Assembly: GCA_044376435.1 (NCBI GenBank)
Contig: JBILKX010000001.1
Span: 2,715-26,714, forward strand
Reading direction: 5' to 3'
Source: Alphaproteobacteria bacterium
Lineage (GTDB): Bacteria; Pseudomonadota; Alphaproteobacteria; JBILKX01
Length of the DNA: 24,000 nucleotides
In this document: one piece after another, positions 1 to 24,000 of the stretch
Layout: each line of letters opens with the position of its first letter
How positions within the stretch are numbered: position 1 is the stretch's first letter
Position numbers and translations under genes: made by a program
The notes under the pieces: generated by a model
Told to the model about the DNA's origin: nothing
Databases searched by the model: none
The model's input: only the letters and a program-made list of their open reading frames with translations

Positions 1-727
1 TCGCGGCTTCAAGCAAGGTTAGTGTCTGTGCAGGTTTGCCGAAGTAGCGATGAGCAGCAGCATTAATGCCGTAGGTATGGGCTCCAAAATACACACGATT
101 CAGATACATCGTGAGGATTTGATTTTTTGTAAATTCATGCTCAAGCCACACAGTCAAGATAAGTTCCTGAATTTTACGACGTATAGAGCGATCATCATAA
201 GAATATGTGCCGCTGGCCTGGAGAAAGTTCTTCGCGAGCTGCTGGGTAATTGTGCTGCCGCCCTGTACCACATGACCTGCACGAATATTCGCAAGCAAAG
301 CCCGGAGGGTGCCTTTAATATCCATCCCCCAGTGATCAAAAAAGCGGTGATCTTCTGTGGCAACGACTGCCTGGATGACATACGGCGGCAGTTCTTGGGC
401 ATCAACAGTGCCGCCATGAAAATCGCCATAAGTTGCGAAGACTTGACCATCTGATGACAGTAACGTAACACTTGAACGACGGGTAATCACCTGGGGATTG
501 TGAATATCAGGCAGGTCATGAGCAAACCAGATCAAGATGCCAATACCAAGGATGAGTCCCCAAGAGAAAATATGAATACACGCTGCAGCAAGGCGTGCGA
601 GCCAGCCCCATTGCTTGGGTGGTTTTGGTGGTGGTGGCGGCGGCGGTGGTTCGTTTGGCGGTTGCGGAGATGTGGGGCGTGGCCAAATAGGATCGCCTGG
701 TGAAAATGTGGATTTATCGTTGCTCAT
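1..727 (-). CDS. mrcA: Class A penicillin-binding protein (PBP1A type), N-terminal part; CDS runs off the left edge of the window
   Basis: Absent from the ORF track because it is open-ended. My own minus-strand translation from ATG (725-727) has no stop down to position 2: MSNDKSTFSPGDPIWPRPTSPQPPNEPPPPPPPPKPPKQWGWLARLAAACIHIFSWGLILGIGILIWF... (tail plus TM anchor). It continues through ...AVVATEDHRFFDHWGMD..., ...GGSTITQQLAKNF..., ...RKIQELILT..., ...ILTMYLNRVYFGAHTYGINAAAHRYFGK..., which are the canonical GT51 transglycosylase motifs. Confidence 0.85.
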   Translation of the reverse strand, partial: MSNDKSTFSPGDPIWPRPTSPQPPNEPPPPPPPPKPPKQWGWLARLAAACIHIFSWGLILGIGILIWFAHDLPDIHNPQVITRRSSVTLLSSDGQVFATYGDFHGGTVDAQELPPYVIQAVVATEDHRFFDHWGMDIKGTLRALLANIRAGHVVQGGSTITQQLAKNFLQASGTYSYDDRSIRRKIQELILTVWLEHEFTKNQILTMYLNRVYFGAHTYGINAAAHRYFGKPAQTLTLLEAA

Positions 728-856
728 TTGTGCAATAAATACCATTTTTAAACTTGAAATGGAAGTGTTATTAAGTTAAAGGATAAAAAGTCTGGATTGG
801 GTATATCGCGGTTTTTGACTCAACAATACCACCACTAAATCAGGGATTATAAAAAT

Positions 857-2635
857 ATGCTGCTACAAATTCACGAGCCAGGCGATAGCGTAACCTCTCC
901 TGAGAGTCTTAAAATATTACCAGCAATTGGGATCGATCTTGGGACGACTCATTCAGTCGTCAGTATAGTGCGCGATGGCCAGGTAGTCTGCCTTCCTATT
1001 AGCCAAAATGAATCGGTGCTGGTGCCTTCAGTCGTTGCATATAATGATGATCAAATTACTGTCGGTGTAGAGGCGGTGGCGCAGCTGAATCATGCCCCTG
1101 ATTATGTTGTCACATCTGTGAAGCGTTTGATGGATGCGCCAAGCGAGATTGGGCGCGTGAGTGTGGGGGGGCAAGAGTTAACGGCAATTGAGGTCTCTGC
1201 CCATATTTTGGGGTATTTAAAACAGCGGACCGAGGCCTATCTAGAACACGAGATTCAGCAGGCCGTTATTACAGTCCCAGCATATTTCAGTGAAGCAGCC
1301 CGCACAGCCACACGCGATGCAGCGCAGTTAGCGGGCTTTGAGGTGCTGCGAATCGTGAATGAGCCGACAGCGGCAGCATTGGCCTACGGTCTGGAAACTG
1401 GGGCAGAGGGCGTGTACGCGATTTATGATTTAGGCGGGGGGACTTTTGATATATCACTTTTAAAGCTGCACCGGGGAGTATTCCAGGTGTTGGCAACGCA
1501 AGGAGATCTCCAATTGGGGGGCGATGATATAGATGAGGCAATCTTGCAACTGTGGTTGGCGCAGCGGCAAGCCGCAGGGTTGCGCGCGCCCGCAAGTCAG
1601 GAAGCCCTAAAACCCTTGCGGCTTATTGCGCGTCAGGCCAAAGAAGCGTTGTCGAGCATGTTAGAGGGGCAGTGGGTTCTTGATATTGCAGGGACACAAT
1701 CCATCCATACACTTACCCAGGAGGCGCTGGCAAAACTAGCGGCGCCATTCATAGAGCGGACCTTAAGGATCTGCGCGGAAGTGGTGCAGCGATGCAATCA
1801 ACCGATTAAAGGGGTGGTAACGGTTGGTGGAAGTACGCGTATGCCGCTGGTGCGCCACCATGTTGCAGAGTTTTTTAATGTTGAGCCGTACACAGATATC
1901 GATCCGGATATGGCCGTAGCTATGGGGGCGGCGCTCCAGGCAGACGCTCTAACTGGCGGACGCGATACGCTGCTCATTGATATGACACCACTGTCGCTGG
2001 GTATCGAAACAATGGGAGGGCTTGTGGAGCGCTTGATTGAGCGTAACACCCCCATTCCAGTGCGCCATAAGCAGGAGTTTACAACTTTTCAAGATGGGCA
2101 GACGGCAATCCTTATTCATGTGGTGCAGGGAGAGCGGGAGTTTGTAAAGGATTGCCAGTCTTTAGGGCAGTTTGAGCTGCGTGGTATTCCCCCAATGCCG
2201 GCGGGGGTGGCTCGTGTTGAGGTGATCTTTGCTTTAGATGCGGATGGCTTGCTGACGGTCTCTGCGACTGAGCAGCATACAGGGGTCCATCAGGCGATTG
2301 AAATCAAACCAAGTTATGGCCTCACAACCGAGGATATCAAGCGTATTCTAAGTGATAGCTACATGCATGGCCGTGCGGACATGGCAGAGCGACTCTTGGC
2401 GCAGGGGAGACTTGAAGCTGAGCAACTGATCACGATTATCGAAAAAGCTTTAGCTCAGGATGCCGATCTCTTAAGTGAGAAAGAAGTACAAGATATCAAA
2501 GCTAATGAGGCGATACTTTTGCAGGTGATGGAGCAACCAGATTATCAAGCGTTAAAATCAGCAATAACTCATTTAAAAATATTGACGCAACCATTAGCAG
2601 ATCGTAGGATGATGCGGTCATTAAAACAACTGTAA
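857..2635 (+). CDS. hscA: Fe-S cluster assembly chaperone HscA (Hsp70 family)
   Basis: 592-aa ORF. The N-terminus LLQIHEPG...[12 protein letters not shown] is typical of HscA. Hsp70 ATPase motifs are present ([16 protein letters not shown]). It is followed directly by fdx and iscX. Confidence 0.93.
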
Positions 2636-2652
2636 CGCAATGGAGACAAAAC

Positions 2653-2988
2653 ATGCCAAAAATGACTTTTGTGACCCCAGAGGGGAACCGCCAAGAGGTT
2701 GAGGCACCTTTAGGAATTTCCGTACTTGAAATTGCCCATCGTCATGGTATTGATTTGGAAGGGGCCTGCGAAGGCTCGCTAGCGTGCTCTACGTGTCACG
2801 TCATTATTGATCCAGAGTGGTATGATCTGCTGCATGAGGCGACAGAGGATGAAGAAGACATGTTAGACTTAGCCTTTGGTTTGACACGTACATCGCGTTT
2901 GGGTTGCCAGATCATGATGACCAACGAACTGGATGGCTTGACTGTCCATTTGCCGGCAGCGACGCGGAACATGATGGTAGATAAATAA
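2653..2988 (+). CDS. fdx: [2Fe-2S] ferredoxin, adrenodoxin/ISC type
   Basis: 111 aa with the cysteine pattern [11 protein letters not shown]...GCQ. GGAG RBS 6 nt upstream. Position after hscA. Confidence 0.9.
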
Positions 2989-3188
2989 TGCGGTTGACCT
3001 GGCGTGATACCTATGAAATCGCCATCGCCTTAGAGGAACACCATCCTGATGTGGATGTTGTGCATCTGCGGTTTACAGATCTTTGGCAATGGATTCAAGA
3101 GTTGCCAGGATTTGTAGATGATCCTCAGCGGTGCAATGAGCGGATCTTAGAAAGTATTCAGATGGCATGGTTAGAGGAGCGACGATAG
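2988..3188 (+). CDS. iscX: Fe-S assembly protein IscX (YfhJ family)
   Basis: 66-aa acidic protein (TWRDTYEIAIALEEHHPDVD...). TAATG stop/start overlap with fdx. Canonical position at the end of the isc cluster. Confidence 0.82.
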   Translation: MRLTWRDTYEIAIALEEHHPDVDVVHLRFTDLWQWIQELPGFVDDPQRCNERILESIQMAWLEERR

Positions 3189-3207
3189 TTCTTGAGCTGA
3201 ACTTTTC
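3187..3207. terminator. Small hairpin between convergent iscX and motB (possible bidirectional terminator)
   Basis: AGTTC (3187-3191) / GAACT (3199-3203) with a 7-nt loop, followed by TTTT on the + strand. The stem is short. Confidence 0.25.
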
Positions 3208-3215
3208 ACCTTACA

Positions 3216-4166
3216 CTATTCTTTTTTAAGTAGCACAATACTGATGCGGCGATTGCTGGGGGATTCGGGATCATGAGGGAGAAGGGGATCTTTATCTTCC
3301 TTACCAATCACGGCGTAAATGCGTTGATTATCAATCCCAGCAGTCAGCAAGGTGCGACGGCACGCATTGGCGCGGTCTGTGGAAAGTTCCCAGTTACTGT
3401 AGCCACGGTTTGAAGGAAACGGCGTCGAATCCGTATGACCACTAATCGTTAGCTTGTGGGGTAAATCCTTAATGACTTTCGCAACCAGCTCGATGAGTTT
3501 GCGAGCATAGCTATAAAGCATGCTACTGCCACTTGGAAACATAGAATATTGATCGCGGTCGACAATCTGAATGCGCAGGCCCTCTTTGGTTTGCTCAACA
3601 ATTAAATTATGTGAAAGCTGTTTAAGCTCAGGCATTCCCTGTAATTGTTGGCGGATTTTTGCTTCAACCCCTTCAAAAGCCTTTTGATCAGATTCTTGCA
3701 CGATCTTGCGGGCTTCTTGTACCGAAATCTTTGGTGATGGTTTTGTGGGAGAGCTGCTTGGATGTTTGTGGCTATCCTGCTGTTTGTTTTGTGGTAAGGC
3801 AGCGTCGCCTTTAGGGTCATCCAACTCACCTTCCTCACGGCTTTCCAGAGGGTCGGTTGAGGATACAGTGACGCCACCAAAAAAGCCTTGGCCGGAAAAG
3901 AAGCCCTGACCAGATCCGCCAGTTTGTTTTTTCATAAATTGGATCGGTTCGAAATAATTACTGATCCCAAGTTTCTGCTCGGCTGAGGTTGAGTTCAAAA
4001 GCCAAAGCAGCAAGAAGAAAGCCATCATCGCGGTAACGAAGTCAGCATACGCCACTTTCCAGGCGCCTCCATGATGACCATGATCAGCTTTTTTTATACG
4101 CTTAATAATGGTGATGTTAGGCTTATCGTCTTTCTTGGGTTTGTTATCATTAGTCTCTTCAGCCAT
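3216..4166 (-). CDS. motB: Flagellar motor stator protein MotB (OmpA-like C-terminal domain)
   Basis: 316 aa. Plug/TM segment AWKVAYADFVTAMMAFFLLLWLL with the conserved Asp. C-terminal OmpA-like peptidoglycan-binding region (GHTDS...N..LS..RA). Directly downstream of motA. Confidence 0.9.
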   Translation of the reverse strand: MAEETNDNKPKKDDKPNITIIKRIKKADHGHHGGAWKVAYADFVTAMMAFFLLLWLLNSTSAEQKLGISNYFEPIQFMKKQTGGSGQGFFSGQGFFGGVTVSSTDPLESREEGELDDPKGDAALPQNKQQDSHKHPSSSPTKPSPKISVQEARKIVQESDQKAFEGVEAKIRQQLQGMPELKQLSHNLIVEQTKEGLRIQIVDRDQYSMFPSGSSMLYSYARKLIELVAKVIKDLPHKLTISGHTDSTPFPSNRGYSNWELSTDRANACRRTLLTAGIDNQRIYAVIGKEDKDPLLPHDPESPSNRRISIVLLKKE

Positions 4167-4174
4167 AGTATGCC

Positions 4175-5026
4175 TTAAAGGTTATTGCAGGCCTGCTCGA
4201 CCTCAAGAAAGGAAGGCTGCGCATAGGGTGGAATGCTTTTGCGGGCAAACTCAACAGAAATAACGGGAGCAAAGCCATTTAGATGGGCGAGTAAGCCAAC
4301 CCTGATGCATTCAACATATTTACTATCAAGCTCAAAGGTATTTTTAATTGCGTTTGCCATTGGAGCGACAAAGCCGTAGGCAACAAGCACACCGAAGAAA
4401 GTACCGACTAGGGCGGCGCCAATGAGATGCCCGAGCACTTCTGGGGGCTCGGTGATGGATCCCATGGTGTGAATAACACCAAGAACCGCCGCCACAATGC
4501 CCAGCGCGGGCAGGGCATCGGCAACCGTTTGAATCGCTCCTGCGACGCGATGATCTTCGGCGTGGTGTGTGCTGAGTTCGATATCCATCAACGTTTCAAT
4601 ATGTAATGGATTATCAGCATTCATCGTCACCATCCTCAAATAATCACAGAGAAACACGACAGCATGGTGATTGTGAATAAATTTAGGAAATTTTTGAAAT
4701 AAATCACTTTTGTGCGGATCTTCAAGATGCGGCTCAATCGCTAAGGCACCCTTAGCTTTAAGCAGCTTAAGAACACTGTATTGGAGGCATAAAAGTTCAA
4801 GATATGCATTTTTATCAAACTGCGGTCCAGCCATTAGACTTTTCATGGCACGGCCCATTTCTGCGAGGACTGATTTCGGATTGCCAATAATAAAACCGCC
4901 AGCACCGCTGCCCAAAATAATGAGAAACTCTAAAGGTTGCCACAAAACATGAAGGTGCCCACCTGCTAAAACATAGCCTGTAATCACGCAGGCAATGACG
5001 ACAACGGTACCAATAATAAAAAACAT
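4175..5026 (-). CDS. motA: Flagellar motor stator protein MotA
   Basis: 283 aa with four TM segments. The N-terminus GYVLAGGHLHVLWQPLEFLIILGSGAGGFIIGN closely resembles the canonical MotA N-terminus. AAAGAGGG RBS. Confidence 0.9.
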   Translation of the reverse strand: MFFIIGTVVVIACVITGYVLAGGHLHVLWQPLEFLIILGSGAGGFIIGNPKSVLAEMGRAMKSLMAGPQFDKNAYLELLCLQYSVLKLLKAKGALAIEPHLEDPHKSDLFQKFPKFIHNHHAVVFLCDYLRMVTMNADNPLHIETLMDIELSTHHAEDHRVAGAIQTVADALPALGIVAAVLGVIHTMGSITEPPEVLGHLIGAALVGTFFGVLVAYGFVAPMANAIKNTFELDSKYVECIRVGLLAHLNGFAPVISVEFARKSIPPYAQPSFLEVEQACNNL

Positions 5027-5441
5027 GAGCCCTCTTTAATTTTATCCAGCTATTTGTAAAAATAACATTGACGCTACTATGGGGACTGTCCTCAAGCACA
5101 ATAAAAATGCAAGACTCTGTCAGGTCAATGTTCAAAATCTTAAATCTATGGCTCAAACCTGACCTCAATAGACTTTTTCACATTGCACTATGTACCGTCG
5201 TTTAATTTGCAGTATACTGACGGACAGTTAAAGAACTTTAAAAACAAGCCTATTTTTGACATATGAGCTAAATTGGTGCGAAAGTTATCAAAAAATTTAC
5301 TTTTGGTTGGCATATTTGTCAGGCTAAGTCAATATGCATAGGATGAAATATCACAACATTCATGAAATTGTTACAAATAAGCGTTTTGTTTTTAACAATT
5401 TATAAGCGACAAACGTAAAATGAGCAGCGAGAGGTAAGGAT

Positions 5442-6731
5442 ATGGCAGATGCAAAGCTAACACTTCCAAATGGGACGACTGTAGATCTCCCCATAATTGA
5501 GGGAACCGAAGGCCCAGTCGTGCTTGATACACGCAAGCTTTATGACCAGTCTGGCTGCTTCACCTATGATCCAGGGTTTATGGCAACGGCGAGTTGTTCA
5601 TCAGAAATTACTTTTATTGATGGCGAGAAGGGTATATTGCTGCATCGAGGCTATCCGATTGAAGAGCTTGCAACGCATAGCGATTTTATGGAAACCATGT
5701 ATCTCCTCCTTTATGGCGATTTGCCCAATATGGAGCAGAAGCGTAAGTTTGAGGGCGAGCTGGTGCATCATACCATGGTCCATGAACAGCTGACGCGATT
5801 CTATCAAGGCTTCCGCCGCGATGCTCATCCAATGGCTGTGATGGTGGGTGTGGTTGGGGCGCTTTCAGCGTTTTACCACGATAGCCTTAATATCCATGAT
5901 CCAGAACAGCGGGAGATAGCTTGCCTGCGTTTAGTCGCGAAAATGCCGACCATTGCGGCAATGGCGTATAAATATTCCGTTGGCCAGCCTTTTGTGTATC
6001 CTCGCAATGATCTCAAGTATGCTGAAAATTTTCTTTATATGATGTTCTCAGTGCCGTGTGAACCTTACAAGCTGCATCCAGTGTTAGCGCGGGCACTCGA
6101 TAAAATACTGATTTTACACGCGGACCATGAGCAAAATGCCTCAACCTCGACTGTAAGGTTAGCTGGCTCAAGTGGGGCAAATCCGTTTGCGTGCATTGCG
6201 GCTGGAATTGCGTGTTTATGGGGTCCTGCCCATGGTGGAGCAAATGAAGCCGTTTTAACCATGCTTAAGGAAATTGGATCTAAAGACCGAATTCCTGAAT
6301 TTATTCGGCGTGCCAAGGATAAAAATGATCCGTTTCGTCTCATGGGCTTTGGGCATCGAGTCTATAAAAACTATGACCCGCGCGCCAATGTGATGCGTCA
6401 AACCTGCCATGAAGTCTTAGAGGAATTGGGGTTGCGTAATGATCCATTGCTGGAAATTGCGATGGAGCTTGAAAAGATAGCGCTGGAAGATCCTTACTTC
6501 ATTGAGAAAAAATTATATCCAAATGTTGACTTTTATTCAGGAATTATTTTAAAAACAATGCAAATCCCGACGTCAATGTTTACAGTATTGTTTGCTATGG
6601 CAAGGACGGTCGGATGGGTGGCGCAATGGAAAGAAATGATTGCTGATCCGGCACAGAAGATTGGGCGGCCTCGCCAATTGTATGTTGGGCAGCATCGTAG
6701 AGAGTATGTGCCATTACACAAACGTACATAG
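5442..6731 (+). CDS. gltA: Citrate synthase (type II)
   Basis: 429 aa. Motifs [17 protein letters not shown] and [14 protein letters not shown], with the catalytic His/His/Asp context. Confidence 0.95.
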
Positions 6732-6742
6732 TATGAGGCACT

Positions 6743-6916
6743 ATGATTGATAACGAAAAAATGGAGCCGCGAGCGAAAATCTATGTTTTTCGTGAGACAG
6801 GCTTTGTTGCCCCACGCAACGACAATAGTTCGCCCCTGAAGAAACGCTTACAAAAAAGCGGTATCATGATCATTGTCTTAATTATTGTGGTGGCAACGAT
6901 TGTTTCTCATTTATAG
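6743..6916 (+). CDS. Candidate small tail-anchored membrane protein (57 aa)
   Basis: Below the ORF-track length cutoff; read by hand: MIDNEKMEPRAKIYVFRETGFVAPRNDNSSPLKKRLQKSGIMIIVLIIVVATIVSHL*. GAGG lies 4 nt upstream of the ATG. There is one C-terminal hydrophobic helix preceded by basic residues. No family recognised. Confidence 0.3.
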   Translation: MIDNEKMEPRAKIYVFRETGFVAPRNDNSSPLKKRLQKSGIMIIVLIIVVATIVSHL

Positions 6917-7026
6917 GTCACTATGAAGGGGGCGGCGCCCTATAGCTGTGGACAGGTGTCAACTGCAAAACCGGTCCTGAAAAAGCGTTTTTTTGTTGCT
7001 GTAATAAAATTTGGCTGTTTTACCTA

Positions 7027-7054
7027 TTGAAAAATTTTTTCTAAGGACTATATT
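7027..7054 (+). promoter_or_regulatory. Sigma70-like promoter candidate for the 7079 gene
   Basis: TTGAAA (7027-7032), 16-nt spacer, TATATT (7049-7054), about 25 nt upstream of the ATG. GAGG RBS at 7066-7069. Confidence 0.35.
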
Positions 7055-7078
7055 AAGATTTTATTCGAGGTCTTAATT

Positions 7079-8197
7079 ATGCGTTCAATTTTATCTGCTG
7101 CCGTATGTGTTAGTTTGTTGTTAAATCCTCTCGGGGGAGCTTGGGCATACAGTCCCAATCGTGCAACTCTCGAAGATCAGCATGCATCAAAGAAGTTAGG
7201 CAACACCCAACAAGCAGCTCAAGAGGCTGTAGAGCCCGCAGCTGATCACCCTAAAGCTAAGTCTAAGAGAGCAGCATGGATTGTTATTGGCACTATGACT
7301 GGCGTCGCTGCGATCCTTAGTATTATCATCTGGGGGGCTTTTCGCAATTCGGCGACAACTGATAAGTCAACTGGTTTGGATCAAAATGACAATCATTTTA
7401 ACGATCCCAAAACAATAAAAAACTTTGTTAAGAGTTTTACGAATCCTCCTGGGGGAAGAGGTTCTTCGACCTTTGACTCAGGTGCGTTAGGGAAGGATGA
7501 CTCAACGAAGAGAAGTCTCAATCAGCCTTTGCAATATTTGGACTTAGAAGGCTATTCACCTCAAAAGCAGCAGCAAGATTCCAGAAAAGCCAAAGAGTAC
7601 GAAGACAGAGGCAAGGTGTCTGTTGATAGCACATTTCACCCAAAAAAGGTTGCTGAGAAACTAGAGATAACGCAACCTGTTACTCCTGCAACGAATCCCA
7701 ACCCTGCCACAGTGAGCGCAACGCCCATCAGTGATGAATTTCCTTTTTTTGGAAATGAGATTTTTGTCGCATCAACAGCAGAAATCCGGGCAAATGCCAT
7801 GAAGGCTGAAAAAATGCAACACATGTCGCTTTATTATTCAGCTTTGGGAATGAGTCCAGCTAAGGCTCTTGATGAAAAAGCTCGTGTGAGTAAGAATTTA
7901 GAGCGTTCTGGCTCAGGTGCGTTAGGGGAGGATGACTCAACGAAGAGGAGTCTCAATCAGTCTTTGCGATATTTTGACTTAGAAGGGAGAAGCGATTTCA
8001 GTCAACACCAGCAGCAAGATTCCAGAAAAGCCAAAGAGTGCGAAGACAGAGGCAAGGTGTTTGCTGATAGCACATTTGTTCGACAGAAGGTTGCTGAGCA
8101 GCAGGTAGAGAAGTCTGGTGTTGCTGCAGAAACGAACACTAATAATATGGATCCTTATAAACTCCCGACCGATAACCAAAGTTGTGTAATTGCTTGA
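7079..8197 (+). CDS. Orphan repeat-containing protein with N-terminal signal-like segment, a second hydrophobic helix and a C-terminal CaaX box (CVIA)
   Basis: 372-aa ORF with RBS and promoter candidate. N-terminus MRSILSAAVCVSLLLNPLGGAWA; hydrophobic helix AAWIVIGTMTGVAAILSIIIWGAF. Contains two ~60-aa paralogous modules. The last four residues are C-V-I-A before the stop. No family recognised. Confidence 0.7.
   Translation: MRSILSAAVCVSLLLNPLGGAWAYSPNRATLEDQHASKKLGNTQQAAQEAVEPAADHPKAKSKRAAWIVIGTMTGVAAILSIIIWGAFRNSATTDKSTGLDQNDNHFNDPKTIKNFVKSFTNPPGGRGSSTFDSGALGKDDSTKRSLNQPLQYLDLEGYSPQKQQQDSRKAKEYEDRGKVSVDSTFHPKKVAEKLEITQPVTPATNPNPATVSATPISDEFPFFGNEIFVASTAEIRANAMKAEKMQHMSLYYSALGMSPAKALDEKARVSKNLERSGSGALGEDDSTKRSLNQSLRYFDLEGRSDFSQHQQQDSRKAKECEDRGKVFADSTFVRQKVAEQQVEKSGVAAETNTNNMDPYKLPTDNQSCVIA
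7477..7657 (+). repeat. Internal direct repeat copy 1 (in frame) of the 7079 gene
   Basis: ctcaggtgcgttaggg...aaggttgctgag encodes GALGKDDSTKRSLNQPLQYLDLEGYSPQKQQQDSRKAKEYEDRGKVSVDSTFHPKKVAE. It matches copy 2 at both DNA and protein level. Confidence 0.8.
7912..8098 (+). repeat. Internal direct repeat copy 2 (in frame) of the 7079 gene
   Basis: Encodes GALGEDDSTKRSLNQSLRYFDLEGRSDFSQHQQQDSRKAKECEDRGKVFADSTFVRQKVAE. It lies 435 bp downstream of copy 1 and carries a 6-nt insertion. Confidence 0.8.
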
Positions 8198-8301
8198 TAA
8201 ATCGTAGCTGACATATGCCAGAAATTAAGGTGTTTCTTGGGTTGACGGGCGTGCAGTTCGGACGGATTTAGGCGGGCGCAGAAGCGCGGTTAGAAGGGTA
8301 T

Positions 8302-8323
8302 CGAACACGCGTGTCGTTTTTTT
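8302..8323 (+). terminator. Rho-independent terminator candidate after the 7079 gene
   Basis: Imperfect hairpin cgaaca/cgcg/tgtcg (8302-8316) followed by seven T (8317-8323). The stem is weak (5 bp with one bulge). Confidence 0.35.
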
Positions 8324-8370
8324 CTTTGGAGTCGCGCCCTAAATGACAACCTAGAAATATGAAATTTAAA

Positions 8371-8399
8371 TTGACGGCACGCCATAAATTTTATATGTT
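8371..8399 (+). promoter_or_regulatory. Promoter candidate for tRNA-Thr
   Basis: TTGACG (8371-8376), 17-nt spacer, TATGTT (8394-8399), 20 nt upstream of the tRNA 5' end. Confidence 0.35.
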
Positions 8400-8418
8400 G
8401 TGTCAGTTCACTGAATGT

Positions 8419-8494
8419 GCCGGTTTAGCTCAGCTGGTAGAGCAACTGATTTGTAATCAGTAGGTCGTTGGTTCGATTCCGACAACCGGCACCA
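8419..8494 (+). tRNA. tRNA-Thr (anticodon UGU), CCA encoded
   Basis: Cloverleaf folded by hand: acceptor GCCGGTT/AACCGGC, D arm GCTC/GAGC, anticodon arm ACTGA-TTTGTAA-TCAGT, T arm GTTGG-TTCGATT-CCGAC, discriminator A, CCA. Confidence 0.92.
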
Positions 8495-8586
8495 CCCATA
8501 AAATTTTTCCTTGATTTTTACCCCGATTTTCCGTATACCTAGCCACAGATCAGCCTTATAGAAGAGTATATGAGGGGCTGTACCTT

Positions 8587-8630
8587 GCCAGGAAACTGGC
8601 TTCACGGATGGTCAGGTCGAATCTGACTAT
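8587..8630 (+). promoter_or_regulatory. Structured 5' leader upstream of rpsF (two hairpins); possible S6:S18 autoregulatory leader
   Basis: GCCAG-GAAA-CTGGC (8587-8600, GNRA tetraloop) and ATGGTCAG-gtcgaat-CTGACTAT (8608-8630), just upstream of the rpsF RBS. Functional assignment is speculative. Confidence 0.2.
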
Positions 8631-8653
8631 GCCGCAACCCAAAAGGATAAAAT

Positions 8654-9028
8654 ATGAGTAAATTTTTATATGAAACGGTGTTTTTAACCCGTCCAGAGCT
8701 CTCTCAAGCTCAGACTGAAAGCTTGGCTACTCAGTTCAGTGGTGTGATAAAGCAAAACGGTGGTGATGTTATTACTACAGAATATTGTGGGCTGAAAACG
8801 CTCGCTTATCGTATCAAGAAAAATCGTCGGGCTCACTATGTTTTGATGAATATTGCCGCATCTCCTGCAGCGATGAAGGAAACAGAGCGGCAAATGGGTT
8901 TGGATGAGAACATTTTACGCTTTTTAAGCGTGCGTGTGGAAAAGCATCAAAAAGGCCCATCTGCTTTGGCCAGTAAGCCTAGAGAACATCGCCGTGACCA
9001 AGATTTTGATAACGCAGAAGGATTCTAA
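8654..9028 (+). CDS. rpsF: 30S ribosomal protein S6
   Basis: 124 aa. [12 protein letters not shown]...[18 protein letters not shown]... is the classical S6 sequence. AAGGA RBS. Followed by rpsR. Confidence 0.95.
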
Positions 9029-9030
9029 TC

Positions 9031-9282
9031 ATGATAGAACAAACAAACCAACCTGGTGGTCGCCGCGTCAATTTTCGTCGCCGCAAGAGTTGCCCTTTTA
9101 CCGGTCCAGACGCAATTGCAGTTGACTATAAAGATGTGCGGTTGCTACAGCGCTATATGACCGACTATGGGAAAATTATCCCAAGCCGCATTACTGGTGT
9201 TTCAACCAAGAAGCAACGTGATGTTGCGGTTGCTATTAAGCGCGCACGTTTCTTAGGATTGCTTCCTTACGTTGTACGCTAA
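9031..9282 (+). CDS. rpsR: 30S ribosomal protein S18
   Basis: 83 aa. CPFTG...[33 protein letters not shown]...[13 protein letters not shown] is the canonical S18 sequence. Confidence 0.95.
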
Positions 9283-9289
9283 GCCGTGC

Positions 9290-9309
9290 AGTCGGGCGTG
9301 CCGACTTTA
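9290..9309 (+). terminator. Terminator candidate after rpsR
   Basis: AGTCGG-GCGTG-CCGACT hairpin (9290-9306) followed by TTT. A second 11-bp hairpin follows at 9316-9346 (AGCTCTCCTTG/CAAGGGGAGCT). Confidence 0.4.
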
Positions 9310-9459
9310 GATCTTAGCTCTCCTTGGTGTACAATCAAGGGGAGCTGAATCATAAATTTAAAGTTTTGGTTTTGTATTGTGGGTAAAGTTTTTCACTGTT
9401 CACTTGCAGAATCTGTCTATGTAAGGCAAAGCTTTAAGCTCTTAACTTGATTTTCTCTC

Positions 9460-11043
9460 ATGAAACTTATTAAATCTGTCACTGCCGTAGGTTTTTATAC
9501 GATTATTAGTCGTGTTGTAGGATTTCTGCGCGATATCTTAATGGCGTCGTATATTGGCACTGGAGCCATCATGGATCCTTTGGTGATTGCGATTAAGATT
9601 CCAAGCTTTGTGCGGCGTATTTTGGCTGAAGGGGCTTTCAATGCCTCATTTGTGCCAATGTTTACAGCATTGTTGACCTCAAGGTCGCGCCAGGAGGCGG
9701 CGACGTTTGCTCAAGAGGTGCTGACGATCTTGATGAGTGTGTTGTTGCCGTTGACGCTTGTTGTCGAAATTTTTATGCCATGGATCGTGCCGCTCTTGTC
9801 TCCAGGATTTAACGAAGAGATGATGCTTAGAGCGATAGAATTTACGCGTGTCACTTTCCCCTTTGTTGTCCTGATCTCGTTAACGGCTTTATTTAGTAGC
9901 ATCCTCAATTCATTCGATCGTTTTACGGCAGCTGCCTCTTCGCCAATTGCGGGCGGTGTGTTTGTCGTGTCTATACTTTTGTTGTATGGGCCTGGACATG
10001 TCGCGAGCGGTCAACCTGTGGCAATGGCTATTGTTGGCTCTGGGGTTGTGCAGCTGCTATGGGTAATGTTGCCGTGTTACTTAATGGGTATGAAAATTCA
10101 TTGGTGGCCTCGACCGCTGTCCTTAGAATCTCGAGCGTTTATTAAGCGAATGCTACCGGGGGCGGTTGGCTCAGGAGTAACCCAGATTAACCTGTTTGTT
10201 GATATGATTATTGCGTCCTTACTGCCCACAGGGACAATGTCATTTCTCTACTATGCGGATCGGTTTAATCAACTACCCATTAGTGTGCTGGGTTCAGCAA
10301 TTAGCACAGCTTTGTTGCCGATTATGGCACGTCAATGGCGATCTGGCGATCGGTCTAATGCTATGCATAATCAGAATCGGGCCATTGAATTTTCTATGCT
10401 TGTGGCCTTACCAATGATGATTGGTTTAATGTATTTAGCCTATCCGCTGATTCTTGTGGTGTTTCAGCGTAACGCGTTCTCAGTGGCGGCAACCCACGAG
10501 ACAGCGAAGGTTTTGGCCGCGTTCTCGAGTGGTTTGCCAGCATACATTTTAGTCAAGATTTTTAATACCAGCTTTTTCTCCCGTCAAGATACAACCACGC
10601 CGATCCGCGTTGCCACTATAAGTATGGTCTTGAATGTGGTCTTGAGTCTTCTCCTTATGCACCCTCTGAAGCATGTCGGTATTGCCTTAGCCCCGTCGAT
10701 CGCTGCTTGGACCAGTGCTGGCATTTTAGGCGCGTTGTTATACCGTCAGCAATATTTAGTTATTGATGAAAATCTAAAACGATTTATCCCACGTGTCTTG
10801 ATTTGTTGTGTGGTATTAGTCATGGTCTTAATGTTGGCACGCCATGGTTTAACACCGTATTTAGAAAGTGGTGATGGATGGTGGATACGCAGCCTGGCGT
10901 TAACAGCTCTAGTCTGCATCGGGATTGTTACTTTCTTAGTGTCTAGCTATGCAACCGGATGTGTCGATTTCAAAGACCTGGTCCAGCATGTCACATTCAA
11001 TGATGAAGAGGCACCTAAGTCTCAGTCTTATCATTCATACTAG
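9460..11043 (+). CDS. murJ: Lipid II flippase MurJ (MviN family)
   Basis: 527-aa polytopic membrane protein. N-terminus ...TIISRVVGFLRDILMASYIGTGAIMDPLVIAIKIPSFVRRILAEGAFNASFVPMF is typical of MurJ. Confidence 0.92.
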   Translation: MKLIKSVTAVGFYTIISRVVGFLRDILMASYIGTGAIMDPLVIAIKIPSFVRRILAEGAFNASFVPMFTALLTSRSRQEAATFAQEVLTILMSVLLPLTLVVEIFMPWIVPLLSPGFNEEMMLRAIEFTRVTFPFVVLISLTALFSSILNSFDRFTAAASSPIAGGVFVVSILLLYGPGHVASGQPVAMAIVGSGVVQLLWVMLPCYLMGMKIHWWPRPLSLESRAFIKRMLPGAVGSGVTQINLFVDMIIASLLPTGTMSFLYYADRFNQLPISVLGSAISTALLPIMARQWRSGDRSNAMHNQNRAIEFSMLVALPMMIGLMYLAYPLILVVFQRNAFSVAATHETAKVLAAFSSGLPAYILVKIFNTSFFSRQDTTTPIRVATISMVLNVVLSLLLMHPLKHVGIALAPSIAAWTSAGILGALLYRQQYLVIDENLKRFIPRVLICCVVLVMVLMLARHGLTPYLESGDGWWIRSLALTALVCIGIVTFLVSSYATGCVDFKDLVQHVTFNDEEAPKSQSYHSY

Positions 11044-11058
11044 TAGAGTGAGGTAAAA

Positions 11059-11496
11059 ATGCCCCCCAAGGTAGCAGTCTACACGACTTACCAGTCTGAT
11101 CCTTACAAGGTAGTCGCAAAGCTACTTGAAAAAGTGTATAGCTCTGGACAGCGTGCACTTGTGTTGTGCCCTGACGAGAAGATGGCAACCCTCGATACCA
11201 CCCTTTGGACCTACCACCCCGGTAGTTTCTTACCGCATGGTATGATGACAGATGCTTTTCCTGAAAATCAGCCTATCTTATTAGCTGACAAGAGTACTAA
11301 AGCAAACAACGCCGCGGTTTTGTTGATTGCTGGGACAACAGTGCCTGAAAATGTTAATGAATTTGAAAAAATTGTGTGGGTTGTTGATGGCGCTGATACA
11401 CAGGCAATCGCGCTTTCTGAGGCCTGGGGACGCGCCTATGTTGGTGAGGTTATATATTGGCGCCAAACCGTGGATGGACAATGGCAGATGGCATAA
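11059..11496 (+). CDS. holC: DNA polymerase III chi subunit
   Basis: 145 aa. GQRALVLCPDE.....LD..LWTY.PGSFLPHG matches the HolC signature. GAGG RBS. Confidence 0.82.
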   Translation: MPPKVAVYTTYQSDPYKVVAKLLEKVYSSGQRALVLCPDEKMATLDTTLWTYHPGSFLPHGMMTDAFPENQPILLADKSTKANNAAVLLIAGTTVPENVNEFEKIVWVVDGADTQAIALSEAWGRAYVGEVIYWRQTVDGQWQMA

Positions 11497-14400
11497 TCCA
11501 AGGCAAGGAACGCTTTGTAGGCGACATTGAGCCGCTTCTCGCTGTTGAAGCCGTAGGGCAGGCTAAGGGCACGATTCTATTCGTGGCACGTGATCGTGTC
11601 CAGGCTGAGACATTAGTAACAGCGATACCATTCTTTAGGCCGGACGCTAAGGTCATAGTGTTTCCTGCATGGGATTGTGTCCCTTATGACCGGGTGTCAC
11701 CAAGCACGGCAATCATTCAGCAGCGCCTCTATGCCCGCTGGCAATTGGAGCAAACGCAGCCAAATCAACAGTGTTGGCTTATTGTCCCTGCCGCGGCGTT
11801 AATGCAAAAAGTTGGCCCGGCGCCAAGGAGTTTCCAGCTTGGAGTTGGCGCTAGTATAGATCGTGAGCAGCTTTTGTTGTGGTTAAGTAACCACGGATAT
11901 CAGCGAGTTGATATGGTCGTTGGGCCTGGTGACTTTGCAGTACGTGGGAGCTTAATTGATATTTTCCCCAGTGCCGCTATGCACCCAGTGCGGCTTGACT
12001 GGTTTGGGAACATACTCGACACAATGAGCACCATAGATGTTGAATCACAGCGCTCTATGGACGCATGCCCAGAGCTTACTTTGTTGCCGATGACTGAAAT
12101 CATTCTCGACGCTGCAACACAGACTCGGTTTCTATCTCGCTATCGGGAAGTTTTTAATGTTGACTTTTCTGACCCGATGTACGTCTCTGTCCAACAAGGT
12201 CGAAATTATCAGGGAAGTGAGCATCTAATGCCGCTTTTTTATGAGAATGTCCTGCCCTTATGGGAGAGTATCCCCGTAAGCATGGTCGTTGTGGGTAATG
12301 GCGTTACAGAGGCTGTGGCAGCGCAGTGGCAACAGATACAAGATCATTATCAGGCACGACAAACGGTCTCTACCTTAGCGTTCACGCTCGACGCTCCGTA
12401 TTATGCCTTGTCCCCAGATTCATTGTATATGACCCCTCAAGAGGTAAGTACCAACTTAGTCAAGTATAACACACATTTCCTCCATGATAGCAAACGCCCT
12501 GAGCGATTTGAGAATCCCCCAAGCTCGGCAGCCTCCCCCCTGATGGCGATAGATTGGCTGAAACAGCAGTCAGAAGCGGCAGCGATTGTAATTGGTTGTG
12601 CGAGTCACGGTCGTCAATCGCGCGCGCGGCATATGTTAGAAGAGGCGGGGCTGTCAGTGGCCGCAGACGTCGCGACATGGTCAGAGTGTAAATCAGTGGC
12701 AGCTGGCACCATAGCGCTCGTGCCACTCGCGGTTAACGTTGCTTGGTCTTATCGCGAGCAGGGGGTACCCCTTATCATTGTTGTGCCAGATACTCTCTTA
12801 TTTGGGGCCATTGAGGTCAGTCGTGGACGCGCGCCTCAGAAGGCATCTTTAGGTATCCATGATTTAAATGTGGGGGATCTCGTGGTGCATGCCGATCATG
12901 GTGTCGGGCGGTATGAAGGCTTGATTGTGCTTGAAGTCATGGGATACCCACATGATTGTCTCCAAGTGGTGTATGCCGGTGGCGATAAGCTATTTGTGCC
13001 GGTTGAAAATATCGGTATTTTAAGCCGCTATGGCAGTGAAACCGCTGATCTGGATAAGCTTGGAAGTACGGCCTGGCAACACCGTAAAGCGCGTGTGAAA
13101 AATCGGTTGACGGAGATTGCGCACCACCTGATGCGCATCGCTGCGGAGCGCAAGACTCATCAAGGCACACTCATTGAGGCGGGCTCAGACTACACACAAT
13201 TCTGCCATAAATTCCCTTATCCAGAGACACCGGATCAGCAGCGCGCCATCAGTGACGTAATGGAGGATTTAGCCTCGGGGCGTCCGATGGATCGGCTTGT
13301 CTGCGGGGATGTGGGATTTGGCAAAACAGAGGTGGCGATGCGCGCCGCTTACGCTGTTGCAAGCCAAGGATTTCAGGTGGCTGTGGTGGTGCCGACAACC
13401 ATTCTGTGTCAGCAGCATTACGAGAATTTCCAAGAGCGGTTCCAAGGGACGGGGGTTCATATCGCGGCACTATCGCGACTTGTTCCCGATAAGCAGGTGC
13501 GTCAGGTGCGCTCACAGCTCGCCACTGGAGAGGTGCAAATCGTGGTGGCGACTCACGGTATTCTCTCGGATAAAACACAGTGGCAAAATCTAGGGCTTGT
13601 CATCATTGATGAGGAACACCACTTTGGTGTTGCCCAAAAAGAGAAGCTCAAAGAACTGCGCAGTACGGTGCATGTCTTAACATTAACAGCAACTCCCATT
13701 CCACGTACCCTACAAATGGCCCTTGCCGGCGTGCGAGATTTAAGTTTAATCACAACGCCGCCCATCGATCGACTGCCAGTCCATACGGTAGGCTTGATTA
13801 AAGATCCGCTGGTCATCCGTGATGCGATATTACGTGAAAGATTTCGCGGGGGGCAGGTGTTTTATGTGTGTCCTCGTATCGAGGATCTGGCTGTGCTCGA
13901 AGCAGAAGTGCGAGAGCTGGTCCCAGAAATGCGGATTTTAACGGCCCATGGTCAAATGCCAACTGCAGCTTTAGAAAAAGCTATGCACGCCTTCTATACG
14001 CGCCAATTTGATCTGCTGCTATGCACAAATATCATTGAGTCAGGAATTGATATCCCAACGGCGAATACCATGATCGTGCATCGTGCGGATATGTTCGGGT
14101 TGTCACAACTCTATCAGCTGCGCGGTCGTGTTGGGCGGGCGAAAGTGCGTGGGTATGCTTACCTGACAGTGACTGCGCAAGCCTACCAAATTCCTTCAGT
14201 GCAAAAACGTTTGGAAGTAATTCAGAGCCTCGACTACTTGGGCGCGGGATTTGCTTTGGCAAGTCACGATATGGAGCTGCGCGGGGCAGGTAATCTTGTG
14301 GGCAAGGAGCAATCAGGGCATATTCGTGAAGTTGGCACAGAGCTGTATCAGCAGCTATTAGATGAGGCTTTAGAAGCGGTGCGTAGTGGCGAAGTCGCTC

Positions 14401-14882
14401 CAGCTGTGGAAAATGAAGTGCAGATTAATGTGGGGATGCCGGTGATGATTCCCGAAGCGTACGTCAACAGCTTAAGTATTCGGTTGCAGCTGTATCGGCG
14501 ATTGGGGGCGGTAAAGACACAGGCAGAGATCGATACGTTGGCAGCTGAGTTCGTTGACCGCTTTGGCCCCTTGCCAGACGAGGTTAAAAATCTTCTTGTC
14601 ATCATGACGCTTAAGGTGATGTGCCGCGCTTGTAGTGTGAAAAAGCTGGATGCGGGGCCAAAAGGTATGGTGGTAACCTTTGCGCCTCAGGGGGCGGTGG
14701 ATCCGCTGCGTCTTGTCGCGTGGGTGCAGAAAAATCCAATTACCCGGCAAATCAAGCCAGATCAGCGCTTAATTATTGTCGAGCCATGGCCAGATATTCA
14801 AACGCGCGTGGCTGGGATCAAGCGGTTGTTAGCAGAAATGACCGAGGCATTTGGGGGGGAGGAGCATGGCATTCCACATTGA
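11481..14882 (+). CDS. mfd: Transcription-repair coupling factor Mfd
   Basis: The ORF opens at 11457 (TTG). I prefer the ATG at 11481 (MADGIIQGK...), which overlaps the holC stop. CarD-like RNAP-interacting domain (GDLVVHADHGVGRYEGL), SF2 helicase motifs (GDVGFGKTEVA, DEEHHFG, TATPIPRT, QLRGRVGR) and a TRG-like region. Confidence 0.95.
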   Translation: MADGIIQGKERFVGDIEPLLAVEAVGQAKGTILFVARDRVQAETLVTAIPFFRPDAKVIVFPAWDCVPYDRVSPSTAIIQQRLYARWQLEQTQPNQQCWLIVPAAALMQKVGPAPRSFQLGVGASIDREQLLLWLSNHGYQRVDMVVGPGDFAVRGSLIDIFPSAAMHPVRLDWFGNILDTMSTIDVESQRSMDACPELTLLPMTEIILDAATQTRFLSRYREVFNVDFSDPMYVSVQQGRNYQGSEHLMPLFYENVLPLWESIPVSMVVVGNGVTEAVAAQWQQIQDHYQARQTVSTLAFTLDAPYYALSPDSLYMTPQEVSTNLVKYNTHFLHDSKRPERFENPPSSAASPLMAIDWLKQQSEAAAIVIGCASHGRQSRARHMLEEAGLSVAADVATWSECKSVAAGTIALVPLAVNVAWSYREQGVPLIIVVPDTLLFGAIEVSRGRAPQKASLGIHDLNVGDLVVHADHGVGRYEGLIVLEVMGYPHDCLQVVYAGGDKLFVPVENIGILSRYGSETADLDKLGSTAWQHRKARVKNRLTEIAHHLMRIAAERKTHQGTLIEAGSDYTQFCHKFPYPETPDQQRAISDVMEDLASGRPMDRLVCGDVGFGKTEVAMRAAYAVASQGFQVAVVVPTTILCQQHYENFQERFQGTGVHIAALSRLVPDKQVRQVRSQLATGEVQIVVATHGILSDKTQWQNLGLVIIDEEHHFGVAQKEKLKELRSTVHVLTLTATPIPRTLQMALAGVRDLSLITTPPIDRLPVHTVGLIKDPLVIRDAILRERFRGGQVFYVCPRIEDLAVLEAEVRELVPEMRILTAHGQMPTAALEKAMHAFYTRQFDLLLCTNIIESGIDIPTANTMIVHRADMFGLSQLYQLRGRVGRAKVRGYAYLTVTAQAYQIPSVQKRLEVIQSLDYLGAGFALASHDMELRGAGNLVGKEQSGHIREVGTELYQQLLDEALEAVRSGEVAPAVENEVQINVGMPVMIPEAYVNSLSIRLQLYRRLGAVKTQAEIDTLAAEFVDRFGPLPDEVKNLLVIMTLKVMCRACSVKKLDAGPKGMVVTFAPQGAVDPLRLVAWVQKNPITRQIKPDQRLIIVEPWPDIQTRVAGIKRLLAEMTEAFGGEEHGIPH

Positions 14883-15360
14883 TATTTCAGTCCACGATTC
14901 GCGATGGCGGAAAGTCTGTCCATCCCTCTATCCCCATGTGCGGAAGATGGTGCGCGCGTCCGTGCAAGCGGGGATGTCAGATATAACCGCTTATGCGCGG
15001 CGAGGGGGTGTCGTGATGATTAGCGTGCTGCTCACCCACGACGCGGAGATGCAGGGCTTAAACCACCACTATCGTGGTAAGGACAAGCCCACCAATGTTT
15101 TATCGTTTGCCACCGTATCTCCAGAGATGATGCCACAGCTGTTGGTATCAAAATCTCAGCCGATTGTCTTGGGGGACATTATTATCGCTTATGAAACCGT
15201 CGCTCGCGAGGCAGTCGAGCTCAGCAAATCTTTCAAGGATCATTTTAACCACATGCTCGTGCATGGGAGTCTGCATCTTTTGGGCTATGATCATGAAACT
15301 GATGAACAAGCAGAAATCATGGAGCCACTGGAAGCAAAGATTCTGGGCGATTTGCATTGA
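14866..15360 (+). CDS. ybeY: rRNA maturation endoribonuclease YbeY
   Basis: The ORF opens at 14851. The ATG at 14866 (MAFHIDISV...) is preceded by GGGGGAGGAG. Motifs YRGKDKPTNVLSF and the zinc site HGSLHLLGYDH. Confidence 0.92.
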   Translation: MAFHIDISVHDSRWRKVCPSLYPHVRKMVRASVQAGMSDITAYARRGGVVMISVLLTHDAEMQGLNHHYRGKDKPTNVLSFATVSPEMMPQLLVSKSQPIVLGDIIIAYETVAREAVELSKSFKDHFNHMLVHGSLHLLGYDHETDEQAEIMEPLEAKILGDLH

Positions 15361-15376
15361 GTTGTTCAGGTTTGTG

Positions 15377-15408
15377 TGTATCGATCCTAAGCCAATTTCA
15401 GGACTCAC
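15377..15408. repeat. Left copy of the 32-bp direct repeat bracketing the giant gene
   Basis: TGTATCGATCCTAAGCCAATTTCAGGACTCAC versus TGTATCGATCCTAAGCCACGTTTAGGACTTAC at 22561-22592: 28/32 identical, with the first 18 nt perfect. It contains an imperfect hairpin (TCCTAAG.../...AGGA). Confidence 0.8.
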
Positions 15409-15421
15409 CATTCACGGGGGA

Positions 15422-18400
15422 CTATAGAAACTCGCGTTTCTGAGCCTGATATTCGACTTGCTGACGTAGCATCTCTTCAAGCTGGGTTTTATGCTTCTTC
15501 AACTCTTTGTGGGCGAGGTCCTGGTACAACTGCAGGTATTCGGGCTTGGCATCGGCAAGGTCGCCGTTAAAGGGAATCCCCCTTTCGTCCCGAAGCTCAG
15601 GCTGTAAGGACAGATACCGCTTGCCGAGTTTTGTGTGCATTGCGTTATCAATATTACTGCTTAGGTCCATCTGGGCGAATATGAGAGGTAGAAGCCAGCC
15701 CAGTTTACCGGCTTCAGGATTCACTGCCCTATAGTCAGAGGTGCCCTGACCAGTCCCCAGAGATAGAATGTGGACGTTCTGCTCGTAAGGTAGAATATCC
15801 TCATGGCGACGTTTGATCGCCTCCAGCACCAGCTCGGCCGGATTGTTCTTCCAGATCCCGCCATCGAGGAACGTATACGGCTTCTCTGCCGGCTTCCAGT
15901 TCATAATCTCATGGTGGCTATAGGTTGGCCTTGTGCGCCTCAGATTGTAAATCTGGGCCGACGAGAAGTAGGTTGGCGCGGCTGACGTGGCCCGCCCGAC
16001 ATCGCGCATGAGAAAATCCCAATGCGCATGCCGCTGGGCATTCCAGCTATCAAAAATGAACGGCGTAAACGGCGAAGTTGACCCATCAACCGTGGTTACC
16101 AGCACATTGGTTAAGGTGTCGCTGAGATGGAGGTCTTGAAACGAGTGACTCAGCAGGGCTTCTAAACCATCAGCTGAGTACTTGTTCTCTAAGATTCCCA
16201 TTGTCTTAGGCGTAAAGATCTTATGACCATGCTCCGTAAACAGCTTGGTCAGCTCAGCTAAGTCCGCAATCTGGCGCGTGTGCCCATCGGCAGACGCTGT
16301 ACAACCTAACGCCAGAATCCCTCCAATGGAGGTGCCGCCGAGGTAATCAAAGAGCTCATGAATCTGGAAGGCCTTCTTGGTATAATCCTTAGAACGGGTT
16401 TCCAATGCCTCGAGTATCACAGCTGGAATCAGACCACGGATGCCCCCGCCACAAATCGAAAGACCATAATAGTGGTTGGGAGTGTCTTTAGGGAAAGCGT
16501 GACGCGTGTCTGAAACGTATCCCTCCGTGGGGTTCGCAAGCGGTTTCGTCCAAAATGGCGAACCCTCATCTAGAAAGGTGGTTTGGGATATGCGCTCTGG
16601 AATCGCTGTGATGGAAGATAGTTCGTTGCCGTGAGATACCTCTTGCTTGCCGTTATTCTCCGCTCTTTCCATACCTGGGCTTTCTTCCTTCAGGATGAGC
16701 AGGTTGTAGTGGGTTAAGCCATGGGTATGAAGCGCATAGACGGTATTCCCCGTGGCGCTTGGGTTAGCGGTATGGACACAGATCACCTCCTGGGAGCTGC
16801 CTGGCTTTTTCTGCCAGACGTGAGCCTTAGTATTGGTAAGCTTAGCCAACGCATCCAGGCTGGCAGTGCTTCCAGGGATGTAGCTCAGCCACCCGCCCTT
16901 GGCGAGATAGCCCAAGACAAACTCGGTGAAGATGTCGGGGTCGAGGCCGTAGGTGTTCAGGGTGCGCTCAATGTCATCACAGATTTTGATCGCTTTGAGT
17001 AGGGCAGCTTTCTCACTGGTGTAAAATGCATCGGCCATCGTGTCGAATAGCTTGAGCAGCGCTGCCGCCTCATGGAAAACCGAAGTCTTTAAGCTGGTAT
17101 TGATCTTGCGAAGCGTCTCATCCATGTCGCTCTGGGCTTTATGGTATTGCTGGGCGAGAGCCTGACCGCCGCTGTCTTTCAAGGTCGGTGGCAGCGTCCC
17201 TGTCACTAGTGCCGCCTTGATTTCTGACTGGATGAGTTGGCGAATCTCTTTGGCGATCTCCGGTTGGTTTTGCGACTCGAGAAGCTTTTCCACCGCGGTA
17301 TCGCGGTCTAGCCCGAGCACATTAAATCCGCAGCTCGCAGCATTATGGACCGTGTCGAACTCACTCATCTTGGCTTCTTCGAAGATGAGGGTGTGGCCTT
17401 GGGGAGAAAGCTTGCCTTTTAGCGGGAGAGACACAGTGGGGAGGCTAGCGGTAGACAGCGGGATCAAGAGAGGAGACACTGGCTTTTCAGCTTTGGGGGA
17501 CGCCATGGACGGTATCTGTGTCTGAAGGAGTTGCCTGCCAGAGCTTGCCTGTCGAGAGCGGTTTCTCTCAACAGCCTCGGAGATCTCATGCCTTAGTTTC
17601 TCGCCAATCTGATTATGACTTAAGTCTAGCCATGTCAGAGCGGAATTGGAGAGGAGAGCCTGGGCCATCGATGCTGCGCCGCTGTCGCCAATCTGATTCC
17701 CCACTAAGTTTAGGTCTGTCAGAGCGGAATTGGAGAGGAGCGCCTGGGCCATCGATGCCGCCCCCTGGTCGCCCATCTGATTACTCCCTAAGTTTAGCTG
17801 TCTCAGAGCGGAGTTTGTGAGCAGAGCCTGGGCCATCGATGCCGCCCCGCTGGCGCCAATCTGATTCTGCCCTAAGTCTAGGCGTGTCAGAGCGGCGTTT
17901 GTGAGCAGAGCTTGGGCGATCGATGCCGCCCCCTGGTCGCCAATCTCATTATGCCCTAAGTTTAGCTGTCTCAGAGCGGAGTTTGTGAGCAGAGCCTGGG
18001 CGATCGATGCCGCCCCCTTGGCGCCAATGTAATTACTCCCTAAGTTTAGCTGTCTCAGAGCGGAGTTTGTGAGCAGAGCCTGGGCGATCGATGCCGCCCC
18101 GCTGGCGCCCATCTGATTATCCTCTAAGTCTAGCTGTCTCAGAGCGGAATTTGTGAGCAGAGCCTGGGCCATCGATGCCGCTCCTTTATCACCAATCTGA
18201 TTAATAGATAAGTCTAGCTGTCTCAGAGCGGAATTTGTGAGCAGAGCCTGGGCCATCGATGCCGCCCCGCTGGCGCCAATCTGATTCCACGTTAAGTTTA
18301 GCTGTGTCAGAGCGGCGTTCCTTTGAAGAATATCGGCGAAGAATTGTGCTCCTTGATCATCAATCTGATTTTGCGCTAAGTTTAGCTCTGTTAGAGAGAC

Positions 18401-21400
18401 ATCTATGAGCTCCCGTCGGAGCTTGTCTTGAGTCATAGCGCTGAGTTTTTTAAACAGATTGAGATTGAATCTGGGATACTTTTCGAGCATTTCGCGTTCT
18501 TCAATCCGGTCACAGCCTTGAAGCTTCAGGTCTGTTAAGGTTGGCGCTTGCGCTATAAGCGTTGCGAGTTCAGTTTCTGGAAGATTTTTATCGCCTTGAA
18601 AGTCGGCAGACCTTAAGAGCGGACATTGAAGAGCTAATGTGCTTAATTTGGGACAGTGCGGGAGCGCCAACTTGCGCAGCCGAGGCGTATCGAGCCCAAG
18701 TCTTTCCAAGTTATCGCACGAGCTTATCGTTAAATGCGTGAGGTTTTTCATCCTTAAAGAAGTTGATTGGATCCAACTGGACAACCATGCACGGACATCG
18801 GGAGCGACATAGATTATCTCTGTAAGCCCTGGAAGGTCGTGCAAGCTTATCGAACTCAGTCCAGGCGATGTTTCAGATAACATCACAAAAATCTGCCCCG
18901 TTACCTCGGGACACTGACTTAACTGGAGGTGGGTCAGATTCGCCAGGGTAAACTTTTGCAGAATCATATTGGTTAAGGCGTGGGTATTGAGGCTTAGTGA
19001 ACGCCACTCATAGCGTTTGAGCTCCTCAAGCCACTGTTGTTGGCTGCTGAGGGGCAGCTTCCTCAAATCTAGGTTATGCGCTAAAAACTTCTCCCGCTGC
19101 GCTTGCATTGTGAGGGACTGAAAATCCTCTAAACTCTGGCCGAGGATTTCTTTGCGTAATTGCTCTTGAATCTTTTGTAATTCAATGAGGGCGGTGTGGG
19201 GACCGATGCCAACGCCGCGCTTTAGTTGGTCAAGGGTCATTTCGTTTGGCTCGACTTTCTGCGACCTCAAAACGGCCTGCGCTGTCGTTGAGGTTATGTA
19301 ACCGCCCTGAGCGTTGGTTTTATAGTCGCCGCCATCAACCCGCTTAAACCGTTCCGCGACGGAAATATTTTCGGCCAAGATCGCCTGATAGCGTTTGCCG
19401 AGTTCAGGCTCCAATTTCATCAAAAGATCTATAAAGGTTAAGTCTGGGTTGTTTTGGTTATCTTCTAAGATTTTTTGCAACCGGATAAGATCTGCATACA
19501 GCTGCTGAATCATGAGGGGGGTAAAAGGGACGCCAATAAAAGTGGGATTATGTTTTCGACTGAGAAAGACCTTTAGCTCGTCAGGCGTGAAGAGCCCCAT
19601 ATAGCTCTCATGAATTCCAGAGACTTTTTGCAGCCATTTGGTGGTTAACTCCCCCGGGTTGAGCGTGGTGCGAAAATGGTCCCTGACCTCTTGGGGGATT
19701 TTTTCTTTCATCTGATCTAGGCAAAAGAGCACCGACTTCACTCGCACCTTGAGCTTGGTGTTGCCGTCTTTGACTTCCGTTGCAAAGGTTGGGACAAAGC
19801 TGTGATCATTGTCGACACAGGTAATCGTATATCGCGTGGTCGTGGGGTGTGAATCGGGGACAAAGGGGGTGAGAATATAGTTATCTGGCTTGCCATCTTC
19901 TGGCCGAATTATCATCGTTGAGAGCAGGATTTTGCCGAGGCTGTTCAGGTCAAGCTGGGCGAGGGAGATCGGTTTCTTCTCAAGCACGTCTTGGAGATTA
20001 TCCCCTTTGATTCCCCCTGAGATCAAGACGGGATCTTCTCCCATACGCGTCAACTCAACGTAGGGGGCGCCATGGCCCGCGAGCAGACGCATCAGTTCTC
20101 CAGCGGCATACTCCATGCCAGGGAGTTCGGGATTAAGTTTGAAGTACAGCTCATAATCTCCATGAGTAGCTCTGCCAACAGGCGCGCGACCATAGGTTTT
20201 AAGGGCTTTAAACTCTCCTTTCGGACCTGTAAGTTGCTGGAACACGTCGGGGCGTAAAAAGCGGGTTTTCTGAGTCGCAGTTTTGATAGCGGTGCCGTTA
20301 CCCTTTGAGGGCAGTAGAGTCTCAAGAGCCATGCGCCAAGCAATTTCAGGGTTTCTGGATTCTAGAATTTTTAGGGCTGTAGCAAGGGGGGACTTTGCGC
20401 TAAGCTTGACGCTCTCTTGAAAATCTTGCAAGTGCCGCCAGTGGACGTGCTTGCCGGCTCCTTTATAAATGAGGTAGGAGACAATCTCAGAAGCTTTGAG
20501 CCTTAAGGCAAGATCAAGCGCGCTTTGCCTGTTGGAGTCTAGGGTCTCGATGATTCCAGGTTGCTCAAGGAGGACCTCTAGCCGTTGAATGACTTGCTGG
20601 GGGTCATCTTTATGCTGATTAATGATCTTGTGCAGCAGGGGCTGGTGGACTTTGTCAACCCAATGGGGATTGGCGCCAAGCTTGATCAGAAGTTTAAGCG
20701 CCGCCGCTGATAAGTCTTCGCGGACGATCTGCTGCAGTACTTCTGGCTGTCTCCAGCGATCTGGGATGAGCGTTAGGTGGGCGCGTTCAGCAAAACTGCG
20801 GGTGAGTTGCTCAACCAGGCCCGGTGTGGGGGAGAGGTTTGATAAGAGATTGTGGGTTAGCTCCCGGATGGTCTGGACGTTGTCCACTTTCTTAAGTTCA
20901 AGCTCACGCAGGAGCTTAAACAAGGGCTTTGCGGAGGGTCCTATCTTGTGACTAACATCGAGGAAGTCTTCAACTGGCTTGGGGACAGTCCACGTTTTTC
21001 CGTCCATAGCGGCATAGAGATGTGCGAATCCCTTGAGCGGATCTGGGTAGAGCTTCTTGAGTTTTTGATAGTACGCGAACGTGATTGGCTGGATGGTTTG
21101 GAGTAGCTGAGTGTGAGTAAACTCCGGATGGTCTTTGAGCGTAGCCTGGACCAAATGTATTTTGCTGAGAAGCTCTGTCGTTGTGCCGCTCTTCAGTTTT
21201 AAGGGAATCCTCAGGTCGTCGGAGAGGTCCTTTGATAACTTTAAGGTGCCATAGCGTTCATTTTTAGCGTCAAGCAACCCGAGCCATTGTAATACGATGG
21301 ACTCAGGGGCTTGTGCGATAAAGTTTTTATAAATTTCTTTCTCAACAACATGATTCATCAAGGGTAAAAAATAAAGTATGTTCCTAACGTTCATGTTGTG

Positions 21401-22270
21401 CTGGCTTGTGTGCGCCCCAGAAGTGATCGGGCCGAGCTCAGGGACTAAAGCTTCGTCATTATCGATGCCGATGATAAACGCCTTCTGCTTTTGGAAGTAG
21501 ACACGGAAGTTATCACCTTTTGCATCAGCTGGGTTGGTGAGAAGGCTGCTGAGAAACAGAGCGCTAAAGTTGGCTTTATCTACCTGATCATAGCTATACT
21601 TTTTCTGACCCACACCTTGGATGAAGTCTTGCAGGCTGATGCCCTCAACCGTGCGGGAGGCTTGGAGGACGTAAGAGTGAGGGACAGGGGTGAGATAATC
21701 CTGCGCAAAGGTGGGATTTTTTTCTAGAAAAGTATCAAGAGTCTTGGTGGCGAGAGCAAGGCAATACTCGGCGTTGGTAGGGGTGTCAGGCTTAGGCTGG
21801 AGGATAGTCACGTTCTGCAAAGAGACCAGAGCCGACGGCGTTGCCCCCTGACCAACGAGTAACTTTGTGATGCAGTACATGGCTGATTCCATGCCCGGTG
21901 TTAACGGCGGCATGCCATTTGCTTTGAAGTGTACACCGTCTTTAGCAACGACTGCGTGATTACCGTCTTGGTTTATTTTTAGAAGGCAGCCATACTTATC
22001 TTTTGAGATCAGGCGTAAGGCCATTTCCTGAGAGATTGCGTAAGCCTGGTCCAAGATATCGCTGTGCATGATGACCGCATATTGTGGAGTCTGTGGCCCA
22101 ACCGGCTGAGCATTTGTGGCGTGGATCATCAAGCGGCTGAGATCTTTGATATCCTGCTCGATGATGCTCGGGGGCCACAGCCTGGTATCGCTGAGCTCCA
22201 TTGCCCAGGTGGTCTGAAGGACCAGAGAATAACATAAGGTAAGGCTCAGTATGCGTTTGAAGATTCGCAT
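15422..22270 (-). CDS. Giant (2,282 aa) secreted multidomain eukaryote-like protein: signal peptide, kinase-like 1, ANK, kinase-like 2, FBXL-type LRR, RNI-type LRR, OTU-like protease, patatin phospholipase
   Basis: A single uninterrupted ORF. AAGGAG RBS lies 7 nt upstream of the ATG (22268-22270). Domain motifs were read directly from the translation; see the sub-features. Confidence 0.92.
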   Translation of the reverse strand: MRIFKRILSLTLCYSLVLQTTWAMELSDTRLWPPSIIEQDIKDLSRLMIHATNAQPVGPQTPQYAVIMHSDILDQAYAISQEMALRLISKDKYGCLLKINQDGNHAVVAKDGVHFKANGMPPLTPGMESAMYCITKLLVGQGATPSALVSLQNVTILQPKPDTPTNAEYCLALATKTLDTFLEKNPTFAQDYLTPVPHSYVLQASRTVEGISLQDFIQGVGQKKYSYDQVDKANFSALFLSSLLTNPADAKGDNFRVYFQKQKAFIIGIDNDEALVPELGPITSGAHTSQHNMNVRNILYFLPLMNHVVEKEIYKNFIAQAPESIVLQWLGLLDAKNERYGTLKLSKDLSDDLRIPLKLKSGTTTELLSKIHLVQATLKDHPEFTHTQLLQTIQPITFAYYQKLKKLYPDPLKGFAHLYAAMDGKTWTVPKPVEDFLDVSHKIGPSAKPLFKLLRELELKKVDNVQTIRELTHNLLSNLSPTPGLVEQLTRSFAERAHLTLIPDRWRQPEVLQQIVREDLSAAALKLLIKLGANPHWVDKVHQPLLHKIINQHKDDPQQVIQRLEVLLEQPGIIETLDSNRQSALDLALRLKASEIVSYLIYKGAGKHVHWRHLQDFQESVKLSAKSPLATALKILESRNPEIAWRMALETLLPSKGNGTAIKTATQKTRFLRPDVFQQLTGPKGEFKALKTYGRAPVGRATHGDYELYFKLNPELPGMEYAAGELMRLLAGHGAPYVELTRMGEDPVLISGGIKGDNLQDVLEKKPISLAQLDLNSLGKILLSTMIIRPEDGKPDNYILTPFVPDSHPTTTRYTITCVDNDHSFVPTFATEVKDGNTKLKVRVKSVLFCLDQMKEKIPQEVRDHFRTTLNPGELTTKWLQKVSGIHESYMGLFTPDELKVFLSRKHNPTFIGVPFTPLMIQQLYADLIRLQKILEDNQNNPDLTFIDLLMKLEPELGKRYQAILAENISVAERFKRVDGGDYKTNAQGGYITSTTAQAVLRSQKVEPNEMTLDQLKRGVGIGPHTALIELQKIQEQLRKEILGQSLEDFQSLTMQAQREKFLAHNLDLRKLPLSSQQQWLEELKRYEWRSLSLNTHALTNMILQKFTLANLTHLQLSQCPEVTGQIFVMLSETSPGLSSISLHDLPGLTEIIYVAPDVRAWLSSWIQSTSLRMKNLTHLTISSCDNLERLGLDTPRLRKLALPHCPKLSTLALQCPLLRSADFQGDKNLPETELATLIAQAPTLTDLKLQGCDRIEEREMLEKYPRFNLNLFKKLSAMTQDKLRRELIDVSLTELNLAQNQIDDQGAQFFADILQRNAALTQLNLTWNQIGASGAASMAQALLTNSALRQLDLSINQIGDKGAASMAQALLTNSALRQLDLEDNQMGASGAASIAQALLTNSALRQLNLGSNYIGAKGAASIAQALLTNSALRQLNLGHNEIGDQGAASIAQALLTNAALTRLDLGQNQIGASGAASMAQALLTNSALRQLNLGSNQMGDQGAASMAQALLSNSALTDLNLVGNQIGDSGAASMAQALLSNSALTWLDLSHNQIGEKLRHEISEAVERNRSRQASSGRQLLQTQIPSMASPKAEKPVSPLLIPLSTASLPTVSLPLKGKLSPQGHTLIFEEAKMSEFDTVHNAASCGFNVLGLDRDTAVEKLLESQNQPEIAKEIRQLIQSEIKAALVTGTLPPTLKDSGGQALAQQYHKAQSDMDETLRKINTSLKTSVFHEAAALLKLFDTMADAFYTSEKAALLKAIKICDDIERTLNTYGLDPDIFTEFVLGYLAKGGWLSYIPGSTASLDALAKLTNTKAHVWQKKPGSSQEVICVHTANPSATGNTVYALHTHGLTHYNLLILKEESPGMERAENNGKQEVSHGNELSSITAIPERISQTTFLDEGSPFWTKPLANPTEGYVSDTRHAFPKDTPNHYYGLSICGGGIRGLIPAVILEALETRSKDYTKKAFQIHELFDYLGGTSIGGILALGCTASADGHTRQIADLAELTKLFTEHGHKIFTPKTMGILENKYSADGLEALLSHSFQDLHLSDTLTNVLVTTVDGSTSPFTPFIFDSWNAQRHAHWDFLMRDVGRATSAAPTYFSSAQIYNLRRTRPTYSHHEIMNWKPAEKPYTFLDGGIWKNNPAELVLEAIKRRHEDILPYEQNVHILSLGTGQGTSDYRAVNPEAGKLGWLLPLIFAQMDLSSNIDNAMHTKLGKRYLSLQPELRDERGIPFNGDLADAKPEYLQLYQDLAHKELKKHKTQLEEMLRQQVEYQAQKREFL
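15671..16474 (-). other. Patatin-like phospholipase domain (aa ~1933-2200)
   Basis: Oxyanion GGGIRG (16433-16450, verified at nucleotide level), nucleophile elbow G-T-S(1981)-I-G, catalytic Asp in FLD(2136)GG, and the conserved ATSAAPTYF block. Confidence 0.88.
16691..17368 (-). other. OTU-like cysteine protease (putative deubiquitinase) module, aa ~1635-1860
   Basis: Cys box FDTVHNAASC(1647)GFNVLG. A long helical insertion follows, then the His box NTVYALHTHGLTH(1854)YNLLI, which resembles the OTU C-terminal motif (VYLLY...GHYD.L). The Asp of the usual D-G-N-C box is not obvious. Confidence 0.4.
17603..18394 (-). repeat. Tandem 84-bp repeat array encoding about nine 28-aa RNI/NLR-type leucine-rich repeats (aa 1293-1556)
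   Basis: Unit consensus: LRQLNLGSNQIGDQGAASMAQALLTNSA. The eight core units (17639-18310) are near-identical at DNA level (recurring gtctcagagcgga(g/a)tttgtgagcagagcctgggc(c/g)atcgatgccgcc). They are flanked by a degenerate first unit and a capping half-unit. Confidence 0.9.
18506..18988 (-). other. Cysteine-containing LRRs (FBXL/AMN1 type), aa ~1095-1255
   Basis: Repeated L..L.L..C..(L/I)T pattern: NLTHLQLSQCPEVTG, LSSISLHDLPGLT, NLTHLTISSCDNLERL, LRKLALPHCPKLSTL, LTDLKLQGCDRI. Confidence 0.6.
19781..20203 (-). other. Atypical kinase-like module 2 (aa ~690-830)
   Basis: ELYFK(711)LNPELPGMEYAAGELMRLLAG; PVLISGGIKGDNLQDVL; EDGKPD(796)N(797)YIL; TCVD(820)ND(822)HSF. It aligns colinearly with module 1. 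Confidence 0.45.
20453..20758 (-). other. Ankyrin-repeat-like region (aa ~505-606)
   Basis: AAALKLLIKLGANPHWVDKVHQPLLHKII... and ...NRQSALDLALRLKASEIVSYLIYKGAG fit the ANK helix-turn-helix consensus (L..GA(N/D)....G.T.LH.A). Confidence 0.55.
21371..22003 (-). other. Atypical kinase-like module 1 (aa ~90-300)
   Basis: VHFK(116)ANG..PLTPGMESA...LL.G; hinge-like ..QASRTVEGISLQDFI; DAKGD(253)N(254)FRV; IGID(270)ND(272)EAL. This matches the Lys / Glu / D-x-x-x-x-N / DxD pattern of protein-kinase-like or PI3/4-kinase-like folds. It is paralogous to module 2. Confidence 0.45.
22202..22270 (-). other. Sec-type signal peptide of the giant protein (aa 1-23)
   Basis: MRIFKRILSLTLCYSLVLQTTWA|MEL: basic n-region, hydrophobic core and a small-x-small (T-W-A) cleavage context. 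Confidence 0.65.
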
Positions 22271-22378
22271 AGCGAGACTCCTTGAAGAAAAATAGCGACG
22301 ATGAAAAATGAATCGTGCTTAAGTTAATTTTTACAATTTTAACAAATAAATTGGCAAATAGGAAGTATATACCCAATG

Positions 22379-22416
22379 CAAATGGAAAAGCGGAGAATTT
22401 GAGAAAGGGAATTTGG
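22379..22416. repeat. Dispersed intergenic module Y, copy A (upstream of the giant gene)
   Basis: CAAATGGAAAAGCGGAGAATTTGAGAAAGGGAATTTGG versus CAAATGGAAAAGGGGGGAATTTGAGAGGGGAGTTGA at 23744-23779, in the same orientation. Confidence 0.6.
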
Positions 22417-22560
22417 CTCAGGCCCAACTAGATACGCAAGGTTTTTTCAAGCGCCGGTCGTGAGTCATAATTCCCCGCTCAAAAATCCACTTTTTCATTT
22501 GGATTGGGTATCGCCCTTAAAAACGTTCTTGGATAAAATTTTTTAAGCATTGGTTTAAGA

Positions 22561-22592
22561 TGTATCGATCCTAAGCCACGTTTAGGACTTAC
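22561..22592. repeat. Right copy of the 32-bp direct repeat bracketing the giant gene; overlaps the def stop codon
   Basis: See the 15377-15408 feature. It contains the hairpin TCCTAAGC-cac-GTTTAGGA. The def stop codon TAA is at 22582-22584, inside the repeat. Confidence 0.8.
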
Positions 22593-23217
22593 GTGACGAC
22601 TCCGCTTTGAGCTCAGCGAGCAACTCTTGTACGGCAGCTTTACCCTTGGTTTTTTCAAGCTCTTGCAGGCGTAGTGTCCACATGTCAGCTTCAAGGCCGT
22701 GAGGAGAGGATGGATCGTATAGTTCATGACACAGTTGCCCATGGCAGTGGTCAATTTCGTGCTGCAGTAATCTGGCTAGGTAGCCCTCAGCAGTGTTGCT
22801 GATCCACTCCCCGTGTTCATTTTGCCCTTCATAATGAATAACCGTATAACGGTAGACTTTGCCGCGTTCGTTTTTTACCGAAAAACACCCCTCCCAATCG
22901 AGGGTTTTGCCGCGATCTTCTACGCCACGATAAGATGGATTCAGGAGTACTGTAACAGGAACTAACTCCTTCACATCGTTCCGCCATTGTAGCGCACGCT
23001 CAGGGACATGGAATACAATGACGGCTTTCCTGTAGCCAAATTGTGGCGCAGCAAACCCAGCGGCGTTATATTCTATGAGGGCACTTTTCATCTTGTGAAT
23101 GAGGGTCTTGTCTTCATCAGATAAGGGAAATTGGACCAGTTGCGCCGGATTAGTCAAAGTGTCCGCGCCATATGAGTCTGTAATGTCGATAAGTTTTAGG
23201 GGGCTATCTAGAGACAT
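22582..23217 (-). CDS. def: Peptide deformylase, divergent long form (211 aa)
   Basis: The three PDF motifs are present: AAGFAAPQFG (motif 1, variant of GxGxAAxQ), WEGCFSV (EGCLS) and QHEIDHCHG (HExxH). There is an extra N-terminal ~35 aa and a helical C-terminal tail. Confidence 0.85.
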   Translation of the reverse strand: MSLDSPLKLIDITDSYGADTLTNPAQLVQFPLSDEDKTLIHKMKSALIEYNAAGFAAPQFGYRKAVIVFHVPERALQWRNDVKELVPVTVLLNPSYRGVEDRGKTLDWEGCFSVKNERGKVYRYTVIHYEGQNEHGEWISNTAEGYLARLLQHEIDHCHGQLCHELYDPSSPHGLEADMWTLRLQELEKTKGKAAVQELLAELKAESSRKS

Positions 23218-23270
23218 AATATCACCCTTTAAAATAATTGGATTTTGGAAATTATCAAAGGATCAAAAAG

Positions 23271-23346
<76 letters not shown>

Positions 23347-23395
23347 ATATGGTTATGGACCCTACTTGGTTTGCTTGTAAAAGTCAACCTGTTTT

Positions 23396-23469
23396 TGGAG
23401 GCCAGGACCGGAATCGAACCGACGTACAAGGATTTGCAGTCCTCTGCATGACCACTCTGCCACCCGGCC
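23396..23469 (-). tRNA. tRNA-Cys (anticodon GCA), CCA encoded
   Basis: Reverse complement: GGCCGGG-TG-GCAG-AGTGGTC-ATGC-A-GAGGA-CTGCAAA-TCCTT-GTAC-GTCGG-TTCGATT-CCGGT-CCTGGCC-T-CCA. The discriminator U and the short D stem are typical of tRNA-Cys. The T stem has two G-U pairs. Confidence 0.85.
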
Positions 23470-23743
23470 TCAAAGTATATAAATCTAGTACCACAAATAG
23501 ATTGGTTGAGGCAAATACTTTTGATGTTTTGTGTGAAAATATTAATGACAATCGCTTAATAGTCATGTAAAATTATGACAATTTAGGCTTGTTGCCTTGT
23601 ACTCTGGATTGTTTCTTAACTAGCGATATTCTTGGGTGTAACGCAATTCGAAGGCCTTGGTACTAAGCTTAAGGTTTGTTAAAATATTGCCGACTTCTTA
23701 CTTTTAAGTCAACTTAGTGGATATATAAGTTAAGTCGTTAGCA

Positions 23744-23779
23744 CAAATGGAAAAGGGGGGAATTTGAGAGGGGAGTTGA
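23744..23779. repeat. Dispersed intergenic module Y, copy B
   Basis: Matches 22379-22416. It lies in the AT-rich non-coding region to the right of the tRNA pair. Confidence 0.6.
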
Positions 23780-24000
23780 TTCAATACTAATATTGAAAAG
23801 CCGCTCGTCGGTACCGACTAAATAAACTCCGCGCCGGCGCTCACTTTTCCTCGTATATGACATACCCAATACAAGGTTTTGAACATTGAACTCACGGAGC
23901 CTTGCGTTACAAAATATATGCAAGGTTCTGAAGGGGGGGCCGGAAAAAGACGATATGAGAGGTTTGTCTTCGCCTATGGCTTCGTCAGACGCGCAGCTCA

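Follow-up and report, generated by a model that had tools for sequence, protein, structure and literature searches.

A canonical CaaX box on an orphan alphaproteobacterial protein with a predicted membrane anchor: coincidence or candidate host-directed signal

Within the 24,000-nucleotide stretch of alphaproteobacterial DNA analyzed here (the window), an orphan gene on the forward strand (7079-8197) encodes a protein of 372 amino acids, P0001, that ends in a CaaX box and that on paper would make an excellent substrate for eukaryotic farnesyltransferase. The sequence-only reading of this DNA had put P0001 forward as a translocated effector that is prenylated by the host. Our analysis neither supports nor refutes that claim, and P0001 is best regarded as a candidate. 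The explanation we consider somewhat better than an even bet is that P0001 is a lineage-specific, membrane-anchored envelope protein whose CaaX end is coincidental, and we put the likelihood that the box is used at about one chance in three. The evidence for these positions comes from the C-terminus itself, from a leader and membrane helix that P0001 has in common with six other proteins of the same genome, and from a comparison of the number of CaaX ends in that genome with the number expected by chance.

The gene and its C-terminal CVIA box

P0001 is encoded by the sole long open reading frame (1119 nt) between the genes for citrate synthase (5442-6731) and tRNA-Thr (8419-8494), and the signals surrounding the frame, all on the forward strand, are those of an ordinary bacterial gene. 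A Shine-Dalgarno-like GAGG (7067-7070) lies 8 nt 5′ of the ATG, and a promoter-like site (7027-7054) composed of TTGAAA, a 16 nt spacer and TATATT, which agrees with consensus at 10 of 12 positions by pattern match alone, lies 25 nt 5′ of the start codon. The TGA stop codon is followed directly by an in-frame TAA (8198-8200), giving tandem stops at 8195-8200. Folding of nucleotides 8198-8345 with ViennaRNA (−40.6 kcal/mol) revealed a long hairpin some 50-115 nt past the stop codon, missed by a simple terminator scan, that together with the seven T residues following it (8307-8313) is likely to be an intrinsic terminator at approximately 8244-8313. The long housekeeping reading frames of the window are intact under translation table 11, and TGA is therefore read as a stop here. 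No overlapping reading frame of 80 or more amino acids is present on either strand at the P0001 gene, an Rfam search of its surroundings matched only the neighboring tRNA-Thr, and no further copies of its flanks occur elsewhere in the genome.

An independent copy of the gene comes from a JGI metagenome contig (locus L027), on which P0002, the one further member of the 90% identity cluster of P0001, is encoded in the same frame with the same end. P0002 is identical to P0001 at 370 of 372 residues and retains CVIA. The two loci differ at 2 of 2107 bases; both differences, at window positions 7887 and 7891 in comparison with L027, are T-to-G changes, and they alter the neighboring codons 270 and 271 from Val-Ser to Gly-Arg. 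Real variation or sequencing error may account for them. Because the copy is so nearly identical, it is uninformative as to selection on the CaaX box. Taken together, the GAGG, the promoter-like site, the hairpin, the absence of overlapping frames and the independent metagenome copy make P0001 look like a real gene.

The terminal codons were reported in the sequence-only reading as TGT GTA ATT GCT TGA at 8183-8197, encoding a textbook CaaX motif with a cysteine numbered 369, and each of these particulars proved accurate. The box, Cys369-Val-Ile-Ala372 (8183-8194), followed by the stop codon, has the Cys-aliphatic-aliphatic-X form seen in host-prenylated effectors and is the canonical box of yeast a-factor (PMC10320760), with the alanine at X that is typical of farnesyltransferase substrates. 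A Ras-based screen that covered all CXXX sequences also placed CVIA among its best-ranked hits (PMC10320760). Recognition is described by the PrePS rule as depending in addition on the ~11 residues preceding the prenylated cysteine, which should form a hydrophilic linker that is small or flexible (PMC1175975). In P0001 these positions, −11 to −1 relative to Cys369, are occupied by residues 358-368 (DPYKLPTDNQS; 8150-8182), which have a GRAVY score of −1.83, place a serine at −1, and are modeled by AlphaFold as coil with pLDDT values of ~41-44, in qualitative agreement with the rule (PMC1175975).

Protein architecture and a family of paralogs

The remainder of the protein is built in a manner that the sequence-only reading, which overlooked both a Sec-type leader and a strong membrane helix, did not describe. 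Hydropathy and alignment with paralogs indicate a leader at residues 1-23 (7079-7147) consisting of MR, a hydrophobic core and NPLGGAWA before a tyrosine; the leader would presumably be cleaved. A profile of the leader proved specific to the paralog family described below. A membrane helix is predicted at residues 66-88 (7274-7342), where the Kyte-Doolittle mean reaches 2.24 over 19 residues. A lipoprotein reading of the conserved cysteine in the leader was considered and set aside, as judged by eye the residues before it form no lipobox. The single-sequence AlphaFold model of P0001 (mean pLDDT 49, pTM 0.21) is of too low a quality to support a search by fold, and exceeds a pLDDT of 70 only at the helix, residues 66-88.

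The 284-residue tail that follows is hydrophilic (GRAVY −0.96), with 58% of its residues charged or polar, and it contains a direct repeat of ~62 amino acids. Copy 1 (7474-7657) and copy 2 (7909-8098) have 89-92% DNA identity, after which the similarity fades; the last 30 residues of P0001 lie outside the repeat and have no counterpart upstream. Acquisition of the CaaX box through a stop codon gained inside copy 2 was considered and is unsupported, the DNA similarity ending about 90 nt before the stop. The mature protein contains two cysteines only, at positions 321 and 369. The first of these stands where copy 1 of the repeat has a tyrosine, and so appears to be recent and is not conserved. 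Both copies contain a Tyr-x-Asp-Leu sequence (YLDL at 7535-7546 and YFDL at 7970-7981, forward strand) in agreement with the Tyr-x-x-hydrophobic pattern of eukaryotic sorting signals; this correspondence in sequence may be coincidence.

The topology suggested by these features is not straightforward. From a cleavable leader followed by a strong helix that stops transfer, one would expect an inner-membrane protein whose tail lies in the bacterial cytoplasm. Throughout the seven proteins of the family, lysine and arginine are more abundant on the N-terminal side of the helix (2-5 residues) than on the C-terminal side (1-4 residues; window 7229-7387 in P0001), and by the positive-inside rule this distribution would place the tail outside the cytoplasm. 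The charge bias conflicts with the leader-plus-stop-transfer topology. Leader cleavage and topology are both derived from hydropathy and alignment, and the tail may lie on either side of the membrane.

P0001 had been said to have no recognizable family, and with respect to known families this is correct: it has no Pfam or NCBIfam match, neither a word-indexed search against 5.8 billion proteins nor an exhaustive HMMER comparison with 1.84 billion representative proteins retrieved anything but P0001 itself, and six-frame searches of 41 and of 401 genomes of the class found no orthologue, only paralogs within the source genome. These paralogs, which went unseen in the sequence-only reading, are six other reading frames that have in common with P0001 roughly the first 100 residues, comprising the leader and the helix with a stalk of ~45 residues between them, and whose tails are unrelated (C39:10887, reverse; C5:391, forward; C82:32122, forward; C82:33263, forward; C73:12369, reverse; C36:3142, forward; loci L005, L007, L010, L030, L009 and L026). 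The consensus of the module, to which P0001 conforms, is MR, a hydrophobic core, NPL-x-G-x-x-WA, ~45 residues and the membrane helix, ~100 residues in all. A profile of the module scores six members at 124-159 bits and a seventh at 28 bits, and the leader and helix common to P0001 and the six other frames match it with E values of ~1e-36 to 1e-47.

On the sequence evidence, P0001 is a member of a seven-paralog family specific to its source genome. The family members, the CaaX protein included, range from 246 to 762 amino acids, with two encoded in tandem on contig C82. The module profile found nothing outside the source genome in the collection of 5.8 billion proteins and no credible match among 400 other genomes of the class, where the sole other hit (G319, E = 0.008) contains an internal stop. 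None of the six paralogs has a CaaX end and none matches a Pfam family. For conservation of the box, proposed earlier as a check, the only sequences to compare are the near-identical P0002, which keeps CVIA but is too close to be informative, and the six paralogs, which lack it but have tails unrelated to that of P0001.

Host association, export routes and the number of CaaX ends

The source genome (1.5 Mb in 86 contigs, 46% GC, estimated 100% complete) has no close relatives among the reference genomes compared; the 40 nearest all share only its class, and its order or family is apparently represented there by this genome alone. ATP/ADP translocases are markers of energy parasites of eukaryotic cells, and a gene for such a protein is present (C68:14560-16038, forward strand, locus L017), matching the Pfam TLC model with 692 bits where none of 14 control genomes gave a match. 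A second, weaker TLC match is found at C52:17335-18306. The giant eukaryote-like protein previously described in the same window is indeed encoded there (15422-22270, reverse strand, 2282 amino acids), with LRR and patatin domains and an ankyrin match that is weak and below the Pfam cut-off. On the basis of the translocase and the giant protein, life inside a eukaryote is likely, the host probably being a protist. The giant protein starts with a generic Sec-type leader (22190-22270, reverse strand; MR, a hydrophobic core and TWA before Met-Glu), which on sequence grounds suggests, and makes plausible, an export pathway for the host-directed proteins of this bacterium in which Sec is the first step. 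A special leader common to the giant protein and the P0001 family was considered and rejected, as the family leader profile does not match the giant protein.

No recognizable type III, IV or VI injection machine, of the kind that accompanies host-prenylated effectors, was detected. VirB4, VirD4 and TssC were not found in the genome with the models searched, a set in which DotO/IcmB had no model of its own, and the genome yielded no secretin of the injectisome type. The two secretins and two T2SE-type ATPases that are present belong to two separate clusters. One encodes a GspF/PilC-like protein, a PilB/GspE-like ATPase and an MshL-like secretin with orphan reading frames interleaved (C62:8039-14275, reverse strand, locus L016), and represents a type II secretion system or a type IV pilus, with all scores below the curated cut-offs. 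The other is a Tad-type pilus set with an ATPase, a TadB-like protein and a CpaC-like secretin. Besides the L016 region, genes of these sets lie at C43:235-2618 and C37:6966-8345, and two TolC-type proteins are encoded in the genome.

The earlier reading had stated also that bacteria lack CaaX prenyltransferases. For this genome the statement holds in part: the alpha-subunit repeat was not found, but the search for the beta subunit was uninformative, as it matched no control genome.

The significance of a single CaaX end depends on how many are expected. A strict pattern, C-[AVILM]-[AVILM]-[ASMQC], with or without L and F at X, was applied to the 1308 predicted genes, for which estimates from amino-acid composition and from how often the pattern occurs internally agree on an expectation of 0.4-0.7 such C-termini per genome. 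Two were observed, of which P0001 is the one credible case. The second, CLMC, ends a 95-amino-acid reading frame (C62:10952-11239, forward strand) that lies antisense to the PilB/GspE-like (pilus/secretion) ATPase gene and is probably not a gene. With one credible case against 0.4-0.7 expected, there is no excess over chance of the kind that accompanies host-prenylated effectors, and one canonical CaaX end would arise by chance in roughly a third to half of such genomes. The protein that bears the box in this genome is an orphan whose tail is disordered and contains a repeat, and not a housekeeping protein; in our judgement, made after the fact, this placement raises the odds of function several-fold.

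Competing explanations and comparison with known systems

The explanation that best accounts for these observations, held with slightly more confidence than doubt, is that P0001 is an envelope protein of a single lineage. The leader-helix module common to the family would most likely target its members to the Sec machinery and anchor them in the bacterial inner membrane, and the largely disordered 284-residue tail, with its recent internal duplication, may provide the envelope with a variable surface for interactions. The terminal CVIA would then be coincidental, a perfect substrate on paper carried by a tail that would encounter no prenyltransferase, since it would remain with the bacterium, in whose genome the alpha-subunit repeat was not found. 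We counted in favor of coincidence the near-chance number of CaaX ends, the leader and helix, the paralogs without the motif and the failure to find VirB4, VirD4 or TssC, as well as the consideration that a membrane helix would make a lipid anchor redundant. Against it were counted the top-grade CVIA with its compliant linker, the ATP/ADP translocase in a reduced genome, the occurrence of the box on an effector-like orphan, the Sec-type leader of the giant neighbor, by which Sec-exported proteins may reach the host, and the lysine and arginine bias at the helix, which misfits a simple topology with the tail in the cytoplasm.

The principal alternative, to which we give roughly a third of the weight, is that the box is used. 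P0001 would leave the bacterium or face the host cytosol, and a protist farnesyltransferase would lipidate Cys369, pinning the tail to a host membrane or to the membrane that contains the symbiont. Since there is no recognizable injection system, export would have to begin with Sec and continue by way of a type II or type IV pilus-like system, TolC-dependent export, vesicles or some other route. The canonical box and compliant linker are in keeping with this alternative, as are the markers of intracellular life and the orphan status, disorder and recent duplication that are typical of host-interaction proteins; the only credible CaaX end of the genome sits on just such a protein. There are also precedents for individual steps: AnkB and the seven Pel effectors depend on the CaaX cysteine for their vacuolar localization (PMC2916131, PMC13081727), substrates of the Legionella type II system arrive in the host cytosol (PMC5478897), and membrane-helix effectors may pass through an inner-membrane intermediate (PMC11602083). 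This last route, however, requires a type IVB machine (PMC11602083), which the searches of this genome did not find, and delivery of the known prenylated effectors is by Dot/Icm (PMC13081727) or type III systems. Use of the box is further disfavored by a CaaX count no higher than chance, by the paralogs that lack the motif, by the prediction from leader and helix that the protein is retained in the inner membrane, and by the lack of orthologues in the databases searched, where the sole other copy is near-identical.

In weighing these two explanations we began from a modest prior for the use of host prenylation and gave the CaaX count no weight, because one case is expected either way. The odds were raised several-fold on account of the effector-like character of the orphan and the high grade of its motif and linker, and lowered two- to three-fold for the leader and helix and the missing injection machinery.

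It is improbable, to a degree well below either of the foregoing, that the terminal cysteine has a role within the bacterium that is unrelated to prenylation, such as a disulfide, a metal site or a thiol-linked contact in the envelope. Such a role would fit a mature protein whose only cysteines are Cys321 and Cys369, and the charge distribution at the helix permits a tail outside the cytoplasm where it could operate; Cys321, on the other hand, is recent and not conserved, and the family offers no evidence for it. A CaaX-like form is not known from any bacterial sorting or modification signal. Finally, that the frame is not a gene, or that its true end lies elsewhere through assembly error or another genetic code, would account for the lack of homologues, but this very improbable reading is close to refuted by the length of the frame, its upstream sites, hairpin and tandem stops, the module it has in common with six other frames and the metagenome contig with the same frame and end.

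The consequences of the two leading explanations differ. We consider less likely than not the specific picture of a Sec-exported, helix-anchored P0001 that is farnesylated by its protist host and bridges the bacterial envelope, or the membrane surrounding the bacterium, and host membranes. Were it true, P0001 would be attached through its own helix at one end and through a lipid made by the host at the other. Mimicry of host prenylation substrates is established mainly for Legionella and Salmonella, and it would then extend to a deep-branching lineage of the Alphaproteobacteria, with delivery that is independent of injection systems. Cys369 and farnesyltransferase inhibitors would also become a handle for tracing the proteins of an uncultured bacterium in its host. 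If instead the box is a coincidence, P0001 is a useful calibration case: because chance alone produces one such end in about a third to a half of genomes of 1300 genes, a lone CaaX end that is not backed by conservation is no ground for calling a protein an effector.

Comparison with systems that have been studied directly helps to place the protein. The nearest parallel is with AnkB and the Pel effectors of Legionella pneumophila, which likewise come from a protist-associated bacterium and have a flexible tail that leads to a canonical CaaX box at the very end. Dot/Icm delivers those effectors, which number 7-11 per strain and have a motif described as highly conserved, whereas P0001 is a single case with no orthologues, has a Sec-type leader and a membrane helix, comes from a genome in which type III, IV and VI systems were not found, and is known from sequence alone. 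The a-factor precursor of Saccharomyces cerevisiae has the identical tetrapeptide, the reference for a farnesylated and processed box (PMC10320760; PMC2148179), but the last four residues are all that it has in common with P0001, and the proteins are otherwise unrelated. The membrane-helix effectors of Legionella (PMC11602083, PMC6110835) provide a likeness in the hydrophobic helix and a precedent for insertion into the inner membrane, but they are extracted by a type IVB machine, and no such machine was found in the source genome. Chlamydial Inc proteins combine a bilobed hydrophobic domain, two helices joined by a short loop, with type III secretion. P0001 does not conform to this type: its two hydrophobic stretches are ~45 residues apart, the first resembles a cleavable leader, and no injectisome-type secretin was found in the genome. 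For these reasons P0001 is not filed among host-prenylated effectors; it is a candidate that would act like one if it reached the host.

Follow-up and report, generated by a model that had tools for sequence, protein, structure and literature searches.

Target-site duplications made by transposases span 2-14 bp. An example of 8 bp is given in a study that also deals with elements inserted by tyrosine recombinases at the 3' ends of housekeeping genes, the att repeats of which are 8-60 bp long (PMC5704250). The att repeats of integrative elements include the 3' end of the housekeeping gene, and an element that keeps attL and attR after its integrase has been lost is termed a CIME (PMC5704250). 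The locus described here, in which a giant gene is bracketed by a direct repeat, carries a familiar kind of signature, and a short direct repeat beside an accessory gene would not surprise a specialist. As in the att repeats of integrative elements, the repeat is short (32 bp), has an identical core (18 nt) and contains in its right copy the stop codon of a housekeeping gene, def. The cognate integrase of an island, IME or CIME was found neither in the bracketed segment nor elsewhere in the 86 contigs of the assembly, which contain only XerC and XerD.

The locus lies in a stretch of 24,000 nucleotides (the window) from a genome of 1,505,924 bp. The source bacterium is an uncultured, symbiont-like, deep-branching and host-associated alphaproteobacterium. 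Two 32-bp sequences in the window, DR1 at 15377-15408 (core 15377-15394, arm 15395-15408) and DR2 at 22561-22592 (core 22561-22578, arm 22579-22592), neither assigned to a strand, are identical in 28 of 32 positions, have the same orientation and lie 7,184 bp apart; their cores match perfectly over 18 nt. The preliminary description of this DNA had given the same coordinates, orientation, spacing, identity and core, all of which were borne out. The repeat exists and greatly exceeds what chance would produce. When the core was searched for with up to three mismatches, the window yielded two matches, as against an expectation of 0.01 from dinucleotide shuffles, and two matches were obtained in none of 100 shuffles. 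Throughout the genome, on both strands, DR1 and DR2 each match only themselves (32/32) and their partner (28/32). The third-best ungapped match of a 32-mer is 20/32, and reversed-query controls reach 20-21/32. Because it is unique in the genome, the repeat is not a member of a REP, MITE or terminator family. A REP or terminator sequence occurring many times in the genome, which the preliminary description had named as the alternative to its own reading, is excluded by the genome-wide search, which found two copies only, and by the lack of a shared fold; a REP/BIME, a dispersed intergenic repeat and a generic terminator are all ruled out with two copies in 1.5 Mb and a background of 20/32. Nor is it an intrinsic (Rho-independent) terminator, as the hairpin of 6-7 bp is followed by no U-tract and neither copy was reported by a terminator scan. 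The core had zero matches in viral contigs.

The two copies occupy corresponding places with respect to genes. To the left, ybeY (14851..15360, plus strand), which encodes an rRNA maturation RNase, is convergent with the giant gene and borders the putative insertion site on the left. DR1 lies 16 nt past the stop of ybeY and 13 nt 3' of the TAG stop codon of the giant gene (15422-15424). DR2 overlaps the TAA stop codon (22582-22584) of def (22582..23217, minus strand), the putative target gene, which encodes a peptide deformylase of 211 residues with a long C-terminal tail. The arm of DR2 carries the last three codons of def and its stop, such that the repeat takes in the end of a housekeeping gene, which stays intact. 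The arm of DR1, read on the minus strand, is GGT GAG TCC TGA, the stop being in the same position as that of def in DR2. Two consecutive genes read in the same direction each have one copy at their stop or at most 13 nt from it, in agreement with the earlier placement of the right copy over the def stop and of the left copy near the 3' end of the giant gene. All of the differences between DR1 and DR2 are in the def-proximal arm (4/14) and none are in the core (0/18). According to our calculation, the chance that all four mismatches fall in the 14-nt arm is C(14,4)/C(32,4) = 0.028. This clustering fits the recombination of two similar, non-identical sites better than a staggered-cut duplication of 32 bp followed by neutral drift.

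The edges of DR1 and DR2 are sharp on either side, as expected for a junction repeat. The preliminary description had seen a weaker, gapped similarity extending leftwards and had proposed the duplication of a ybeY-def junction segment of ~75 bp. Anchored at the repeat edge, the leftward extension (GGTTTGTG vs GGTTTAAGA) attained a score of 2, which was matched by 289 of 1000 dinucleotide shuffles and also reached by 214 of 1000 random genomic 70-mers. The rightward extension scored 0, and unanchored alignments of the repeat flanks were likewise non-significant. The leftward similarity is no better than that of shuffled sequence, and the ~75-bp duplication, with an anchored extension that is not significant, is not upheld. 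No YbeY-like reading frame or ybeY pseudogene fragment was found to the left of DR2.

The giant ORF (15422..22270, minus strand) is the sole coding cargo between DR1 and DR2. It encodes 2,282 amino acids, with a patatin phospholipase domain at the C-terminus and RNI-type LRR_6 repeats, whose block is made of tandem units of 84 bp at about 17518-18489. No full-length homologue was found among 5.8 billion proteins. The closest matches of the LRR block are eukaryotic NLR-type proteins, and partial homologues occur in effector- and transposase-rich contexts; the gene is of the host-manipulation type. The bracketed segment also contains the 5' region of the giant gene (22271..22367, minus strand), presumed to comprise promoter and leader, and a MITE-like element (22368..22511, without assigned strand) of 143 bp with 26-nt terminal inverted repeats, whose family gives 258 BLAST HSPs in 58 of the 86 contigs. 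Between the MITE and DR2 are 49 bp of unique, AT-rich DNA (22512..22560, no strand assigned), which putatively form the right end of the insert and have no similarity to the 3' end of ybeY. Apart from the MITE, non-coding DNA in the segment amounts to only ~150 bp as a possible former site of an integrase, and no integrase, excisionase, transposase or recombinase domain was found in it. In the whole assembly of 86 contigs, there are two tyrosine recombinases (PF00589), one XerC-like and the other XerD-like. The genome contains recA. In composition, the giant gene (GC 0.513, GC3 0.587) is like ybeY (GC 0.512, GC3 0.582) and mfd (GC 0.519). Relative to the whole genome, its GC3 is at the 99th percentile of ORFs and its tetranucleotide distance at the 98th, the codon-usage distance being at the 87th percentile only. 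A comparison of composition, suggested earlier as a check on foreign origin, yielded no signature separating the giant gene from its flanks. Overall, the observation made in the preliminary description is confirmed in part and its interpretation is supported in part.

Relatives were searched at several levels: DNA against 30 relatives, proteins against the five nearest, Def scans of genome and metagenome contigs, and an order-level search. The studied genome is the sole member of its order among the species genomes compared. In the nearest relatives, Caedibacter and Caedimonas-like MAGs, Def is 46-57% identical. Near their def genes, none of ybeY, mfd, the giant gene or the tRNA pair upstream of def was found, and the gene order is not common to them. 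The exact YbeY sequence has no record in public assemblies. The C-termini of the relatives' Def proteins and the DNA downstream of their def genes gave no match to the def-like arm, these relatives being too divergent.

Of the explanations considered, we prefer one in which DR1 and DR2 are attL/attR-like junction repeats, left by a segment that recombined into the 3' end of def, as in a decayed integrative element. In our judgment it has about an even chance of being correct. We infer that the repeat originated at insertion, and likewise the direction of the event and the enzyme. Ancestrally, ybeY and def would have been convergent, with ~37 bp between their stops. The incoming segment would have carried only the giant LRR-patatin gene with its 5' region; the MITE may be a later arrival. 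If the incoming DNA already held an arm resembling the 3' end of def, the one now seen in DR1, while the resident def ended in CGT AAG TCC TAA, a crossover inside the 18-nt block, now identical in both copies, would have allowed def to retain its own end and stop and would have placed a def-like stub, with its stop equally positioned, behind the giant gene. As no integrase remains, the candidate enzymes are an integrase since lost, an integrase acting in trans, or RecA, through one crossover that brings in a circle over a short homologous stretch. Loop-out of the giant gene via the repeat is predicted to yield ybeY, a single copy of the repeat and an intact def.

The genome contains roughly eight LRR genes, and two besides the giant gene show a repeat-gene-repeat layout with repeats unrelated to that at def. 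On contig C82 (4828/6850), two copies of a 62-nt repeat, identical at 61/62 positions, lie one behind an orphan gene and the other behind a 588-aa LRR gene, with the convergent icd adjoining. On contig C11 (14500/15948), the recG promoter together with the first 13 codons has been duplicated as a stretch of 93 nt, which flanks an LRR gene of 365 aa. Three other candidates were rejected: the pair at C14 39423/42851 belongs to a dispersed motif, that on C18 is a tandem paralogue pair, and that on C10 has a third copy on C55. Three LRR cases with three unrelated repeats of differing length argue against one site-specific recombinase. They raise the possibility, which we regard as unlikely, of a recurrent, integrase-independent loading of eukaryote-like LRR effector genes beside housekeeping genes, with tens of target bases being duplicated. 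Such a process would perhaps account for 32 nt at def, 62 nt beside icd and, at recG, 93 nt from the promoter and 5' end, in three of the ~8 LRR genes. A further tentative feature of this scheme is that the newcomer would gain a copy of a host signal while the gene end or promoter that it interrupted is made whole again. The genome has a high background of local duplication, in tandem paralogue arrays and MITEs, so that repeat-gene-repeat layouts are not rare in it. A genome-wide scan of upstream versus downstream flanks was dominated by tandem arrays and MITEs and provided no clean test of enrichment.

The same three cases bear on an unlikely alternative at def itself, a non-site-specific duplicative insertion. 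A staggered break in the ybeY-def spacer, or an MMBIR-like template switch there, would have copied ~32 bp to both sides, as a long target-site duplication for which no homology in the incoming DNA is required; the identity of the core would then be due to selection or gene conversion. Three LRR genes flanked by unrelated target pieces of different length are more simply explained in this way than by three att specificities, the absence of an integrase is accommodated, and in a compact genome presumably only those insertions survive that restore the interrupted gene end. The distribution of mismatches speaks against it. Because the core is non-coding in both copies whereas half of the arm is constrained by def, neutral decay should strike the core at least as often as the arm, and the observed distribution has, by our calculation, a P of about 0.006-0.03 under neutral decay. 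In addition, the length is beyond that of transposase duplications (2-14 bp) and the ends of the insert lack terminal inverted repeats.

Alternatively, the 18-32 nt could be a functional cis element of two adjacent 3' untranslated regions, such as a protein-binding or RNA-processing site, that is kept by selection and was duplicated separately from the arrival of the giant gene. A perfect core beside a diverged arm would be explained by such selection. Both copies are on the same strand and in the same place relative to a stop codon, and in the 6-7-bp hairpin of the minus strand the single stem difference still pairs as G-U. We nevertheless consider this explanation rather unlikely. With no third copy in the genome even at 21/32, the element would serve two genes only, and the sequence was not found downstream of def in the relatives examined. 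The minimum-free-energy folds of DR1 and DR2 differ, and with z-scores of +0.83 and -1.10 neither is stabler than shuffled sequences; a U-tract is absent, and the repeat has no match in Rfam.

It is improbable that the repeat is the remnant of an older and larger local duplication, tandem or an ectopic conversion patch, the rest of which was deleted or has diverged. The genome is rich in local duplications, which include 305 exact local repeats of 18 nt or more, many of them in tandem paralogue arrays, but outside the 32 bp neither side shows similarity in DNA or protein, and the unique interior of 7.1 kb demands added deletion steps. Moreover, the giant gene is not a paralogue of def, and the C-terminus of the giant protein has no homology to the tail of Def. 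A chance similarity or an assembly artefact is extremely improbable: although by our calculation chance alone should give ~0.4 exact direct 18-mer pairs within 20 kb over the 1.5-Mb genome, which is a fragmented MAG of 86 contigs, the adjoining 10/14 matches and the placement at consecutive gene 3' ends lower the calculated joint probability to less than about 1e-4, a mis-join by an assembler requires a repeat longer than 18 nt, and the composition of the giant gene matches that of its flanks.

If DR1 and DR2 are the footprint of an insertion, the repeat marks the limits of an acquired segment and dates its arrival, the cargo being a 2,282-aa eukaryote-like effector in an order known from a single genome. 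It would also lead to a testable prediction, an empty ybeY-repeat-def site together with a circular form. That two more LRR genes show parallel footprints hints at a way in which a reduced genome devoid of an integrase may gain host-interaction genes while its essential neighbours remain unbroken.

Several known systems resemble the locus to different degrees. A transposon or IS likewise ends up between copies of its duplicated target, but the 32 bp found here exceed the 2-14 bp of such duplications, the insert ends lack terminal inverted repeats and the segment contains no transposase domain, which rules out a transposon-type duplication; the MITE that lies within the segment represents an insertion of its own. 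IMEX elements and pdif modules share with the locus a single-gene module between short repeats, and Xer proteins are the only tyrosine recombinases here. In pdif modules the flanking sites are in inverted order and are not direct repeats. The 32-mer lacks the architecture of dif, with its 11-nt inverted XerC and XerD arms and 6-nt spacer, unlike the best dif-like site of the genome at C36:3080, TTAGCATAAT-TTTTAT-TATGCCAAAT, and a Xer/dif-dependent module was rejected.

In a Campbell-type single crossover, the insert is flanked by a direct duplication of the homologous stretch, whose copies become mosaic when the donor differs from the recipient, and RecA is present in the studied genome; in contrast to that system, there is no known source of the circle. 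In E. coli, 18-32 bp do not exceed the shortest length over which RecA-dependent exchange is usually efficient. The tRNA-associated islands with attL and attR also have accessory genes between imperfect direct repeats with an identical core, and tRNA genes are nearby: tRNA-Asn(GTT) and tRNA-Cys(GCA) (23271..23469, minus strand) lie upstream of def, outside the bracketed segment. They are not part of the repeat, in which no tRNA similarity was found, and def separates them from it. The present segment differs further in lacking an integrase and in comprising 7 kb and one gene rather than tens of kb. Of the single-gene island beside a tRNA pair that had been proposed, the bracketing of one gene and its 5' region is supported and the relevance of the tRNA genes is not.

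The comparison with a CIME or 3'-end genomic islet has its differences as well. Here, no cognate integrase is encoded genome-wide (XerC and XerD only), the interior consists of a single gene with little other DNA, neither sister elements nor a second att specificity are known, and excision and integration are putative. To our knowledge, def is not a documented integration hotspot. The likeness to the CIME (PMC5704250) lies in the flanking direct repeats, which are 8-60 bp long in those elements, in the target gene, whose 3' end is contained in one repeat with the gene undisrupted, and in an interior that is free of integration and transfer genes and carries accessory cargo of the host-interaction type.

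The giant gene of the window (15422-22270, minus strand), a 2,282-aa ORF whose product carries RNI-type LRR_6 repeats and, at the C-terminus, a patatin domain, is bracketed by a 32-bp direct repeat. As the preliminary description had it, the left copy, DR1 (15377-15408; TGTATCGATCCTAAGCCAATTTCAGGACTCAC), and the right copy, DR2 (22561-22592; TGTATCGATCCTAAGCCACGTTTAGGACTTAC), have the same orientation, lie 7,184 bp apart and are identical at 28 of 32 positions, with a perfect 18-nt core. In an ungapped scan of both strands of the whole genome (1,505,924 bp in 86 contigs, the window lying on C79), each 32-mer matched itself and the other copy and nothing else above 20/32, a value also reached by reversed-sequence controls. 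This places the repeat far beyond chance and shows it to be real. With just two copies, it is not a dispersed REP- or terminator-type element either, an alternative that the preliminary description had named as a refutation.

Both copies are located at the 3' ends of genes on the coding (minus) strand. DR2 contains the stop codon and last three codons of def (22582-23217, minus strand), CGT AAG TCC TAA. DR1 begins 13 nt past the TAG of the giant gene and reads GGT GAG TCC TGA, with the stop at the homologous position. This TGA lies in the reading frame of the giant ORF and is separated from its TAG by seven codons (SPVNGES; 15398-15424, minus strand), and the ORF may formerly have ended inside DR1. 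To the left are mfd (11457-14882) and ybeY (14851-15360), both on the plus strand, and beyond def lie tRNA-Asn and tRNA-Cys (23271-23469, minus strand). Between the giant gene and DR2 follow about 98 bp of 5' region (22271-22367, minus strand), a 143-bp MITE-like element whose ends are 26-nt inverted repeats (22368-22511) and 49 unique, AT-rich bases (22512-22560). The element, the one copy between def and the start of the giant gene, belongs to a family whose copies measure approximately 145-170 bp and carry terminal inverted repeats of 26 nt (ATACCCAATGCAAATGG...); this family yields 258 BLAST HSPs on 58 of the 86 contigs of the 1.5-Mb genome (C5, C9, C82, C77, C6, C14, C13 and others); a fragment is also present at 23744-23769.

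Of the 199,900 species genomes searched, no other belongs to the order of this genome, and the 30 relatives compared share only its class. The best Def matches in genomes and metagenome contigs, from Caedibacter varicaedens, Caedibacter sp. 38-128 and alphaproteobacterial MAGs, are 46-57% identical, and none of ybeY, mfd, the giant gene or the tRNA pair was found within 10 kb of these loci. The nearest Def homologues are from Caedibacter and Caedimonas-like endosymbiont MAGs. In G005, the nearest genome compared, ybeY resides in an intact ybeY-corC operon of the usual kind and the Def orthologue is on a different contig, whereas in the genome under study corC is at C67:7343-8050 and ybeY follows mfd, facing the giant gene. 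Judged from gene order, this indicates that the DNA downstream of ybeY is rearranged in this lineage.

No full-length homologue of the giant protein was found among 5.8 billion clustered proteins, only partial matches: eukaryotic NLR/NLRC5-type proteins match the LRR block at 31-39% identity, and the others are to ankyrin and patatin proteins. Two partial homologues are encoded away from ybeY and def, on contigs with many WD40, Kelch and ankyrin proteins or many Tn3/IS240 transposases. Nine in-register 84-bp tandem units at 17518-18489 encode 28-aa RNI-type LRRs; compared with a reference 300-nt copy they show 61-85% identity, and their best protein matches are eukaryotic NLR/NLRC5-like. Relative to the whole genome the giant gene is atypical: its GC of 0.513 (genome mean 0.463) falls at the 98th percentile of 6.8-kb windows, its GC3 of 0.587 at the 99th percentile among ORFs of 300 aa or more, and its tetranucleotide distance at the 98th percentile. 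Codon-usage distance, however, reaches only the 87th percentile, and the adjacent core genes are similar (ybeY, GC 0.512 and GC3 0.582; mfd, GC 0.519). Composition is thus ambiguous and marks no boundary at the repeats. The segment from DR1 to DR2 encodes no recombinase. The genome has only two PF00589 proteins, by NCBIfam one nearest XerD and the other nearest XerC, which are its only tyrosine recombinases; RecA is encoded.

All four mismatches between the copies fall in the 14-nt arm adjoining def and none in the 18-nt core, for which the probability under random change over 32 positions is 1001/35960 = 0.028. Neither copy of the core is coding, whereas the DR2 arm has 11 of its 14 positions in def codons; by our own calculation, allowing for these codons, the pattern would arise with a probability of about 0.006 if a 32-bp duplication, perfect at first, had decayed neutrally. 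Therefore, either the core is under selection at both sites or the arms were never identical. Arms that were never identical would be the expected product of recombination between similar but non-identical sites. The evidence best supports integration of a single-gene islet at the 3' end of def, with the 32-mers as its junction repeats, a proposal we hold to be evenly poised because no recombinase, empty site or compositional boundary has come to light. Two similar, non-identical sites would have recombined by exchange inside the identical block, and the arm that today follows the giant gene would have arrived with it, mimicking the def 3' end (G-E-S-stop versus the resident R-K-S-stop).

The rival that survives best is a sequence-independent insertion that duplicated its target, and it draws on other loci of this genome (1.5 Mb, 46% GC, with many tandem paralogue arrays). 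A census of unique local direct repeats (14-mer seeds occurring exactly twice genome-wide, 0.3-20 kb apart, flanks not otherwise homologous) left a handful of isolated pairs. A 62-nt repeat (61/62 identical; C82:4828-4889 and 6850-6911) occurs just 3' of two genes, an orphan of 282 aa and an LRR gene of 588 aa, with convergent icd adjoining, a geometry matching that of DR1, the giant gene and DR2. On C11, 93 nt comprising the promoter, leader and first 13 codons (MEKSVAQ...) of recG are copied upstream of a 365-aa LRR gene (14500-14592 and 15948-16040), with intact recG after it; insertion of this LRR gene apparently duplicated the 5' end of recG. Orphan genes without a Pfam domain are bracketed by 73 nt (70/73; C21:14155 and 15161; 277 aa, an EVE-domain gene adjoining) and by at least 139 nt running to the contig end (C13:43186 and 44823; 488 aa, ftsW adjoining). 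After recO, a module of about 330 nt (C20:3543-3873 and 7018-7360) brackets a trpR-like gene and an ABC-transporter operon; its 93-nt near-perfect non-coding part, which overlaps the recO stop, is better conserved than the far more diverged small ORF that follows. Three of the approximately eight LRR genes show the repeat-gene-repeat layout, and they support the idea that accessory genes arrive here with duplication of the target, a lead only, since the count is post hoc in a genome where tandem arrays and MITEs form a high background. Because the three LRR-gene repeats are unrelated and differ in length, they argue against a single site-specific integrase and so favor sequence-independent insertion; the confinement of mismatches to the arm counts against duplication followed by neutral decay.

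According to a further scenario, the repeat is a functional 3' element, for which its position behind two genes might be taken to speak. However, the copies share no common RNA fold (DR1 forms a 7-bp hairpin, DR2 favors other pairings; stabilities indistinguishable from shuffles, z-scores +0.83 and -1.10), neither is followed by a U-tract or listed by the terminator scan, and an Rfam search returned the two tRNAs and nothing at the repeat. The repeat does not derive from a tRNA, and the 18-mer is absent from viral contigs. Nor is the 32-mer a dif-like site, as it has no palindromic arms; a candidate chromosomal dif with the usual palindromic arms, the best genome match to a relaxed dif pattern, is at C36:3080-3108 (GGTTAGCATAATTTTTATTATGCCAAATA).

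A remnant of a larger duplication fares worse. The preliminary description had extended the similarity leftward to a duplicated ybeY-def junction of about 75 bp, but gapped alignment anchored at the left edge (GGTTTGTG versus GGTTTAAGA) scored only 2, a score attained by 289 of 1000 dinucleotide shuffles and by 214 of 1000 genomic 70-mers drawn at random, and that anchored at the right edge scored 0. Unanchored local alignments of the flanks were unremarkable and no frame left of DR2 resembles the YbeY C-terminus; the repeat spans 32 bp and its edges are sharp. Chance similarity is essentially excluded: the 18-mer, with up to three mismatches allowed, occurs exactly twice in the window, where dinucleotide shuffles predict 0.01 occurrences.

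The repeat reported here, then, is real, neatly delimited and of a familiar kind. Integrative elements that insert at 3' ends of housekeeping genes leave the target undisrupted and are flanked by att repeats of 8-60 bp (PMC5704250); DR1 and DR2 most closely resemble these repeats, bracketing a segment at the 3' end of def. The nearest specific class is that of the CIMEs, with which the segment, likewise without a recombinase, may be compared: in these the integrase has been lost and both attL and attR are kept (PMC5704250).

Follow-up and report, generated by a model that had tools for sequence, protein, structure and literature searches.

The effectors made by intracellular bacteria have supplied many unusual enzymes and many tools for cell biology. 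Among them are patatin effectors such as ExoU and VipD. ExoU, VipD, the Rickettsia Pat proteins and CapV of CBASS share with the protein described here a GGGxRG oxyanion motif and the GxSxG and DGG motifs of the catalytic dyad; unlike any of these, the patatin described here shares its chain with kinase-like, OTU and LRR modules. The Legionella LOT deubiquitinases (LotA, LotB and LotC) are distinguished by helical lobes of 178-210 aa, compared with 50-60 aa in classical OTUs and 110-120 aa in otubains, and the CCHF vOTU is among the closest structural relatives of LotB and LotC (PMC7690952). Large paralogous families of protist symbionts, NEX1 and NEX2 of amoeba-associated Chlamydiae, join F-box, LRR and sometimes OTU domains as does the family reported below (PMC4209131). 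The main text of that paper never uses the word "kinase", and so no kinase-like core is described there for the NEX/PEX families.

The gene and its start site

The window, by which we mean the whole 24,000-nt stretch of DNA that was analysed, holds one uninterrupted ORF of 6,849 bases (28.5% of the window), which reproduces the 2,282 aa and the share of about 29% given in a preliminary description of this DNA. Its features are collected in Table 1. The NCBI gene call is an identical 2,282-aa product and the same product is present in JGI records, where one call begins at Met24. We favor the start at 22270 over Met24 because AAGGAG lies 7 nt ahead of that ATG. A concern raised earlier was that the ORF might be a chimera or carry a frameshift. 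In an independent ENA assembly (contig L041), however, the DNA is 100% identical, base for base, over the ORF and both flanks, except that one 84-bp unit (aa 1391-1418) is missing, which keeps the reading frame. The repeat number is therefore eight or nine, and the ORF is confirmed as an intact gene and not an assembly artefact. Since the flanking genes are the housekeeping genes def, ybeY, mfd, holC and murJ, the gene is chromosomal and lies outside any defence or toxin operon. Taken with the Gammaproteobacteria labels on the genomes of some homologues, holC and the other housekeeping neighbours would point at most to a gammaproteobacterium-like organism. No secretion system was found within the window.

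Table 1. Features of the gene and its predicted product; coordinates are positions in the window.
Feature	Residues (aa)	Coordinates	Strand	Remarks
Whole gene		15422..22270	minus	2,282 codons plus stop, uninterrupted ORF
Shine-Dalgarno AAGGAG		22278..22283	minus	7-nt spacer to ATG at 22270, read from sequence
Signal-peptide-like N-terminus	1-23	22202..22270	minus	MRIFKR, then ILSLTLCYSLVLQ, then TWA/M, read from sequence
Kinase-like module 1	~60-440	20951..22093	minus	K116, E128, D249-A-K251-G-D-N254, D270-N-D; paralogue of module 2
ANK-like repeats	~520-610	20441..20713	minus	Pfam Ank_2, E 1e-4, 23.1 bits vs cut-off 27.3
Kinase-like module 2	640-1015	19226..20353	minus	K711, E720, D792-G-K794-P-D-N797, D820-N-D; model and Foldseek
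Cysteine-containing FBXL-type LRRs	~1090-1290	18401..19003	minus	Weak matches to F-box-associated Pfam LRR families
RNI/NLR-type 28-aa LRRs	1291-1575	17546..18400	minus	Pfam LRR_6, PDB matches
84-bp tandem array		17601-18315		8.5 copies, inside the RNI-LRR region
OTU-type Cys/His domain and long helical lobe	~1620-1870	16661..17413	minus	C1647; H1854-Y-N1856
Patatin-like phospholipase, CapV-like subtype	1933-2274	15449..16474	minus	G1941-GG-I-R-G, G-T-S1981-I-G, D2136-G-G

The N-terminus resembles a Sec signal, with a predicted T-W-A ahead of M. In a crude hydrophobicity screen similar N-termini appeared in 26 of 163 family members, and lipoprotein-like N-termini in some. Type III and type IV effectors do not usually carry a cleavable Sec signal.

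Tandem kinase-like modules in the core of a large family

That the protein carries two paralogous kinase-like modules, as the preliminary description proposed, holds for both their paralogy (BLASTP E 2e-10, 23% identity across 222 aa) and their fold, but the modules are longer than had been claimed and extend over aa ~60-440 and 640-1015. The AlphaFold2 model of module 2 is confident (pLDDT 85.4, pTM 0.87), and every one of its 45 Foldseek matches in the PDB at E ≤ 0.001 is a kinase. Using residue equivalences between modules 1 and 2 taken from a family HMM alignment, we found the catalytic-type residues kept in both modules across 134 two-module family members. In alignment A1, K711, E720, D792 and D820 never vary and N797 hardly does, and these residues are conserved in the wider family; in a weak hhalign alignment D792, K794 and N797 fall on D166, K168 and N171 of PKA. 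Both modules thus appear to retain the ATP-binding Lys/Glu pair, the D-x-K-x-x-N catalytic loop and the metal-binding Asp, and the model, the all-kinase structural matches and the family-wide residues support the assignment of both to a predicted protein-kinase-like fold. Neither module matched the curated kinase models of Pfam or NCBIfam (Pkinase, PI3_PI4_kinase and others), and direct and profile searches of PDB sequences with both modules gave no match.

The best Foldseek match to module 2 is human PI4K type II alpha (PI4K2A; 4hnd_A, E 1.9e-4). The structures 4hnd_A and 5eut rank top, with the best TM-scores, yet these are only 0.42-0.44 (0.42/0.44 for 4hnd_A; rmsd 4.7-6.3 Å). When module 2 was aligned by hhalign with PI4K2A, whose sequence we verified against 4hnd_A, the match (E 0.017-0.032) covered 77-81 columns, starting with the catalytic loop and reaching as far as the IDN motif. 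Three motifs are colinear in PI4K2A and module 2, respectively: AVFKPKNEEP and LYFKLNPELP; IIRNTDRGNDNWLI and MIIRPEDGKPDNYIL; and AAIDNGLAFP and CVDNDHSFVP. Unlike PI4K2A, module 2 has no Pfam PI3_PI4_kinase match, and hmmsearch found nothing either; the CCPCC palmitoylation motif is missing, the kinase-like module occurs twice in tandem, and the Lys two residues past the catalytic Asp recalls Ser/Thr protein kinases. Taken together, the structural and profile comparisons give module 2 a modest link to PI 4-kinase.

The preliminary description could not name a family for the tandem pair. The pair is no isolated case: it belongs to the conserved core (kinase-like, ANK, kinase-like, FBXL-LRR) of a family of ~1,700 clusters at 50% identity, with 800 clusters at E ≤ 1e-30. 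No Pfam or NCBIfam model covers this core family and our literature searches found no account of the kinase-like family. The analysis delimits a very large family lacking a curated model, at its center two predicted kinase-fold domains that are structurally nearest to type II PI 4-kinase. The ends attached to the core are interchangeable (F-box, OTU, patatin, ANK, HEAT and LRR, the F-box-like N-termini being read from the members' sequences) and make the family a natural experiment in module swapping. At least three further full-length proteins combine core, RNI-LRR and patatin, and at least five further proteins combine core and OTU, while OTU and patatin are found together on the core nowhere else among the 166 proteins examined. 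The fusion of all modules in one chain, which the preliminary description could not place, is therefore singular in its combination of OTU and patatin among these proteins; the architecture is otherwise combinatorial, and its sub-combinations recur. Distant homologues (30-40% identity) show the same architecture.

All 39 genomic loci lie in metagenome-assembled genomes. Their labels include Chlamydiae, Dependentiae, Paracaedibacteraceae/Holosporales, Legionellales and Coxiellaceae, as well as the broader Alpha- and Gammaproteobacteria, Proteobacteria/Pseudomonadota and "uncultured bacterium". Several genomes carry four to five paralogues. Symbionts of no fewer than four bacterial lineages share the family, and it also occurs on at least one apparently eukaryotic contig; a tblastn search of phage and plasmid collections with module 2 gave no match. 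Unlike NEX1 and NEX2, the kinase-like core family spans several phyla.

Repeat scaffolds and the OTU-type and patatin domains

The ankyrin-like repeats reported between the two modules fall below the Pfam cut-off in this protein (Table 1) but are recognised as PF12796 in the homologues P0004, P0015 and P0020. In P0015, a 452-aa fragment with module 2 at 104-450, the PF12796 match would lie just ahead of module 2, and in P0107 an Ank_2 match below threshold (22.1 bits, aa 529-605) stands in that same place. The FBXL-type LRRs behave alike: the match in this protein is below the cut-off (20.1 versus 26.9 bits), whereas P0064 (PF24758, 28.1 bits versus 27) and P0008 (PF25372, LRR_FBXL15) pass theirs, and the segment is matched by 86 of the 166 collected proteins. 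An NCBIfam model for Legionella AnkF/LegA14 also gave a weak match (E 4.5e-5), at model positions 604-780. The Legionella effector atlas lists LegA14 as 917 residues with an ankyrin span of aa 485-921; the match falls inside that ankyrin region and was therefore dropped as evidence on the kinase modules.

We regard the assignment of the third repeat array to RNI-type LRRs as firm: Pfam LRR_6 scores 133 bits over nine stretches, above its cut-off, and matches to ribonuclease inhibitor and NLR LRRs in the PDB range from E 1e-33 to 1e-44, with ribonuclease inhibitor at E 3e-33. The nine 28-aa units described earlier are indeed present, starting at aa 1293 and followed by a half unit. They are similar rather than near-identical, the eight inner units being 68-86% identical to one another. 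A HIT-domain match at an H-T-H-G-L-T-H stretch (E 0.04) was too weak and was treated as chance.

The Cys and His residues of the proposed OTU-like module, C1647 and H1854, are where the preliminary description had placed them. The region is homologous to domains of the GDGNC...HF type: it matches the N-terminal domain of P0013 (BLASTP E 2e-7) in an alignment that pairs the Cys and the His residues, and a seed HMM recovers P0117, P0090, P0027 and P0119. In the joint alignment A2 the catalytic-type Cys is invariant and H1854-Y-N1856 aligns with NHF(D/N), and the A2 profile matches 14 nairovirus OTU sequences in the PDB (E 2e-5 to 0.03), followed by OTUD3, OTUB2 and EschOTU. In the protein itself Pfam OTU (PF02338) gave no match at E ≤ 10, a word-based homologue search with the region found none, and a single-sequence AlphaFold2 model of the region is of low confidence (pLDDT 38). 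The homology and profile matches support its identification as a putative OTU-type cysteine protease domain, its Cys, His and Asn following the customary order. Its Cys loop reads HNAASC, without Asp-Gly, whereas four of the five relatives carry GDG(N/D)C; such a loop may leave the domain with weak activity or none.

The same Cys...His order is found in the Legionella LOTs and in the nairovirus vOTU, which the A2 profile matches at E 2e-5. The helical lobe of ~145 aa exceeds those of classical OTUs and otubains and is comparable to the long lobe of the LOTs, although shorter than theirs (PMC7690952), and the Cys loop is HNAASC in place of GDGNC. Unlike the Legionella LOTs and the nairovirus vOTU, the domain here is internal within a 2,282-aa protein. 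No direct sequence match was found between the OTU region and the Lot proteins.

The patatin is complete, as had been claimed. Residues 1937-2148 reach 67 bits with Pfam patatin (PF01734), whose cut-off is 27.7, the GGGIRG oxyanion motif and the residues S1981 and D2136 stand at the expected positions, and the PDB patatin 1oxw is matched at E 4e-21. The preliminary description had pointed to VipD, ExoU and Rickettsia Pat, but the nearest relatives of the domain appear to be CapV/CBASS-type and plant patatins, and the PDB matches listed for the whole protein include no ExoU or VipD chain. CapV-type models align with the domain from end to end: NCBIfam CBASS_lipase (NF041079) aligns at model positions 4-311 of 317 with 138.1 bits, and a PADLOC phospholipase effector model scores 154.8 bits. 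Unlike CapV of CBASS, it scores below the equivalog cut-off of 200 and is without CBASS partner genes, there being no CD-NTase gene beside the ORF, where def and ybeY/mfd are adjacent.

Possible roles of the protein

We consider it probable that the product is a multi-enzyme effector which a bacterium living with or inside protists exports and directs at its host. Secretion and host targeting are what we infer from sequence features, and host association is suggested because homologues lie in Chlamydiae, Dependentiae and Holosporales- and Legionellales-like lineages. The effector-style ends found in the family (F-box-like, OTU, ANK, HEAT and patatin) and its recurring signal-like N-termini favor this reading. 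Counting against it are the lack of a secretion system in the window, the cleavable kind of Sec signal, the HNAASC loop of the OTU domain and the modest link to PI 4-kinase. The protein would be exported by the Sec pathway and then released further; its ANK, FBXL-LRR and RNI-LRR arrays would contact host proteins and bring the enzymes into position. The kinase-like domains, whose nearest solved fold is that of type II PI 4-kinase, would phosphorylate a host phosphoinositide or protein, the OTU domain would strip ubiquitin or a ubiquitin-like modifier, and the patatin would hydrolyse host membrane phospholipid, probably only once activated by a host factor, as other patatin effectors are. In this reading the kinase-ANK-kinase-FBXL-LRR core is a conserved chassis to which different lineages have attached end modules of different kinds.

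The signal-peptide-like N-terminus behind a good ribosome-binding site, the lipoprotein-like N-termini of some relatives and the complete lipase would also suit an exported toxin or exoenzyme whose site of action lies outside the host cytosol, after type II release or at the cell surface, and which attacks grazing protists or competitors at their membranes, with the repeats serving in adhesion or targeting. We think this unlikely, as modules of the kinase, OTU, F-box, ANK and FBXL-LRR kinds depend on ATP, ubiquitin or cytosolic partners, which are met only inside a eukaryotic cell. The same signal-like N-terminus counts against an intracellular role in anti-phage defence, in which LRR sensing would trigger the CapV-like phospholipase and cell death in the manner of NLRs or CBASS. 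The full-length matches to the PADLOC and CBASS_lipase models and the likeness of the RNI/NLR-type LRRs to sensor domains speak for such a role; but the CBASS_lipase score stays under its cut-off, PADLOC is matched by the patatin region only, neither a cyclase nor any other defence gene stands beside the ORF, which is flanked by def and ybeY, and the family, whose members carry F-box, OTU, ANK and HEAT modules, occurs in host-associated lineages only. We judge a defence role to be improbable. Least credible, and in our view very improbable, is that the gene is decaying or mis-assembled and functionless, for instance a repeat-driven chimera. The unequal copy number of the 84-bp array in the two assemblies and the atypical OTU Cys loop might hint at this, and against them stand 6.8 kb without a stop behind a strong ribosome-binding site, catalytic-type residues that are all intact, distant homologues of the same architecture, and two assemblies that are identical outside one in-frame unit.

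Within the host-directed effector reading we also put forward, tentatively and as rather less likely than not to be correct in full, that the core is an unrecognised type II PI 4-kinase-like family of eukaryotic (protist) origin that spans several phyla and serves unrelated intracellular bacteria as a chassis for rewriting host membranes; in the present protein it would bring phosphorylation (of phosphoinositide or protein), deubiquitination and phospholipid hydrolysis to a single host site. If the kinases do act on phosphoinositides, this would amount to a widespread and so far unnoticed control of host membrane identity by symbionts. The 2,282-aa protein is the richest version among those seen and is therefore a good first target for biochemistry.

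Kinase-fold pair and its family

The two colinear kinase-like modules of the preliminary description are indeed paralogous (BLASTP E 2e-10, 23% identity over 222 aa), and they were unrecognised by any sequence library searched (Pfam, NCBIfam and PDB sequences). From an 11-sequence alignment, A1, module 2 was modelled with confidence by AlphaFold2 (pLDDT 85.4, pTM 0.87), and a Foldseek search of the PDB with this model returned 45 matches at E ≤ 0.001, every one a kinase. We regard the kinase fold as established. The best match was human type II PI 4-kinase alpha, PI4K2A (4hnd_A, TM 0.42/0.44; 5eut, rmsd 4.7 Å), with protein kinases ranking below it (TM 0.25-0.29). With a PI4K2A sequence that was checked against chain 4hnd_A, three colinear motifs can be paired with module 2: AVFKPKNEEP with LYFKLNPELP, IIRNTDRGNDNWLI with MIIRPEDGKPDNYIL, and AAIDNGLAFP with CVDNDHSFVP. 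Exactly this stretch was aligned by hhalign, at E just 0.017-0.032, and HMMER detected no similarity between PI4K2A and the kinase-like modules. We treat the lipid-kinase reading as a lead and not a result. Against PKA, hhalign placed D792/K794/N797 on D166/K168/N171 in a weak alignment. Since Lys, Glu, D-x-K-x-x-N and D-N-D are kept by both modules across 134 two-module family proteins, both are likely to be active.

A homologue search revealed giant proteins sharing the colinear core (kinase-like, ANK, kinase-like, FBXL-LRR). We delimited the family by an exhaustive profile search with A1: 1,700 cluster representatives match at E ≤ 0.001, of which 800 reach E ≤ 1e-30. Most measure 1,000-5,000 aa and match in two stretches. 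Among reference genomes the family occurs only in metagenome-assembled genomes, often in four or five copies. Labels below class level are Chlamydiae, Dependentiae, Paracaedibacteraceae/Holosporales, Legionellales and Coxiellaceae; the remainder are broad (Alpha- or Gammaproteobacteria, Proteobacteria, 'uncultured bacterium'). The complete 2.45-Mb gammaproteobacterial MAG chromosome OZ220716.1 carries five paralogues (L016, L017, L021, L024, L031), four of them within 130 kb (1.24-1.37 Mb).

The end modules vary: F-box-like N-termini, OTU (at either end), ANK, HEAT, RNI-LRR and patatin. Core, RNI-LRR and patatin recur together in P0107, P0064 and P0106; P0064 also has an OTU-like segment, in degenerate form (E 2e-8), and P0109, which looks truncated, shows just the beginning of a patatin match at its C-terminus. 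Only the giant protein, one of 166 examined, combines intact OTU and patatin modules. A signal-like N-terminus is recurrent, and P0082, P0102 and P0153 have lipobox-like N-termini (…LLESC, …LMSC) and not plain signal peptides. On L001 (1-2054 and 8001-13577), the genes for P0002 and a MobA/TraI-type relaxase are ~6 kb apart, an arrangement suggesting that part of the family is carried by mobile elements. P0008 (L042 8001-16496) is on a 1.1-Mb AT-rich contig that looks eukaryotic, with RhoGEF, fn3 and split protein-kinase genes nearby, and hints at a protist origin or transfer into a protist. We found no paper describing the kinase-like core family. Eukaryote-like multi-domain effectors are a kind already known; the main value of the giant protein is that it exposes a large, previously undescribed kinase-fold family.

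Repeat, patatin and OTU-type modules

The RNI-type LRRs match Pfam LRR_6 (133 bits, nine stretches) and, in the PDB, ribonuclease inhibitor and NLR LRRs (E 1e-33 to 1e-44). Nine 28-aa units do run from aa 1293, followed by a half unit, but "near-identical" overstates the 68-86% identity among the inner eight. The ANK (aa ~520-610) and FBXL-type LRR (aa ~1090-1290) assignments are below the Pfam threshold in the giant protein itself; homologues contain the same repeat kinds, with the FBXL-type LRRs above threshold there. The patatin phospholipase is complete as claimed, with a 67-bit Pfam match and all three motifs (GGGIRG at 1941, G-T-S1981-I-G and D2136-G-G). This domain also matches CapV-type lipase models over their full length (NCBIfam 138 bits, positions 4-311 of 317; PADLOC 154.8 bits), although the NCBIfam score is below the equivalog cut-off of 200. 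No cyclase gene adjoins the giant gene.

Alone, the OTU-like region had no Pfam match, its word-based homologue search was empty and its single-sequence structure model was not usable. Over its whole length it nevertheless aligns with the N-terminal domain of P0013, another member of the family (E 2e-7); the proposed catalytic C1647 is then opposite the Cys of GDGDCFFHA, and H1854-Y is opposite NHF. A seed HMM found the domain also in P0117, P0090 and P0119 (GDGNC…NHF) and in P0027. The Cys is invariant throughout the resulting six-sequence alignment, A2, and its profile matches solved structures of nairovirus OTU domains (E 2e-5 to 0.03), then OTUD3, OTUB2 and EschOTU. By these alignments, aa ~1620-1870 is an OTU-type domain. 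[quoted passage not shown] Activity is uncertain, because the usual Asp-Gly ahead of the Cys is absent (HNAASC).

Gene integrity and interpretation

The gene is not chimeric and not the relic of a frameshift, since the independently assembled ENA contig L041 reproduces the uninterrupted ORF and both flanks at 100% DNA identity, save exactly one in-frame 84-bp LRR unit (aa 1391-1418). Whether there are eight or nine units is uncertain; short-read collapse would account for the difference, as would genuine variation in copy number. Elsewhere the two copies do not differ, and they are therefore uninformative on selection. A perfect AAGGAG lies 7 nt ahead of the ATG, and the NCBI record has the identical product. 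One JGI gene call (2,259 aa) begins instead at Met24 and thus lacks the signal-like segment; of the two starts, the upstream ATG is preceded by the better ribosome-binding site.

Taken together, these data support the preliminary description of a giant chimeric protein, and we lean towards a host-directed effector, because its modules require ATP, ubiquitin and eukaryotic partners, its relatives are in protist-associated lineages and the family diversifies through paralogy and module swapping. The signal-like N-terminus recurring in the family suggests that export would be Sec-dependent, followed by release in a further step; such export is unusual for type III/IV effectors. An extracellular toxin is a much less likely reading. 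The CapV-type match and NLR-like repeats could instead denote an anti-phage defence protein, which we consider improbable, as genomic context, signal sequence and family distribution argue against it. With a second assembly at hand, a junk or mis-assembled gene is the most improbable of all. 

Genomic neighbourhood

One flank of the giant gene is housekeeping (hscA-fdx, motAB, gltA, rpsF-rpsR, murJ, holC, mfd, ybeY); the other holds def and two tRNAs. In GC content (0.48-0.56) the giant ORF is like nearby mfd, so that a genomic island is not clearly indicated.

Features of the giant gene and its surroundings
Feature	Position	Strand	Remark
372-aa ORF	7079-8197	+	
tRNA-Thr	8419-8494	+	precedes rpsF
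Giant gene	15422-22270	-	single unbroken ORF, 2,282 aa
84-bp LRR array	17601-18315		
Signal-like segment	22202-22270		
tRNA-Asn and tRNA-Cys	23271-23469	-	~1 kb upstream of giant gene, past def

The 372-aa ORF has no Pfam match. Its product starts with a signal-peptide-like sequence, contains a single hydrophobic stretch and two ~55-aa internal repeats (GALG.DDSTKRSLNQ…QQQDSRKAKE.EDRGKV), and may be another exported protein.
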